This document shows, in pieces, positions 1 through 64,000 of a stretch of DNA of 64,000 nt. The notes under the pieces were generated by a model, which saw only the letters and a program-made list of their open reading frames with translations, ran no database searches and had not been told where the DNA came from. A program made the translations under genes and the position numbers. This DNA comes from an uncultured Alcaligenaceae bacterium (GTDB lineage Bacteria > Planctomycetota > Planctomycetia > Gemmatales > Gemmataceae), in assembly GCA_964630925.1 (NCBI GenBank), contig CAZVZK010000027.1, forward strand, positions 2,135 through 66,134, given 5' to 3'. Each line of letters opens with the position of its first letter. The first letter of the stretch is position 1.

Positions 1-1157
1 CGGAGGAGCAGCGGCACTACGACGCCTGCCTCGCCGAGACGGCCAAGCTGCAGGCCGGCGACCCGGAGAACTCCGCCCTGTGGTCAAAGTTCGTCCCGTG
101 GAGCATGGCGACGATCCGGCCCATCTACGAGAGGCTGGGGGCGAAGTTCGATTTCGAGCTGGGCGAGAGCTTCTACAACGAGATGCTCCCCGGCGTGGTC
201 GAGGACCTGCTGGCGAAGAAGGTGGCGCGGCCGAGCAAGGGGGCCATCGTCGTCTTCGAGGAGGAGTCCTGCCCGGAGACCGAGGACGAGGAGCGGGACA
301 GGAATCTCGCCAAAGCGATCGTCCGGAAGAAGGACGGCGCCGCGACCTACACCACGACCGACCTGGCGACGATTCAGTACCGGGCCAAGACCTTCAAGCC
401 AGACGAGATCCTCTACGTCGTGGGCACGCCGCAGGCGTACCACTTCCGGCTGCTGTTCCACGCGGCGCGGCGGTGGGGGTACGGGCACATCAAGTTCCAC
501 CACATCAACTTCGGCTCGGTGCTGGGCGCCGACCGGCAGATGCTCTCCACGCGGGCCGGCGGGGCGACGGAGCTAGGCGAGCTGCTGGACCTGGCAGAGG
601 CGGCCGCCCGGAAGGTGCAAGTGGAGGGCGCCGACCCCGACGTGACGTCCTTCCCCCCCGAGATCGAGTGCCGGATCCACCAAGTGGTCGGCATCGGCGC
701 GGTCAAGTACGCCGACCTGTCGCAGAATCGGACCAGCGACTACGAGTTCAACCTCGCCAAGATGACCTCGACCGTCGGGAACACCGCTACGTACATGCAG
801 TACGCCTACGCGCGGAACCGGAGCATCTTCCGGAAGGGCGGCGTGGATCCGGCCTCGCTGCGGAAGGCTTCGCCGCTGCCGATCATCGGCACGCCGCAGG
901 AGCGGGTGTTGGCGGTGCTGCTTTTGCGGTTCCCGGAGGCGCTGGAGGCCGCCGCCGCCGACTTCCGGCCGAACCTGATCACGGCGTACCTGTGGGAGCT
1001 GGCGAACGCCTACAGCGGGTTCTTCCAAAACTGCCCCGTGCTGAAGGCCGAGACGGAGGGGCTGAAGCGCGGTAGGCTGCTCCTGTGCGACCTGACGGCC
1101 CGCATCATCCAGAAGGGCCTCGACCTGCTCGGCATCCAGACCGTGGAGCGAATGTGA
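1..1157 (+). CDS. argS: Arginine--tRNA ligase, C-terminal ~385 aa (5' end lies outside the window)
   Basis: Frame 3 is open from the window edge (EEQRHYDACLAETAKL...). Typical ArgS core and anticodon-binding strings: TYTTTDLATIQYR, VGTPQAYHFRLLF, GAVKYADLSQNRTSDYEFN, ATYMQYAYARNRSIF. Ends ...LLGIQTVERM*. Confidence 0.93.
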   Translation, partial: EEQRHYDACLAETAKLQAGDPENSALWSKFVPWSMATIRPIYERLGAKFDFELGESFYNEMLPGVVEDLLAKKVARPSKGAIVVFEEESCPETEDEERDRNLAKAIVRKKDGAATYTTTDLATIQYRAKTFKPDEILYVVGTPQAYHFRLLFHAARRWGYGHIKFHHINFGSVLGADRQMLSTRAGGATELGELLDLAEAAARKVQVEGADPDVTSFPPEIECRIHQVVGIGAVKYADLSQNRTSDYEFNLAKMTSTVGNTATYMQYAYARNRSIFRKGGVDPASLRKASPLPIIGTPQERVLAVLLLRFPEALEAAAADFRPNLITAYLWELANAYSGFFQNCPVLKAETEGLKRGRLLLCDLTARIIQKGLDLLGIQTVERM

Positions 1158-1477
1158 CGGCCTCGGGCGAGCCCCAACGTGGTTTCCTGGCGACACGCCT
1201 GCACAACTGGCGTCTGCGCCACCAGTTGCCGTTCAACTTCTGGATCCACGTCCTGTTCGGCATCCCCCTGGCGTACCCCGTCGCCATCGCGTTCCTCGTG
1301 CTGGGGTGGTGGTGGTGGGCGCTGGGGTCGTTCGTGCTGGGGTTCTTCCTGCAATGGGTGGGCCACCAGGCCGAGGGCAACGACGTGGGCGAGTGGGCGG
1401 CGATCAAGCGTCTGCTGGGGCTGCCGTACGTCGGCATCTCGCCACGCTGGAATCCGGACGATCCGAACAAGCTGTGA
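1154..1477 (+). CDS. Small membrane protein, DUF962/Mpo1-like (tentative)
   Basis: GTG start overlaps the argS stop (ATGTGA). Two or three hydrophobic helices. H-x2-N..IH..G-P and QWVGHQAEGN motifs resemble DUF962. High GC3. Confidence 0.6.
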   Translation: MTASGEPQRGFLATRLHNWRLRHQLPFNFWIHVLFGIPLAYPVAIAFLVLGWWWWALGSFVLGFFLQWVGHQAEGNDVGEWAAIKRLLGLPYVGISPRWNPDDPNKL

Positions 1478-1650
1478 CCCGGCAAGACCCAGGGCTCCGC
1501 AGAGCCGTCGCCCTGGGCCGTACTCTCGTCGCCGTAGCGGCTCCAACAGCCACCAGCCAGACGGTGATGGTTGCGGCGTGGGGCGAACGTCGCGGCGGGG
1601 GTAGAATGCCGTCGGCGGAGGGCGACTCCACTGGCCGGGAGGCTGCGGCA

Positions 1651-1911
1651 ATGCTGAAGATCGACAACATCCGATTGAACCGTTCAATCGCCATCCAAGT
1701 GCGTCGCAAGTATCTCCTGCTCATCGCCCTGCGTGCCCGGTACCCCGCCGACGCCGAGCTCGGCGTGCCGGTCAACGAGTTGTTCGGCTACCCGGATGAC
1801 GTGCCCGACCCCCGCACACGCCGCCCGCCGGGCGGCGACGCGCGCGACGGCAGCGAGTCGTCCTGCCACCTCGCACGCCGCAAGCGCGGCGAGCTGCCAA
1901 CCGTCTACTGA
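1651..1911 (+). CDS. Hypothetical small protein (86 aa)
   Basis: ATG preceded by GGGAGG about 9 nt upstream. The N-terminal half looks protein-like (MLKIDNIRLNRSIAIQVRRKYLLLIALRARYPADAELGVPVNELFGYPDD). The C-terminal half is Arg/Pro/Gly-rich. No recognisable family. Confidence 0.25.
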   Translation: MLKIDNIRLNRSIAIQVRRKYLLLIALRARYPADAELGVPVNELFGYPDDVPDPRTRRPPGGDARDGSESSCHLARRKRGELPTVY

Positions 1912-1920
1912 CCGGACCCC

Positions 1921-3183
1921 ATGCCTGCCGCACCACCACCCTCCGCGTGGCTCGTCGTCCTCCTGCTCATGCCGGTGGCCCTGCTCAACTACCTCGACCG
2001 CCAGATGATGGCGTCGATGCAGTCGTCGGTGATGGCGTCCATCCCCGACATCGCCACCCAGGAGAATTGGGGCTTCATGCTCGGCCAGTTCAAGTGGGTG
2101 TACGCCTTCCTCAGCCCCGTCGGCGGGTACGTCGCCGACCGCTGGGGCCGCCGCCCCGCCGTCTGCGGAAGCCTCTTCGCGTGGTCCGCCGTGACGTGGT
2201 GGACCGGCCACGTCACCACCTACCAGGAGCTGCTGTGGGCGCGGTCGCTCATGGGGATCAGCGAGGCGTTCTACATCCCGGCGGCGCTCGCCCTCATCGC
2301 CGACCACCACACGGGGCCGACACGCTCTCGGGCCGTCGGCCTGCACCAGATGGCCATCTACCTCGGCGTCATCGCCGGCGGCTTCGGCGGGCACGTCGCG
2401 GCATCGCCGCACCTCGGCTGGCGCTGGGCGTTCACCGCCGCCGGGCTGTTCGGCATGGCTTACGCACTCCCGCTCTTGCTCCTGCTGCGCGAGGCGCCAC
2501 GGCCTAAAGAGCCCGCCGGGGGGGCAAAGATCAGTGTGCAGGTGCCCTCGTTCAGGGTGCGATGGGCCGGGTGGGATCTCGTGGGGAACGTGTCGTTCCT
2601 GTTGCTGGTCGTGTACTTCACCCTGCCGGCACTGGCGGGGTGGGTGGTTCGCGACTGGATGCCGTCCATCCTCAAGAAGGAGTTCAAGATCAGCGAGGGC
2701 GAGGCCGGCGTGGCCGCCACGGTCTACTGGCAGTCCGCCGCCATCGTCGGCGTGGCCTTCGGCGGTTGGCTCGCTGACAGGTGGATGCGCCTGGATATCC
2801 GCGGCCGCATCTACACCAGCGCCATCGGCATGGCGCTCATCGTGCCGGCGATCCTGGGGGTGGGCGTGGCCGGGTCGCTCGCGTCCGCGGTGGCGTGCCT
2901 GATCCTGTTCGGCCTGGGGTGGGGCTTCTTCGACGGCAATAACATGCCTATCCTGTCGCAGATCGTGCGCCCCGAGCAGCGTGCCACCGGCTACGGCGTG
3001 ATGAACCTCGTGAGCATCAGCTGCGGCGGCCTGGCCGACTGGGGCTTCGGCGTGCTCCTCGACCGCCAGGTGCCGCTTTCGCTCATCTTCGGCGTCTTCG
3101 CCGGCCTCGCGGTCCTGTCCGCCGGCCTCGTCCTCCTCATCCGCCCCCGGCCCGAGCTTTCCACCCAGGAGACCCACCCATGA
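1921..3183 (+). CDS. MFS transporter (12-TM type)
   Basis: 420 aa and hydrophobic throughout. MFS loop 2-3 signature (GGYVADRWGRRP); LNYLDRQMM start typical of anion/sugar-acid MFS proteins. Its stop overlaps the next start (ATGA). Confidence 0.85.
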   Translation: MPAAPPPSAWLVVLLLMPVALLNYLDRQMMASMQSSVMASIPDIATQENWGFMLGQFKWVYAFLSPVGGYVADRWGRRPAVCGSLFAWSAVTWWTGHVTTYQELLWARSLMGISEAFYIPAALALIADHHTGPTRSRAVGLHQMAIYLGVIAGGFGGHVAASPHLGWRWAFTAAGLFGMAYALPLLLLLREAPRPKEPAGGAKISVQVPSFRVRWAGWDLVGNVSFLLLVVYFTLPALAGWVVRDWMPSILKKEFKISEGEAGVAATVYWQSAAIVGVAFGGWLADRWMRLDIRGRIYTSAIGMALIVPAILGVGVAGSLASAVACLILFGLGWGFFDGNNMPILSQIVRPEQRATGYGVMNLVSISCGGLADWGFGVLLDRQVPLSLIFGVFAGLAVLSAGLVLLIRPRPELSTQETHP

Positions 3184-4094
3184 CCGAGAGACTGCACGGC
3201 CTCGTGGCCGCCACCCACACGCCGTTCCACGCGGACGGGTCGTTGAACCTCACCGCCGTCGAGCGGCAGGCGGCCCACCTCCTCGACACCGGCGTCGAGG
3301 CGGTGTTCATCGCCGGCACGACCGGCGAATGCCTCTCGCTGACAGTGGAGGAGCGACTGGCGCTGGCGAATCGCTGGTCCGAGGTGGCGCGTGGCACGGC
3401 TCTGCGGGTGGTCGTCCACGTCGGGGCGAACTGCCTGGGCGACGCGCGGGCGCTTGCGGCCCAGGCCCGCGAGATTGGCGCGGCGGCCATCGCGGCGCTG
3501 TCGCCGAGTTACTTCAAGCCGCAGACCGTGGATGACCTCATCGCGTGCTGCGCGGAGGTCGCCGGCGGGGCCCCGGGCGTGCCGTTCTACTTCTACGACA
3601 TCCCCGGCATGACGGGGGTGCGGCTGTCGATGCCTGACTTCCTGGAGCGCGGGGCTAAATGCATCCCGACCCTGGCAGGCCTGAAGTTCACCAACCCGGA
3701 CCTGATGGCGTACCAGGGCTGCCTGCACGCGGGCGGCGGGCGGTTCGACATCCCGTGGGGGCTGGACGAGTACCTCCTCGCGGCGCTGGCGCTGGGGGCG
3801 TCGGGGGCGGTCGGCAGCACGTACAACCTGGCGGCCCCGCTGTACAACGGCATCCGCGAGGCGTTCGCCAGGGGCGACCTGGCGTCGGCGCGGATCGACC
3901 AGTACCGCTCGGTGCGTCTGATCGAGCTGCTCGTGGCGCACGGCTTCATCGGCGCGACGAAGGCCGTCGTGGGGATGCTCGGCGTCGAGGTCGGCCCGGC
4001 GCGTCTGCCGCTGGCGAATCCCTCGCCGGAGGGCGTGACGCGCCTGCGGGCCGGGCTGGAGGGCATCGGCTTCTTCGAGTGGGCGCGGGCGTGA
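3180..4094 (+). CDS. DHDPS/N-acetylneuraminate lyase family class I aldolase
   Basis: 304 aa. GTTGE motif (IAGTTGECLSL), FYFYDIPGMTG, and a Schiff-base lysine context LAGLKFTNPDL that resembles animal or bacterial NPL/NanA more than DapA. Translationally coupled to the MFS gene. Confidence 0.85.
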   Translation: MTERLHGLVAATHTPFHADGSLNLTAVERQAAHLLDTGVEAVFIAGTTGECLSLTVEERLALANRWSEVARGTALRVVVHVGANCLGDARALAAQAREIGAAAIAALSPSYFKPQTVDDLIACCAEVAGGAPGVPFYFYDIPGMTGVRLSMPDFLERGAKCIPTLAGLKFTNPDLMAYQGCLHAGGGRFDIPWGLDEYLLAALALGASGAVGSTYNLAAPLYNGIREAFARGDLASARIDQYRSVRLIELLVAHGFIGATKAVVGMLGVEVGPARLPLANPSPEGVTRLRAGLEGIGFFEWARA

Positions 4095-4165
4095 GCCCCT
4101 CGACCTCAAGGGCGGGTCGCCCCTGACCCCCGCCGTTCAAGCGGGCTTCCGTCTGTGCCTGCCCA

Positions 4166-6799
4166 TCACTCCTTCGGCGCCTTGATCGTCAGCTTGACCA
4201 GCGTCAGGGAGCCGGGGCCGAGCTTCAACGGCACGCTACACAGGCCGTCGTCGCCTTTGCCCACAGGCAGCGGCACCAGCCTGCCGTCCGCCCACCGGTC
4301 GGCCTTCTCGACGTGCCGGGCGGTCAACAGCAGGTCGGCGAAGGCGCGGCGGTCCACGCGCGCCACGCCGTTCTGCGTCTTGTCCACGCCGTCGGGGTTC
4401 AGCATCGTCACGATCAGGCCGTCCTTGTCGCGTCCGATCTGGTGCATGACGTGGCCCGACTTCATCGTCAACATCACCGGCGACGTGCGCAGGGCCAGGT
4501 AGGCGATCAGCTCCGTGAGCGCCGGGTGCGCCCGCTCGTCCAGGCCCATCATGCCGGGGACGAGGGTGACGAAGACGTTGCCCTTGCCGACCTTGTTCAG
4601 CGTCACGAGCGGCTTCTTGTCGGCCGTCATCACCGCCTTGGCGCCGGCCAACGTGACCTCCTCCACCTCGAACGGCGTCGTCTCGCCGGCGGCCTTCAGG
4701 CCGCTCCACCTCTCCGCCCTGGCACGCTTGCCCAGCGGCTTCACGCCGGTCAGCTCCGCTGGCAGGCCGGCGAGGGCGTTGATGTTCACCACCAGCGTGC
4801 CGCCGCCCTCGACGTACTTCCTGAGGTCGTCCTTGATGGGGCCGAGGGCCACCTCGCCGGCGGCGTACACGACGGGGTAGGCGTGGAGCGCCTTGACGCG
4901 CGCCGGGCGGTCCACCAGCACGTCGAAGACGTTGCCGAGCCGCGCGGGCGGCATGCTCTGCATGTACGGCGACGCCGGCCGGCTTTCGCGCTCGCCGACG
5001 GGGCCGTAGCACACGTTGAACAGTTCATGCAATTCTCGATCAGCCGCCGACTCTCGAAAGTGGTGCAGCATCTTGCAGTCGTTGCTCGTCGGCTCCCAGC
5101 CGTGGGCGTGGCTCAGGAGGATGGCGACGGGCGACACCGGCTCGCCGGGCGCGGGGCCGTTCTTGACGAGGTCCATGAAGTCCTCGGTGCCGCGGCCGAA
5201 CGGCGAGAGCTGGATGGGGTGCGTCCCGGGGCCGGGCAGGATCCACTGGTTCGTCAGGTTCTGCTCCCAGTAGATCGCCGACGCGCCGCCCGTGTACTGG
5301 AGGTGGTACAGGGAGCGGTACCACCCGGCGGTCACGCCGTCGGTCACCGCGTACTTGCTGTGGAACCACGACGGGGCGCCACGCGGGACGGTGGGCTGTT
5401 GCGTGAAGTAGTTGCACGAGTCGCCGAAGTTGCCGCTGGCGTAGTTGATCCAAGGCCTGCCGTACTGCCGGGCGGCGCCGCGCAGGAAGGCCATCCGCAT
5501 CGGGATGTTCGACATGGTGCAGTCCAGCTCGTAGCCGACGCACTCGCTGCCCATCTCGTAGAACATGTGCGCGTACGTCGTCATGTCCACCGAGAGGCAC
5601 GGGATGCCTCTGGCCCAGTGTTGCTCATCGACCTTCGTCTTGTAGATCTTCGACCAGTCCTTGGCCTGCTCCGCCTTCAGGTGCGTCATGATGCGGGCGA
5701 CCTGCTCCGCCCGCGTCTTGGGGAACGGCGCCTTCGGCACGGCGACGCCGACGCTCCCCACCGTCTCGCCGTGGATGTAGCCCATGAACTGTTTCGCCAG
5801 CGGGCCCGTGAGTGCGGCATAGGTCGCCGGGCCGGTCTTGTCCGTGTAGCTGCCCGTGGCGTAGTTGGTCATGATGTAGAACGGCTGCTTCGTACGCTCC
5901 AGCCATTTGCGCAGGGCCGTCCCAGGCGAGAGGTCGGGCGTGTTGCCCAGGTAGAAGCCCGGCGTCAGGAACGGAGAATCGATCAGCGGCGTGCCCTCGG
6001 GCTTCGGGTACTGCTTGTGGAACTGGGCCTTGATGTCCGCCGGCGGCGAGTGGGCGTGGAACACGTCGAGCAGGCGCAGCGAATCCACCTTCTGCTTCTC
6101 CCACCATTTCGGGTCGGCCTCGACGCCGGTCCACAGCGCGAACCGCCTCCCGCCCAGCTCCGGGCGCGGCGGCGGGGCCTTCGGCAGCGGCCCCGGCAGC
6201 GCACCCGGCAGCGGGACGGGCCACGCCGCGAAGCGCGGCTTCTCGCGCCCGTGCGGTTGGTGCTTCAGATCCGTCGTGAGGAGGATGGCATCGACCTGAC
6301 GCCACGCCTCGCCCTTGGCGGTGACCAGCACCTTGAGCGGAAGTGTCCCCTCCTTGAGGTCCACGTCGAACGAATCCCATGCGAACGTGAACCCCCAGTA
6401 CAGGAGGTACTCGTCGTCCGTCGGCAGCGTCGCCTTCTCGCCGAAGGTGTGCGCCCTGTCGCCCAACTTGACCACGAAGGGCGCCTTCTTGCGGCGGTGC
6501 TCGACGAAGCGCACCCAGGCGCGGTACTTGCCGGCCCTGGGGATGACGATGTCGCGGCCACACTCGGCACTCGTCTCGTCGGCGTGGGCGCCCATCGAGT
6601 TCCACCCGCTCTCGCCGCCCTGTGTCCACTCGGCGGAAATCCCCGGACCGGCGATGCCCCACCTGCCCGTGGGCTTGTGCGTGCCACTCCAGTAGTTGAA
6701 ACCTCCCTCGACGCCGGGGAACCATTCCGGCTCGTACCACAGATGCACCGGCGGCGGCTCGGGGGCGGAGAGGAGCGCGAGGAGGAGGAGGGGGGCCAT
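4166..6799 (-). CDS. Large secreted hypothetical protein (877 aa), possible glycoside-hydrolase-like
   Basis: ATG start and a short signal-like N-terminus (MAPLLLLALLSAPEPPP). Globular, aromatic-rich composition (WYEPEWFPGVEGGFNYWSG..., ...YASGNFGDSCNYF...) with high GC3 throughout. Family not recognised. Confidence 0.75.
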   Translation of the reverse strand: MAPLLLLALLSAPEPPPVHLWYEPEWFPGVEGGFNYWSGTHKPTGRWGIAGPGISAEWTQGGESGWNSMGAHADETSAECGRDIVIPRAGKYRAWVRFVEHRRKKAPFVVKLGDRAHTFGEKATLPTDDEYLLYWGFTFAWDSFDVDLKEGTLPLKVLVTAKGEAWRQVDAILLTTDLKHQPHGREKPRFAAWPVPLPGALPGPLPKAPPPRPELGGRRFALWTGVEADPKWWEKQKVDSLRLLDVFHAHSPPADIKAQFHKQYPKPEGTPLIDSPFLTPGFYLGNTPDLSPGTALRKWLERTKQPFYIMTNYATGSYTDKTGPATYAALTGPLAKQFMGYIHGETVGSVGVAVPKAPFPKTRAEQVARIMTHLKAEQAKDWSKIYKTKVDEQHWARGIPCLSVDMTTYAHMFYEMGSECVGYELDCTMSNIPMRMAFLRGAARQYGRPWINYASGNFGDSCNYFTQQPTVPRGAPSWFHSKYAVTDGVTAGWYRSLYHLQYTGGASAIYWEQNLTNQWILPGPGTHPIQLSPFGRGTEDFMDLVKNGPAPGEPVSPVAILLSHAHGWEPTSNDCKMLHHFRESAADRELHELFNVCYGPVGERESRPASPYMQSMPPARLGNVFDVLVDRPARVKALHAYPVVYAAGEVALGPIKDDLRKYVEGGGTLVVNINALAGLPAELTGVKPLGKRARAERWSGLKAAGETTPFEVEEVTLAGAKAVMTADKKPLVTLNKVGKGNVFVTLVPGMMGLDERAHPALTELIAYLALRTSPVMLTMKSGHVMHQIGRDKDGLIVTMLNPDGVDKTQNGVARVDRRAFADLLLTARHVEKADRWADGRLVPLPVGKGDDGLCSVPLKLGPGSLTLVKLTIKAPKE

Positions 6800-6845
6800 C
6801 GGTCCGGCCTCGGGGTGGGAGGGCTTCGGTGGATGGTATTGGGCG

Positions 6846-6884
6846 CAAAGAAAAACGGCCCCCCCATCGCGTGGGAGGGCCGTC
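6846..6884 (-). terminator. Rho-independent terminator after the Gly-Tyr-Arg repeat gene
   Basis: On the minus strand: ACGGCCC-(13 nt)-GGGCCGT stem followed directly by TTTTTCTTTG, about 20 nt after the stop at 6905. Confidence 0.55.
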
Positions 6885-6904
6885 CGGTACCCCTACGGTT
6901 GTGG

Positions 6905-7681
6905 TCAGCGGCCGGTGCGCCGCGGCGCCTCGCCGTAGGCGGGGTAGACGTACTTGCCGGTGGTCGGCTCGACCTTCAGCGACACCACGCGGTCCACGAC
7001 GGGGGTCGGGACGCGCGGCAGGCCCATCGACTCGTCGCCACGCGGCATCGGCACCGGGGCGATGGGGCCGCCGTTGTAGTCGTAGGAGCCGCCCTCGTCG
7101 GCGCGGGGCATCGGCGGCGGCGCCGTGCCGCCGGAGTACGGGCGGGCCGAGACGGTGGGACGAACCTCCAACGTCCGCACCGGCGCGGCGACGGCCGCCC
7201 CGACGACGGCGCACGGGTCGTAGTAGCTGTAGCTGTACGCGGGGGCGTAGTAGCTGTAGCTCACGACGGGGTAGCCGCCGTAGCCGTAACCGCCGAGGCC
7301 GCCGTAGGCGTACCACGGGGAGTAACCGAAGCCGCGATAGCCGTAGAAGCCGCGGTAGCCGACGTAACCACGGTAGCCGCCCCAGTAGCCGCCCCGGTAG
7401 CCGGCGTAGTAACCGCCACGGTAGCCGCCGTAGAAGCCGCCCCGGTAGCCGGCGTAACCGCGGTAGCCGCCGTAGAAGCCGCCCCGGTAGCCGCCGTAGC
7501 CGCCCCGGTAGTAGCGCGTCTCGATGTTGCCGGCGTCGAGGTCGTCGGCGGTGGCGCCGAGCGTCTTGATGGGGGTGTCGTCGGCGTCGGGCAGCTTCAG
7601 GCGGATGACGTCGTCCGCCCTGGCCGCAGGCGCCATCAGGGCGAGGGCCACGAGGGCCGCCCCGAGCATCCTGTGGATCAT
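6905..7681 (-). CDS. Secreted Gly/Tyr/Arg-rich low-complexity protein (GYRGG repeats)
   Basis: ATG at 7681 with GGAGG 7 nt upstream. Signal peptide MIHRMLGAALVALALMAPAARA. Nine YRG units in about 65 aa, then a YGGYGYGGY / SYSYY tract. Pro-rich, non-repetitive C-terminal part ending ...KYVYPAYGEAPRRTGR. Confidence 0.75.
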   Translation of the reverse strand: MIHRMLGAALVALALMAPAARADDVIRLKLPDADDTPIKTLGATADDLDAGNIETRYYRGGYGGYRGGFYGGYRGYAGYRGGFYGGYRGGYYAGYRGGYWGGYRGYVGYRGFYGYRGFGYSPWYAYGGLGGYGYGGYPVVSYSYYAPAYSYSYYDPCAVVGAAVAAPVRTLEVRPTVSARPYSGGTAPPPMPRADEGGSYDYNGGPIAPVPMPRGDESMGLPRVPTPVVDRVVSLKVEPTTGKYVYPAYGEAPRRTGR

Positions 7682-7850
7682 GGCAATGCCTCCAGTTGGG
7701 GTGAAGGGTGAACACACTCGGACGGCGTGTTCCGCTGGCATGCCATCCATTGGTTATCTTACTCAGGGCGCCCCGCCGTTGTCAAATGCCCCCTTGCCCT
7801 TCCTCGGCCCCGGATACAATCGCCCTGTCACCCCACCGGAGAAACCACCC

Positions 7851-8513
7851 ATGCGCCGAACCGTCCTACCTTTCGCCGTCCTGGCGGCCCTCACCCTGTC
7901 CTCGACCCGCGCCGAGGACGCCGGTCCGATCAAGCTCTTCAACGGCGAGGACCTCAAGGGCTGGAAGACGTTCTTCAAGGGGGGCAAGAAGGCCGCCGAT
8001 TGTTTCACGGTCAAGGACGGCGTCCTGGAATGCACCGGCGCGCCGCTGGGGTACATCATCACCGAGAAGGAGTACGGCGACTACAAGCTGGAGCTGGAGT
8101 GGAAGTGGGGCGAGGGCGCGAAGAAGGACAAGGTGCCCAACAGCGGCGTCCTGCTGCACGTGACCGGGGAGGACGCCATCTGGCCCAAGTGCATCGAGGC
8201 CCAGCTGATGAGCGGCAACGCCGGCGACTTCTGGCTGATGGGCGGGTCGAAGATGACGGTGGACGCCACGCGCGCCGACAAGGCCAAACCCGCACACTTC
8301 TTCAAGATGAAGACCGACACCCCCGCCGAGAAGCCGCTGGGGGAGTGGAACAAGTATGAGATCGTGTGCAAGGGCGGGGCGATCACGCTGACGGTGAACG
8401 GCGTGAAGCTCAACGAGGGGACGAAGGCCGACCTGACGAAGGGGCGGATCGCGCTGCAGTCGGAGGGCGCGCCCATCTCCTTCCGCAACGTCGTCCTGAC
8501 GCCGCTGAAGTGA
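7851..8513 (+). CDS. DUF1080 (3-keto-disaccharide hydrolase-like, concanavalin fold) secreted protein
   Basis: Signal peptide MRRTVLPFAVLAALTLSSTRA. Family-typical strings: LFNGEDLKGWK, FTVKDGVLEC, YGDYKLELEWKW, NSGVLLH, EAQL..GNAGDFW, GRIALQSEGAPISFRNV. Confidence 0.85.
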   Translation: MRRTVLPFAVLAALTLSSTRAEDAGPIKLFNGEDLKGWKTFFKGGKKAADCFTVKDGVLECTGAPLGYIITEKEYGDYKLELEWKWGEGAKKDKVPNSGVLLHVTGEDAIWPKCIEAQLMSGNAGDFWLMGGSKMTVDATRADKAKPAHFFKMKTDTPAEKPLGEWNKYEIVCKGGAITLTVNGVKLNEGTKADLTKGRIALQSEGAPISFRNVVLTPLK

Positions 8514-8520
8514 GAGGGGC

Positions 8521-9024
8521 ATGGGCGACAACCCGTTCGTGGTGTTCACGGTGATCGCGGCGCCGGCGGTGATGACCAACGCCGCCGCGGTCATGAGCCT
8601 GACGACCTCCAACCGGCTGGCGCGGGCCGTGGACCGCTCGCGTGCGCTCGTCAACGAGCTGAAGAAGCCGGACCCGGAGGTGACGCCGGAGGACCGCTCC
8701 TTCCACGTCCGCGAGGTGGAGGCGGCCCGGCAGCGTGCCGAGCTGCTGATCCAGGCGCTGGGGGCGTTTCAGGTGGCGTTCGCCGCGTTCGCCTCTGCGA
8801 CGCTCGTCGCGCTCTTCGGGGCCAGCCTCTCGCTGATGGCGCCGCAGGGGTTGGGGCACGTCGGCCTGACGCTGGTCATCGCGTGCATGGTCGTGGCCGT
8901 GGGCGGCGTGGTGATGGGGGCGCGGCTCATCATCATCGAGTCGCGGATGGCGTACCAGATCCTGCGCGAGGAGTCGGCCCACGTCGTGAGGTCGCTCATC
9001 GTCGGGCCGAAGCCCGGCGGGTAG
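8521..9024 (+). CDS. Membrane protein, DUF2721-like
   Basis: Starts 8 nt after the previous stop. Hydrophobic N-terminus plus TSNRLARAVDRSRAL helix, then two C-terminal TM helices. This layout is typical of DUF2721. Confidence 0.6.
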   Translation: MGDNPFVVFTVIAAPAVMTNAAAVMSLTTSNRLARAVDRSRALVNELKKPDPEVTPEDRSFHVREVEAARQRAELLIQALGAFQVAFAAFASATLVALFGASLSLMAPQGLGHVGLTLVIACMVVAVGGVVMGARLIIIESRMAYQILREESAHVVRSLIVGPKPGG

Positions 9025-9199
9025 GGAAGGGGCGTTATTCGCTTGGCCTCGCGCGGCCGCGCTGGTATCATTAGAGTAGATGCTCCCCTTTCCTTTCCTG
9101 GTGCCCCTCCAGGGACGCCATCAAATCAAACCGGACCATCCTGGGACGCGCACCCCCTTACACCGAGGGGCCGCTCACACCCTACCCGCGAGGTCCGCG

Positions 9200-9694
9200 A
9201 TGGCCGTCGAGTGGTATTTCGCCCACGCAGAAGAGACACGCCAAGGCCCCTACTCCCCCGAGCAGATGAAGGCGCTCGCCCTGTCGGGCGACATCCGGCG
9301 CACCGACACCGTCTACAAGGACGGCCTTGAAAAGGGCATCCTCGCATCCAGGGTGCAGCACCTCTTCGTCGCCGCCCCATTGGCGCCCGCCGAGGCCTCG
9401 CCGGAAGCACCTGCCCCGGCGCCGCCGCCCGCCCCGGAGCCGCCTCCGGCCAAGGCCGAGCGTCCGCCCGCGGCATACGCGCAGCGGAAACGGCGGGCGG
9501 CCTCCGGGCCGGGGGCGACGATCACCAGCCAGGACGGCGAGTACGTGCGATTCCGCAAGAAGTGCATCACCTGCGGCTTCGAGGACTCGTCCCGCAGCAT
9601 GCTCCGCATCATGCCGGGGTCGATGAAGGCGAGCTTCTTCTGCCGCAAGTGCCGCAAGAACCGCGAGGTCTGCCTCCACGGCTACCAGGACTGA
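9200..9694 (+). CDS. GYF_2 (DUF4339) domain protein with C-terminal zinc ribbon
   Basis: N-terminus WYFAHAEETRQGPYSPEQMKALALSGDIRRTDTVYKDGLE is a GYF_2-type motif. Pro/Ala linker. C-terminus has CITCG...FFCRKCRK (CxxC...CxxC). Confidence 0.7.
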   Translation: MAVEWYFAHAEETRQGPYSPEQMKALALSGDIRRTDTVYKDGLEKGILASRVQHLFVAAPLAPAEASPEAPAPAPPPAPEPPPAKAERPPAAYAQRKRRAASGPGATITSQDGEYVRFRKKCITCGFEDSSRSMLRIMPGSMKASFFCRKCRKNREVCLHGYQD

Positions 9695-9966
9695 GCCGGG
9701 CGCTTCACACTGGGGGGGTGGTGAGGGCGGTGCCGGACGTGCGAGCGTGGGCGGTCCGGGGCGGGGGCGCGTTCGGGGGGAAATCCGCGAGGCGGGTTGA
9801 CGGCTGGCCGATTCTAGTTGTGCAAGACGCGACGCCGGTGAGCAAGACAAAGGCTGCATCGCGTTGTCCTCACGATCCGCGGGGAGCGGGGGGTGGGGTG
9901 GAGGATCGGGCCGTCGCCGGGAGTCGCGTCCCTGGCGGCATGCGTTTATCGCAGAAAGGAGTCGCG

Positions 9967-10557
9967 ATGAAGCGGATCATCGTGGTGGCCTGCACGGCCG
10001 CGTGCTTGCTGTTGGGGACCAACACCAGCCGCGCCAGCTGGGGCCATCTGACCTACAGCGGCTATCAGCCCTGGTGGAACATCTTCGCCAAGCGCTACAA
10101 GTGCCTCACCCCCGAGGAGGAGAGGCTCCAGAAGTTCTGGCACGACTACTACAGCGCCATGCGGGACTTCTACAAGGCCCTCGACCGCATCGACTGGGTC
10201 GCCTACTACAAGAACCACGGCTACCAGATCAACGGCTGCGGGCCGTACGGCGGCGGCAACTGCGGGCGGGTGAACTACGCCCCCGTCTTCGTCAGCCCCG
10301 TCATGCAGTGGGCCATCCCCGCCGGCAGCACCGGCGGCCCGCCGGTCGGCCCCGGCCCCGGCCCGATGCCCGGGCCCAACGGCTACCCCGGCGGGTTCCC
10401 CGGCTACGGCCCCCCGCCCGGCTACGGCCCCCCGATGGGTTACCCGATGGGTGGCCCCGGCGTCCCGATGGGCGGCCCGATGGGTGGCCCGATGGGTGGC
10501 CCGATGGGTGGCCCGATGGGTGGCCTGCCGAATCCGACGCCCGAGATGGGCAAGTGA
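9967..10557 (+). CDS. Secreted hypothetical protein with C-terminal Pro/Gly/Met repeat tail
   Basis: AAGGAG-like RBS. Signal peptide MKRIIVVACTAACLLLGTNTSRA. Aromatic-rich core, then GPGPGPMPGPNGYPGGFPGYGPPPGYGPPMGYPMGGPGVPM(GGPM)x4. Confidence 0.75.
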   Translation: MKRIIVVACTAACLLLGTNTSRASWGHLTYSGYQPWWNIFAKRYKCLTPEEERLQKFWHDYYSAMRDFYKALDRIDWVAYYKNHGYQINGCGPYGGGNCGRVNYAPVFVSPVMQWAIPAGSTGGPPVGPGPGPMPGPNGYPGGFPGYGPPPGYGPPMGYPMGGPGVPMGGPMGGPMGGPMGGPMGGLPNPTPEMGK

Positions 10558-10586
10558 CACAACCCCCGAGGTGAGTCCAAGCGAGA

Positions 10587-10763
10587 CCCCCCTCCCCTGG
10601 GGGGGGGGGGGCGGGGGCCGGGCCGGGGCCCCCCCCCCCCCCCGGGGGCGCCCCCCCCCGGGCCCCCCCCACCCCCCCCCCCCCCCCCGGGGGGGGGGGC
10701 CCCCCGCGCCCCCCCCCCCCCACGCCCCCCGCCGGGCCGGCCCTCCCCCTGGGCCGGCCCGGC
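10587..10763. repeat. G/C homopolymer-run block (97% GC)
   Basis: Only 6 A/T in 177 nt. Runs read directly from the sequence: G13 (10599-10611), C15 (10629-10643), C9, C8, C17 (10672-10688), G11 (10689-10699), C13 (10709-10721). Confidence 0.9.
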
Positions 10764-10902
10764 TTATTTCATTCCCCTCTCCCATCCATCTTGCCACCTC
10801 TCCTGCCCATTTCCCGAGGTTCCTCCGCCACGCCACTCCGCCATCGGGTATGCTCCTCATGCGGCCGATCAGGCCCGTGGAACACCCCGACAAGGAGCCG
10901 TC

Positions 10903-11400
10903 ATGCACCTCCCGCGGAAGTGGCTGGCCTCGCTGGCCACCGTCGTCTGCCTGGCCGGCCTGGCCAACGCCCAGTGCTGCCCCACCTGGCCGATCCCCCG
11001 CGCCCCCGACATGTGTGGCCCTGGCTACTACTACTGGAACTGCCAGGGCTACCTCTACGGGCCCTACCACAACGTCTACCCGTGCTTCCCCCCCCACAAC
11101 GGCTTCATCCCCGGCCCCTCGGGCGGCGGCGGAGCGCAGGCGAACCAGCACTTCATGGCCGCCATGCAGGCCTACCAGAAGCGCGGCATGATGCCGGGCT
11201 ACTCCGCCATCCAGCAGCAGATGGGGCAGCAGCAGCCCGGCGGCTACCCCGGCTTCTGGACCCACCCCGCCGTCCGCAGCCCGCGCGACTTCTTCATGTA
11301 CGGTGACGACCCGGCCTCCAGCCCCTATCGTTACGGCGGGGCCGGCGGCTCCCCCTCCACCACCGACCGCGTCGTCCCGTCCTCCATGCCCGGACGGTGA
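10903..11400 (+). CDS. Secreted hypothetical protein (Cys/Tyr/Pro/Gly/Gln-rich)
   Basis: AAGGAG RBS 5 nt upstream. Signal peptide MHLPRKWLASLATVVCLAGLANA. Contains QCCPTWP...CGPGYYYWNCQGYLYGPYHNVYPCFPP and the motif HPAVRSPRDFFMYG. Confidence 0.75.
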   Translation: MHLPRKWLASLATVVCLAGLANAQCCPTWPIPRAPDMCGPGYYYWNCQGYLYGPYHNVYPCFPPHNGFIPGPSGGGGAQANQHFMAAMQAYQKRGMMPGYSAIQQQMGQQQPGGYPGFWTHPAVRSPRDFFMYGDDPASSPYRYGGAGGSPSTTDRVVPSSMPGR

Positions 11401-11454
11401 CGTGTCTCCGGGCGGGTGGCGGGGGCTGAGCCCGCCGCCCACCCGGAGTCGTCC

Positions 11455-11874
11455 ATGCCCGCGCTCCTCATCCTCGAAGATGACCCCGAGCGCACCGTCC
11501 GCTTCCTGTCGGCCGCCGCACGGATCGCCCCCCTCTGGCAGCACGTCATCTGGCCCGACGCCCGCCGGATGATCCGCGAGGCCCCGGCCTACCTCGCCGG
11601 CCCGTGCGTCCTGTCGCTCGACCACGACCTGGAGCCGGAGTCGCCCGGCGATGACCCCGGCGACGGCATGGACCTCGTCCGCTGGCTCGTCGGCCAGCCG
11701 GCCCGCCACCCGGTCATCATCCACTCCAGCAACCGCGAGCGCTCGGCCTGGATGGCCGGCGACTTCGAGCTGGCCGGCTGGCGCTGGTGGAGCGTCTACC
11801 CGCTCGGCGACGACTGGATCGAGGTGGACTGGGCGAAGCTCGTTCGGCGTCTGATGCGCCGCGTCGCCAGGTGA
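11455..11874 (+). CDS. Receiver-like domain protein (cyclic-phosphate-processing receiver type, tentative)
   Basis: PALLILEDDPERT...LSLDHDL...GDGMDLVRWL...PVIIHSSNRERSAWMAGDL follows the pattern of stand-alone CheY-like receiver variants. GGAG lies upstream of the ATG at 11455. Confidence 0.6.
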   Translation: MPALLILEDDPERTVRFLSAAARIAPLWQHVIWPDARRMIREAPAYLAGPCVLSLDHDLEPESPGDDPGDGMDLVRWLVGQPARHPVIIHSSNRERSAWMAGDFELAGWRWWSVYPLGDDWIEVDWAKLVRRLMRRVAR

Positions 11875-12423
11875 AACGGGCGTAACCGGAGGGGCGGTGG
11901 GGTAGATCGGGTGGTGGTCCGCCAGGACCGAAGCCCGACCGGACGCGCTACGCCCTCACGTCGGGCTCCGTTCGGCGGGCGCCCCGCTCAACCCGACCCC
12001 CCAGGAGCCGGCCCCACGTCCCCGCGCCCCTCCGGTCACGCCCGTGTCCTCTGGCCACTCAGATCAGAGGGGAAGTGGGCTGGTTACTCGGCGCCGACTC
12101 ACGCATCCAGTCACCGATAGGCGACGAGTACAGTCACCTTTCCACATGTCCAGCCGGGCGGTCGAGGGGGCTGCCGCGGGCGAGCCTGGCGCGGAGGCTG
12201 CGTATGGGGACGAGGACGGTGCGGGCTGCCTTACTTCACGTGGGAAGAGCCGGCCTCGATAGGGGCGATGATGGCGTGGAGGCGGGCGAGCTGTGGGGCG
12301 TTGCGGTAGGGGGGCGTGGAGACGCTCCCAGGGTGCGTGACGCCGGGTGCAGCGGGAGCGGAGGGGCCGGAGAGTGGGCCGCGGGAGATTCGACGGGCGG
12401 AGGGCGTCGCGGTGGGCAACCAC

Positions 12424-12585
12424 ATGAAGGGGTGTAGTTGCCGGCGTTGCCGGAGCGGCATGCACACGCCGACGGGTGGCAAACTGCTCCAGAAGCTCAT
12501 CCGCAGTGCGCGGCGGGCGACCAAGCGGGCGTTACACAAGGGTGAGGAGCCGCCCCCATGCAAGTCCCGCGGGTGGACCGACTGA
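12424..12585 (+). CDS. Small basic Cys-rich hypothetical protein (53 aa)
   Basis: MKGCSCRRCRSGMHTPTGGKLLQKLIRSARRATKRALHKGEEPPPCKSRGWTD. It looks like a real small protein, but a 128-aa antisense ORF overlaps it and there is no strong RBS. Confidence 0.35.
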   Translation: MKGCSCRRCRSGMHTPTGGKLLQKLIRSARRATKRALHKGEEPPPCKSRGWTD

Positions 12586-12686
12586 GGCGGTTCGGGGCGG
12601 GCGCCAATGGCCCCCACTGGGTACGCCCAACAAGAGAGGGCCGGGCGTCAGTGACGCCCGGCCCTCGATACTTCCACTCTCCGCGG

Positions 12687-14027
12687 TCACGCCTCCAGCG
12701 CCCGCACCACCGCCGCCAGCGGACCGGCGATCTCTTCCGCCGCCCCCTCCGCCAGCCAGCGCTTCAGGAACGCCCGCGCCGCCGCCGCCTGCGCCCGCAG
12801 CCCCGGCGGCACCAGCGCCGGCCCCGCCGGGGCCTCGGCCTCCGGCAGCGACGGCAGGCCGGCCAAACCCTCCTGCGCCGAGCGGGCCACCGCCTGCGCC
12901 TCGTCGCGTGCCAGCCGCGCCAGCAGCTCGCGCCCCGCCTCGCCCAGTCGGCCTAGTGCCGCCGCCACCGCCCCGCGCACCAGCGCGTTGCCGTCACCGG
13001 CCAGACGTCCCAGGTCTGCCAGCGCCTCGCGGCCCAGGAGGTCGGCCAGCGCCGACACGGCCACCGGCCGCACGAACGCGCTGGGGTCTGCGAACGCCGT
13101 CTGCCGCACCGCTTCGGCCGCCTCGGTGTCGCCCCAGCCGGCGGCCGCCTTGAGCGCGGCGCAGCGCACCCCAGGCTGCTTGTGGCCGATGAACGCACGC
13201 ACGGCGCTCATGGCGAAGCGGTAGTCCGCCGAGGTCATGAGGTACAGCAGTCGGCAGCACAGACGCTCCTCGTGCGTGCTGTCGAGCAACTGCTCCAGCA
13301 GCGGCACCAGGGCGGGGGCGGCCTCCTCGGCCTTGAGGTCGATGAGCGCCTGCACCGCCAGCCCACGCAGCCCCACCTCCTCGCGGGCGATGCGCACCAG
13401 CAGCGGCACCGCCTCGCGCGTCTCCATCGCCACCAGCGCCGAGATCAGCTTGGCCGCCACCCCGAGCTGCGCCCTCTGCCGTCCCGCGAAGCCGCACGCC
13501 GCCTCCAGCCGCTTCAGGAGGGCGGGGGCGGCCCCGCCGTACTTGAGGCCGGCGAGGGCGGTCGCCGCCGCGACCTGGACGTGCTGCTCGGGGTGGTCGA
13601 GGAACGGTGCGATCCTCGCGCCCTCGCTGTCGGGGCCCAGCCGCCCGAGGGCGAAGATGGCGGCGTGGACCACGCAGGGGTTGCTGTCCTCCAGGCAGTT
13701 CTGGGCGTCGGGCCGGGCGGCGTCGAGACGCAGCACCCCCGCCGTCCCCAGGGCCGCCTGAACCACGAACGGGTTCTGGTCGTAGATGGCCGCGCGGAGG
13801 GCGTCGGCCGCCGTGGCCGGGAGGGCGCCGGCGTGCCGGAGCCACTTGGCGGCCCCGGAGCGCACGAACGGGCTGCGCTCCCCGAGGAGGGACGCCAGCT
13901 CGTCGGCTGTCGGCGCGAGGGCGCCGAGCCGGGTGGCGGCGGCGGCGGAGGCGGCCTCGTCGCGGCTGGACAGGTTGGCCAGCTCCAGGGCGAGGTCAGG
14001 CAGGCGTGATTCGCGGACGGCGGCCAT
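12687..14027 (-). CDS. HEAT (PBS-lyase type) repeat protein
   Basis: ATG at 14027 with GGAGG 8 nt upstream; the 14066 start in the ORF track is TTG. Repeated ...P.V..AA..ALG.LG...A.P.L..LL.D... units run throughout. Confidence 0.8.
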   Translation of the reverse strand: MAAVRESRLPDLALELANLSSRDEAASAAAATRLGALAPTADELASLLGERSPFVRSGAAKWLRHAGALPATAADALRAAIYDQNPFVVQAALGTAGVLRLDAARPDAQNCLEDSNPCVVHAAIFALGRLGPDSEGARIAPFLDHPEQHVQVAAATALAGLKYGGAAPALLKRLEAACGFAGRQRAQLGVAAKLISALVAMETREAVPLLVRIAREEVGLRGLAVQALIDLKAEEAAPALVPLLEQLLDSTHEERLCCRLLYLMTSADYRFAMSAVRAFIGHKQPGVRCAALKAAAGWGDTEAAEAVRQTAFADPSAFVRPVAVSALADLLGREALADLGRLAGDGNALVRGAVAAALGRLGEAGRELLARLARDEAQAVARSAQEGLAGLPSLPEAEAPAGPALVPPGLRAQAAAARAFLKRWLAEGAAEEIAGPLAAVVRALEA

Positions 14028-14186
14028 GACGGCTTCCTCCGAAATGCCCGACGGGCGGGCTGGCAAATTGGGATGGCGGACCCCAATTGCATCGGCCCCG
14101 CCGCGCCCGCAAGAACGGCAATCCCGGCAGGGGAGGAAGGGCGGACTGGCGGGGCGGCCGTCACAGGCCGCAAAGCTTGCCCATGT

Positions 14187-14482
14187 TCACGGGGCCGTCC
14201 CCGGGGCATCCTCCAGGACGAGGCCGAGGGGGTTGGGGGGAGGTGGAAGCTGAGTGAGGCCTTCCCCCGGTTGACGACGAGGCGGCGTGTCGTCCCGCCC
14301 TCGGCGTGGTCTTTCCTGGCGCGTGTGAACAGCGCGGCGCCCCGCACCGGTGCGCCGTCGTATCTCTGGAGCAGGGCGCCGGCCCTGAGGCCGAGCCGCT
14401 CGCAAGCGGTGTCGGCGATGACGCGGGCGACGCGCACCAGCTCGAAGCCGGCGGACCATGCCGGGTAGGTGGTTTCGCTCAT
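14187..14482 (-). pseudogene. Small PDZ-like ORF with an apparent frame disruption at a C-run
   Basis: Good coding signal from the ATG at 14482 (MSETTYPAWSAGFELVRVARVIADTACERLGLRAGALLQRYDGAPVRG...VVNRGKASLSFHLPP). The frame then degrades to Arg/Pro/Ser-rich sequence and runs 550 nt into the HEAT gene. The -1-shifted frame continues sensibly (PPNPLGLVLEDAPGTAP*) to a stop at 14187. Confidence 0.35.
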
Positions 14483-14606
14483 GGCATCCTCGGACGGAGG
14501 GGCGATCAGGACACTCTCACCGCCCCGCCGCTGGATTCCCACACCCGCGCCGCCGGCCTGATCCGTAGGTTAGCTACAGACCCATTCCCACCCTGAGGCC
14601 GCACCC

Positions 14607-15746
14607 ATGGCCGTCACCCGCCGCGACCTCCTCTCCCTGAGCGCCGCCGGCCTCGTCGCCGGCACCGCCCGCGCCGCCGCACCGCCCGACGGCGTCCCCG
14701 CCCGCCCCTACCTCACGCCGGCGAAGGACTTCGCCGATGTCAGCCGCGGCTCTCCCGTGCCCCACTCCCTCAAGGGCGACGCCCTCGTCAAGGCCGGCCT
14801 CACCCCGGCGACGTGGAAGCTCGACATCACCGCCGAGGACAAGGCCACCTTCAGGAAGCCGCTCTCCCTCGACTTCAAGAGCCTCCTCAGGCTCGGCGAG
14901 AAGCACGGCGTCAAGTTCCTCAAGGCGATGCAGTGCAACAACATCCCCCGCCCGCTCGGCCAGGGGCTGTGGGAGGGCGTGCCCCTGCGCGTCCTCCTCA
15001 ACCTGTGCGGCGAGATGAACAACGTCCGACGCGTCTTCTACCACGGCTTCCACAACAACGAGCCGAAGCAGATGTTCCGCTCGTCCCTCGCCCTCAGCCA
15101 GGTCCTCGACGGCCCGCCCGGCGAGCTGCCCCCCTTCCTCGCCTACCGCCTCAACGGCGAGCCGATCCCGCTGGTCCGCGGCGGCCCCGTCCGCATGATC
15201 GTCCCCTGGGCGCACGGCTTCAAGTCGATCAAGTGGCTGCAGAAGATCACCCTCACCAACGACCACAAGACGAACGACACCTACGCCGACGCCAACAACG
15301 ACCCCGAGTCGTACCTGAAGACCGCCGCGTACTTCGACGAGACGCGGCACCAGACGTTCGGCCCAGGCCCCGTTCTGATACGCGGCACCTGCATGGTCGG
15401 CTGGCCCGGGCTCCAGCGCGTCGAATACTGGCTCCGCGCCGACGACGGCAGGAAGGCCGCGGACGACGACCCCACGGCGGAGTGGAAGGCGTGCGTCATC
15501 GACCCCCCGCCGGCGGACTTCGGCGCCAGGGGCATCTGGGGCTTCGATGACGCGGGCAAGCCGAAGGAGTGGCCGCTGCGCTACAGCATCGCCCACTGGT
15601 CGCTGTTGTTGCGCGGCCTGAAGCCGGGCGAGTACGAGATCCGCGTGCGTACGGTGGATAAGAACGGCTTCGCCCAGCCGGAGCCACGGCCCTATCAGAA
15701 GTCGGGCAAGAACGCGGTGCAGGTGAAGAAGTTCACGAGGAAGTAG
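14607..15746 (+). CDS. Tat-exported molybdopterin oxidoreductase (sulfite oxidase / YedY-MsrP superfamily)
   Basis: Twin-arginine signal MAVTRRDLLSLSAAGLVAGTARA. Moco-domain strings: MQCNNIPRPLGQGLWEGVPLRVLL, LAYRLNGEPIPLVRGGPVRMIVPWAHGFKSIKWLQKI. Confidence 0.85.
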   Translation: MAVTRRDLLSLSAAGLVAGTARAAAPPDGVPARPYLTPAKDFADVSRGSPVPHSLKGDALVKAGLTPATWKLDITAEDKATFRKPLSLDFKSLLRLGEKHGVKFLKAMQCNNIPRPLGQGLWEGVPLRVLLNLCGEMNNVRRVFYHGFHNNEPKQMFRSSLALSQVLDGPPGELPPFLAYRLNGEPIPLVRGGPVRMIVPWAHGFKSIKWLQKITLTNDHKTNDTYADANNDPESYLKTAAYFDETRHQTFGPGPVLIRGTCMVGWPGLQRVEYWLRADDGRKAADDDPTAEWKACVIDPPPADFGARGIWGFDDAGKPKEWPLRYSIAHWSLLLRGLKPGEYEIRVRTVDKNGFAQPEPRPYQKSGKNAVQVKKFTRK

Positions 15747-15752
15747 TACCCC

Positions 15753-16955
15753 ATGAAGCGAATGATCGTCCTCCTCCTCCTCGCCGGGCCTGCGTGGGGG
15801 CAGACGGTGCCGACCACGGGCAAGGAGGCGCCCGGCCTGGAGCCGCTCGACCGCGCGGTCCTCACGATCATGGACCGCCACGGCGTGCCGGGGGCGTCCC
15901 TGGCCATCGCCCTCGAAGGCAAGCTGGTGTTCGCACGCGGCTACGGCTGGTCGAACATCGGCAACGGCACACACGCCACGCCGACGACCATGTTCGGCCT
16001 GGCCAGCGTGTCGAAGACCATCACCGCGGCCGCGGTGATGCACATGGTGGAGGACGGCAAGATCGGCCTGGATGACCCGGCGTTCTCGCACCTCAAGCAC
16101 CTCAACCCGCCGAAGGGCGCGAAGGTCGATCCCCGCCTTCACAGGATCACGGTACGGCATTTGCTGAATCATTCAGGTGGCTGGGACCGCAACAAGAGTG
16201 GCGACCCGCTGACGTGGACGCCGGTGATCACGCGCCGGATGGGCGTCCGCGCCCCCGTAGGGCAGGACACATTCCTGTCGTTCATGATGTCCGTGCCGCT
16301 GGACTTCGACCCCGGCACGCGGGCCGTCTACTCGAACGTCGGGTACTCCGCGCTGGCGCGGATCGTGTCGAAGGTCAGCGGGATGAGTTACGAGGAGTAC
16401 GTGCGCAAGAACGTGCTGGAGCCGGCGGGCGTGAAGTCCGGCGTGCATCACCTGGGGCGGGCGGAGTTCTTCAAGGGCGAGGCGCACAGCTACCTCGCCG
16501 GGACGATCAACCCCCTGCCGCCGCCCCAGCTCCCGATGGTGCAGGGCGCGATGGGGTGGAGCCTGTCGGCGGTGGACACGGTACGCTTCCTGACGGCCCT
16601 GGACGGCAGCCGGGGCAAGCGCCTGGTGAAGCCCGAGACACATAAGGCGATGCTGGCCGCCCCGCCGGCGCCGATCAAGCCGAACGCCGAAGGGCGGTAC
16701 ATGGGGCTGGGCTTCTCGCTGGTCACACCGACGAAGGACGGGATCGTATGCGTTCAGGACGGCCACTATTACGGGATGCGGGCGTTCGTGAAGCGGAACG
16801 CGGCGGGGGTCAACTGGGCGCTGCTGTTCAACGCCAGCATGCAGCCGGACGGGGTGGACATCAAGGTCATCAACGGGGCGATCCACGAGATACGCGACCT
16901 CGTGGACTCGATGAAGAAGTTCCCCAAGGTCGATCTGTTCGCGGACTATCCGTGA
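15753..16955 (+). CDS. Serine hydrolase, beta-lactamase/class C (EstB/PBP4*-like) family
   Basis: Signal peptide. S-x-x-K motif in FGLASVSKTITAAAVMHMVEDGKI. RHLLNHSGG and YSNVGYSALARIV (Y-x-N) motifs. Begins 6 nt after the previous stop. Confidence 0.88.
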   Translation: MKRMIVLLLLAGPAWGQTVPTTGKEAPGLEPLDRAVLTIMDRHGVPGASLAIALEGKLVFARGYGWSNIGNGTHATPTTMFGLASVSKTITAAAVMHMVEDGKIGLDDPAFSHLKHLNPPKGAKVDPRLHRITVRHLLNHSGGWDRNKSGDPLTWTPVITRRMGVRAPVGQDTFLSFMMSVPLDFDPGTRAVYSNVGYSALARIVSKVSGMSYEEYVRKNVLEPAGVKSGVHHLGRAEFFKGEAHSYLAGTINPLPPPQLPMVQGAMGWSLSAVDTVRFLTALDGSRGKRLVKPETHKAMLAAPPAPIKPNAEGRYMGLGFSLVTPTKDGIVCVQDGHYYGMRAFVKRNAAGVNWALLFNASMQPDGVDIKVINGAIHEIRDLVDSMKKFPKVDLFADYP

Positions 16956-17231
16956 GCGCACGAGGCGCCTGGGGCAGGAAAGTGAGAGGACGCGGAGAAT
17001 TCCACTTGGCGTGGCCGGCGGAATCGGCTACTCTACAAATTCTTCATACTCGCACCATCATGTCAACATGTTGGAGCATCACGCGCCTGACGTGGGTCGC
17101 CGCTCCCACACCGTTTGATGGTGTCCGAGGGTGAGTCAGCAACCGGGGGTCGCCCTCGGTCCTTGCTTCAACCCCTGGAATCACACAGGGTATCGGTTTC
17201 ATCCACTCTCTCCTGACGGAGGCACCTCTCC

Positions 17232-18197
17232 ATGCCACATTTCCTCACCGCCCGAAAACGCGGGTTCACGCTGATCGAGCTGCTCGTGGTCATCGCCATC
17301 ATCGCTGTCCTCATCGGCCTGCTCCTGCCGGCGGTGCAGAAGGTCCGCGAGGCCGCCGCACGCATGCAGTCGGCCAACAACCTCAAGCAGCTCGGCATCG
17401 CCTTCCACAGTTGCCACGACACCCACGGCAAGTTGCCGCCCACCCACGGCTGCTTCCCCATGGACGCGAACAACACGGACTGGAACGCCCAGTCCAGGCC
17501 GTCCAGGTTCGGCACCCTGCAGTACTTCCTGCTGCCGTACATCGAGCAGGACGCGATCTTCAAGGCCCAGACGCACCACTCCTGGGACAGCCGCGACGTG
17601 ATCAAGACCTACCAGGCCCCCGGCGACCCGACGCTCCCTGCCGGCGGCAGGACCTGGGGTGACCGCGGCGCCACCAGCTACCGCGCCAACTGGCACGCCT
17701 TCCGCGGCGGCTGGGGAGAGGACTGGCAGAAGGGCGGCGTCCATAACTTCGCCGCCATCCGCGACGGCCTGTCCAACACCATCTTCTTCGCAGAGGCGTT
17801 CGCCATCTGCGGGACCCCCGGCGGCGACGGCCGTACTTATGTCGAGCTCATCTGGAACGAGGACGGCCAGAACTCCGGGCCTATCGCTCAGAAATACACG
17901 AACAACGCCTACTTCGTTCCGGCCTTCTGGAATTCCGCCCGCAGCGATGTCGGCGACAACCCCAACTCCTACTCGGGGCCGAACGCGGCCGTGAGCGGCC
18001 GCGGCACCCCGCTGCCCCAGATCTCCCCCTCCGACGCGGAGTGCGACCCCAAGCGGGTGCAGGCCCTCACCGTGGGTGGCATCCTGGTCGGCCTCGGCGA
18101 CGGCAGCGTCCGCACCGTCGGCCCCGGCGTCTCCCAGGCCACCTGGGGCCTCGCCGTCGAGCCCAAGGACCGCCTGCCGATGGGCGGTAACTGGTGA
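17232..18197 (+). CDS. DUF1559 (H-X9-DG) protein with prepilin-type N-terminal cleavage/methylation motif
   Basis: [61 protein letters not shown] is the canonical Planctomycetes DUF1559 N-terminus. GGAGG RBS present. Confidence 0.9.
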
Positions 18198-18277
18198 TCG
18201 CGCCCGCCGGACTTCCCGCGCCGTCGGGGGCCTTCCCCGCCCCCGACGGCCCTTCCCATTTCTCAGGACCGACTCTC

Positions 18278-18718
18278 ATGTTCAGCCGCCTCCGACCTCT
18301 CCTCTTCCTCGCCCTCATCGTCGCCGTGGCGTCTGGCTGCGGCGGCCGCTCCTCCAGCCGGAGCGTGAAATTCTACGGCAAGGTCACCTACAAGGGGGCG
18401 CCCGTCACCGGCGCCAACATGGTCGCCTACGCCGGCGAGGTCGGCAACCCGATCGCCGTCGCCGCCGACGGCTCCTTCAACGCCTCGCAGCTCCCCGCCG
18501 GCGACTTCGTCGTCACCGTCGAGAACGAGTTCCTCAACCCCGACAAGCCCGACTATGCCGGGAAGAAGGGCATGGGCAGCCCCATGCCCGCCGGCAAGGG
18601 CGCCCCCGCGGGCGTCTACATCAAGCTGCCGGAAAAGTACAAGAAGAAGGAGACCTCCGACCTCAAGATCACCCTCGTCAACGGCAACAACGAGAAGGAG
18701 ATCGTGCTGACGGACTGA
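18278..18718 (+). CDS. Lipoprotein, carboxypeptidase-regulatory-like domain (usual DUF1559 partner)
   Basis: Lipobox LIVAVASGC. FYGKVTYKGAPVTGANMVAY...DGSFNASQLPAGDFVVTV is a beta-sandwich pattern. Lys-rich C-terminus. Confidence 0.75.
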   Translation: MFSRLRPLLFLALIVAVASGCGGRSSSRSVKFYGKVTYKGAPVTGANMVAYAGEVGNPIAVAADGSFNASQLPAGDFVVTVENEFLNPDKPDYAGKKGMGSPMPAGKGAPAGVYIKLPEKYKKKETSDLKITLVNGNNEKEIVLTD

Positions 18719-18737
18719 CCGGCCGGGGCCGCCACGC

Positions 18738-20015
18738 ATGCTCTCCCACCTCCGACCTGCCGCCCTGCGGAGGCGGCCCAAGGCCGCCCTCCTCGCCCTC
18801 GCCTTGCTCCTGCTCGTGGCGGCGGCCGCGGGCCTCAACGCCCTCGCCCTCCTCCGCTGGCACGAGGCCCGCCGCGCCGTCCTCGACAGGCGGCCCCAGG
18901 ACGCCCGCTCCGCCCTCCAGCTCCCCCTCCTCCTCTGGGGCCGCTCCCCCCCCGTCCGCCTCCTCGCCGCCCGCGCCGCCCGCATGTCTGGCGACTTCCC
19001 CGAGGCCGAGGCCCTCCTCACCCGACTCCTCGCCTCCCCCGCCGCACGCGAAGACGCCCAGCTCGAATTCCTCCTCATGCGCGTCCAGGCCGGCGACGTC
19101 GAAGAGGTCGAGGCCCCCCTCCTCCACTGCGTCGAGAACGGGCACGCCGAGGCCCCGCTCATCCTCGAGACCCTCGCCGGCGCCCACATGCGCAACCTGC
19201 GTTTCACCCCCGCCCTCCTGATGCTCAACCGGTGGATCGAGGTCGACCCCTCCTCCGCCGTCGCCCACCAGCACCGGGCCTGGCTCCTCGACCGCGCCAA
19301 CAAGCCCAGGGAGGCACTCAAGGATTACCGCCGGGCCGTGGACCTCGCCCCCGACCTCGTGCCGCCCCGCCTCCGCCTCGCCGAGATGCTGCTCCAGGAG
19401 AACGAGCCCGCCGACGCCGCCCCCCACCTCGAACGCCTACACGCGGCCCACCCCAAGCGCCCCGACGTGCTGGCCCGCCTCGGGCAGTGCCGCTTCCAGC
19501 AAGGCGAGTTCGACGAGGCCCGCCGCCTCCTCCTCGCCGCCGAGGAGGGCCTCCCCGACGACCCCGCCGTCCTCATCCACCTGGCCAGGATCGACCAGCA
19601 ATCGGGCCGCCTCGCCGACGCCGAACGCCGTCTCCGCCGCGTCCTGGAGGGCGACCCCGCCGACGCCGAGGCCCAGTACACCCTCGTCCAGGTCATCCGC
19701 CGCCTCGGACGCACCGCCGAGGCCGACGCCGCCGAGAAAAACTATCACCGCTCGCAGGACATCCTCCGCCGCGTGAACACCCTCCTCCGCGACGACATGG
19801 AGGCGTCCCCCACCGACGCCGGCACCCCATACGAGGCCGGGCGCGGCCTGCTCGAGCTGGGCCAGGAGAGGCTGGGCCTGTACTACCTGCACCAGGCGCT
19901 CAAACGCGACCCCGGCCATCGCCCCACCCACGCCGCCCTCGCCGCGCACTACGACGCCAAGGGCATCCAGGACCGCGCGGCGCACCACCGCCGCCAGATG
20001 GGCCTCAAGCCATGA
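18738..20015 (+). CDS. TPR repeat protein with N-terminal membrane anchor
   Basis: N-terminal hydrophobic helix (KAALLALALLLLVAAAAGL) followed by recurrent TPR units (...EALKDYRRAVDLAPDLV..., ...EAQYTLVQVIRRLGRTAEA...). Confidence 0.8.
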   Translation: MLSHLRPAALRRRPKAALLALALLLLVAAAAGLNALALLRWHEARRAVLDRRPQDARSALQLPLLLWGRSPPVRLLAARAARMSGDFPEAEALLTRLLASPAAREDAQLEFLLMRVQAGDVEEVEAPLLHCVENGHAEAPLILETLAGAHMRNLRFTPALLMLNRWIEVDPSSAVAHQHRAWLLDRANKPREALKDYRRAVDLAPDLVPPRLRLAEMLLQENEPADAAPHLERLHAAHPKRPDVLARLGQCRFQQGEFDEARRLLLAAEEGLPDDPAVLIHLARIDQQSGRLADAERRLRRVLEGDPADAEAQYTLVQVIRRLGRTAEADAAEKNYHRSQDILRRVNTLLRDDMEASPTDAGTPYEAGRGLLELGQERLGLYYLHQALKRDPGHRPTHAALAAHYDAKGIQDRAAHHRRQMGLKP

Positions 20016-21925
20016 GGCTCCGCGTCCTCGTTGCCGCCCTCCTCGCCGCCGCGGCCCTCCTCACGGCCCTGTGGTGGCGGCAAGGCCACGCCCCCGCTCC
20101 CCCTGCATCCGACGACCCTCGTCTCACGTTCGCCACGCCCTTCCGCAACGTCCGCCCCGAGGTGCGCTACGTCGGCGACGCCGTCTGCGCCACCTGCCAC
20201 GCCGACCTCGCCGACAGCTACGCCGGCCACCCGATGGGCCGCGCCCTCGCACCCGCCGCCGACGCCTCCCCCATCGAGAAGTACGGCCCGGCGGCGCACG
20301 AGCCGTTCACCGCCGACGGGATCACACACGGCGTCCGCCGCGAGGGCGCACGCGTGTTCCACCGCCAGTGGGTGGACGGCCCCGGGGGACCCGCGGCCGC
20401 CGTCGAGGAGGAGGTGCTGTACGCGGTCGGGTCCGGCACCCGGGCCCGCAGCTACCTCGTCCGCCGGGGCGGCGGCCTCTTCCAGTCGCCGCTCACCTGG
20501 TACCCGGAGGCCGGGCGGTGGGCGCTCTCGCCGGGGTTCGAGGGGAAGGGCCTGCACTTCGGGCGGCCGGCGGCGGCCGGCTGCCTCTTCTGCCACACCA
20601 CCCGCGTCGAGCCCCTCGCCGGCGCCGTTAACCGCTACGCCGAGCCGGTCTTCCGGGGCCACGTCATCGGCTGCGAGCGCTGCCACGGCCCCGGCGAGCT
20701 GCACGCGCGCGAACGTGGCGAGCGGGGGGCGGCTGGCGGCGTGGACCACTCCATCGTCAACCCGGCGCGGCTGGGGCACGCGCTCCGCGAGGACGTGTGC
20801 CACCAGTGCCACGTCCAGGGCGAGGAGCGTGTGGTGGCGCGCGGGCGGGCCGACTTCGACTTCCGCCCCGGCTTGCCGCTCCCCCTGTTCCTCGTGGACT
20901 TCGTCGACGCGCGCGGCGCGGCCGCCGGGCACAAGTTCGTCAGCTCGGCCGAGCAGGTGCGGTCGAGCCGTTGCTACACGGAGAGCCGGGGCGAGAAGAA
21001 GCTGGGGTGCGTCTCTTGCCACGACCCGCACCGCCACCCGGCCCCGGAGGAGCGGCCCGCCCACTACCGCCAGCGTTGCCTGAAGTGCCACACCGAGCAG
21101 AGCTGCGGCCTCGCCCCGGCCGTGCGGCGTGGCCGTCAGGCCGACGACAGCTGCATCGCCTGCCATATGCCGCGCCAGGGGTCGGAGGTCAACCACACGG
21201 CGATCACCGACCACCGCATCCAGAGGCGTCCGGCGCCGAGGGCGGGCGAGAAGCCGGCGACGCCGGGGCCGGATGACCTCGTGCCGTTCGACACGGCGCG
21301 GGTCGCGGCCGGTGATCCGGACGCGGCACGGGACCGAGGGTTGGCCATGATCGGCATGCTGGACCGCGCGCCGCCCGAGCCGTTCCGCCGCCGCTACGCC
21401 GGGAAGGCGCTGCCCTTGCTGGACGCCGCGGCGGAGCGACACCCATCGGACCTCCCCGCCCGGCGGGCACGGGGGGACGCCCTCTGGGTGCTGGGCCGGC
21501 ACGGGGAGGCGTTGGCAGAGTACGAGGCCGTACTGGCCAGGAGCCCCGATGACGAGGTGGGGCTGGCGCTGGCAGGCGGCCTGCTGCTGGAGATGGGCCG
21601 CCCGCGCGACGCCCTGCCGGTACTGGAACAACTCGCCCGGCTGGCGCCGGGGCGGACGCACCACCACTTTCTTCTGGCGCGGGCGGCCTACCGCACCGGC
21701 GGATGGGCGGCGGCGGCGCGGGCGTGCGGCGAGGCGCTACGCCTCCAGCCGTTCGACGGGCCGGCACGCAGCCTGCTCATCCAGGCACACCTGATGGACG
21801 GACGGCCTGAGAAAGCGGCGGCGGAGTACGCGACCCTGCGCCAGCTCACGCCGGAGGCCCGGCGGGACGACCTGCGTCGGTGGTACGAGGAGGTGGGCAA
21901 GCGGGTCAACGCGGCGCCGCCTTAA
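20012..21925 (+). CDS. Multihaem c-type cytochrome (7 CxxCH) fused to C-terminal TPR repeats
   Basis: ATG overlaps the previous stop (ATGA). Signal anchor MRLRVLVAALLAAAALL. Haem motifs CATCH, CLFCH, CERCH, CHQCH, CVSCH, CLKCH, CIACH. TPR-like repeats in the C-terminal ~230 aa. Confidence 0.85.
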   Translation: MRLRVLVAALLAAAALLTALWWRQGHAPAPPASDDPRLTFATPFRNVRPEVRYVGDAVCATCHADLADSYAGHPMGRALAPAADASPIEKYGPAAHEPFTADGITHGVRREGARVFHRQWVDGPGGPAAAVEEEVLYAVGSGTRARSYLVRRGGGLFQSPLTWYPEAGRWALSPGFEGKGLHFGRPAAAGCLFCHTTRVEPLAGAVNRYAEPVFRGHVIGCERCHGPGELHARERGERGAAGGVDHSIVNPARLGHALREDVCHQCHVQGEERVVARGRADFDFRPGLPLPLFLVDFVDARGAAAGHKFVSSAEQVRSSRCYTESRGEKKLGCVSCHDPHRHPAPEERPAHYRQRCLKCHTEQSCGLAPAVRRGRQADDSCIACHMPRQGSEVNHTAITDHRIQRRPAPRAGEKPATPGPDDLVPFDTARVAAGDPDAARDRGLAMIGMLDRAPPEPFRRRYAGKALPLLDAAAERHPSDLPARRARGDALWVLGRHGEALAEYEAVLARSPDDEVGLALAGGLLLEMGRPRDALPVLEQLARLAPGRTHHHFLLARAAYRTGGWAAAARACGEALRLQPFDGPARSLLIQAHLMDGRPEKAAAEYATLRQLTPEARRDDLRRWYEEVGKRVNAAPP

Positions 21926-24659
21926 CCTCCCGCAGACGGGCGGCCCACGCCTCGGCGGCAGGCCGGCCGGCGAAGTCCATCCCTCCGCGCCACAGCGCCA
22001 GCGTCTCGCGAAACACCCCCCCCGCGTCACCGATGTGGCCCACTTCGAGGAGGAGCAGCGCGGACAGGACGCTCACGTCGGCCTTCTTGCGCATCACCTG
22101 CCCCAGCGCGGGGAGGTTGGTCAGCGCCTCCGCCCGCCCGTACGCCGTCCCAAGGTGCCGCCCCTGGCCCCACCCCGGTGCCCCATCCAGGACCGACTTC
22201 CCAACGAGGCCCGCCACGCCGGCGCGGAGGTCAGTAGGGCTCAGGCCGCCCTTGAGGCCGAGGGACGCCGACAGCCGGGCGCACTCATCGAGGGCGCCGG
22301 TGTAATCGCCCTGGGCGGCCAGGGCCTGCGCCCGCAGCCAGTGGTAGGACGCCTTCAGGGCGTCCCGGTGCTGCGGCCCGGTCCAGTCGCGCACCTCCTT
22401 CGGGCGCCCGGTGCCGAGGAGCAGCTCCAGCTCGAGGGCCAGCCCCTCGTCGCCGAAGTTGGCGTAATCCGACCCGAGGAGCAGCTCGAGCGCCAGGCCG
22501 GCCAGGCCCTTCTCGCGGGCGAGCTGCGCCCGGACGAGGAGGCGTTTGCCGAGGGCCTCCTTCCCGTGGGCGTCGCGGGCCGAAGCCACCGCGCGGGCGA
22601 GGGGGGCCAGATCGGCCTCGCCGTCCGGCCCGCCGGCCTTGCGGACCGCCGTGGTGTAGGCACGCAGGTGACTCAGGGCGAGGTCGAGGTAGCCGAGGTC
22701 GCGGTACAGGGCCCCGAGGGCGAGATGCGCCCTGGCCAGGCCCGGGTTGAGGGCCAGGGCGCGGTTGAGGGCGGCCGATGCCTGCGCCGACCGCAGCTGA
22801 CCCAGCTCGGGCAGGCGCTCCGCCCACACCCGCTCGGCGGTGGAATGCAGGAGGCGCAGGTACGCCTCGCCCAGGAGGAGGTGCGCCACGGCGTCGTCGG
22901 GGGCCTCGACGGCGGCGCGGCGGGCGGCGCGGATGCCCCGGTACAGGAGTGGCGGCGGGATGTCGTCCAGGCGGCGGAGGAAGCGGCTGCGCGGGAGGGC
23001 CGCCGGCGGGGGCGGGCGGTACAGCACCAGGCGGAGCAGGAGGTTGGCGGAGGCGTCGGCGTGCGTCCATGTGGCGTAGGCGCCCACGAGGCCGGCGATC
23101 TGCGCGCCCTCCCACGCGGCGAGCTGGCCCGGCGCGGCGTCCCGGCCCGCCGCCTCAGCGAGGTCGGCGCAGAGCGATGCCTCGTCCCTGGAGGCGGACA
23201 GGGCGGGGGCGGGCTTGAAGAAGGCATGCCACCAGGGGCGCCCGTCCGCAGTTGCAGAGTCGGGGACCGGCTCCCCGTCGGCGAACACCAGCGATTCAAG
23301 GCGGATGGGTGTGCCGTCGCCGAAGACGGCCACGCCGCCGGCGAGGAAGATCAGGCGCGAGGGGACGGCGGCCTCCCCCAGGCGGGACCGTCCCGAGCCG
23401 ACGACGTGCGTGATCCCCCCGCGCTTCGCGTCAAGCGTCCCCCACACCGCCGGGAGGTGCCACGCGAAGGCGAAGGCCGTCTCGGGGGTGAGGTGCAGCA
23501 CCCGCGCGCCCGCCGGCAGGCCGCCCCAGGTGCGGACGGCCACGGCGCCTCGCTGGAGCGTGGCGGGCGGCTCGAACGCCCAGCGGCGCGGCTCGTACGG
23601 CGGGGACAGGAGCCATCCCGGCCAGGCGGAGGCGAGGAGGCCGAGGCCGACGGCGGCCCCGGTGAGTCGCCAGGCGGGGCCGACGGTCCGCACACCGCGC
23701 CTTGCCAACGCCTCGGTGAGATTCCAGGCGAGGACGGGGCCGCCCACCAGGGCGAAGTACGGGGTGGCCCGCGCCTCGACGCCGGCCAGGACGGCGAGGC
23801 CCAGCCACGGCAGGAAGCGGCCCCAGCGCCAGCCGGACCGGTTGGCGGCGAAGGACACGAGCCCGAAGAGGAGCAGGGCGAAGTAGGCGAGGCCGGCGGG
23901 GGTGGCGCCGAGGTCGTTCAGGTAGGCCGACGAGAAGGGGGAGGTGATGCGCCCCGGCTCCGCACCCGCCGTCAGCCAGGCCAGCTCCGGGGGCAATGCG
24001 AAGGCACGCACGTGGTCGGGGTTGAGCAGGCAGGCGGCGGCGGCCAGCACCAGCCAGGAGAACCGGAAGGCGGGCGGATCACCTTCCGCGGCCCCGTCGG
24101 CCGCCCGCCCGAGCCAATGCAGGGCGAGTGCCGCGAGCCCGACGGTGAACCACGGATCGGTGTTGGCCCACGCGACGAAGACGAGGGGCAGCGCCCACGC
24201 CGGCGGTCCGGACCGGAGGCTGAGGAGCCACAGGGCGAGGCCGAACAGGAAATAGGACACCGCCGTCGGTGCGGCCGGCAGGCGGATGGCGCAGGCGAGG
24301 AGGGTGAGCGACGTGGCGGCGACAGGCGCCCACCACCCGCCGCGTGAGCGGGCCGCCACGAGGACGAGCAGGCCGAGGCCGGCGAAGAGGGCCGCCTTGG
24401 CGAGGACGAGGGCGGCGCCGCCGGCGGTGTTGAAGAGGGCGTAGGCGGCGGCGTTGAACGCCCAGGCCTTGGTGACGGGGGTGCCGGCGAGTGCCTCGGG
24501 CAGGGCGGCGCCGTCGACGAGGGCGCGCCCGGCGGCGAGGTGCCCCCACAGGGACGGATCGCGCGCCGGGGAGGACGCCAGGAGCAGGGCGAGCGCGGCC
24601 ACGAACAGGGCGGCGGGCCACCAGCCGGCGGGCTCGGTCTCGGGGGTCTCGTTGGTCAT
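21906..24659 (-). CDS. Polytopic membrane protein (GT-C/O-antigen-polymerase-like N-terminal half) with C-terminal TPR domain
   Basis: About 12 predicted TM helices in the first ~400 aa, then a soluble region and clear TPR units (LLLGEAYLRLL..., ALNPGLARAHLALGALYRDLGYLDLA...). The ATG at 24659 is preferred over the TTG at 24719. The 3' end overlaps the convergent cytochrome gene by 20 nt. Confidence 0.8.
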   Translation of the reverse strand: MTNETPETEPAGWWPAALFVAALALLLASSPARDPSLWGHLAAGRALVDGAALPEALAGTPVTKAWAFNAAAYALFNTAGGAALVLAKAALFAGLGLLVLVAARSRGGWWAPVAATSLTLLACAIRLPAAPTAVSYFLFGLALWLLSLRSGPPAWALPLVFVAWANTDPWFTVGLAALALHWLGRAADGAAEGDPPAFRFSWLVLAAAACLLNPDHVRAFALPPELAWLTAGAEPGRITSPFSSAYLNDLGATPAGLAYFALLLFGLVSFAANRSGWRWGRFLPWLGLAVLAGVEARATPYFALVGGPVLAWNLTEALARRGVRTVGPAWRLTGAAVGLGLLASAWPGWLLSPPYEPRRWAFEPPATLQRGAVAVRTWGGLPAGARVLHLTPETAFAFAWHLPAVWGTLDAKRGGITHVVGSGRSRLGEAAVPSRLIFLAGGVAVFGDGTPIRLESLVFADGEPVPDSATADGRPWWHAFFKPAPALSASRDEASLCADLAEAAGRDAAPGQLAAWEGAQIAGLVGAYATWTHADASANLLLRLVLYRPPPPAALPRSRFLRRLDDIPPPLLYRGIRAARRAAVEAPDDAVAHLLLGEAYLRLLHSTAERVWAERLPELGQLRSAQASAALNRALALNPGLARAHLALGALYRDLGYLDLALSHLRAYTTAVRKAGGPDGEADLAPLARAVASARDAHGKEALGKRLLVRAQLAREKGLAGLALELLLGSDYANFGDEGLALELELLLGTGRPKEVRDWTGPQHRDALKASYHWLRAQALAAQGDYTGALDECARLSASLGLKGGLSPTDLRAGVAGLVGKSVLDGAPGWGQGRHLGTAYGRAEALTNLPALGQVMRKKADVSVLSALLLLEVGHIGDAGGVFRETLALWRGGMDFAGRPAAEAWAARLREVKAAPR

Positions 24660-24796
24660 TAGGCACGCCGACGGGGCGGGCTGGAACAGCCAGGATAGGC
24701 GGGCCAGGCCCGCGGTCAAGCGCCCTGTCCTTCATCACCTGGTCGGCTAAGATGATGAGAATCCGATGAACATGCCCCGCTGAGGAGGACCGGCCG

Positions 24797-26311
24797 ATGA
24801 GCCGTCTCGTACCTTCCCTCACCCTCTGCGTGGTGCTGATGTTCTTCGGCGCGGCCGCGTACGGGGCCGCGCCCGTGCCCGGCGTGCCCCGGTCGGCCGC
24901 CTACCGCTGGCTCGACATCGCCCTGGAGGCCACCGCCCGCGAGCACGAACGCAACGGCCCGCGGCCGACGGTCGGCTCGCGCATGCTCGCCATCGTGGTG
25001 ACGGCGATGTATGACGCCTGGGCCGCCTACGACGACAAGGCCGTTGGCACGAGGCTTGGGGCCGGCCTGCGGCGGCCGCCGCGTGAACGCACGCTCGCCA
25101 ACAAGGAGGCCGCCGTCGGGCACGCGGCGTATCGCGCCCTGCTCGACATCTTCCCCGAGCAGGCGAGGTGGCTGGCCGGGCAGATGCGGGCCGAGGGCCT
25201 CGACGCCGGCACCGGTGCAGGCCTGGCGGGGACGCCGCGTGCCGTCGGCGAGGCCGCCGCGGCGGCGCTGCTCGCATACCGCCGCCACGACGGGGCCAAC
25301 CAGCTCGGCGACGAGGAGGGCTCCGGGGGCGGCGCCTACTCGGACTACACCTTCTACCGCCCGGTCAACCCCGTTGACCGCATCATCGACCCGGACTGCT
25401 GGCAGCCGATCGAGTTCGATAACGGCAGGAGCGGCAAGGTGACGCCCGGCTTCCTCACGCCGCACTGGTACCGCGTCAAGCCGTTCGCGCTCGCCCGCGC
25501 CTCCCAGCTCCGCCCCCCCGGCCCCCCGAAGGTCGGGTCGAAGCAGATGAAGAAGGAGGTGGACGAGGTGCTGTCGTTCAACGGGAGCCTGACGGTGGAG
25601 CAGAAGGCCGTCGTCGAGTTCATGCGCGACGGGCCGCGATCGACGGGCCAGTCCGGCCACTGGCTCCGCTTCGCCCAGGTCGTGTCGCGCCGCGACGGCC
25701 ACGGCCTCGACCAGGACATCAAGCTGTTCTTCTCCGTGGGCAACGTCGTGTTCGACGCCTTCATCGCCTGCTGGGAGGCGAAGCGCTTCTACGACAGCTC
25801 GCGGCCCTGGACGCTGATCCGCCACTACTACAAGGGCAAGAAGATCGTAGGCTGGGGCGGGGCGGGCAAGGGCGTCGTCCTGCTCCCCGCCGAGGACTGG
25901 CACCCGTACTCCCCGCTCACGTTCATCACGCCGCCCTTCCCCGGCTACCCGTCGGGTCATAGCACGGCGAGCGGGGCGGCGGCGAAGATGCTCGAGCTGT
26001 TCACCGGCAGTGACCACTTCGGCGGCACCGAACGCCGCCTCGCCGGAGAGCTGACCGAGCCGGGGTTCGAGTGCAAGGTTATGATGCGCCACCTGGGGAA
26101 GTTCCCGCTCGACGCGAAGATGACGTGCGACGTGGCCCTGCGCCTGCCGACGTTTTCCGCGACGGCGGAGATGGCCGGCATCTCGCGCGTCATGGGCGGC
26201 TACCACATTCAGACGGACAACATCGACGGCCTGAAACTGGGCCGCGACGTGGCGTCGTACTCCTGGCCGCGCTACCGCGCCTACTTCGACGGCACGGCGA
26301 AGCCACGCTGA
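24797..26311 (+). CDS. PAP2 superfamily / vanadium-dependent haloperoxidase-like protein
   Basis: GAGGAGG RBS and a signal peptide. C-terminal PAP2 motifs: FPGYPSGHSTASGAAAKML and GISRVMGGYHIQTDNIDGLKLGRDVA. Confidence 0.85.
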   Translation: MSRLVPSLTLCVVLMFFGAAAYGAAPVPGVPRSAAYRWLDIALEATAREHERNGPRPTVGSRMLAIVVTAMYDAWAAYDDKAVGTRLGAGLRRPPRERTLANKEAAVGHAAYRALLDIFPEQARWLAGQMRAEGLDAGTGAGLAGTPRAVGEAAAAALLAYRRHDGANQLGDEEGSGGGAYSDYTFYRPVNPVDRIIDPDCWQPIEFDNGRSGKVTPGFLTPHWYRVKPFALARASQLRPPGPPKVGSKQMKKEVDEVLSFNGSLTVEQKAVVEFMRDGPRSTGQSGHWLRFAQVVSRRDGHGLDQDIKLFFSVGNVVFDAFIACWEAKRFYDSSRPWTLIRHYYKGKKIVGWGGAGKGVVLLPAEDWHPYSPLTFITPPFPGYPSGHSTASGAAAKMLELFTGSDHFGGTERRLAGELTEPGFECKVMMRHLGKFPLDAKMTCDVALRLPTFSATAEMAGISRVMGGYHIQTDNIDGLKLGRDVASYSWPRYRAYFDGTAKPR

Positions 26312-26322
26312 GACCCCCCTCG

Positions 26323-26952
26323 TCACGGCGCGATGCGCCGCCCTGGGACCACGTCCTCGACGGCGTCCTTGCCCTCCTGGATGGCGATGTGGCGGTTCGC
26401 CTTCAGGCCCTTGAGGGTCTGCACCGTGCCGGAGGGCCAGCGGACGGTGAGGCTGTCCAGCGTGTCGGCGCCGCCGAGGCCGAAGTGGACGAGGGCCGGG
26501 GCCTGCGAGCGGAAGGTGTTGGCCGGGTACAGCTCGCGGATCTGGCGCAGCCCGCCGGCCACGGCGGTCAGGCGGGCGCCGATGCCGCGGTGGTTCCCGC
26601 CCTTCCCCCGGAGGGACACCGTGAGGTAATTCCGCCTCGGCATGGCGTTCTCGTACAGGAGCAGGGGGCCGCCGCCGACCTGGCGGACGATGAGGTCGAG
26701 CATGCCGGTGTTGCGGAAGTCGGCGGCGACGACGGCGCGGCCGTCGCCGTCGCTGTCGGCCCCGGTCAGGTGGCTGATCTCGAGGAACGCCCCGCCGGCG
26801 TCGTTGAGGTAGATCCGGTTGCGTTCGAAGGCGCTGAGGTTGTGGCCGTCGGCGACGATCTGCCAGGGGTTGGTGGACCAGAACTCGCCCAGGCCCTTGT
26901 CGAGGGCCCCGGGGGCGGGCACCACGGCTCCACGGTCGTTCGGCTGTGACAC
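26323..26952 (-). CDS. ASPIC/UnbV-type C-terminal segment; most likely the continuation of 26974..29397 across an in-frame TGA
   Basis: Same reading frame as the upstream ORF, with no stop in the 21 nt between. The 'start' is an internal GTG. Contains a final FG-GAP-like repeat (GADSDGDGRAVVAADFRNTGMLDLIV) and an UnbV_ASPIC-like end (NYLTVSLRGKGGNHRGIGARL...LTVRWPSGTVQTL). Confidence 0.6.
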   Translation of the reverse strand: MSQPNDRGAVVPAPGALDKGLGEFWSTNPWQIVADGHNLSAFERNRIYLNDAGGAFLEISHLTGADSDGDGRAVVAADFRNTGMLDLIVRQVGGGPLLLYENAMPRRNYLTVSLRGKGGNHRGIGARLTAVAGGLRQIRELYPANTFRSQAPALVHFGLGGADTLDSLTVRWPSGTVQTLKGLKANRHIAIQEGKDAVEDVVPGRRIAP

Positions 26953-26973
26953 GACAGCCAGCCAGACGCAGTT

Positions 26974-29397
26974 TCAGCCGTCGGGCTCGGTGCGGCTGCG
27001 GCTGATGAAGCCGGCCGTGGCGTAGATGTCGAGCCAGCCGTCGTTGTCGAGGTCGGCGAGGCAGGCGCCGTAGGCCCACCCGACCGCGGCGACGCCCATG
27101 CGTTCCCCGGCCTGGTCGAACTTCAGGCCGCCCCTGTTGAGGTGGAGCTGGCTGCCGGCGACGAAGCGGCGCATCTTCTCCATGACAGCGGGCCGATAGG
27201 CGTCCGGCTTGAGGGCGTCCAGGACGCGTGTGCCGGCCTTGCTGAACATGTTGGCGCAGTAGAGGTCGATGCGCCCGTCGTTGTCGATGTCGCCCGCCGC
27301 GACACCCATGCTGCCGAAGTCCGCCGGGCGGCCGGCCAGGGCCGTGGGGCGGAACGTTCCGTCCCTGTTGTTGACGAGGAGGACGCCGTCGCCGAACTCG
27401 TTGATGACGTGGAGGTCGGGCCACCCGTCATCGTCCGCGTCAAGGACGGCGGCGGAGAAGGAGGAGCGGCGTCCGCCGTCGGCCCCGGCCGCCCGCGTCA
27501 CGTCCTGGAACTTCCAGCCGCCCAGGTTGCGGAAGAGGCGGTTCCCGAGCGGGTCGGCGGTGCGCGGGTCGAGCCATGACCGCCCGCCGGGGCGTCCGGG
27601 GCGTGTGGCGTACAGGTCGAGCCGGCCGTCGCGGTCGAAGTCGGCGACGACGAGGCCGCCAGCGTCGGGGGGGATGCGGAGAGAGCAGAGGGCGGTGTGG
27701 TCCACGAAGCGCTCGCCGCCCTCATTCCGGTAGACGCGGCCCCCGAGGATGAGGTCGTCCCAGCCGTCGCCGTCGATGTCGATCCAGGCGGCCACGTGGC
27801 CGGCCGGCTCAGCGGGCAGGCCGCGGGCGGCGGTGACGTCCTCGAAGCCGCCGCCGGGCTTGCCCCGGTAGAGCCAGCAACCCTTGAGGTCGGTGATGAG
27901 GACGTCGAGGACGCCGTCCCGGTCGAAGTCGGTGACGTACACCCCTCCGGTCATGGGGGCGGTCCAGCTGGCGGTCCAGTTGTCGTGGAGGCGTTCGGGG
28001 CGGAGGCCGCGTTTGGCGGCGGCCTCGTAGAAGAGGCGGTGGGTGGCCCGAGCCTCGGTCAGTTGGGCGATGTCGGCGCCAGCCAGCCAGCCGGGCCGCG
28101 ACAAGGCCTCCCTGGTGAGGGCGGGGAGGCGGAAGGGGAAGAGGATGATGGCCTCGGCCGGGGCGCCTGGGCGGTGTTCGCCGGAGAGGCGCACCTGGGC
28201 CACGCCTTCCCAGGCGCCGTCGAGTTTGCCGCGCTCGACGGGGCGGAGGGCCTTGAGCGAGAATTGGACCTCGGGCGGTGAGGAGAACGTCTTGCGGATG
28301 CCGAGCAGGCGGGCGGCGAAGGCGGCGCGGCCGAGTGGGGTGGACGTCCCGCCCCGGAGGCGTGTCACCGTGGCGAAGCCGCGGTCCTGCCGGGCGGGGG
28401 AGCCGGAGGGTGCGGTGCCGGAGAAGCCTTCGGCGAGGATGGCGGTGAGGGCGGCCGCGTCGGCCTCCTTGATGGCCCTGGCGAGGGGGCCGAACCCGTG
28501 TCGTGCCAGCTCGTTGCCGCGGTTCTCGACCTTCCAGATGTGGGCCCGCTCCTCCTCGGGCAGGCCGCCCCTGGGGGCGAGGGACTTGGCGGCGGCGCGA
28601 TGGGCCTTGAGGTCCGCGCCGAGGCTCCTGAGGGCGTTCTCGGCGCTCTCGCGGAGCAGGGGGTTGGGCTCGGCGAGGAGGGGCGTGAGGAGCGGGATGG
28701 CGACGCGGGCCTGCTCGCCGATCTCGCCCAGGCCGCGGGCGGCGGCGGCACGCAGCTCCTCCGTATGCTCGCCCTCCAGGATATCCGTCAGCGGCCGGAC
28801 GCCCTCGGCGCTGCCGGCACTGGCGCGGCCCAGGGCGATGGCGGCCTGCTCCTGGATGGTGACGTGGAAGCGGCCCAGGTTGGTTTGATTCGCCTCGTCG
28901 CGGATGGCCACGGCCAGGGCGGGGATGGCGGCGCGGGCCGCCGACCCGAGCCGCGCCAGGGCGGTGGCTGCGTTCATACGCACGCCGAGGCCATCATCAG
29001 TCAGGGCCGCCGCCAGTGCGGGGACGGCGGGGGCGGACGCGGGGGACATCTTCAAGAGGGTCAGGGCCGCGGCGGCGCGTTCCTCCTCGTCGCCGTCTCG
29101 CAGCAGGGCCGCCAGGGCCGGGACGGCCTCGGCCGCGTCGGCCCCGATGGCGCCCAGGGCCAACGTGGCCGCCAGCCGGGCCTCGCGGGGCCCGCTTTGC
29201 AACTGGGCCAGCCAGTGGCTCGCGGGCTTGCCCTCGTGCGTGGCCTTCGGGAAAAGAAGGCCCGGCAGGAACGCGGGGCTGCCCGGGGTCAGCACTGCCA
29301 GGGCCGCCACCACGAGGGCGACACATCCGATCCAGAAGGCGCGATGTCGCCCCGCGGGGCGGCGCGCCGGCGCTTGTCCAGTTGCTTCGTCTGGCAT
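26974..29397 (-). CDS. Membrane-anchored HEAT-repeat + FG-GAP/VCBS repeat protein (CRTAC1-like), terminated by the TGA at 26974-26976
   Basis: ATG start and a TM anchor (AFWIGCVALVVAALAVL). Four or five HEAT units (AVPALAALLRDGDEE..., AIPALAVAIRDEAN...). Multiple FG-GAP/VCBS repeats follow (DFDRDGVLDVLI, DIDGDGWDDLIL, DFDRDGRLDLY, DADDDGWPDLHV, DIDNDGRIDLYC, DLDNDGWLDIY). Confidence 0.8.
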   Translation of the reverse strand: MPDEATGQAPARRPAGRHRAFWIGCVALVVAALAVLTPGSPAFLPGLLFPKATHEGKPASHWLAQLQSGPREARLAATLALGAIGADAAEAVPALAALLRDGDEEERAAAALTLLKMSPASAPAVPALAAALTDDGLGVRMNAATALARLGSAARAAIPALAVAIRDEANQTNLGRFHVTIQEQAAIALGRASAGSAEGVRPLTDILEGEHTEELRAAAARGLGEIGEQARVAIPLLTPLLAEPNPLLRESAENALRSLGADLKAHRAAAKSLAPRGGLPEEERAHIWKVENRGNELARHGFGPLARAIKEADAAALTAILAEGFSGTAPSGSPARQDRGFATVTRLRGGTSTPLGRAAFAARLLGIRKTFSSPPEVQFSLKALRPVERGKLDGAWEGVAQVRLSGEHRPGAPAEAIILFPFRLPALTREALSRPGWLAGADIAQLTEARATHRLFYEAAAKRGLRPERLHDNWTASWTAPMTGGVYVTDFDRDGVLDVLITDLKGCWLYRGKPGGGFEDVTAARGLPAEPAGHVAAWIDIDGDGWDDLILGGRVYRNEGGERFVDHTALCSLRIPPDAGGLVVADFDRDGRLDLYATRPGRPGGRSWLDPRTADPLGNRLFRNLGGWKFQDVTRAAGADGGRRSSFSAAVLDADDDGWPDLHVINEFGDGVLLVNNRDGTFRPTALAGRPADFGSMGVAAGDIDNDGRIDLYCANMFSKAGTRVLDALKPDAYRPAVMEKMRRFVAGSQLHLNRGGLKFDQAGERMGVAAVGWAYGACLADLDNDGWLDIYATAGFISRSRTEPDG

Positions 29398-29561
29398 GGT
29401 GGGGCTTCGTGGGATGGGTCGTGTTGTGTTTCAGCCTAGGGGGCCGGCGCGTCGCGTGCAACACGATTCCCGGGGTGGCCGTGGGCTGGCCGATCTGCCC
29501 GCGATGGTGTACCATCCACGGACGGGCTCACACGCCGAATCATCTCATTGGTGTCCTCTCC

Positions 29562-31313
<1,752 letters not shown>

Positions 31314-31340
31314 CGGCGTGGCGGGATTTGGGTGCTTGTC

Positions 31341-31432
31341 GTAGAGCACGCTTCCAGCGTGCTCGCTCGACCTTCCGGGAGCCGGCACGCCTCTCCAGGG
31401 GCTCTTCGGAGCACGCTGGAAGCGTGCTCTAC
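31341..31432. repeat. Nested palindrome (two self-complementary 24-nt arms in inverted orientation)
   Basis: GTAGAGCACGCTTCCAGCGTGCTC ...44 nt... GAGCACGCTGGAAGCGTGCTCTAC. Each arm is itself a hairpin (GAGCACGCT-nnn-AGCGTGCTC). It sits between convergent genes and contains the stop codon of 31429..32226. Confidence 0.85.
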
Positions 31433-32226
31433 GAACCGAAGTGCTTCCGCAACGCCGCCGCCTCCTCCTTGGCGAGCTTCTTGCGTTCCGCGAGGTCGGC
31501 GGCCTCGTACTCGCCGTGGACGCTCACGGTGCCGTTGAACTTGGCGGCCTTGAGGCCCCGGCCGACCTCGGCCCAGCGGACGATGCCCGCCCCGACGGGC
31601 ACCACGTCGGCGCGCCAGCCGCCCTTGGCCTTCGTCCAGGCCATGTCCTTGATGGCGACGAGCGACAGCCACGGGCGGACGATGTCGATCTCCATCGCCG
31701 GCGGCCCGCCGTTGACCGCCGTGTGGCCGGTGTCCAGGAAGGCGCCGGCCTCGTGCGGGTCGAGGCCGTCGAGCAGCGCGCGCAGCCCGGCGGCGTTGTT
31801 GCCGATGTAAGAGCCGGAGTGCGTGTGATAGCACGCCTTGACCTTGGTCTTCGCCGCGAGGCGGGCGAAGCCGGCCATCCTGGCGCGGGCGTCCTTCATG
31901 GACGTGTCGAACGGCGGCTTGTACAGGAAGTAGCCGATCTTCACCGCCGGGACGCCCGCCCTGGCGCAAGCGTCGAAGAGGACGCCGGCGGCCTTGCTCT
32001 CGGCGTCGATGAGATTCGTCGGGGCGGTGACGAGGCCGATGATGAGGCCGGCGTCGGCGAGGACCTTGGCGGCCTCGGGCAGGGCCTTGAGGGCGTTGTC
32101 CGGTGTGACGGGGTAGCCGGGGCGGACGGCGAGGTCCACGCCGTCGAGGCCGGCGTCCTTGCAGAAGGTGGCCAGGCCCTTGATGTCGAGAGATTGGAGC
32201 GTCTTGGTGAAGTAGACGTATTTCAT
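31429..32226 (-). CDS. Sugar phosphate isomerase/epimerase (xylose isomerase-like TIM barrel)
   Basis: ATG at 32226 with GGAGG upstream. MKYVYFTKTL...GLDGVDLAVRPGYPV..., YHTHSGSYIG, FLDTGHTAVNGG, SVHGEY are typical AP-endonuclease-2/TIM-barrel metal-ligand contexts. Confidence 0.85.
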   Translation of the reverse strand: MKYVYFTKTLQSLDIKGLATFCKDAGLDGVDLAVRPGYPVTPDNALKALPEAAKVLADAGLIIGLVTAPTNLIDAESKAAGVLFDACARAGVPAVKIGYFLYKPPFDTSMKDARARMAGFARLAAKTKVKACYHTHSGSYIGNNAAGLRALLDGLDPHEAGAFLDTGHTAVNGGPPAMEIDIVRPWLSLVAIKDMAWTKAKGGWRADVVPVGAGIVRWAEVGRGLKAAKFNGTVSVHGEYEAADLAERKKLAKEEAAALRKHFGS

Positions 32227-32302
32227 GCGTGTGCCTCCTACCCCACCCCCGAACCCCCTCGCGGTGCGAGCTGGGGGCGAGACGCCCAATACACAAACCC
32301 AA

Positions 32303-32369
32303 GGCGAGCGGCACGGCGTAAGCGTGCCGTGTCTGCGTCACACGGCACGCTTACCCCGTGCCGCTCGCC
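32303..32369. repeat. Nested palindrome, second type (CGGCACG...CGTGCCG arms)
   Basis: GGCGAGCGGCACGGCGTAAGCGTGCCGTG -9 nt- CACGGCACGCTTACCCCGTGCCGCTCGCC. The arms are reverse complements with 1 mismatch, and each arm is itself a hairpin. Confidence 0.85.
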
Positions 32370-32404
32370 ACAAGCATCCGATCTCAAGTGCCACCGGGTT
32401 GTTG

Positions 32405-34858
32405 TCACGGCAGCCCCGCCATCTTGCGCCCCACCCACTCCATCGTCAGCAGAGCGACGACGAGGGCCAGTGCCCCCCACCACTGGTATAGCTTCTGGTC
32501 GTGCCTTTCGACATGGATGATCGCCTTCTTCACCAGCAGGCCGGCGAGGTCACGCGCCTCGTCCGCCGCGAACACCTTGCCGCCGCTCTTCGCCGCGATC
32601 TCCTCCAGCAGCGGGAGGTTCGCCTCCAGATCGGTCAATTCATTCGACTCCGGCGGCAGCACGCGGAACGGGGCACGCAGCGGCTTTCCGTCAGCGAGCA
32701 GTTTCGCGGCCAGCTCCGGGATCGCCAGCTCCAGGGCGTAGTCGCCCGGCGGCAGCCCTCGGATCTGTCCGTCCAGCAGACGCGGGCGCTCGGCGGGGCG
32801 CGAAAGCGGGATGAGGGCGGCGGCTTTCTCCTTGCCGTCGGCCAGCGCGATCACCCGCGCCCCGGCGAGCATGTCGTTCTTCAGCGCGCCGAGTTTCTCG
32901 GCCAGACGGGCCGTGACGGTTACCGGCTCGTCCGGGCGGAAGGCGGGCTGCGCCGGGCCGAAACGCACCCACTCGTTGCCCGCCGTCAGGGGGCGGTCGC
33001 CGGCTGCCCAGCGCACCACCTGGCCCCAGAAGCGGTGGTGGTACACGTCGCCCACCTTGAACCGGAGCCGCCACGTCGAATCGATCCCGACGTAGAGGAC
33101 GCGCCCGAAGCCGTAATTGTGCCGCACGATCACCGCGTTGCGGCGCTCACGCTCGGACGGCTTGAGGGCGGCCTCCTTCGGGTCGAGCCAGCCGGCCAGG
33201 GCCGTCGCACCCGGCTTGGCGACGCCGGCCACGGCCCACCCCCACGGACGCGGATGTCCGGCCCAGAGGGTGGCGTTCTCCTCGCGGTCTGGCTCCAGCT
33301 CCATGAACTTCTGCTCCTCGCCGGCCCGCGTCAACGCCAGCGCGAAGCCCTCCTCCGGCGCCAGCACGCGCGGCGACTCGATGGGCAGCAGCCGCCGCAG
33401 CGGGTCCGGGTCGCCGGCGGGCGTGGCCTCGGGGAACGCCAGCGGCATCGACCGCTTGCCGGCGATGATGACCAGCGTGCCGCCGGCCTCGGCGACGAAC
33501 CGCTCCAGCCTCTGCCGGTCGGCGAGCGTCATCTCCTCGGCGTCCACGTCGCCGACGATGATGCAGCCCAGATTCCCGAAGGCGTCCTCGCCCTCCGGCC
33601 AGCGGTCCGCGGGGAGGCCGGCCTTCTCGGCGGCGGCGGGCGTCAGGCGCCCGTCGATCCGCGGCTGCTCGAACAGGACCTTCTTCAGCTCGACCAGCCG
33701 GTCACGCTCAAGGGCCGTCGCGAGGTAGTGGTACTCCCAGCGTCCCTGGCCGTCGGCCAGCAGCACACGCACGCGGTCGTCGGCGACGCTCACCGTCGTG
33801 GAGAGGGCGTTGTTCGACGCCACCGCCTCCTTCGCGCCCTCGAACAGGGGCCGCACACTCGCAGTCAGCGTCTTCTGGCCGACCGCGTCCAACTTGACCG
33901 TGAAGGAGAGTGGATAAGTGCGGTCCTTGCCGTCGTGTTCGATGGTCTTCGGGGGGGCGGCCTCGTCCTTCTTGCCGTCATGCTTCAGCTCAACGAGGAA
34001 GTGGCCGACGGGCATGCCGGTGATCTTCACCTTCACGTCGATGACGCCGTCCACGTCCTTGTAGAAGTTCTGCGAGCCGCCGCGCACGGAGACGATGGCC
34101 GCGTCCGGCGGCGGACGGCGTGACCCCAGCGCGACGGGGAAGACCGGCACGCCACGCTTGCCCAGCTCGGCGGCGGCCTCCGATGGCGACGCCCCGCTGT
34201 TGTGCTGCCCGTCGGTCAGCAGCACGACGCCCAGCACCCCGCCCTGCCCCGGCGTGGTGCGCTGCAAGGCGCGCGACAGCGGGTCGGCCACGTCGGTGAA
34301 AGGGTCCTCCGGCGCCGCGCCGAGCAGCTCCTCCAACTGCTCGGGCTTCATCTCGCGGATGTCGCGCCCGAAGCCCCACAGCTCGACCTGATGCTTCGCG
34401 GCGAGGGAGGCCAGGAGGCCGAGGCCGTCCGACGAGAGGACGCGGCGGGCCGTCTCGGCGCGCGTCAACGTGTCCACGTCGGCGACGCCGAGGGCGGCGG
34501 CGAGGCGTCTCTTCTCGTCGGGGTCGCGCTGGGGGTCGGCGAGGGCCATGCTCGCCGAGCGGTCCACGACGACGATCACTCGGCCGGGCAATTCAGTGCG
34601 GCGCTCGTGGGCGTGGACCGGCTGGAGGCACACCAGGCACAGCACCACCAGCAGCGCCAGCAGACGCAGTGACAGCAGGCCGAACGCCGTCGCCGGGCGG
34701 ACGAGACGCAGCTCGTAGCGGTACAAGGCGATGAGGAGCAGCAGCGGGGCGAGGACGATGGCGGCGAGCAGCGGGAAGCGGAAGGCGGGGGCGAGGTGCG
34801 GCCACGGCGGCGCGAGCAGCAGCGACGAGTCGGGCCACGGCAGCGGTATGGAGAACAT
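32405..34858 (-). CDS. Membrane-anchored VWA domain protein (Bat-cluster type)
   Basis: Two N-terminal TM helices, then a VWA MIDAS start (RVIVVVDRSASM). Later LTDGQHNSG and a glutamine-amidotransferase-like region (GGTLVIIAGK). C-terminal TM helix. Confidence 0.8.
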   Translation of the reverse strand: MFSIPLPWPDSSLLLAPPWPHLAPAFRFPLLAAIVLAPLLLLIALYRYELRLVRPATAFGLLSLRLLALLVVLCLVCLQPVHAHERRTELPGRVIVVVDRSASMALADPQRDPDEKRRLAAALGVADVDTLTRAETARRVLSSDGLGLLASLAAKHQVELWGFGRDIREMKPEQLEELLGAAPEDPFTDVADPLSRALQRTTPGQGGVLGVVLLTDGQHNSGASPSEAAAELGKRGVPVFPVALGSRRPPPDAAIVSVRGGSQNFYKDVDGVIDVKVKITGMPVGHFLVELKHDGKKDEAAPPKTIEHDGKDRTYPLSFTVKLDAVGQKTLTASVRPLFEGAKEAVASNNALSTTVSVADDRVRVLLADGQGRWEYHYLATALERDRLVELKKVLFEQPRIDGRLTPAAAEKAGLPADRWPEGEDAFGNLGCIIVGDVDAEEMTLADRQRLERFVAEAGGTLVIIAGKRSMPLAFPEATPAGDPDPLRRLLPIESPRVLAPEEGFALALTRAGEEQKFMELEPDREENATLWAGHPRPWGWAVAGVAKPGATALAGWLDPKEAALKPSERERRNAVIVRHNYGFGRVLYVGIDSTWRLRFKVGDVYHHRFWGQVVRWAAGDRPLTAGNEWVRFGPAQPAFRPDEPVTVTARLAEKLGALKNDMLAGARVIALADGKEKAAALIPLSRPAERPRLLDGQIRGLPPGDYALELAIPELAAKLLADGKPLRAPFRVLPPESNELTDLEANLPLLEEIAAKSGGKVFAADEARDLAGLLVKKAIIHVERHDQKLYQWWGALALVVALLTMEWVGRKMAGLP

Positions 34859-34862
34859 GAGG

Positions 34863-35058
34863 CTACCTCACCCCCTAACCCCCTCTCCGAAGCGGAGAGG
34901 GGGGAGTCGTAAGAGCATCGCCTGCGCGGCGGGGTAGTATGCTCGTCTCTTGAATCGCGTAGCCCAACAAGAGGGCCGCACACATCGCCTCCGCTGAAGT
35001 GATGCTCTGGCGACTCCCCCCTCTCCGCTTTGGAGAGGGGGGCTGGGGGATGAGGTAG
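34863..35058. repeat. MITE-like element: ~47-57-nt terminal inverted repeats around a ~85-nt core
   Basis: CTACCTCACCCCCTAACCCCCTCTCCGAAGCGGAGAGGGGGGAGTCG ... CGACTCCCCCCTCTCCGCTTTGGAGAGGGGGGCTGGGGGATGAGGTAG. Each arm contains its own CCCCTCTCC-nnnn-GGAGAGGGG hairpin. It fills the whole gap between two co-directional genes. Confidence 0.85.
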
Positions 35059-35061
35059 TGT

Positions 35062-37353
35062 TCATCGATTCATCACCAGCCGCCGCGTCATCCAGACCTC
35101 CACGCACAGCAGGCCCACCAGGCCCAGGAGGAGGTAGAGCCAAAGGTCCTGCCGCCTCGTCCCATCCTCGGTCTGATCCGACAGCGAGCCGTCATCGGGG
35201 CCGGCGAAGCGCATGCCGGTCAGCCTCCCCACCTTGTGGATCATCTCCTTCGTCAGCGGCGAGAGGTCGGCCTCGCGGGCGTCCGCCGGGATGACGTAAT
35301 GCACCGACGCGCCTGCCGGCGTCCGCAGGGTGTAGACGCCGCTCTCCCTCGCGCCGTCGTAGGCGAACGCCGGACCCGACGGGCCTTCCACCTTCTGGAC
35401 CAGCAGTGTCCCGGCCTCCCCCGGCACCAGCGAGAGCGGCCGCGCCTCGCCGGCCGGCGTCGTCAGGGTGTATTGCCCGGCGTCGCCGTCCGCAGGGAAG
35501 CGGATCGGCTGGCCGGGCGCGAGGTTGTACTCCGCCGACCGCGCCCCCGCCAGGTAGTACACCAGCTCATGCACCAGCGGCACGAAGGATGAAAGCTCGG
35601 GCAGGTTGCCGCCCCAAGAAGCATCGAACGGAACCGCCGACAGGATCACGCGCCCCGCCGGCAGGGGGCGTTCGACCAGGAGGGGGGATTTGCCCGCAGG
35701 TGCCGCCAGGTGCGCGCCGGGGACGCCGGCGGCGTTCTTGCCCGCCGTCGTCAGCCTCCACCAGCGCGGGAAGCGGGCGTCGGCCAGCCCGCCCAGCGCC
35801 ACGTCGCGGAAGACCGCCAGCGCCGGGTGCTGGAACGGGGGCTCCGGCCTCCCCCACTCCTTCACCTTCGCCTCGTCGCCGGCGAGGCCGTCGAGACGCG
35901 CCGGCAGCCAGCCGGTGCCGCCGCGGTAGAGGGCGGCGTTGTACCACTCGGCATCGGCGCGCTCGCCGGGCGAGATCAGCACGCCGCCGCCGGCATCGAG
36001 GTAGCCCGACAGGGCGTCGGCCTGCTCGGGGCTCAGGCGGCGCACGTCGTGGAGGATGACGGCACGCGGCGCCGGGGTCAGCATCTCCGGCGTGAAGCCG
36101 TTGACCGTCACGACGCGGGCCTTCACCGCCGGTGTGCGGTCTAGGGCCGGCGACAGGGCGTCGCGCAGGAAGTCGCTCGCCAACGAAGGCGGGACGGCGC
36201 CGGACGGCTCGCCGTCGATGATCAACACCGGCAGGGTGGGGATCACCTCGACGGACAGATCCTGACGGTCGTCGCCCGGCACGCGGTCGCGCGGGGTGTA
36301 GCCGGGGGGGCGCTCGGCGGGGGGCGGGTCCGGCTCGATGATGACGCTGACGAGGTGCGAGCCGTGATCGGCGAAGCGGTAGGCGAACGAGAACGGGATG
36401 CGCCCGTCGCGCGGGACGGCGGCGCCGGCCGCCGGCGCCGGCAGGTCGCGGACGTGCTTGCCATCGACCTCCAGCCGGATGCGGTGCGGCGGGGCATACG
36501 TCTCCTGCCCCGACACCACCAGGGCGCCCTGGAAGCGCACCTCGCGCCCGGCCACCGCGACGGGCCGGTTGCTCGCCAGGGGCGCGACGGCGTAGTTCGG
36601 CAGCGCCCCGCCGCGCCCGGAAGCCATGTCGATGAAGACGATGCGTGGCCTGGGCCGGTCCATGGGGGCGGGCCGTGACAGGCCCAGCTCGCCGGCGAGC
36701 AGCTCCCAGCGGAAGAGCGAGGCCGGGTCGCCGACGCCGAACGCCTGGTTGTCGCTGAGGAGGATGACCTCGCGCTGGCCGTTCTGTCCGGGGGAGAGCA
36801 GGGCGAAGGCGGCGCGGAGGGCGTCGGCCCAGTTGCACGTCCCCGCCGGCGCGGGCAGGCCCGCCAGGAGACGCCGCGCCCGCGCGGCGTCGGCGCTCAA
36901 TTCGCCCGAGACGGACACGGCGCGTTCTCGTGCGAGCAACACGGACAACCCATCGCCGGGCTGCGCGCCGTCGAGGTAGTTCTCGGCCCAGGCGACGGCG
37001 CGGGCGAAGGCACTGACGCCCTCCTCGTCCGCGGCCCCCATGCTGGCCGACCCGTCGATGACCAGCACCACATCACGCGGGGGGCGTCCGGCGAAGGCCG
37101 CTGGCAGTTTCACATCGAGGAAGGGCCCGGCGAGGGCGAGGCAGAGCACGGCGAGGAGGCCCATGCGGACGAGCATGAGGAGCAGCTCCTCCAGCCACAC
37201 GCGCCGCCGGGTGGCGTCGCTGACCTGAAGGAACTGCATGGCGCCCCAATCGACGATGTCGTGGCGGCGGCGGTTGAGGAGGTGGATGAGCGGCGGGATG
37301 GCGAGGGCGGCCAGCCCGAGGAGCAACCAGGGTGCATGGAACGGCAGGGGCAT
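35062..37353 (-). CDS. BatA-type (N-terminal double-TM aerotolerance domain) VWA protein
   Basis: MPLPFHAPWLLLGLAALAIPPLIHLLNRRRH is the characteristic BatA N-terminus. VWA MIDAS string DVVLVIDGSASM. Long beta-rich C-terminal part and a C-terminal TM helix. Confidence 0.8.
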   Translation of the reverse strand: MPLPFHAPWLLLGLAALAIPPLIHLLNRRRHDIVDWGAMQFLQVSDATRRRVWLEELLLMLVRMGLLAVLCLALAGPFLDVKLPAAFAGRPPRDVVLVIDGSASMGAADEEGVSAFARAVAWAENYLDGAQPGDGLSVLLARERAVSVSGELSADAARARRLLAGLPAPAGTCNWADALRAAFALLSPGQNGQREVILLSDNQAFGVGDPASLFRWELLAGELGLSRPAPMDRPRPRIVFIDMASGRGGALPNYAVAPLASNRPVAVAGREVRFQGALVVSGQETYAPPHRIRLEVDGKHVRDLPAPAAGAAVPRDGRIPFSFAYRFADHGSHLVSVIIEPDPPPAERPPGYTPRDRVPGDDRQDLSVEVIPTLPVLIIDGEPSGAVPPSLASDFLRDALSPALDRTPAVKARVVTVNGFTPEMLTPAPRAVILHDVRRLSPEQADALSGYLDAGGGVLISPGERADAEWYNAALYRGGTGWLPARLDGLAGDEAKVKEWGRPEPPFQHPALAVFRDVALGGLADARFPRWWRLTTAGKNAAGVPGAHLAAPAGKSPLLVERPLPAGRVILSAVPFDASWGGNLPELSSFVPLVHELVYYLAGARSAEYNLAPGQPIRFPADGDAGQYTLTTPAGEARPLSLVPGEAGTLLVQKVEGPSGPAFAYDGARESGVYTLRTPAGASVHYVIPADAREADLSPLTKEMIHKVGRLTGMRFAGPDDGSLSDQTEDGTRRQDLWLYLLLGLVGLLCVEVWMTRRLVMNR

Positions 37354-37461
37354 TCCCCCATCATAACAGGCCGGCCCCGGCGGGGGCAGATGCCTCACCG
37401 GGGCCGGCCGTGTTCTCATTCCGGGCGAGCCGGGGGCGTAAGCCCCCGGAGTGGGACCCGG

Positions 37462-39282
37462 TCAATGGTTCAGCAGGAACTCGTTGCTGTTGAGGAGCGC
37501 CCAGAACAGGTCCTCGTACTGCGCCCGCGCCGAATCCTTCGCCTTGAACTCGGGGCGGAGGGCCATGCGCGACAGCACGCCGGACATCTCCTTGGCGGAG
37601 GGCGGCCGGTTCAGGGCGTAGGTGTAGAGCTTGGTGACGACCTGCTGCGGGGTCTTCGAGCTGGAGATGGCGAGGGCCACGGCCCCCTTGTCCTTGCGGC
37701 TGATCGCCTGGTTGATCTCGGTGCCGTTCATCATCATCAGCGCCTGCACGATGGTGCCATTGAAGGTCACCTCGTTGCCCTCGTCGTCGCCGAAGTTGGT
37801 GATCAGCTTGCCCAGCCAGGCGTCCTTCAGCTTCTTCTTGTCCTCGGGCGTGGCCGGCTTCTCGTTCGTCGCGGTCATCAGCGACTCGAAGAGCTGCTCG
37901 GGGGACAGGGCCTTCATGACCATGCGGCTGAAGAGGACCTCCTGGTCCTGCTTGTCGTTGCTCGGGTTGGCGACGTAGCTCATGTGGTACGCCTTGCTGT
38001 GCGTCATCCAGCGGATGAGCTTGTGCATGTCGTAGTTGTAGTGCTTGAACCGCGCGGCCAGCTCGTTGAGCAGCTCGGGGTTGCTGGGGGTGTTGTTGTC
38101 GTTGAAGTCGTCGATGGGGTTGACGAACCCGCGGCCGAAGAACAGCGCCCACATGCGGTTGACGACGGCCTTCGTGAACATCTCGTGCTCGACGACGTAC
38201 TTCGCCAGCTCGACGCGGCGGTCGTTGCCCTTGACCTTGGCGTCGAGGCGCGGCCCGCGCTCCTTGCCGCCGGAGGGCAGGAACTCGGCGTGCCACATCT
38301 TCACCTTGCCGGAGCGCAGCTCGAAGAAGACGTTGGCGTCGGGGTTGACGGCGGGGTCATCCGACAGGGTGAGGTCCGGCGGGGCCATGCCACGCATGGG
38401 ACGCATGCGGGCGCGGCCCTCGACCTTGACCTGGCGCAGGAAGGCGTTGACGCCCCAGAACATCTCTTGCTTCAGGCCGTTGAAGAACGGGTGGGCGTGG
38501 CACTGGGCGCACTGGACCTGCGTGCCGAGGAAGATGCGGGTGATGCGCGAGGTGAGGGGGATCATCTCGAACGCGCCCTCCTCGCGGACGCGGGCGCCCG
38601 GCGTGGGCTCGCCGAGGTGGGCCATCACGAAGTTGGCCGCCCCATTCTCCGTATTCTTCCCCTTCGCCGTGATCAGCTTGGTGACGATCTCGGCGTAGTT
38701 CTTGTTGTTGGCGAACTGGTCTTCCAGCCAGGTGGACATCTGGTCGTGGTACTTGCCGCGGCCGAAGTCGCCGGCGCGGGTGAGCAGCCAGTTGCTCCAC
38801 ATATTCGCCCAGTGCCGCGGGTAGTCCTCGCTCTTGAGAAGCCGGTCGATGAGGAGGGAGCGGCGCCGGTCGGGCGAGTCCTTCAGGAACCGGTCGATCT
38901 CGGCGGGGGTGGCGATGCGCCCGATGATGTCGAGCGAGGCGCGGCGGATGAACTCGTGGTCGGTGATGAAGTGGCTGTGGGTGACCTTGTTGGCCTTGTA
39001 GCCCTCATCGAGCTTGGTGTCGATGAGTTTGGCCATCTCGGGAACGTCGGTGCCCTCGCTGGCGATGGTCATCTTGAGCGTCATCGGGCCGGTGGGCTTG
39101 ACGACGACGGGCTTGCCCTTCTTGTCCTTGTCGTTGCCCTTGGTGTCGCCCTTGGTGTCACCCTTGGGGTCGGCGGCGCCGGCCAGGTGGGTCAAGCCGC
39201 AGACGGCGGCGAGCAAAAGGGCGCCGGCCCACAGGGGCCGCCATCGTCCGGGGGACCGCCCGGCCGGCGAAGCGTGACGCAT
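37462..39282 (-). CDS. DUF1549/DUF1553 domain protein
   Basis: Signal peptide. DUF1549 string DHEFIRRASLDIIGRIATPAEIDRFL. DUF1553-type C-terminus ...DLFWALLNSNEFLLNH*. Confidence 0.88.
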   Translation of the reverse strand: MRHASPAGRSPGRWRPLWAGALLLAAVCGLTHLAGAADPKGDTKGDTKGNDKDKKGKPVVVKPTGPMTLKMTIASEGTDVPEMAKLIDTKLDEGYKANKVTHSHFITDHEFIRRASLDIIGRIATPAEIDRFLKDSPDRRRSLLIDRLLKSEDYPRHWANMWSNWLLTRAGDFGRGKYHDQMSTWLEDQFANNKNYAEIVTKLITAKGKNTENGAANFVMAHLGEPTPGARVREEGAFEMIPLTSRITRIFLGTQVQCAQCHAHPFFNGLKQEMFWGVNAFLRQVKVEGRARMRPMRGMAPPDLTLSDDPAVNPDANVFFELRSGKVKMWHAEFLPSGGKERGPRLDAKVKGNDRRVELAKYVVEHEMFTKAVVNRMWALFFGRGFVNPIDDFNDNNTPSNPELLNELAARFKHYNYDMHKLIRWMTHSKAYHMSYVANPSNDKQDQEVLFSRMVMKALSPEQLFESLMTATNEKPATPEDKKKLKDAWLGKLITNFGDDEGNEVTFNGTIVQALMMMNGTEINQAISRKDKGAVALAISSSKTPQQVVTKLYTYALNRPPSAKEMSGVLSRMALRPEFKAKDSARAQYEDLFWALLNSNEFLLNH

Positions 39283-39600
39283 CGTTCTACCCCCTCAGAG
39301 GTGCATTCCGGCCCCGGTGACGGGGCCTGTTCGGATGTCATTGATTCTGGCACGGCGCGTCCCCGGCGTCAACGGGGTGGTCCCCCGTTCCTCCAAAGGC
39401 GCCGCCCCGCACGCCCTGAGACGCCCGGGGCCCGCCGTTGGTTCCCTAACCGAAGGGGCGGAGGTGGGCGTCAGGGCCGGCGTATCCGGCACACACGGCA
39501 GAGACGGAGTAAATCCCCCAGGCCCCTCTTGCCGATACTAGCGATATTCGCACGGAATCGCCGCGCCCGCTCACGGCGGACGTTCTCACGGGGTGAGGTT

Positions 39601-41838
39601 ATGCGCTGGAAATTGCTCTGCGCGGCCCTGGCCAGCATCTTCGCCGTCACCTCAGGCTGTAAGCAGCGCTGCTTCATGACCGAGGCGGACCACAACCGCA
39701 CGGTCACGAGCCTCCTGGAGGGGACGGAGGACATGCCGGACCTGTCGGCCCGGCCCGCCATCAACCCGTCGCCCCCGCCGCAGACGCTGCGTGACTTCGA
39801 CCGCAAGGTGAAGTTCATCTCCCTGGCCGAGTGCATCGCGCGGGCGCTGGAGCACGGGCGTATCGGCCAGCCGAGCTTGCTGTTCCCCGGCACCGCCCAG
39901 GACAACCTCGTCCAGTTCACGGGCCGCGGCGTGTCGGGCTCGGACGCCGTGCGCGTCCTTGCGCTCGACCCGGCGCGGGCGGGGGCGGACATCGACGCGG
40001 CGTTGAGCAAGTTCGACGCGGTCGTCACGAGCAGCATCCAGTGGCAGACGACCGACCAGCCCATCGGCACGCCGCTGCAGAACATCCAGGCCGGCACGCA
40101 GGGGTCGATCCAGCAGCAGGACGCGACGTTCACGTCGGCGGTGGTCAAGCCGCTGGCGACGGGCGGCGTGGCGGCGATCACGATGAACGTGCCGTACACG
40201 TACACGAACCTGCCGGCGCGGGTGAACCCGTCGTACAGGCCGCAGCTCAACTTCCAGTTCGAGCAGCCGCTGATGCAGGGCTTCGGCGTGGAGATCAACC
40301 AGCTGCGGACGGCGCACCCCGGCAGCATCCTGAACCCGGGCGTGTTCAACGGCTCGCCGACGGGCGAGGGCATCCTGCTGACGCGGGTCCGCTTCGACCA
40401 GCAGCGGGCGGAGTTCGAGCGGGTGGTCAACCAGATGCTGCTGAACGTCGAGGTGGCGTACTGGAACCTGTACGGCTCGTACTGGACGGTGTACAGCCGC
40501 GAGCAGGGCCTGCGCTTCGCCTACGAGCTGTTCCGCACCGCCAAGCAGCGGCTGGACGCGGGCAGCGCGACCGCGTCCGAGCTGTACGAGGCGCGGGCCC
40601 AGTACGAGCAGTTCCGCGCCCAGCGCCTGCAGGCCCTCGACCAGCTCATGGAGTTCGAGCGGCAGCTGCGTGCCCTGATGGGGCTGCCGGTGGAGGACGG
40701 CAACCGCCTGATGCCCAGCGACCAGCCGACGCTGGCGGCGTACAACCCGGACTGGAACGGCGCGTTGCACGAGGCGTTGACGAAGCGTCCGGAGCTGTAC
40801 ATGGCCCGGCAGGACATCAAGGCGGCCCAGATGAACCTGCTGCTGGCGAAGAACCAGCTCCTGCCGGACGTGCGGTTCCAGGCCAGCTACGACTTCAACT
40901 CCATCGGGACGCGCCTCGACGGGGCGAGCGGGTCGAACGCGAACGGCGGCGACATCAACGCCTTCCGGGGCCTGTCGGACGCCAACTTCAGCTCGTGGAC
41001 GATGGGCATCCGGGCGAACATCCCGCTCGGCTGGCGCTTCGCCCACGCCCAGGTGCGGCAGGCGCAGATCGGCCTGGCGAGGTCGCTGGAGACCCTCAAG
41101 GACCAGGAGATGAAGGCGGAGAGCTTCCTGTACAACTACTACCATCGCCTCGGCACCGCCTACGCCCAAATCCAGGCGAACCGGGCGACGCGCGAGGCCC
41201 TCGCCGAGGTGGTCCGCGCCGCGCAGGCCCAGTTGGCCGCCGGCAAGGTCAGGCCGTCGGAGGTGGCCCCGAGGGTCCGCGAATGGGCCGACGCCCTGGC
41301 CAACGAGTACCAGGCCATCGTGACCTACAACAACGCCCTGGTGGGGATGGAGTTCGCGAAGGGGACCATCCTGCAGCACGACAACGTGGTGATCGCCGAG
41401 GGCCCGCTGCCCGGCTGCGCCTCGGCCCGCGCCGTGGAGCACGAGAAGCAGCGTTCGGCGGCCATCGTCCTCCGCGAGCGTGCCGTGCCCGCCGGCCCCG
41501 GGGCGATCGTGCCGGTGTCCGGGGCCGTGACGATGGGCGCCCCGGCCGCGCCTGAGAACGTCGGCTCGCTGCCGGGGATGATGTCCGTCACCCCCCCGCT
41601 GACCGACGTGCCCACGCTGCCCGCGGACCCGAAGGCGGAGGTGAATCCGCCCGTGGCCGCACGGCCCGAGGACGTGTCCACGAAGCCGGCGGCGAAGCCG
41701 CTGCCGAGGCCTGCCCGCCGCGAGTCGGAGTTCGGGACGGCGGCATCGCCCTCGCCGTCGGCGATGCCGTTGCCGGCGGGGCCGGCTCGGACGCCGTACC
41801 GCCGCGAGTCGGACTTCGGGACGGCGCCGGGGCGGTGA
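39601..41838 (+). CDS. TolC-family outer membrane efflux lipoprotein with ~145-aa low-complexity C-terminal extension
   Basis: Lipobox FAVTSGC. Two OEP repeats (LNVEVAYWNLYGSYW..., LLLAKNQLLPDVRFQASYDFN..., YQAIVTYNNALVGMEFAKGT). The Pro/Ala-rich tail ends with duplicated RRES[ED]FGTA. Confidence 0.85.
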   Translation: MRWKLLCAALASIFAVTSGCKQRCFMTEADHNRTVTSLLEGTEDMPDLSARPAINPSPPPQTLRDFDRKVKFISLAECIARALEHGRIGQPSLLFPGTAQDNLVQFTGRGVSGSDAVRVLALDPARAGADIDAALSKFDAVVTSSIQWQTTDQPIGTPLQNIQAGTQGSIQQQDATFTSAVVKPLATGGVAAITMNVPYTYTNLPARVNPSYRPQLNFQFEQPLMQGFGVEINQLRTAHPGSILNPGVFNGSPTGEGILLTRVRFDQQRAEFERVVNQMLLNVEVAYWNLYGSYWTVYSREQGLRFAYELFRTAKQRLDAGSATASELYEARAQYEQFRAQRLQALDQLMEFERQLRALMGLPVEDGNRLMPSDQPTLAAYNPDWNGALHEALTKRPELYMARQDIKAAQMNLLLAKNQLLPDVRFQASYDFNSIGTRLDGASGSNANGGDINAFRGLSDANFSSWTMGIRANIPLGWRFAHAQVRQAQIGLARSLETLKDQEMKAESFLYNYYHRLGTAYAQIQANRATREALAEVVRAAQAQLAAGKVRPSEVAPRVREWADALANEYQAIVTYNNALVGMEFAKGTILQHDNVVIAEGPLPGCASARAVEHEKQRSAAIVLRERAVPAGPGAIVPVSGAVTMGAPAAPENVGSLPGMMSVTPPLTDVPTLPADPKAEVNPPVAARPEDVSTKPAAKPLPRPARRESEFGTAASPSPSAMPLPAGPARTPYRRESDFGTAPGR

Positions 41839-41862
41839 GCAGAGTGGGGGCGGCGTTCGCAC

Positions 41863-41903
41863 GGCGACGCCGGGTCATCGCGCTGCGATGACCCGGCGTC
41901 GCC
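41863..41903. terminator. Perfect 19-bp hairpin between convergent genes (candidate bidirectional terminator)
   Basis: GGCGACGCCGGGTCATCGC-gct-GCGATGACCCGGCGTCGCC lies between the TolC-like stop (41838) and the MutS-like stop (41907). There is no U-tract, so its function is inferred from position only. Confidence 0.45.
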
Positions 41904-41906
41904 CTG

Positions 41907-43748
41907 TTAGACCTCCAGCCCCACGGCCCGCATCAAGGCGACGGCGTTGCTGTGACGCACCACCCCCGGCCGCAGCGTGTAGTCGAACTCCAGCGTGCCC
42001 TCGTCGAAGCGGTCGGCGAAGTGGACGTTCTCCGCCCTGTCGCCCAGCTCGTCGGCGATCCCCGCCAACACGAGGTCGTGCGTCGTCACCAGGCCGACGG
42101 CCCCGGCGGCCACCAGGCCGTGGACGACGGCCCGCGCCCCGTGCTGGCGGTCGTGCGAGTTGGTGCCGGCGAAGATCTCGTCCAGCAGGAACAGGAGCGG
42201 CACGGGGCCGCGCGACAGCGAGACGACCTGCTTGACGCGCAGCACCTCGGCGTAGAAGCGCGACCGGCCGGCCTGCAACGAGTCCTGGATGCGCAGGGTG
42301 GCCCCGATGGCGAGTGGGGAGAGGCGGAGGCGTGTCGCCCGCACGGGGGCTCCGGCGAGGGCGAGGACGACGTTGACGCCGATGGTGCGCAGGAACGTGC
42401 TCTTGCCCGACATGTTCGACCCCGAGACGACGAGGACACGCAGGGGGTCGCCGAGCCTCACGTCATTCGGGACGCAGGCGCCGCGCGGCAGCAGCGGGTG
42501 TGCCAGGCCCTCGGCGGCGAGGAGGGGGCCCTCGGCGACGACCTCGGGGAAGGGGTCGGAGGGCGACTCGTAGGCGTAGGTGGCGAGGGCGCACAAGGCC
42601 TCGAACTGTCCGACGGCGTCGAGCCAGCGGCGGATGTCGCGGCCGCTGCGCGAGCGCCACTGCTCGATGTCGTGGGCGATCTGGGTGCCCCACATCATGA
42701 GGAAGGCGAAGGGGGCGAAGAACTGGTTGCGCCGCGAGTTCAGCAGGTCGATGAGGTTGGCGAGGGCGGCGATGCGCTGCGACGGCGGCGAGCCGTCGGT
42801 GCCGTCCATGAGGCGGGCGAGCAGGCCGGCGAGGCGCGGCGACTTGAAGGGGGCCTCTTCGAGGCGGGCGAGGATGTGGGCGAGCATGCCGAGGTCGCGG
42901 CCGCTGCGTTCGACGCTGCCCAGGACCTTGTTGACGCGGCGAAGGAAGAACAGGAGGAAGACGCCCTGGATGGCGAGCATGGACGCCAGCGGCATCGGGC
43001 CGTAGGCGAGGAAGAACCGGCCGAAGTGGGTCGCCGGGTCGAGGACGCCGCCGAGGCCCATGAGGAAGCCGGCGGCGCAGGCCACCGTGACCAGGCCCAG
43101 GGCCAGGGCCAGCCAGCGCGGCCAGCGGTGGGTGAGGAGGGGCGGCTCCTCGCCCCAGGCGGCGACGCCGTCGAAGTCCACGCCCTGCGGCACGTCGGAG
43201 CCGAGCAGGGCGAGGTCCTCGCGGAGGTCGAGCATGGGGCGCAGCTCGGCGACGGCGGCCTGGCGGGCGAGGACCTCGTCGGCGTCGGCGCCGGCCTTGA
43301 GCCAGGCGGCGAGGGTGTCCTCGCCGGTGCGTGTGCGTGCGGTGCAGAGCAATTCGAAGAGGGAGCCGGGGCCGAAGAGGTCGAGGTCGGCGGCGTAGGG
43401 GTGGGCCTCGTCGGCGAAGCGGGCGCCCTGCTGGCCCTGGCCCTTCCAGTCGTCGCGGAGGCGGCGGAGGCCGGCCTCGTAGTAGGCGATCGCGCGGCGG
43501 GCGCGGTGGGCGGCGCGGAAGGCCGCGTCGTGCAAGAAGATGAGGACGACGAAGCCGGCGACGAAGAGCCACAGCCACCAGGGCAGCGGGAGGTTGACGC
43601 GCATCCACAGGCAGGAGAGGAGGACGACGGGGAGGATGACGGCGACGCGGGCGAGGGAGAGCAACTGCTCGCGCCCGCCGAGCGCCGCGGCGAGCCGTTT
43701 CCGCTCGTCGCGGCGCTGCTCATACTCACGGGCGGGGTCGGTATTCAT
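41907..43748 (-). CDS. MutS-related ATPase (MutS domain V) with N-terminal transmembrane region
   Basis: Walker A VSGSNMSGKSTFLRTIG, LLFLLDEIFAGTNSHDR and GLVTTHD. The N-terminal ~250 aa contain several hydrophobic helices. No mismatch-recognition domain is visible. Confidence 0.8.
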   Translation of the reverse strand: MNTDPAREYEQRRDERKRLAAALGGREQLLSLARVAVILPVVLLSCLWMRVNLPLPWWLWLFVAGFVVLIFLHDAAFRAAHRARRAIAYYEAGLRRLRDDWKGQGQQGARFADEAHPYAADLDLFGPGSLFELLCTARTRTGEDTLAAWLKAGADADEVLARQAAVAELRPMLDLREDLALLGSDVPQGVDFDGVAAWGEEPPLLTHRWPRWLALALGLVTVACAAGFLMGLGGVLDPATHFGRFFLAYGPMPLASMLAIQGVFLLFFLRRVNKVLGSVERSGRDLGMLAHILARLEEAPFKSPRLAGLLARLMDGTDGSPPSQRIAALANLIDLLNSRRNQFFAPFAFLMMWGTQIAHDIEQWRSRSGRDIRRWLDAVGQFEALCALATYAYESPSDPFPEVVAEGPLLAAEGLAHPLLPRGACVPNDVRLGDPLRVLVVSGSNMSGKSTFLRTIGVNVVLALAGAPVRATRLRLSPLAIGATLRIQDSLQAGRSRFYAEVLRVKQVVSLSRGPVPLLFLLDEIFAGTNSHDRQHGARAVVHGLVAAGAVGLVTTHDLVLAGIADELGDRAENVHFADRFDEGTLEFDYTLRPGVVRHSNAVALMRAVGLEV

Positions 43749-43765
43749 CAGCGTAATCTAGCGGA

Positions 43766-44548
43766 TCAACGGCCGTCGGAAAGGACGCGGCGCCAGGCGT
43801 GGCCGATGGCCCTCTTGAGCGCCGGCGACGCCTTCTCGTACTGCTCGGCGAGGTAGGGCGAGGCGCCGCGGCCCATGTACCGGATGGACTGCTCGGCCAT
43901 GCCGCGGACGATGGGGTCGGGGTCGAGGAGTTTCGTCGCCTGGCAGATGGGGCGCGGGCCGGCCATCAGGTCGGCCTTGTCCTCAAGCTTCGTGACCTTG
44001 CCGCCCTTGTCGAGGGTCAGGGTGACGAGGTAAGTGCCCTTGCCGCCGGACGAGGCGACGGCCTTCGCGGTGGACGAGGTGGCGTCCGCCTTGACGGAGC
44101 CGTCCTCCAGGGTGAAGCGGAAGAAGCCGTCGTTGTGCAGCTCCTGGCCGATGCGGACGGCGGCGCGTGCGGCGTCCTTGCGGGCGGCCTCGCTGGAGGC
44201 GGCGGGCATGTTGGCGGAGAGGAACTTCTCCAGCTCCTTCGCGGACGTGATGACGGTGACCTTGGCCCTGGCGTCCACGGCGAAGACGTTGGAGACCTTG
44301 AGGCCCTCGGGCGGGATGCGTCCGATGGGGAACTGGCGGAACAGCACGGTGAAGAGGGCGTGTCCGGGGAGGGCGCGGGTGGTGGCCTCGTCGCCGAGGG
44401 CGGCGAGGTGGCCGAAGCCGCCCTTGAGCTTCTCGAGGTGGGCCTTGGCGGCCTTCTCGGCGGCGGCCTTCTCGGCGGCGGTGAGCTTCTTCGGGGCGGG
44501 CTCGGCATCGGGGAACGAGAGGGCGAGGAGCGCGACGAGGCACAACAT
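43766..44548 (-). CDS. Secreted hypothetical protein
   Basis: ATG at 44548 with GGAG upstream. Signal-like MLCLVALLALSFPDA. Coherent globular composition. Ends 17 nt before the MutS-like start. Confidence 0.65.
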   Translation of the reverse strand: MLCLVALLALSFPDAEPAPKKLTAAEKAAAEKAAKAHLEKLKGGFGHLAALGDEATTRALPGHALFTVLFRQFPIGRIPPEGLKVSNVFAVDARAKVTVITSAKELEKFLSANMPAASSEAARKDAARAAVRIGQELHNDGFFRFTLEDGSVKADATSSTAKAVASSGGKGTYLVTLTLDKGGKVTKLEDKADLMAGPRPICQATKLLDPDPIVRGMAEQSIRYMGRGASPYLAEQYEKASPALKRAIGHAWRRVLSDGR

Positions 44549-44740
44549 GGGGAATGCTCCGGTGAGAGAAGGGCTCCTATCTTCGTATGCGCGCCGCGCT
44601 CGGTTCGTCCAAAGGGAGGCCGGCGCGGGTTGCGGGATGGGTGTAGGCCGTGCGGCGTGAAGGGGGCGATCTCGAGACATGGTGGCCTGGCTCGGTCTGG
44701 CCGCGGACGCCGAGCCCCTCAGGCCTTCGGGGGGGACCGA

Positions 44741-44835
44741 GCCGACGCGCTGGAGGAGGCCGGCAGCGCCGACGCGGAGATCCTGACGCACCTGCGTTCA
44801 CCGGGGCCGCACGTTCGGGGGTGCTTGGCCAGGAG
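44741..44835 (+). pseudogene. Orphan 3' fragment of the 'EEAGC...THLRSPGPHVRGCWALDLVL' family gene
   Basis: Translates to ADALEEAGSADAEILTHLRSPGPHVRGCLARSDQ. This matches the last ~35 aa of 45417..46127 and 52926..53645 at both protein and DNA level, but has no upstream body and a degraded end. Confidence 0.55.
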
Positions 44836-44838
44836 TGA

Positions 44839-45069
44839 TCAAGTGCCCGGCGGGCGGTCGGGGGGCAGGATGTGGCTGACAGACGCGGGCGCGAACAGGC
44901 GGTAATCGCCGTCACGGGCGATGAAGAGATACACGTCGCCGCGTCGGTCGATCAGTTCGGGATGGGTCACCAGGATTCTCCCGCCGCTGACGAATTCGAT
45001 GGCGTATGGGCGGAAGGGCCGCTGCCGCGAGACGATGCGCAGCACCCGATCCAGCTCGGCGTGAGTCAT
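44839..45069 (-). CDS. Small hypothetical protein, 'RPFxP[FY]' family, copy 1 (76 aa)
   Basis: MTHAELDRVLRIVSRQRPFRPYAIEFVSGGRILVTHPELIDRRGDVYLF... The start overlaps the upstream paralogue's stop (ATGA). GGGGGAG RBS. Paralogous to 45066..45293 and 53667..53951. Confidence 0.6.
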   Translation of the reverse strand: MTHAELDRVLRIVSRQRPFRPYAIEFVSGGRILVTHPELIDRRGDVYLFIARDGDYRLFAPASVSHILPPDRPPGT

Positions 45070-45293
45070 TGGGCTGTCTCCCCCACCGCCGCCCGGATCT
45101 CGCGGACCTCCCGCCTATCGAAGAAGACCATCTCGTCGTCCGCCGTCAGGATGCCGCCGCCGTCCTCGTGGAAGCAGATGCCCGGCTCATCCAGGCGGTA
45201 GACCCGCCCGTCGGTCATCTCGATGGTGAATGGGGCGAAGGGCCTGCGGTGCTTGTACGCGGACAACTGTGATTGGAATGTGGCCGAATCCAC
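45066..45293 (-). CDS. Small hypothetical protein, 'RPFxP[FY]' family, copy 2 (75 aa)
   Basis: GTG at 45293 preceded by GGAGG 6 nt upstream; the ORF-track start at 45362 has no RBS. ...FQSQLSAYKHRRPFAPFTIEMTDGRVYRLDEPGICFHEDGGGIL... Confidence 0.6.
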   Translation of the reverse strand: MDSATFQSQLSAYKHRRPFAPFTIEMTDGRVYRLDEPGICFHEDGGGILTADDEMVFFDRREVREIRAAVGETAQ

Positions 45294-45416
45294 GGGACAC
45301 CTCCAAACGAGCGCGATGGGCGACCCCTTCCGTACTGTACCCTTCGCGGAATGATGGATCAACCCGCAACGAGCCGGCCGTGCGAGACGAGGGGGATGGG
45401 GCGAAAGGGCGGGCCC

Positions 45417-46127
45417 ATGACCGAGGCGGAGTGGCTGGCGTGTGAGGATGTGCCGCGGATGCTCGCCTCCCTTCGGGGGAAGGTCAGCGGCCGCAAGTTG
45501 CGGCTTTTCGCCTGCGCGTGCTGTCGTCGGCTCTGGGACTGGTGGGAGGGCCGGGTCGGGGAACGGTTGGCGACTGAAACGTCGGAACGGTTCGCAGACG
45601 GACTGGCCACGGGGAGAGAGTTACGGGCTGCCGGGGGGCAAAGTGAGCCCATCCCGATGGGAGGGCTGGGGGAACGCGGGGCCGGCCACAACGCGACACG
45701 CGACGATGCGTGGGATGCGGCGGACGTGGCCTCAAGAGTGGCGGCCGAAACGGCCGGGAACGTGGCGTACGGCAGGATACAAAGCCGTGGCGGGCTGACA
45801 AGACTTGAGCTGGAGGCGGAGGCGGACGCGGCAGAAGCCGCGGAGCGGCAACACCAGATCACTTTGCTCAGGTGCATCTTTCCTGGCCCCGAGGCCACCG
45901 CACTCCGGGGCAGCGCTCCGACGCCGATGGTGGCTTCGCTCGCCGTGGCCGCGTACGACGAACGAATCCTGCCGAGCGGCCACCTCGACGCGGCCCGCCT
46001 CGGCGTCCTTTCGGATGCGTTGGAGGAGGCGGGCTGCTCCGACGCGGGGATCCTGACGCATCTGCGTTCACCCGGCCCGCATGTTCGCGGATGCTGGGCG
46101 TTGGACCTCGTCCTCGGCAGGGGGTGA
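45417..46127 (+). CDS. Cys-rich hypothetical protein, family X copy 1 (N-terminus MTEAEWLAC..., C-terminus ...EEAGCSDAGILTHLRSPGPHVRGCWALDLVLGRG)
   Basis: Start chosen by identity with the paralogue at 52926 (both begin MTEAEWLACE). Conserved RKLRLFACACCRRLW / RKFWLFAVESCRRVW and a conserved C-terminal ~40 aa. An in-frame ATG at 45396 is an alternative start. Confidence 0.7.
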   Translation: MTEAEWLACEDVPRMLASLRGKVSGRKLRLFACACCRRLWDWWEGRVGERLATETSERFADGLATGRELRAAGGQSEPIPMGGLGERGAGHNATRDDAWDAADVASRVAAETAGNVAYGRIQSRGGLTRLELEAEADAAEAAERQHQITLLRCIFPGPEATALRGSAPTPMVASLAVAAYDERILPSGHLDAARLGVLSDALEEAGCSDAGILTHLRSPGPHVRGCWALDLVLGRG

Positions 46128-46445
46128 ATCCTCGGAGGGGGCGAGCGGGGCGATGCCGTGGGCCTCGCGGGCCTGGCGGCACTGCTCGCTGCCGGCGGCG
46201 AAGGCGCGGCAGACCTCGGGCCGGCTGTCGTAGATGGTGCAGCGGTCCCCGCCGTCGAGGAAGGCGCAGGCGTCGAGGAAGGGCAGCGGGAAGAGGCGGT
46301 AGTTCTTGCCCTCGGAGGCCAGGGACGGCGGCAGGGGGCGGCCCTCGGCGGCGACGCGCGGCTCGCGCCGGGCGTCGGCCTCGGAGGCGAAGATGGCGAA
46401 GGTGCGGCAGCAGGCGCCGCAGCCGTCGCACTCGTGGGTGGGCAT
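46068..46445 (-). CDS. YkgJ-family cysteine-cluster protein (UPF0153)
   Basis: MPTHECDGCGACCRTF... (CxxCxxCC) plus a second cluster DGGDRCTIYDSRPEVCRAF. The start shares one base with the WD40 stop (TGATG). Confidence 0.75.
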   Translation of the reverse strand: MPTHECDGCGACCRTFAIFASEADARREPRVAAEGRPLPPSLASEGKNYRLFPLPFLDACAFLDGGDRCTIYDSRPEVCRAFAAGSEQCRQAREAHGIAPLAPSEDSPPAEDEVQRPASANMRAG

Positions 46446-47611
46446 CACGGCTCCCCCGTCCTCCCGCAGCGGCCCACCCGCCACAGACGCAAGGCGGAGA
46501 CGCTGTCGCCGGTGAGGAGGCGCGTGCCGTCGGGTGAGAAGCACGCCGCCACGGGGCCGGCGACGTGGCCTTCCAGCGTCTCCAGCACCCGGCCCGTGCC
46601 GAGGCACCAGACCTTGACGCCCAGTGAGTGCGCCCCCATCGTCGCCGCACGCCGGCCCTCGGGCGAGGCGGCGGCGGCGTACAGCGTCTTCCCGTGGCGC
46701 AGGCGCAGCAGCTCCTTGCCGTCGGACGCCCGCAGGACCAAGGCGTCGCCCGTGGACATGCCGACGAGCAGGCGCCCGCCGGGCAGCGTGGCGATGCTGG
46801 ATGCATGGCCGCCCGTGGGCAGGGTGCGGAGACGCTTGCCGGACGCCGTGTCGTGGACGCGCAGGCCGCCTGCGGAGCTGAGGTACACCTCCTCACCGCC
46901 GGGGGAGAACGCCAGGCGAGATGCCACGTCGGCGCCGGGGCCCTGGAGGGTGCGGCGCTGCTTGCCGGTGCGGGCGTCCCAGATGATCACGGCGCCGTCC
47001 ACGCCGGCGACGGCGGCGGCGGAGCCGTCGGGCGAGAGGGCCAGCGCGAGGACCCCTTCCGGGTGCCCGCGGAACTCCCTCGTGGGCTCCAGGCCTGGCA
47101 GCGCGACGAGGCGAAAGTTCGGCCTGTCGCTGCGGCCCAGCAGGGCGCGTCTGCCGTCGCGCGACACGGAGATGACGGCGTGGGCATCGCGCTCCCTACC
47201 CGGCCCCGGGGCTGCGCCGGACTGCTTGCCGTCGGCGAGGTCGAACACGAGCGGCGCCCAGGCGGCGACGACGGCCTTGCCGTCGTGGGAGAAGCCGGCG
47301 GGGCGGAAGGAGTGCATCCAGCGGAACTGGATGGATTTGAGGGCGGCGCCGGGGCCCATCGCGCGGACGAGGCCCCAGTGTCTGGCGTGGATCTCGGACG
47401 TGACGACGTTCAGCGCCAGGCGGGCGTCCACGTCGATGCCGGGGCGGCGGGCCTCGCGGCGGAGGAAGGGGACTGCCTCCTCGCCGAGCCGACGGAGCGC
47501 CGTGACGGCGCCGTGGCGACGCTCGTCGTCCGCGAGATTGTGGACGAGGGCGAGCCATTCCCTCGGCGTCGCGGCGGGCGGTGCGGCGGCGAAGAGGAGC
47601 ACGGCGAGCAT
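46445..47611 (-). CDS. WD40 repeat (beta-propeller) protein with N-terminal signal/HEAT-like segment
   Basis: Repeating units ...GH...V.ALA.SPDG....A....DG.V.IWD...G... (e.g. FRGHPEGVLALALSPDGSAAAVAGVDGAVIIWDARTG) occur six or seven times. Confidence 0.8.
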   Translation of the reverse strand: MLAVLLFAAAPPAATPREWLALVHNLADDERRHGAVTALRRLGEEAVPFLRREARRPGIDVDARLALNVVTSEIHARHWGLVRAMGPGAALKSIQFRWMHSFRPAGFSHDGKAVVAAWAPLVFDLADGKQSGAAPGPGRERDAHAVISVSRDGRRALLGRSDRPNFRLVALPGLEPTREFRGHPEGVLALALSPDGSAAAVAGVDGAVIIWDARTGKQRRTLQGPGADVASRLAFSPGGEEVYLSSAGGLRVHDTASGKRLRTLPTGGHASSIATLPGGRLLVGMSTGDALVLRASDGKELLRLRHGKTLYAAAASPEGRRAATMGAHSLGVKVWCLGTGRVLETLEGHVAGPVAACFSPDGTRLLTGDSVSALRLWRVGRCGRTGEP

Positions 47612-47612
47612 G

Positions 47613-48770
47613 TCAGATGGCCTCGAACACCGTGGCGATGCCCTGGCCGGCGCCGATGCACATCGTCGCCAGGCCGAATTGCACCTGACGCGCCTTCATG
47701 GCGTGCAGCAGGGTCGTGGCGATGCGGGCGCCGGACGCGCCGAGCGGGTGGCCGATGGCGATGGCGCCGCCGTTGACATTCACCTTCTCGGGGTCGGCCT
47801 TGAGGGCCTTGATGACGCTCAACGCCTGGGCGGCGAACGCCTCGTTCAGCTCGATGAGGCCTATGTCGGCGAGGGAGAGCTTGGCGCGCTGGAGGGCCTT
47901 GAGGGTCGCCGGCACCGGGCCGATGCCCATGACCGAGGGGTCCACGCCGGCGACGGCCATCGCGCGGATGCGGGCCATCGGCTTGAGGCCGAGGGCCTTG
48001 GCGCGGTCCTCGGACATGACGAGGAGGGCGGCGGCGCCGACGTTCAGCGGGCTGGAGTTGCCGGCGGTGACCGTGCCGCCGTCGGGCATGAAGGCGGGGC
48101 GGAGGGCGCCGAGGGCCTCGGGGGTGGTGTCGCGGCGGATGCACTGGTCGGCGGTGAGGAGGCGTTTGCGGCCCTCGTCGTCGCGGCCCCAGGTAGGGAT
48201 GACCTCGGCCTTGAAGGCGCCGCTGTCGGTGGCGGCGGCGGCCTTCAGGTGGCTCCGGTAGGCGAACTCGTCCTGGTCCTTGCGTGGGATGCGGTAGCGG
48301 AGGGCGAGGTTCTCGGCGGTCAGGCCCATCTGCATGGTCGCGGGGCTGTGGCGGAAGTAGAGGCGCGGGCTGGGGTTGAAGCCGGCCTCCATCGGGATGT
48401 GGTGCATGTGCTCGACGCCGCCGGCGATCTGGATGTCCTCGCATTCGGCGGCGATGCTCTGGGCGGCCTGGTTGAGGGCCTGGAGGGAGGAGCCGCACAG
48501 GCGGTTGACGGTGCAGGCGCCGGCCTCGATGGGCAGGCCGGCGATGAGGGAGGCCATGCGGCCGACGTTGTAGCCCTGCTCGTCCTGCTGCTTGACGCAG
48601 CCCCAGTGGATGTCCTCGATGAGGGCGGGGTCGATGCCAGTACGAGCAAGGAGGGCCTTGATGAGGTCGGCGGACAGGTCGTCGGCGCGGGCCTCGCGGA
48701 ACATGCCCTTCTCGGGGTGGGCGCGGCCGACGGGGGTGCGGGCGGCATCGATGACGACGGCGTGACGCAT
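47613..48770 (-). CDS. Acetyl-CoA C-acyltransferase (thiolase)
   Basis: 385 aa. Active-site Cys context VNRLCGSSLQA. C-terminal NVNGGAIAIGHPLGASGARI and CIGAGQGIATVFE motifs. Confidence 0.93.
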   Translation of the reverse strand: MRHAVVIDAARTPVGRAHPEKGMFREARADDLSADLIKALLARTGIDPALIEDIHWGCVKQQDEQGYNVGRMASLIAGLPIEAGACTVNRLCGSSLQALNQAAQSIAAECEDIQIAGGVEHMHHIPMEAGFNPSPRLYFRHSPATMQMGLTAENLALRYRIPRKDQDEFAYRSHLKAAAATDSGAFKAEVIPTWGRDDEGRKRLLTADQCIRRDTTPEALGALRPAFMPDGGTVTAGNSSPLNVGAAALLVMSEDRAKALGLKPMARIRAMAVAGVDPSVMGIGPVPATLKALQRAKLSLADIGLIELNEAFAAQALSVIKALKADPEKVNVNGGAIAIGHPLGASGARIATTLLHAMKARQVQFGLATMCIGAGQGIATVFEAI

Positions 48771-48855
48771 GGCGGGGGTGCCTCGGGAGAGGGGGCACCT
48801 CCATTGTACGGACGCGGGGCGGCCGGGTATCTCCGGCCGCCCCTCTCCGAATCCG

Positions 48856-49683
48856 TCAGCGCGACGGGGCGCGCTCCTGGCGGACGGCGGCGCCGCCCCT
48901 GTTGTCGGTGGCGAGGCGCTCCTTGCGGACGCTCTCGTCCACCTTCTCGACGGAGCGGACCTTGCGGCGTCCGATGGTGACCTCCTCGACGGGGACGGTC
49001 TCCTTCTTGACCGTGACGCGCTGCTCCTTGACGGGGATGCGGATCTCGGCGGAGGCGGCGTCGGCGGGGAGGCCGCCGGGCTTCGCCTGGCCGCGGGCCG
49101 GCCGGCGGGTGATGACGACCTCCTCGCGCTCGACGGGGACGTCGATGCGCTGCCTCTCGGTGACAACCTCCTTGCGCACCGAGACGTCGCCCTTGCTCAC
49201 GTCCTGTTTCTCGACCGTGAGGCGCTCCTCGTGGAGGCGGAGGGTGCGCTCGTAGGCGTCGCGGGCGGCGTCCCTGGCCTTGCTCCAGGTGAGGGTGGAC
49301 TCACCGCGGGATCGCGGCCAGGAGCGGGCGAGGCGTTTCTCGACGTCGGTGAAGGGCTGGTCGGGGTGCTTGTTGGCGGCCTCGACGCCGAACCGGTAGG
49401 CGGGGCGGTACTCGTCGTAGGTCTTGCCCTCGGTGTAGTAGGGCCGCTTGGTGTACTCGCCCTCCCAGTACGCCTCCTCCTGGGCGGGGTCGACGGCGTC
49501 GGCGATGGCGGTGCCGGCGAAGGCGCCGGTGACGCCGCCGATGACGGCGCCGACGGCCATGCCGATCGGCCCGCCGGGGGAGCCGATGGCGGCGCCGGCG
49601 GCGGCGCCGCCGACGGCGCCCGTGCCGCCGCCGATCACCTTGCTGGAGGTGTTGTCCTTCTTGGTCCTGGTCTTGACGGCCAT
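48856..49683 (-). CDS. YsnF/AvaK (DUF2382) domain stress-response protein with Gly-zipper N-terminus
   Basis: Gly/Ala-rich N-terminus (GGGTGAVGGAAAGAAIG...). C-terminal repeated E-x-V-x-V-x-K-E pattern (LRLHEERLTVEKQDVSKGDVSVRKEVVTERQRIDVPVEREEVVI...IRIPVKEQRVTVKKETVPVEEV). Confidence 0.8.
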   Translation of the reverse strand: MAVKTRTKKDNTSSKVIGGGTGAVGGAAAGAAIGSPGGPIGMAVGAVIGGVTGAFAGTAIADAVDPAQEEAYWEGEYTKRPYYTEGKTYDEYRPAYRFGVEAANKHPDQPFTDVEKRLARSWPRSRGESTLTWSKARDAARDAYERTLRLHEERLTVEKQDVSKGDVSVRKEVVTERQRIDVPVEREEVVITRRPARGQAKPGGLPADAASAEIRIPVKEQRVTVKKETVPVEEVTIGRRKVRSVEKVDESVRKERLATDNRGGAAVRQERAPSR

Positions 49684-49767
49684 GGGTGTGCTCTCGGTCT
49701 GGTGTGTTAGGAAGTGCGCCGCCGGGGGCCGGCGGCCGTCAACACACCGAACGCAAAGGCCATGCCG

Positions 49768-50262
49768 TCAACGGGCGGCGGCGAAATACTCGGCGAGGGC
49801 GCGGGTGTGGAGGGGGAAGGCGAGCTCGACGGGGCCGGGGATGACGAGCATCTCGCTGGCCTCGCTGTTGGGGGCGAAGTCGGGGACCTCGCTGGGGTAG
49901 AAGCGGCGGCACAGGCCGAAGAGGAGGAGGAGGCCCTCGCGTGCGGCGGAGTAGGCGCGGAAGAGGCGGACCTCGCCGGCGTCGGCGACGAGGCCGGTCT
50001 CCTCGCGCAGCTCGCGGACGAGGCCCTCCTGCCAGGTCTCGCCGACCTCGAGGAAGCCGCCGGGCAGGGCCACCTTGCCCATCGCCGGCTCGATGGTGCG
50101 GCGGATGCACAGCACGCCCGAGCCGACGGGGACGATGGCGACGGCCACCGGCAGCGGGTTGATGTAGCTGACGTTCGCGCAGGACGTGCAGGCGCGCGGC
50201 CAGGGGGCGCCCTCCGGGTAGCCCGTGCCGCAGTACGAACAGAACGAGTGTTTCTTCGCCAT
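49768..50262 (-). CDS. NUDIX hydrolase with N-terminal zinc ribbon
   Basis: CSYCG...CTSC zinc ribbon. Nudix box GGFLEVGETWQEGLVRELREETGL. Confidence 0.85.
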   Translation of the reverse strand: MAKKHSFCSYCGTGYPEGAPWPRACTSCANVSYINPLPVAVAIVPVGSGVLCIRRTIEPAMGKVALPGGFLEVGETWQEGLVRELREETGLVADAGEVRLFRAYSAAREGLLLLFGLCRRFYPSEVPDFAPNSEASEMLVIPGPVELAFPLHTRALAEYFAAAR

Positions 50263-50339
50263 CGCTCCCTCCCTGGGACAGGATAGCAGGCGCGGACGTG
50301 GGGCGATAGAACATCGTCACACACCCCGGAGCCTCTCCC

Positions 50340-52427
50340 ATGATCATGCTGCTCCTCTTCGCCGCCGGCCCGCCATCCGCGCAATTCTCCCCATCGATGG
50401 CCGGACAGACGGCCAACACCTGGGTCAAGCGCTCGCCGTGGCCGTGGACGCCGCCGTCGCCACGGCTGGGGTACGAGGGGACGCTCGATTACGATCCCAT
50501 CCACAAGAAGATCGTCCGCTGGGGCGGGCACAACCAGGGCGGCGGAGGCGAGCAGAACGCCGAGACGTGGTCCTTCGACCCCGTGTCGCTGCGCTGGCGG
50601 CATCAGGACAATAACGATGCGGCGCCCGGCATCTGCTGCGGGCAGCAGAACGTCTTCGCGCCCGACGTGGGGCGCTTCATCCGCTTCGCGGCGTTCTCGG
50701 GCAGTCACGGCTGGCAGTGGGGTCGGGAGATCGCGCTGAAGAACACCTCGGTGTGGGCGTTCGACACGGGCAGGAACGTCTGGCACGACCGCCGGCCCGT
50801 GCCGGAGCCGCGGACCTCGCCGCTGCGGTGCGCATCGTGGGACTCGGATCACGGGGTCATCGTCGTCTTCGGCGGCGAGGGCAACAGCGAGGGCACGCAG
50901 GTCTATGACCCGCACACGAACACCTGGACGCGCATGGATCCGCCGGAGCAGCCGGCATTCCGTTCGGGCGGGAACATGGCGTATGACGCCGCGAGGAGGC
51001 TGCACATCCTGTTCGGGTCGCAGTTCACCGAGGACAGGCACACCTGGGCGTATGACATCCGCACGAACCGGTGGACGAGCCTGAAGCCGGGGTCGCTGCC
51101 GCCGACGAACCAGAACGACGCCGTGCTGACGTATGATCCGCATAACAGGGTGATCCTGGCGGTGATCCGGCAGCAGGACGGCAAGGGCGAGGGGGCGAAA
51201 GCGCGGCTGGAGACGTGGGCATTCGACGCCGGGAAGCGGACGTGGGCGAAGATGAACCCGCCGCGCGAGCCGGACGCGACGGGCAGCCGGGCGCGGCTGT
51301 TGACGTTCCTGCCGGACCACGGGGTGGCGCTGCTGGAGAACCGCACGTCGAGGCCGGCGGAGCAGCAAATATGGACGTATCGGTATGCCCACGCGAAGAA
51401 GGCCGACCCGGCGCCGGCGCGGGCGCGGGCCGAGGTGGCGAAGGGCCGGGTGACGCTGCGGTGGGATCCCGTGCCGACGCGGCTGGTGGTGCTGCGTGGT
51501 GAGGGCGGGGTGCCGTGGCGTGTGAGTTACAAGAAGGTCGGCGAGGCGGCGGCCGGGGCGGAGTCGTTCGAGGACAGGGGGGTGAAGGCGGGGGTGGTGT
51601 ATTCGTATCGTCTGCAAGTGGAGGACGCGGACCTGCGCCTGGGGGCGATGACGCCGCCGGTGTGGGCGCGGCCTCCGGTGCCGGACTATCTGCAAGTCTC
51701 GGCGATGAAGGGGAGCGTCGAGCTGGCGTGGGTCGGCGACAACATCGATGGGATGGGCATCCACGTCGAGCGGGCGGTCGTCGAGGTGTACGCCGACGAC
51801 CAGCTCAAGGCGGTGAAGGCGCGGACGGCGCCGCTGGCGACGCCGAGCGTTGCGGCGATCCGGCGCATCGGGCCGTTCACGCGGCTGACCGACAAGCCGA
51901 TCACCGGCAAGACGTTCACCGACCGGATCGACCTGACGAGGCCGGCGGCCATCGCGGGGAAGGCGCTGTGGGAGCGGGAGCGGCCGAAGGCGGAGGTCGA
52001 CGCGGAGGGGAAGGGCTACGGGCTCGCCGTGTATGCGTACCGCATCCGGGCGGTGAACGCGCTGGGTGTCGAGGGCGGGCCGTCGGCGTATGCCCTGACG
52101 ATCCCGGCGCCGGTGCAATCCGTGGAGTCGCGGGAGCGCGGGACGGCGTGCGATCTGCGGTGGGCGAAGTCGGAGGCGAAGGGGCTGATGGGCTACCGGG
52201 TGTACCGCCTCGACGGGAGGTATGACAAGCAGCCGGTGACACGGCTGACGGCGGAGCCGGTGCGGGGCACGGAGTACACGGACAGGTCGGCGGGGAAGGT
52301 GGCGCGGCGGTATCACGTCATCGCGGTGGACGCCCTGGGGCAGGAGGGGCTGCCGTCGGCACCGGTGTGGTTCGAGCGCGAGTGGAAGGCGTTCTACAAG
52401 CCGTTCATCGGGGAGTGGCATCAGTGA
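50340..52427 (+). CDS. Kelch-type beta-propeller protein with three FN3-like C-terminal domains
   Basis: Repeated ...YD......V.FGG.......W.YD...N.W... blades in the N-terminal ~330 aa. C-terminal units with LRWDPVP...YSYRLQV, AYRIRAVNALGVEG and YRVYRL...YHVIAVDALGQEG. Confidence 0.72.
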   Translation: MIMLLLFAAGPPSAQFSPSMAGQTANTWVKRSPWPWTPPSPRLGYEGTLDYDPIHKKIVRWGGHNQGGGGEQNAETWSFDPVSLRWRHQDNNDAAPGICCGQQNVFAPDVGRFIRFAAFSGSHGWQWGREIALKNTSVWAFDTGRNVWHDRRPVPEPRTSPLRCASWDSDHGVIVVFGGEGNSEGTQVYDPHTNTWTRMDPPEQPAFRSGGNMAYDAARRLHILFGSQFTEDRHTWAYDIRTNRWTSLKPGSLPPTNQNDAVLTYDPHNRVILAVIRQQDGKGEGAKARLETWAFDAGKRTWAKMNPPREPDATGSRARLLTFLPDHGVALLENRTSRPAEQQIWTYRYAHAKKADPAPARARAEVAKGRVTLRWDPVPTRLVVLRGEGGVPWRVSYKKVGEAAAGAESFEDRGVKAGVVYSYRLQVEDADLRLGAMTPPVWARPPVPDYLQVSAMKGSVELAWVGDNIDGMGIHVERAVVEVYADDQLKAVKARTAPLATPSVAAIRRIGPFTRLTDKPITGKTFTDRIDLTRPAAIAGKALWERERPKAEVDAEGKGYGLAVYAYRIRAVNALGVEGGPSAYALTIPAPVQSVESRERGTACDLRWAKSEAKGLMGYRVYRLDGRYDKQPVTRLTAEPVRGTEYTDRSAGKVARRYHVIAVDALGQEGLPSAPVWFEREWKAFYKPFIGEWHQ

Positions 52428-52446
52428 TGGGGCGGCGCCAACAGCC

Positions 52447-52500
52447 ACCCCACCCCCAGCCCCCTCCCCGAAACGGAGAGGGGGAGCCGGAAGAGTGTCG
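52447..52500. repeat. Solo copy of the MITE arm seen at 34863/35058
   Basis: CCACCCCACCCCCAGCCCCCTCCCCGAAACGGAGAGGGGGAGCCGGAAGAGTGTCG is about 85% identical to the arms at 34863-34919 and 35001-35058, including the internal hairpin. It lies 20 nt after the Kelch gene stop. Confidence 0.75.
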
Positions 52501-52925
52501 AAGAGTGGCGGTGGGGAAGTGGGACCGTCGCTGGGCCGCGATAGCAAGTCGGGACGTGGGACACGGGTCGCGGCGGATTCTTTTTGATGTGAGGCACCGT
52601 GGTGGGGGTTGGCCGCCGGAGGCGGCCGGCTCTTGGCTTGCCTTGTTTGGTGCAAGGACGCCGAGAGGCCCCGGCGAGGCCGGCTTTGCGGCCGGGGCCG
52701 AGCGAGCGCAGCGAGCGTGGGACCGCACAAGGCGGGGGAGGGCGTGGACGTTGGATGCTCACGGGGTCGATGACATCGCGGTTGTCGGGGCGCGTGGCCG
52801 GCGGTGCGGAGCGGGTGAACTGGGAGGTGAGCCAGGAGAGGATGCCCATGTGGGCATCATGGGCGGGGGCGGTGGTGGTCAGCGAGGGGATGGGGATAGA
52901 CTGAGGGCGGGAGGAGGGCCTGGGC

Positions 52926-53645
52926 ATGACGGAGGCGGAATGGCTGGCGTGTGAAGAACCTACGCTGCTGACGCACCTTGAACGGGGCGGGGCGGCTACG
53001 AGAGACAGGAAGTTTTGGCTGTTCGCCGTCGAGAGCTGCCGGCGCGTTTGGGGCCTGATACGGCAGGCCTGCTGCCGCCGGGCCGTGGGCGAGGCCGAGC
53101 GGTTCGCGGACGGCGAGGTCCCGCGACAGCGGCTCGTCCAGAGTTGGGAGGAGATCTCGTCCGTCATGCGGAAGCGTCCGGGGGAGCCCGCGCCGGAGCG
53201 GACCGCCGCGGACAGGGCGGCCTTCTGGCTCACGGTCCACGCCGGGCACGCGCCAACGGCCGCCTGGAACGCCAGCCTCGACACGGCACTTGCCGTGGCG
53301 CACGCGGCCTTTCCCGAAGATGGCCGCGGCGTCTGGACGATCGACGCGCACTCAGAAAGGTGGAAGGCCGCCTATCGGGCCGAGCAGGCGGGGGAGGCGG
53401 CGGCCCTCCGCGACATCTTCGGCCCGCCACACTCGGCGGTGTCGCAATGCCCATCCCGGTCCCCCGATGTGGTGACGCTTGCTGGGCACATCTACCACGA
53501 CCGCGCATTCGGCCTTATGCCGGATCTCGCCGATGCGATGGAGGAGGCGGGCTGCACGGACGCCGATCTCCTCACACACCTGCGTTCGCCCGACCTGCAT
53601 GTTAGGGGGTGCTGGGCGTTGGACCTGGTGCTGGACAGGGGGTGA
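52926..53645 (+). CDS. Cys-rich hypothetical protein, family X copy 2
   Basis: MTEAEWLACEEP...RKFWLFAVESCRRVW...AERFADGE...LADAMEEAGCTDADLLTHLRSPDLHVRGCWALDLVLDRG. Collinear with 45417..46127 along its whole length. Confidence 0.72.
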   Translation: MTEAEWLACEEPTLLTHLERGGAATRDRKFWLFAVESCRRVWGLIRQACCRRAVGEAERFADGEVPRQRLVQSWEEISSVMRKRPGEPAPERTAADRAAFWLTVHAGHAPTAAWNASLDTALAVAHAAFPEDGRGVWTIDAHSERWKAAYRAEQAGEAAALRDIFGPPHSAVSQCPSRSPDVVTLAGHIYHDRAFGLMPDLADAMEEAGCTDADLLTHLRSPDLHVRGCWALDLVLDRG

Positions 53646-53666
53646 GGCCGTGACGCAGATCGGCGG

Positions 53667-53951
53667 CTACGCCTGGCCGTTGCCGCCGGAGGGGGCGGCC
53701 TCCAACTCCTCCAAGGCGACGATATGGACCCGCGCCAGCCGCGTGACCCGGTCGTAGATCGACGAGCCCTCGACGTTCGTGAAGCCGATCATGATGTCGC
53801 GCCGGCCGACGAATACGAGGTCGGGATGGCGGATGTCGTAGCGCAGCCCCTCGCCGGCGATGATCCGGAATGGCCGGAATGACCGCTCGCGCAGCCGGGC
53901 CTGGATGTCTTCTGGCGTCAGCACGGTGGCGGCCCTCTTCGCCCTGATCAT
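53667..53951 (-). CDS. Small hypothetical protein, 'RPFxP[FY]' family, copy 3 (94 aa)
   Basis: ...TPEDIQARLRERSFRPFRIIAGEGLRYDIRHPDLVFVGRRDIMIGF... aligns with copies 1 and 2. The ATG at 53951 is preferred over the TTG at 53975. It ends 21 nt from the convergent family-X gene. Confidence 0.55.
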   Translation of the reverse strand: MIRAKRAATVLTPEDIQARLRERSFRPFRIIAGEGLRYDIRHPDLVFVGRRDIMIGFTNVEGSSIYDRVTRLARVHIVALEELEAAPSGGNGQA

Positions 53952-54143
53952 ACCGCGGGCGGCGGGGGCGTACAACCGCCGGCGGGTGTCGGCCGGTCAG
54001 GGCGTCCATGCCAGGCCGCGCCGGGGTGGGATCCGGCGCGGGCTGCCGAGAAGCGCCGGGATGTTGCTGAACTGCCACCGGTCCGCCTCTGGCACCGGTG
54101 CGATGAGCCGCCCTGTTGACCCGCAGCGCACCACCGGCAAGCG

Positions 54144-55199
54144 TCAATACCCGACGTACTTCGCATACAAGGTGCGCGCCCTGTCCTCGTCGCTCGTCCC
54201 CTTGATGATCGCCCGGCCGTCGGGGAAGACGGTGAACTCGTACTCGTCCACGTCGAACTTGAGCAGGAACTTGTTGAACGACACCTTGCCCATCGTCCCC
54301 AGGTGCCGCGCCATCTCCGCGAAGTCGAGCTTCGCCGGCTTGCGGTGCGACACCTGCACGGCGTTGCGCCCGCACAGGCTCGTCGTCTGCGAGCCGTGCT
54401 GGCCCTCCAGCCACTCGAATTGACGCCTCTGACAGCACGGGCAATCGACCGTGCCGAGCAGGCCGGCCACCTTCACCTTGCGGTGCTGGTTCTCCCACAC
54501 GTCGATGTACAGCAGCTCGCGCTGCACCATGTCCAGGTTGCCGGTCAGGATCTTGATCGCCTCCGTCGCCTGGATGCTGGAGACGATGTTGACGATGGGG
54601 CCGAGGACGCCCGCCGTCTCGCAGGTGCCCACCTCGCCCGGCGCCGGGGCCGCCTCGAACACGCAGCGCAGGCACGGCGTCTGCCCGGGGATGATCGGCA
54701 GCACGCTGCCGTGGCTGCCGACGCACCCGCCGTAGACCCACGGCTTGCCGAGCTTCACCGCCACGTCGTTGATGAGGTAGCGGACCTCGAAGTTGTCGGT
54801 GCCGTCGAGGATGAGGTCGGCGTCCTTGCACAGGCCCTCGATGTTGGTGCGGTCGATGTCCGCGACGACCGGCTCGACGGTGACGGCGGAGTTGATCGCG
54901 CGGAGCTTCTTGGCGGCGGCCTCGGCCTTGGGCATGTTCTCCGCCACGTCGGCCTCGTCGAACAGCACCTGGCGCTGGAGGTTCGACGTCTCGACGAAGT
55001 CCCTGTCGATGATGCGGACGGAGCCGACGCCGGCGCGGACGAGGCAGTTGGCGAGGACGGTGCCGAGGGCGCCGCAGCCGGCGAGCGTGACACGCGAGGC
55101 GAGGAGTTTCTCCTGGCCGGCCTCGCCGACGCCGTAGAAACGCATCTGCCGGCTGTATCGTTCCAGGGACGGTTTCACTTGCTGATGACTCCCGCTCAT
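54144..55199 (-). CDS. ThiF/MoeB-type E1-like adenylyltransferase with ThiF-type C-terminal domain
   Basis: RYSRQMRFYGVGEAGQEKL, nucleotide loop LAGCGALGTVLANCLVRAGVG..IIDRD.VE.SNLQRQ, CxxC pairs (CLRC, CPCC). C-terminus ...FPDGRAIIKGTSDEDRARTLYAKYVGY resembles Firmicutes-type ThiF. Confidence 0.88.
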   Translation of the reverse strand: MSGSHQQVKPSLERYSRQMRFYGVGEAGQEKLLASRVTLAGCGALGTVLANCLVRAGVGSVRIIDRDFVETSNLQRQVLFDEADVAENMPKAEAAAKKLRAINSAVTVEPVVADIDRTNIEGLCKDADLILDGTDNFEVRYLINDVAVKLGKPWVYGGCVGSHGSVLPIIPGQTPCLRCVFEAAPAPGEVGTCETAGVLGPIVNIVSSIQATEAIKILTGNLDMVQRELLYIDVWENQHRKVKVAGLLGTVDCPCCQRRQFEWLEGQHGSQTTSLCGRNAVQVSHRKPAKLDFAEMARHLGTMGKVSFNKFLLKFDVDEYEFTVFPDGRAIIKGTSDEDRARTLYAKYVGY

Positions 55200-55334
55200 T
55201 TCGGACGCCAAAGAGACATTGTATCGGCGCGGCGGCCGACGCGGGAGAGTTGGAAGCGCGGCCGTGCCCGTCACGCGGGGCAGGGCGAGCAGAACAAGAG
55301 GCAGTGGTCGCCCGACCCGGAACGAGTGACAGCG

Positions 55335-55562
55335 ATGAGCGACAAGGCGAAGACCCCGAAATCCGCCTGGCGGCACGCCGCCGTGATCGGCCTGGCCGTC
55401 GGCCTGGCCCTGCCGTTGTCCCAGGGGGTCGCGGCCAACACCGAGCGGGTCGTCGGCCCCTGGCCGGCGTTCGCTCTGGGCCTGCTGGCGGCGGCCATCG
55501 CCGGCGCGCTGGCGGGCCTGGCTCTGGGCCTGCTCGCGTTGCGCACCAGGAAGGCGGCCTGA
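55335..55562 (+). CDS. Small two-helix membrane protein (75 aa)
   Basis: MSDKAKTPKSAWRHAAVIGLAVGLALPL...WPAFALGLLAAAIAGALAGLALGLLALRTRKAA. Two clear hydrophobic helices, but no strong RBS. Confidence 0.4.
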   Translation: MSDKAKTPKSAWRHAAVIGLAVGLALPLSQGVAANTERVVGPWPAFALGLLAAAIAGALAGLALGLLALRTRKAA

Positions 55563-55931
55563 CGCCGTTTCCGGTGTGCAAGTTCGGGCCGCATCCTGGG
55601 TAACTCTTACACGCCACACACGGCACCCTGGCCGGGCCGCGCCGGCCCGCTCACTCCCAAACGCCTTGTCCGACAATCCCTTGCGTCCTGAACGAAGCAG
55701 GCGGGCCGAGTCTGGCACGCGGGGTGCATTGGAGTAGTGCAACAAAACCCCTCGGGCCGCATCCGCCGGCCCGCCCCTCACACCCCACAGCCTTTCCCCC
55801 GACTCATCCCCGAAGGCCGCCGGCCCCCGCCGGCGGCCTCTTCTTTTTCCTCACCCCGAGGCCCGCGGAAAAAACGCGGGCGGCCGGTGGCATGTCGCCA
55901 TCGGCCGCCCTCGCGTCATCCGATCCGAAAG

Positions 55932-56408
55932 TCACTCCTTCTTGGCGCCCTCCTCGCCGACGGCGAGGGTGGTGGCGACGGGGGGGCCGATCTTGACGGG
56001 GGGCTTGACGCCGCCCTCCTCGCCGAGCGCCTTGGTGGACATGATGGGGCCGCCCGCCTCGCGGAGGGCCTTCGTCGCGCCGCCCTCCTCGCCGACGGCC
56101 AGGGTGGTGATCCTGGGACCGCCGTCCTCGCCGACGGCGCCGGTCACCACGGGGGGCTTGCCGCCCGTCTCAGAGGGGATGAGGGCCTTGGTCACCTTGC
56201 CGCCCTCCTCGCCGACGCGCTCCGTCGTGGGCTCGGGGCTAGGCGGCGCGATGCCGACGCGGTTGCTGGGCGGGGCGGCGGCGTTGGCCAGAGACGTGAA
56301 GCCGAAGTAGCCGGCGACGGCGGCGAACATGCCGAGGATGCCGCGGCGGGTGCTGCCGGCCGGCTCGTTGATCCCATCGAACGGATGACGCATGACGATA
56401 CCCCTCAT
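55932..56408 (-). CDS. Tat-signal protein built of T-x-A-x-G-E-E-G-G repeats
   Basis: Twin-arginine motif STRRGILGMFAAVAGYFGFTSLANA. Then RVGEEGGKVTKAL / GAVGEDGGPRITTLAVGEEGGATKALREAGGPIMSTKALGEEGGVKPP...TTLAVGEEGAKKE. The start could be 56408 or 56393; both are ATG. Confidence 0.65.
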   Translation of the reverse strand: MRGIVMRHPFDGINEPAGSTRRGILGMFAAVAGYFGFTSLANAAAPPSNRVGIAPPSPEPTTERVGEEGGKVTKALIPSETGGKPPVVTGAVGEDGGPRITTLAVGEEGGATKALREAGGPIMSTKALGEEGGVKPPVKIGPPVATTLAVGEEGAKKE

Positions 56409-56647
56409 TCGGTTGACGCGGAAACGAAGACCCCGTTGGGGGGCCTCCTCCCTTAGTACAGATACGACGGGCGAGGGAGGGGGACGGATTGCAGCGGTGC
56501 TGTTTTTTCGGAGTCGGCGCGTCCACGCCGGCCCTCTCCTGGCCGGTCGAAACACACTCCAAATCGTTGTTCTGACGGGAGTTAGCCCTCGCGTGCGCGC
56601 TCGGTTTCTGGTACACTACACCCTCGTCCGACAGCGTCGGAGAGACC

Positions 56648-57832
56648 ATGGCAAAGGAAGACAAATTCGGCGAATACAGCTCCGAACACTTCCAGGTCCT
56701 GCGGAACGCGGATCACATCCGCCAGCGCCCCGGCATGTACATCGGCGACACCGGCGCGCACGGGCTGCACCACCTCGTCTACGAGCTGATCTATAACGCG
56801 GTGGACGAGGCACAGGCGGGCTATTGCAAGAACATCGTCGTCAAGGCGCACGCCGACGAGAGCTGCAGCGTCGGCGACGACGGGCGCGGCATCCCGGCCG
56901 AGATGCACGCCGGCGAGGGGCGGCCCGTGCTGGAGGTCGTCATGACCAGCACCGGCACGAGCGGCAAATTCGACAGGGGGGCCTACAAGGTCTCGCTCGG
57001 CCTGCACGGCATGGGCCTCAAGGCGGTCAACGCCCTCAGCGAGCGGACGGAGGCCGTGGTGCAGCGGGGCGGGCGCACCTACCGGCAGGAGTACGAGCGG
57101 GGCAAGGCGACGACGGGGATCAAGGACATCGGGGCCAGTGAGCGCACCGGCACGACGATCCACTTCTGGCCGGACCCGCAGATCTTCCACGACGCGAAGC
57201 TGGTATTCGAAATGCTGGAGTCGCGCTGCCGCGAGCTGTGCTTCCTCAACAAGGGCCTGGCGATGCGCCTCGTGGACGAGCGCAGCGGCAAGGAGCAGCA
57301 GTTCAAGTACGACGGCGGCCTTGCCGACCTGCTGACGTGGCACACCCAGAACCTCACGCCCGTCTGCGCCCCCATCACCGGGGACATCGAAACGGAGGAG
57401 GGCCGGGCCAGCATCGCTTTCGCCTGGTACGAGGACGCGGGCGAGTCCATCCGCTGTTACTGCAACTGCGGGTACGTCCTGCGCGGCGAGCATCTGCGCG
57501 GCATCCGCTCCGCAAGGACGCGCCACGCCGTTGACCTGGGGCCGCGCCTGCCGGCGTTGCGCGACGCCCTCGCCGGCCGCGTGACGTTCGCGGATGTCGC
57601 GAGGATGGGGTTCGTCGCCGTCATCTCCTTCGAGCTGGCGGACCCGATGTACGGCGCGCCGACGAGGGACCTCCTCAACAACACCGAGGCGTTCCGCCTC
57701 AGCGTCGCCCTCGTCCGCCAATGCCTGGAGCGGTTCGCGCAGGAACGCCCCGACGACGCCCGCGCCGTCGAGGCGTTCCTGATCGCGGCCCACATCGATC
57801 CGAAGACCGGCGCCCCGAACGTCTTGGTTTGA
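56648..57832 (+). CDS. Truncated GyrB paralogue: GHKL ATPase + transducer domains only (no Toprim or C-terminal domain)
   Basis: RQRPGMYIGDT, GLHHLVYELIYNAVDEA, SVGDDGRGIP, SGKF...YKVSLGLHGMGLKAVNALS, GTTIHFWPDPQIF, RELCFLNKGL. Ends at 394 aa, about where the E. coli 43-kDa fragment ends. Confidence 0.8.
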   Translation: MAKEDKFGEYSSEHFQVLRNADHIRQRPGMYIGDTGAHGLHHLVYELIYNAVDEAQAGYCKNIVVKAHADESCSVGDDGRGIPAEMHAGEGRPVLEVVMTSTGTSGKFDRGAYKVSLGLHGMGLKAVNALSERTEAVVQRGGRTYRQEYERGKATTGIKDIGASERTGTTIHFWPDPQIFHDAKLVFEMLESRCRELCFLNKGLAMRLVDERSGKEQQFKYDGGLADLLTWHTQNLTPVCAPITGDIETEEGRASIAFAWYEDAGESIRCYCNCGYVLRGEHLRGIRSARTRHAVDLGPRLPALRDALAGRVTFADVARMGFVAVISFELADPMYGAPTRDLLNNTEAFRLSVALVRQCLERFAQERPDDARAVEAFLIAAHIDPKTGAPNVLV

Positions 57833-57876
57833 CTTCAGGCGAGCGGGCCCGCGAGGGGCCCGAGTCAGCCTTCGGG

Positions 57877-59130
57877 TCACTTCCCCTCGGCCGCCTTGAG
57901 CTTCTTCTCCACGTCCACCTTGCGCTTCACGTCGCGCTTGCTCGTCGTCGCGTACTCCAGGCCCTTCTTCCACGCCGCCACGGCCTCGGCCTTCTCGCCC
58001 AGCGCCATGTGAATGTCGCCCAGGTGGTCGAGGATCTCCAGGTGCTGCCCCTCCGGGTCCCTCACCGCCTCCTGCAACAGCGGCTTCGCTTCCTTCGCCT
58101 TCCCTTGCTTGAACAGCACCCACCCCAGGCTATCCACGTACGACGGGTTGTCCTTGTCGTCCTTCGGCGTCAGGTCCGGGTTCAGCTTCTTGCGGATCTT
58201 CCGCTCCTCCGCGATGGCCCGCCGGATGAGCTTCTCGGCCTCCTGGAGGTTCTTCCCGTTGTCCGCCCAGATGAACCCCAGGTCGTTGTTGTACGTCGGG
58301 TTGTTCGGCTCGCGCTCCAGGAGCGCCTTGAGCTGCTCCGCCGCCTTGTCGATCTGCCCCATGTCCACGTACAGGCCCGACAGCGTGTAGCGGAACTCGT
58401 CCGCCCACTCGTCGCGGACCTCCTTCTCCAACCGGTCGTCCTTCGACACCTTGTCGATCAGCTCGACGTACAGCTTGGCCGCGTCCTCGTGCTGCTCGCC
58501 CTCGCGCAGCACCTGCGCCTTGAGCGAGTGGTGCAGCCAGTTCTTGGGGTCGCGGGCGATCACGTCGTCGATGATCTTCACCGCCCGCTTCACGCCGCCC
58601 TGCCGCGCGATGGCCACGATCATCCGCCGGAACACCGTCTCCTTCAGACGCTCCAGCCCCTCGCTGTCGGGGTCCTCCTCATCGACCTCGATGGCCAGGA
58701 ACTCCTTGCACACCTTCTCGACCTCGGCGTTGCGCCCCGCGTCCAGGTTCACCTGGATGATCCCCAGGTACGCCGTCGCCAGCCCGCGCTCGCTGCCCAT
58801 CTTCGCCGACATCTTTGCGTAGGCCTTGTACAGCGCGATGGCCGCGTCCGTGTGCTTGTGCGACTCGGCGGCCAGGGCCATCAGGAAGGTCGTGTTGCGG
58901 CCCATCCGCGGCGGCGTCTCGCGGGAGAGATCCAGGGCGGCGGCGACCAGCCTCTTGCCGCGGGCCGCGTCGGCCGACAGCTCGGCGAGTTTGCCCAGGA
59001 TCGGCTCGTTGCCGGTGATCGCGTTGAACGACAACACCTCGCGGCTCGCCTCGTCCGGCGTGGGCGGGCCGGCGGCGAAGCTGGCCGACCCGATCAGTGC
59101 CAACGCCAACAGCCCGCGTACCTTGACCAT
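57877..59130 (-). CDS. Secreted TPR repeat protein
   Basis: ATG at 59130 with GGAGG 7 nt upstream. Signal peptide MVKVRGLLALALIGSASFA. Several TPR units (DKAAEQLKALLEREPNNPTYNNDLGFIWAD..., SLGWVLFKQGKAKEAKPLLQEAV...). Confidence 0.8.
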   Translation of the reverse strand: MVKVRGLLALALIGSASFAAGPPTPDEASREVLSFNAITGNEPILGKLAELSADAARGKRLVAAALDLSRETPPRMGRNTTFLMALAAESHKHTDAAIALYKAYAKMSAKMGSERGLATAYLGIIQVNLDAGRNAEVEKVCKEFLAIEVDEEDPDSEGLERLKETVFRRMIVAIARQGGVKRAVKIIDDVIARDPKNWLHHSLKAQVLREGEQHEDAAKLYVELIDKVSKDDRLEKEVRDEWADEFRYTLSGLYVDMGQIDKAAEQLKALLEREPNNPTYNNDLGFIWADNGKNLQEAEKLIRRAIAEERKIRKKLNPDLTPKDDKDNPSYVDSLGWVLFKQGKAKEAKPLLQEAVRDPEGQHLEILDHLGDIHMALGEKAEAVAAWKKGLEYATTSKRDVKRKVDVEKKLKAAEGK

Positions 59131-59388
59131 CGCTTCGCCTCCCTCGGGGCCGCCGATCCTCACGTCCTTGCCTCTCGGGCCCGGCCCGCCCACGCGGGCC
59201 ATCCCCCCATCCTAGCCGAACGGCACTCCCCGTGCCAATGGAAGATCTCAGCCGGCCCCTTGACGCCCGCCGGGGCCCTCCCCTATCATCCCCGTGTCAC
59301 GCCCCCACGGAATGGTTATCGCCTGGTCCATCACGAAGTGTGATGGGGCGAGCCTGGGGCGGGCATTCCCACACAAGGGGACCACCGA

Positions 59389-59934
59389 ATGAAGCTGTCG
59401 CACTTCGCCGCCCTGGCCGTCGCCCTGTTCGTCGGCTCGGCCATCGCCGAGGAGAAGGCCATCAAGTCCGGCCCGCAGGCCGGCGAGGAGCTGGCCGGCC
59501 CGTTCCACCCGCTCAATATCAACGGCAAGTCCGCCGGCAAGAAGTTCTGCCTCTACTGCGCCAACGGCGGCAACCCCGTCGCCATGGTCTTCGCCCGCGA
59601 GGCCTCCGCCGACCTCGAGAAGCTCGTCAAGAAGCTCGACGCCGCCGTCGGCAAGGCCGAGAAGGCCGGCAGCTTCGTCGTGTTCTGCTCGAGCGAGGAC
59701 GGCCTTGAGGCCAAGCTGAAGAAGATGGCCAAGGACGCCGACCTCAAGAAGGTCGTCCTCTCCATCGACAACCCCGCCGGCCCCGAGGGCTACAAGGTCG
59801 CCAAGGAGGCCGAGATCACCGTCGTCCTCTACAAGAACCGGACGTGCGAGCAGAACTTCACCTTCGCCAAGGGCAAGATCACGGACGCCGACATCACCAA
59901 GATCGTCGAGGCCACCGACAAGCTGGTCAAGTGA
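59389..59934 (+). CDS. Secreted thioredoxin-fold-like hypothetical protein
   Basis: Signal peptide MKLSHFAALAVALFVGSAIA. CLYC motif in ...GKKFCLYCANGGNPVAMVF. Lys/Asp-rich alpha/beta pattern. Confidence 0.72.
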   Translation: MKLSHFAALAVALFVGSAIAEEKAIKSGPQAGEELAGPFHPLNINGKSAGKKFCLYCANGGNPVAMVFAREASADLEKLVKKLDAAVGKAEKAGSFVVFCSSEDGLEAKLKKMAKDADLKKVVLSIDNPAGPEGYKVAKEAEITVVLYKNRTCEQNFTFAKGKITDADITKIVEATDKLVK

Positions 59935-59995
59935 CCTTAGTAGCTGACAGCCAGCAACAGCCGGCGAACAGCCAGCAACAGCCAGCTTAACAGCC

Positions 59996-60045
59996 AACAG
60001 CCGGACTCCCCATCAGCGGGAGTCCGGCTGTTCTTGCTTTCGCTT
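59996..60045 (+). terminator. Rho-independent-type terminator after 59389..59934
   Basis: Perfect 15-bp stem AACAGCCGGACTCCC-catcagc-GGGAGTCCGGCTGTT followed by the T-rich CTTGCTTTCGCTTGCTT. It is nested in a longer 138-nt imperfect hairpin (59940-60077). Confidence 0.6.
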
Positions 60046-60173
60046 GCTTCCGCTGGCCGTTGCTGGCTGTCAGCTACTCCGGTCAGCTATTCACAGCCCG
60101 CCCTTTTTCCCTCCCCCCCTTGCCCGCCGGGCCGTTCCGCCTATCCGAACGCCCGAATCCGCCGGCCCTGCGT

Positions 60174-60527
60174 GTGGCGACGGAGACGGAGAAGGGGCAC
60201 GGGCGGACGGAGACGCGGGAGCTGGAGACGACGACGGCCCTGACGCTGGGCCGGAAGTGGCCGGGCCTGAAGCGGGGGTTCCGGATAACGCGGACGCGGG
60301 TGGTGAAGGGTGTGACCACGACGGAGGTGCATTACGGGATCACGAGCCTGACGGAGGGGGAGGCGGACGCGAGGCGTCTGCTGGGGCTGGTGCGGGGGCA
60401 CTGGCGGATAGAGAACGGGCTGCACTGGGTGCGCGACGTGACGATGGGCGAGGACGCCTGCCGGGTGCGGCGCGGCAACGCGCCGCAGGTGCTGGCGGCC
60501 TTCAGGAGCCTGGCCGTGTTCCGTTAA
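60174..60527 (+). pseudogene. ISAs1-family (IS4-like DDE) transposase, C-terminal third only
   Basis: EKGHGRTETRELETT...WPGLKRGFRITRTRVVKG..TTEVHYGITSL....ARRLLGLVRGHWRIENGLHWVRDVTMGEDACRVRRGNAPQVLAAFRSLA matches the ISAs1/H-repeat transposase C-terminus. The N-terminal ~250 aa, including the first catalytic Asp residues, are absent. Confidence 0.7.
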
Positions 60528-60579
60528 GGCGATGCCCCTTTCCGCAGGGCTGCCCGGCTCTGAGCCCGCTTGACCGGAG

Positions 60580-63273
60580 ATGGACGACTCGGATACAGTC
60601 CGGCCGGCGCAGCGCCGCCACGCCCGAAGAGGAGCCGCCATGAGCCCCGACGCCACCCCGGCCGCCTCCCGGCACGTCTGGGCCGTCCGCATCGCCTGCC
60701 TCGCCCTCCTGCTCGCCGCCCATTTCGCCGCGCGCTGGCAGGTCGCCCGCACACTCACCACCGGTGGCGGGGGGCCGTTGTGGGCGTCCGCATCCCTCTA
60801 CCCCGACGTGTACCGCGTGTCGCTCTCCCTGGCCGAAGGCAGGGGCTATCGCACCATCGCCCTCGGCGGCCCGCCTCTCACCGAAGAAGGCATGCTCGAG
60901 CCCGGGGCGGCGGTCGAGCCGTCCCCCGAGGCCCGGCCTCTGCTCGAGTTCTTCCGCTTCGAGCGACAACGGCTGTCACGCGATCAGCTCGACGCCTACT
61001 GGGCCAGCGCCGACGCCGCCAGCCCCGAGACGGGCAACTACGAGTCGGGCCGTGTCTTCGACCTGTATGCCGTCGCCCTGCTGTGGCGTCTCTTCGGCGT
61101 CTCGTGGCCTGTCTTCTTCGCCTTCTGCGCGGCGTCCAGCACCGCCTGCTGCCTCGCCGCCGTCCTCATCGCCTGGAGGCTGTCGTACAGCTGGCTGGCC
61201 GGCCTCGCCGCCGGGGCGCTCTTCGCCGTCTCGCCCTTCGAGACCCTCTTCGCCATCCGCACCGTCCGCGACATCTCGCCGCTCTGGGCGGCCACGTTCT
61301 CCTTCGCCGTGTTCGTCCTGTGCGTCGAACGCTTCAAATCGGCATGGGCCAACGGCCTCGCCGCCTTCGCCCTCGGGGCCGTCGCCCTCGCCGGCAAGGG
61401 CTGGCGCTCCGACGCCATGCTCCTCGCGCCGATCCTGTTCGCCGCCCTGGCCGTCACCGCGTGGCGGGCGCGGGGCTGGCTCGCCTCCCTCTCCGCTTGC
61501 GGGCTGTACGCCCTGGGGGCGTCGGCGGTCCTGCTCGTCCTCTCGCTGATCGCACCGCCCCCCCCCGGGTCAAACAGCACCTCGTTCCACGTCGCGTACT
61601 ACGGCTACTCCGCCCGCGCCAACGTCCTCGGGGTCGAGAACAGCCTGCGGGTCGCCCGCTGCGACCTCGACACCTATTACCGCGTCCGCGAGCGTCACCT
61701 GGCCGACGGCCTGCCCGGCAGGCCGCCGCGCATCTACGGCCCCGGCTACGGCGAGCTGTGCCGGGCCATGTACCTCGACGCCCTGCCGTACCACGCCCAC
61801 GTCTACGCCCGCGCGTTCCCCTGGTTCTACTGGCAGGCGCACTCCGCCCTCCCCGCCGAGGGGCTGGTGCAGGGCGAGGACGTGGGCCTCGCCCGCTCCG
61901 GCCAGCACCCCCGGCTCCGAGTCGTGTACGGCTGGTGCATGGGGCCGCTCACCGCCGCCCTGCCGGCGCTGTTCGTCCTCGGCGCGGCCGCCCTCTTCCT
62001 CGCGGGGTACGAGAGGGCACGCGGCGGCTGGCTCCTGCTGTTCTCAGGCTACTACGCCCTGATCCTCCTGGCCGTCCTGCCCGAGCGCAAGCACGCCGGG
62101 CAGCTCCTCCTGCCGCTGTACGTGTTCGCCGGCCTCGGCGTCGCCGCCCTGGCCCGGCTCGCCCGCGCCGCATGGGAACGTGACCTCCCCGCCCCCGACG
62201 CCTCCGGCCTGCGCTGGGCCGTCGGGTCGGCCGCCGCCGCGCTGGCCCTGTGGCTGGGGGCGTGCGTGGTGACGTACCCGATCAGCCGGGCGGAGCGGCA
62301 GAAGATGCTGGCGGATGTCCGCGAACGCGCCGCCGAGGGCGAGGACGCCTCCGCCCACCTCGCCGGGCCGCGCTGGTTCTCGGCCAGGGACACCGGGCGG
62401 GCGACGGGCTACCTCCTGACCGTGCAGGCGGAGACGGGCGGCGGCCTGCTGCTCTGCCGCGTCGCCCGTCCGCACGTCGGGAGCGTGCCGGGCCGCGACC
62501 ACGTCACCCGTCACCGGCTGCACGCGGGGCGGCAGAGCTTTTGCGTCTGCCTGCCGTCCGACGAGGACGGCGACCCGCGGGCTATGGCCTGCTCGGTGCG
62601 GCTGCCGGAGGGGGCGCGCTTCCTCTCGTGCGTCAAGTTCCGCCCGGCCCCCGGAAGGCTGGCGGGCCTGGCCACGCTCTTCACCGAGGATGACGCCCAC
62701 CCCGGCCCGCCGCTGGTGGGGACGACGCTGGCCGCCGACCTAATCGGCGGGTGCGGGCCTTCCGACATCCGCTACGAGGCGGAGGCGTGTGCGTTCGCTC
62801 CGTCCGGGCTGCCGCTGGAGGGTGCGTTGTCCATGCGCCCCGCCGCGACGACAGAGGTGGATCTGGCCCGGTTGGAGGGTGAGGACGCGGAGATCGCGGC
62901 TGGGCCGTCCGGGGCGACGGTCACCGCCCGCCCCTACACGATGGGCCACGCCCTGGCCCCGGTGTTCGAGGCGCCGCACGACGGGGATTACCTCTTCGAG
63001 GCGCGCTACCGCCGTGGGACGAGCGCGGCCCACCTGGTGTTGCGGCCGCAGGCGGACGGCCCCGCCCCGCAGGCCGTGACGTGGGCGGGGCCGCGCGAGG
63101 GGCAGATGCGCACGCTGTGCGTGCTGGCCCGGCTACGCCGCGGGGAGAGGGTGCGGGCGGTGATCGTCTCCCTGGACAACCTGTCATCGTGTCCGGCGTC
63201 CTTCACCGTCGAGGCGTTGCGAGTGGTGGCGGTGCCCGCCGAGCTGGCGCGCCTGGCCGCGCCCGGCCGGTGA
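60580..63273 (+). CDS. Large polytopic membrane protein (GT-C-like N-terminal half) with soluble C-terminal domain
   Basis: About 10-12 hydrophobic helices between aa 30 and 560 (e.g. VFDLYAVALLWRLFGVSWPVFFAFCAASSTACCLAAVLIAW). Non-membrane C-terminal ~300 aa. An alternative ATG lies at 60640. Confidence 0.68.
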   Translation: MDDSDTVRPAQRRHARRGAAMSPDATPAASRHVWAVRIACLALLLAAHFAARWQVARTLTTGGGGPLWASASLYPDVYRVSLSLAEGRGYRTIALGGPPLTEEGMLEPGAAVEPSPEARPLLEFFRFERQRLSRDQLDAYWASADAASPETGNYESGRVFDLYAVALLWRLFGVSWPVFFAFCAASSTACCLAAVLIAWRLSYSWLAGLAAGALFAVSPFETLFAIRTVRDISPLWAATFSFAVFVLCVERFKSAWANGLAAFALGAVALAGKGWRSDAMLLAPILFAALAVTAWRARGWLASLSACGLYALGASAVLLVLSLIAPPPPGSNSTSFHVAYYGYSARANVLGVENSLRVARCDLDTYYRVRERHLADGLPGRPPRIYGPGYGELCRAMYLDALPYHAHVYARAFPWFYWQAHSALPAEGLVQGEDVGLARSGQHPRLRVVYGWCMGPLTAALPALFVLGAAALFLAGYERARGGWLLLFSGYYALILLAVLPERKHAGQLLLPLYVFAGLGVAALARLARAAWERDLPAPDASGLRWAVGSAAAALALWLGACVVTYPISRAERQKMLADVRERAAEGEDASAHLAGPRWFSARDTGRATGYLLTVQAETGGGLLLCRVARPHVGSVPGRDHVTRHRLHAGRQSFCVCLPSDEDGDPRAMACSVRLPEGARFLSCVKFRPAPGRLAGLATLFTEDDAHPGPPLVGTTLAADLIGGCGPSDIRYEAEACAFAPSGLPLEGALSMRPAATTEVDLARLEGEDAEIAAGPSGATVTARPYTMGHALAPVFEAPHDGDYLFEARYRRGTSAAHLVLRPQADGPAPQAVTWAGPREGQMRTLCVLARLRRGERVRAVIVSLDNLSSCPASFTVEALRVVAVPAELARLAAPGR

Positions 63274-63668
63274 CGGCGGTTCACCACCGCTGCTGGCCGT
63301 TGTGGAGGCGAGGACTGAAGCGGGTGAAACCGTCAGCCAGGATGAGGCGTGGTGTGACGCGTCTGTCATCAACTTGCGTTGCATTTCAGACCCCCAGTCA
63401 AACAACACCCACCCCCGGAAACGCATCCGCGCCCCCGAAGTCACCTGCCCACTCCTTGGAGTCACATGTCCACTTTTCGGAGAAGTGAGCAGGTGACTCG
63501 GCATCATTGGACGCCTTGTGCCGCTGACTGGCGGTGAGTGCGCGAGTCACCGGGCCACATGCCCACTTCGCGCACCCCATCAACCATACGGGGCCGCCAG
63601 GCCGGTTGCCACGCACCATCACTCTCGGCGAACCAGCAACCCACAGGTCACGCCGGAATGGAGTGAGG

Positions 63669-64000
63669 TCAGACGGAGAAAAGGATGCGTGGCGTGCCGA
63701 ACCGCTCCAGCAGGCGGGCGCGGCCCTCCGGGGTAAGGCCCGTCGATTCGTGTTCGAAACTGAGGCTTCCCAGGCCCTGCAATTCGGGCGACTCGGTGAG
63801 GGCGCGCACGGCCTCCTCCCCGATCTCGTTTCCGGCAATGTGGAGCGACCTGAGCGGCCTGACAATGGGGGCACGCGCCAGCATGGCGATCCCGACGTCC
63901 GTCAGGCCGCAGGAGCCGAGGGATAGGCTGCGGAGCGAGGGCTGCTCGGGGGCGGCGGCAATGGCCGCGGCGCCCGCATCGCCGAGTGGGTTACTGGCCA
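63669..64000 (-). CDS. Leucine-rich repeat (RNI-like) protein, C-terminal end (5' part outside the window)
   Basis: The frame is open to the window edge: ...NPLGDAGAAAIAAAPEQPSLRSLSLGSCGLTDVGIAMLARAPIVRPLRSLHIAGNEIGEEAVRALTESPELQGLGSLSF... These are 28-residue RNI-type LRR units. Confidence 0.75.
   Translation of the reverse strand, partial: ASNPLGDAGAAAIAAAPEQPSLRSLSLGSCGLTDVGIAMLARAPIVRPLRSLHIAGNEIGEEAVRALTESPELQGLGSLSFEHESTGLTPEGRARLLERFGTPRILFSV

Follow-up and report, generated by a model that had tools for sequence, protein, structure and literature searches.

A conserved in-frame UGA, very probably a selenocysteine codon, in a HEAT/FG-GAP/UnbV gene of Planctomycetota

In the stretch of 64,000 nucleotides analysed here (the window), a minus-strand gene is interrupted by a single in-frame UGA at 26974-26976. 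We conclude that this UGA is very probably a selenocysteine (Sec) codon, at which SelB- and hairpin-directed insertion would yield one protein of 1024 residues. An earlier note on this DNA had proposed the codon as a selenocysteine candidate, and the proposal is now supported by a conserved TGA, a constant SECIS-type hairpin, a constrained downstream part, a sel operon beside one homologue and one homologue of Cys form. The features discussed are collected in Table 1.

Table 1. Coordinates of the proposed selenoprotein gene, its elements and its neighbours in the window
Feature	Position	Strand	Evidence or remark
Complete read-through CDS, 1024 residues including Sec808	26323..29397	-	terminal TGA 26323-26325
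In-frame UGA, proposed selenocysteine codon, residue 808	26974..26976	-	TGA column in 86/86 related loci and in L164
Cys codon TGC at +2, giving U-x-C	26968..26970	-	invariant in 84 unique sequences
Upper stem-loop of the proposed SECIS, GGCUGU / CGUGUC / ACAGCC	26942..26959	-	third-position entropy, compensatory change in L102, absence in L165
Possible extended SECIS, lower stem CUGCG/CGUGG around the upper hairpin	26930..26971	-	weakly supported
HEAT-repeat region, about residues 60-260	28618..29220	-	Pfam HEAT_2, E 6e-19
UnbV_ASPIC domain, reached only if the UGA is decoded	26389..26586	-	PF07593, E 2.1e-20, residues 130-195 of the downstream piece
Convergent neighbour, DUF6851 + VCPO_2nd + PAP2, vanadium haloperoxidase-like	24797..26311	+	Pfam
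Divergent FG-GAP/UnbV paralogue without in-frame TGA	29562..31313 (or from 29016)	+	Pfam

The read-through frame and its predicted product

Translation reproduced the ORF, the TGA and the 1024-residue read-through described in the earlier note. The ORF (26974..29397) opens with ATG and encodes 807 aa up to the TGA, after which the frame stays open for 216 further codons, to the TGA at 26323-26325. Read-through gives 807+1+216 = 1024 residues, with the junction context ...SRSRTEPDG*NCVWLAVVSQPNDRG..., and the junction peptide predicted for the Sec form is ...TEPDG-U-NCVWLAVVSQPNDR. An open frame after a stop is weak evidence on its own, because the DNA is 70% GC. The downstream frame, however, has a GC3 of 0.96, contains a domain that Pfam scores as significant and is conserved in about 90 further loci, which is far beyond chance. 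TGA is the usual stop for most genes of the window, so the genetic code is not reassigned. Three same-frame ORF pairs (37465-39294/35065-37461, 49771-50316/48859-49767 and 10558-11397/11401-11871) were tried as further Sec candidates and rejected, as Pfam identified them as unrelated adjacent genes.

The N-terminus consists of a basic and then a hydrophobic stretch, probably a signal peptide or anchor, and is followed by HEAT repeats, a conserved middle region, an FG-GAP beta-propeller and a C-terminal UnbV/ASPIC domain. Pfam assigned HEAT and FG-GAP (PF13517, E 2e-35) to the piece upstream of the TGA, and FG-GAP_3 and UnbV_ASPIC to the piece downstream, which is the division first read from the letters. 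The architecture of FG-GAP/VCBS followed by UnbV_ASPIC in one polypeptide is satisfied only with the UGA decoded. The intact paralogue next door, already pointed out in that reading, does carry FG-GAP and UnbV_ASPIC on one polypeptide, and is without the insert that bears the U-x-C motif. The fusion to HEAT repeats had been thought unusual, a view we do not retain: among the 117 truncated homologues listed (see below), the full-length matches carry HEAT families, and the short partial matches are without the HEAT region.

The U-x-C motif sits in an insert of roughly 60 residues between two propeller blades. An AF2 model of the last 540 residues reached a pLDDT of 81.5 and a pTM of 0.85; its residues 314-373, exactly around the Sec site, had a pLDDT below 50, probably because database sequences break there. 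By fold, the best PDB match was CRTAC1 (9etn_A), with E 4.5e-22 and TM 0.68; the best match by sequence had E 4.9e-9. Of 31 loci with 1.5 kb or more of flanking sequence, 6 have a homologue of the convergent neighbour (61-73% identity) adjoining the Sec gene, and this VCPO-like neighbour may be a functional partner of the Sec gene.

Conservation of the UGA and of the sequence around it

The suggestion that relatives might carry TGA at the same place was borne out by alignment: the homologous column was TGA in all 86 related loci, drawn from genomes and metagenomes and sharing 47-78% protein identity with the window, and was also TGA in L164. Adding L162, in which the window's own gene recurs in a separate assembly, gives a set of 87 loci. 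The genuine terminal stop of these genes varies (51 TGA, 18 TAA, 9 TAG). At the protein level, 117 non-self homologues among the best 120 matches (65-77% identity) covered exactly 60% of the read-through query, meaning that these proteins stop at the TGA column; the seven that were inspected all end in ...PDG, and where named the truncated homologues come from Gemmataceae MAGs. A scan of genome contigs with very general FG-GAP patterns, with most Gemmataceae genomes outside its scope, gave at least six close loci. TGA with the hairpin was sought in viral contigs and not found there. A protein with W at the column (P0273) was rejected as a Trp variant: the underlying codon is TGA, which the gene caller had translated with genetic code 4.

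Coding sequence runs on past the TGA in all of the related loci. In 86 of the 87 loci the parts on either side of the TGA share one frame, and in 76 of 78 the downstream ORF is 207-255 codons long. Compared with the window, mean identity was 63.2% downstream and 64.1% upstream, and downstream pN/pS was 0.10-0.42, similar to upstream. Purifying selection acts on the 216-residue downstream part, which is as conserved as the upstream part. The codons for N-C-V-W-L, which separate the UGA from the first codon at which translation could restart, change only synonymously (GTC/GTG/GTT/GTA, CTG/TTG), and so are translated in the read-through frame. The very recent pseudogene that had been considered for this gene is rejected, since the TGA is common to relatives down to 47% identity and constraint on the downstream part is not relaxed.

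The Cys codon seen earlier two codons past the UGA was found as TGC at that place. All 84 unique sequences have this Cys at +2, encoded by TGC in 96%, and several non-Sec relatives retain it too, as T-C-[YILMH]-W. We infer that the U-x-C pair would form a redox or metal-binding centre (e.g. a selenenylsulfide) outside the cytoplasm. At the UGA column itself, where the earlier note had asked for a check, homologues have no conserved Cys, relatives without TGA having mostly S, A, E, V, L or D. A fragment of 197 aa with 72% identity (P0121) does have Cys there, in ...EPDG-C-NCVW...; the residue is D in P0002 and A in P0003, is S, A, E, V, L or D in relatives at 35-44% identity, and is S, N or C in acidobacterial homologues. 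A non-Cys column in most relatives is atypical for selenoproteins and, by the refuting condition set in the earlier note, counts against selenocysteine, an objection that the other evidence outweighs.

The hairpin, the proposed decoding and its alternatives

The 18-nt hairpin GGCUGUCGUGUCACAGCC is present as first described, starting 14 nt 3′ of the TGA, and occurs in a single copy in the window. Published limits for bacterial SECIS elements are an apical loop of 3-9 nt, an upper stem of 4-16 bp, a G in the first two loop positions, a distance of 16-37 nt from UGA to loop and an MFE of at most -7.5 kcal/mol (PMC13188914). The hairpin lies within all of them, with a 6-nt loop, a 6-bp stem, G-U at loop positions 2-3, a loop that begins 20 nt after the UGA and an MFE of -7.8 kcal/mol alone. 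The 47 nt from the UGA fold at -15.4 kcal/mol, with a z of only -0.9 against shuffles, which is not significant in this GC-rich sequence.

The hairpin encodes A-V-V-S-Q-P, and its codons GCT GTC GTG TCA CAG are 96-99% invariant. Third-position entropy, 0.7-1.9 bits at the other four-fold codons that are conserved, is 0.09-0.22 bits in the hairpin; 98% of hairpins have GCT and 96% have TCA, both codons being otherwise rare in these sequences. Such near-invariant synonymous sites show selection at the RNA level, and the hairpin fits the SECIS model. One locus (L102) shows a compensatory change of a U-A to a C-G stem pair, at the cost of a Q-to-R replacement, and three sequences show a change from U-A to U-G. 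In a covariation test, the hairpin and the lower stem did not exceed shuffled controls, as there is hardly any variation in the stem; covariation was thus uninformative, and the suppression of synonymous variation was used as RNA-level evidence instead. The lower helix was paired in 81% of cells, with covariation not above control. Rfam searches of the whole window at the gathering threshold, and of 26880-27010 at E <= 10, returned nothing relevant. In P0003/L165, a relative without TGA, the column is GCC and the hairpin is absent.

The mechanism that we propose on these grounds is that SelB carrying Sec-tRNA(Sec) would bind the hairpin during translation, with the G/U-containing apical loop set 20 nt downstream of the UGA, and that Sec would be inserted at the UGA in place of termination. 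Both the binding of SelB and the incorporation of selenium are inferred here. The product would have 1024 residues, with a probable export signal, HEAT repeats, a CRTAC1-like FG-GAP propeller and UnbV/ASPIC, and would hold Sec808 and Cys810 as U-x-C.

The conserved UGA, the hairpin and the translated downstream part do not by themselves point to Sec as the inserted residue, and would also arise if the hairpin stimulated near-cognate decoding of UGA (e.g. by Trp, Cys or Arg) or another form of recoding, giving a full-length protein without selenium. The many residues tolerated at the column in non-TGA relatives agree with this, as does the absence of selA, selB, selD and tRNA-Sec from the 64-kb window. 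We nevertheless hold it to be improbable, given a hairpin with the geometry and loop rule of bacterial SECIS elements, a Cys-form orthologue (P0121) and the invariant Cys at +2. To our knowledge, no hairpin-stimulated read-through of UGA without Sec has been established for a bacterial cellular gene. Against it also stands the Sec machinery itself: on the contig of L004, a homologue with TGA at the column directly adjoins selB, a Transglut_core gene, selA, selD and tRNA-Sec(tca), a complete operon. Machinery in the same genome is shown only for L004; full selA/B/C/D sets have been reported for Gemmata obscuriglobus and Isosphaera pallida, type strains of Gemmataceae and Isosphaeraceae (PMC4807772).

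Less probable still is a true stop in a split gene, whose downstream 200-216 residues would come from coupled re-initiation at a GTG inside the hairpin. Gene callers do annotate two ORFs (MBY0231909.1 and MBY0231910.1; 779 + 199 aa on L162), and the GTG lies 24 nt past the TGA, but the codons between the two vary synonymously and keep the residues that they encode, the parts before and after the TGA always share one frame with neither spacer nor indels, and the stop at the column is always TGA though the genuine terminal stop varies. A split would moreover cut the beta-propeller between blades, and in the non-TGA relatives, as in the paralogue next door, the protein is one polypeptide. A lone in-frame stop in an otherwise intact gene is also what a new nonsense mutation or a miscalled base would look like in one sequence; a recent pseudogene or a sequencing or consensus error at 26974-26976 is scarcely credible, however, with TGA in 86 of 86 independent loci from many samples and in the second assembly L162, and with purifying selection on the downstream part. 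Selenocysteine thus remains the reading that we strongly favour.

Relation to known selenoproteins and to the CRTAC1/UnbV family

The recoding mechanism is canonical, and the family is effectively unrecognised, having been flagged only as a candidate in 2016 (PMC4807772). The 119 families of prokaryotic selenoproteins catalogued in 2026 include no FG-GAP, ASPIC, UnbV or propeller entry (PMC13188914 Table 1), nor was such a selenoprotein entry found in the text and supplements of deep-Sep or in the text of BSepDB. NCBIfam models gave no match to the C-terminal 540 residues.

Should the UGA encode Sec, database entries by the hundred would be in error, each pair such as MBY0231909.1/MBY0231910.1 in GenBank being one selenoprotein of ~110 kDa cut in two. 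The bacterial selenoproteome would gain a member without a thioredoxin fold and probably extracytoplasmic, from a phylum and habitats (Planctomycetota of soil and fresh water) of which selenoprotein catalogues have hardly any examples. The family would also illustrate clearly how Sec can occupy a position at which relatives lack Cys, bearing on the origin of Sec sites and on search methods that rely on Sec/Cys pairs. The invariant U-x-C motif would then be the first hint of the chemistry of the CRTAC1/UnbV family, and the near-invariant 18-nt hairpin offers a simple probe for further members and for the specificity of planctomycete SelB. A broader picture, which we offer as a speculation with the chances well against it, is that exported propeller selenoproteins are widespread in Planctomycetota, including those of soil and freshwater; that Sec was recruited at a variable position beside a semi-conserved Cys, not from a catalytic Cys, creating U-x-C; and that the protein works with the vanadium-haloperoxidase-like PAP2 neighbour in extracytoplasmic peroxide/hypohalite chemistry. 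Were this so, it would give the first catalytic clue for the functionally obscure CRTAC1/UnbV family.

The nearest precedent is a set of four candidates in the S9 Table of a 2016 PLoS One paper, each divided at a TGA into a pair of neighbouring gene annotations, with a SECIS found by bSECISearch in three of the four and with Gly, not Cys, at the column of the closest non-Sec match (PMC4807772). They belong to the same domain family and phylum as the window gene, and the unusual gene order selD-selA-transglutaminase-selB, described in that paper for P2, is the order beside the gene in L004. The 2016 record amounts to four lines of a supplementary table without comparative evidence, and its Sec position may be the same column as in the window gene. 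The window gene differs from these candidates in its soil/freshwater, Gemmataceae-type clade and in the added N-terminal HEAT region.

As in E. coli fdhF, the UGA is followed by a stem-loop within the coding region, with G/U in the apical loop and spacing suited to SelB, although the hairpin shares no sequence similarity with the fdhF SECIS. Canonical bacterial selenoprotein genes can likewise adjoin sel genes, as in L004; unlike canonical selenoproteins, the window protein belongs to no known type of oxidoreductase, and its Sec replaces no conserved Cys. The same Sec-x-Cys spacing occurs in the Sec.2 thioredoxin-like selenoprotein and in the SO_0444 family Cu/Zn efflux transporter, where UxC is interpreted as a site of redox activity or metal binding (PMC13188914 Table 1); this is a likeness of motif only, between unrelated folds with no sequence similarity. 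With CRTAC1/ASPIC/UnbV proteins (PF13517 + PF07593; murine CRTAC1 9etn), the window protein shares the FG-GAP/VCBS propeller followed by UnbV_ASPIC, and is set apart from them by the U-x-C insert of roughly 60 residues and the N-terminal HEAT repeats.

Conservation of the in-frame TGA and of the frame behind it

Re-reading of the sequence and Pfam searches bore out every detail of the earlier note's description: the ORF, the TGA, the open frame beyond it, the domain split, the hairpin and the Cys codon at +2. HEAT and FG-GAP repeats lie 5′ of the TGA, the last FG-GAP repeat and a UnbV_ASPIC domain (E 2e-20) 3′ of it; in the neighbouring paralogue, FG-GAP and UnbV_ASPIC are found within one chain. 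The hairpin is single copy in the whole window, whose GC content is ~70% and in which no tRNA genes or Rfam matches were found. Window genes (PSCyt2/PSD1, BatA/VWA) and named best matches point to a Gemmataceae-type planctomycete as the probable host. Most window genes end in TGA as their normal stop, hence there is no code reassignment.

Coordinates of the features (L-numbers are related DNA loci)
Feature	Location	Strand	Description
Upstream ORF	window 26974..29397	minus	807 aa, ATG start, ending in TGA 26974-26976
Downstream frame	window, to TGA 26323-26325	minus	216 further open codons, same frame
Hairpin	window 26942-26959	minus	GGCTGT-CGTGTC-ACAGCC, 14 nt 3′ of TGA
Neighbouring paralogue	window 29562-31313	plus	FG-GAP/UnbV; head-to-head with Sec gene, divergent
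VCPO-like gene	window 24797-26311	plus	DUF6851 + VCPO_2nd + PAP2; adjoins Sec gene
VCPO-like gene copies	L086 1771-3189; L099 4055-5461; L101 252-1670; L106 295-1713; L001 14488-15855; L110 51-1457		
VCPO-like gene	L020 1150-2559		contig labelled Pyrinomonadaceae, Acidobacteria
sel cluster	L004 5145-10518	minus	order tRNA-Sec, selD, selA, Transglut_core gene, selB
Annotation example	L162 567-3557		two adjacent ORFs called
ENA gene call	L164 77-958		genetic code 4; column TGA and three other TGAs read as Trp

The last 540 residues of the read-through protein served as search query; the best 120 protein matches comprised the window's own protein, 117 homologues at 65-77% identity and only two proteins spanning the TGA column (residue 808). 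The 117 each cover exactly 60% of the query, meaning that they end at the column, and the seven viewed in full all terminate in ...PDG. At the DNA level, the codon was TGA in 86 of 86 loci (6 genome, 80 metagenome), a count free of ascertainment effect since the search patterns left out the column. The six genome loci, among the matches listed, are 47-65% identical to the window gene and come from MAGs labelled Planctomycetota, Isosphaeraceae, Planctomycetaceae, "Verrucomicrobiales" and, for one, Alcaligenaceae. L164, additional to the 86, also has TGA. As a matched control, the terminal stop of these genes was TGA in 51 cases, TAA in 18 and TAG in 9: stop codons drift in this locus set, yet not at the column. 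By this evidence the in-frame stop is ancient.

In 76 of 78 loci the downstream frame runs for 207-255 codons without a stop; the two that end early, at 104 and 156 codons, may stem from pseudogenisation or faulty assembly. Upstream and downstream parts share one frame in 86 of the 87 loci compared; these include L162, in which the window's own gene was assembled a second time. Over 53 loci, identity to the window was 63.2% downstream versus 64.1% for the upstream 216 residues, and for close pairs pN/pS was 0.10-0.42 downstream and similar upstream. Moreover, the five codons from the TGA to the first possible restart codon (N-C-V-W-L) vary synonymously (GTC/GTG/GTT/GTA; CTG/TTG), a signature of translation in this frame.

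The hairpin as a candidate SECIS

In 84 unique sequences the hairpin codons GCT GTC GTG TCA CAG (A-V-V-S-Q) are 96-99% invariant, the peptide pattern of the metagenome scan (C[VL]WxAVVSQ) biasing the amino-acid invariance of AVVSQ, without bias on synonymous sites. Third-position entropy is 0.09-0.22 bits for these codons and 0.7-1.9 bits for other conserved four-fold codons between −20 and +40. GCT and TCA are rare elsewhere in these GC-rich genes, and the same hairpin was present in the six genome loci found, among the matches listed, by unrelated search patterns. This synonymous-site invariance shows selection on the hairpin at the RNA level.

The bacterial SECIS model has a loop of 3-9 nt with G within its first two positions, usually then G or U, a stem of 4-16 bp, a UGA-to-loop distance of 16-37 nt and an MFE <= −7.5 kcal/mol (PMC13188914). 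The hairpin proposed earlier as SECIS-like falls within this model for loop (CGUGUC), stem (6 bp), spacing (20 nt) and MFE (−7.8 kcal/mol alone, −15.4 when a possible lower stem is included). For GC-rich sequence such folding is nothing out of the ordinary, and formal covariation did not exceed that of shuffled controls, as the stem hardly changes. One locus (L102) carries a compensatory U-A to C-G change, at the cost of a Gln-to-Arg replacement, and three sequences have U-A changed to U-G. P0003/L165, the one non-TGA relative whose DNA was read, has GCC at the column and lacks the hairpin. A divergent outlier (L105) keeps the TGA and A-V-V-S-Q-P with quite different codons (GGCGGTGGTCTCGCAACC), which destroy the hairpin shared by the others; a 3-bp stem closing a GUGGUCU loop could form instead, and this locus may carry another form of SECIS or be a copy in decay.

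Protein context and neighbouring genes

The N-terminus of the read-through protein, a basic then a hydrophobic stretch, suggests export or membrane anchoring. The HEAT fusion, previously considered unusual, proved to be the norm in this clade, HEAT repeat families being also found in full-length truncated homologues. A model of the C-terminal 540 residues gave a beta-propeller plus a beta domain (pLDDT 81.5, pTM 0.85), the best PDB match being murine CRTAC1 (9etn_A; fold E 4.5e-22, TM 0.68; sequence E 4.9e-9). An insert of ~60 residues (model residues 314-373) holds the Sec site; model confidence is low over this stretch, probably because the sequences in databases are cut at that very point. 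Neither an in-frame TGA nor the ~45-60-residue insert bearing U-x-C occurs in the neighbouring paralogue, so that two sub-families of one fold stand side by side.

The VCPO-like gene, resembling vanadium haloperoxidase, adjoins the Sec gene in the window and, among the 31 related loci whose flank is long enough, in 6, in varying orientation, and the two may form a functional partnership. Weak homologues were seen near ordinary FG-GAP/ASPIC genes in Flavobacteria loci (L040, L054, L068). The L020 copy is 69% identical to the window's, surprisingly close for another phylum, which suggests a mis-binned contig or horizontal transfer.

Decoding of the UGA and comparison with known selenoproteins

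E. coli SelA, SelB and SelD queries and ARAGORN were run over the window and all loci. They found no selA, selB, selD or tRNA-Sec in the 64-kb window. In L004, whose homologue has TGA at the column, a full sel set lies directly downstream within 5.4 kb. It is convergent with the Sec-FG-GAP gene, whose end is ~4 nt away; its tRNA-Sec has the anticodon label tca, and its selB encodes the beta-barrel and winged-helix domains specific to SelB. The contig's Verrucomicrobiales label may reflect an error in binning or labelling.

Taken with the invariant TGA, the hairpin constrained at synonymous sites and the translated downstream part, this cluster supports the selenocysteine candidate of the earlier note, and we consider it very probable that the UGA is decoded as Sec through a coding-region SECIS. 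The main point against a Sec reading is the residue found in relatives lacking the TGA. A 197-residue fragment (P0121, 72% identity) is a Cys form, EPDG-C-NCVW, with SQP replaced by SPP. The column residue is D in P0002 and A in P0003; among acidobacterial homologues it is S, N or C. Representatives at 35-44% identity show S, A, E, V, L or D there, and several retain the +2 Cys. Sec thus seems to occupy a variable position beside a semi-conserved Cys, an arrangement unusual for selenoproteins. We judged that the other evidence outweighs this, and read-through of the UGA with an amino acid other than Sec is improbable.

A split gene is what GenBank and Logan/IMG call, as two adjacent ORFs, the second being given a Val start codon within or close to the hairpin (consecutive accessions MBY0231909.1/MBY0231910.1, P0004/P0127). 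The translated N-C-V-W-L segment, ahead of any restart codon, and the constrained downstream frame argue against it, and we hold it to be very unlikely. The "very recent pseudogene" option raised previously is excluded by the shared TGA, the synonymous N-C-V-W-L variation and a downstream frame as conserved as the upstream part; pseudogene or error is hardly credible as an explanation. Public annotation also mishandles the gene through the call under genetic code 4. Three short predicted proteins from ENA contigs of 519-556 bp (P0122, P0123, P0124) begin with MSQP..., from past the hairpin, and end with ...PDG, from before the TGA. This order, as if circularly permuted, is probably an assembly-graph artefact on tiny contigs.

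A 2026 catalogue of 119 prokaryotic selenoprotein families contains no such FG-GAP/UnbV family (PMC13188914), nor is it mentioned in the deep-Sep paper and supplements or the BSepDB text, and none of the NCBIfam models represents it. Recoding would follow the canonical mechanism, not a new one; the family, effectively unrecognised, is well supported, widespread and atypical in both fold and Sec-site origin. It was partly foreshadowed in 2016, when a supplementary table of Kim et al. marked it as a candidate (PMC4807772). The same authors reported that Gemmata obscuriglobus and Isosphaera pallida have all of selA/B/C/D, and described an unusual gene order, transglutaminase-like gene included, unique to planctomycete "P2", which is the arrangement matched by the L004 sel cluster.
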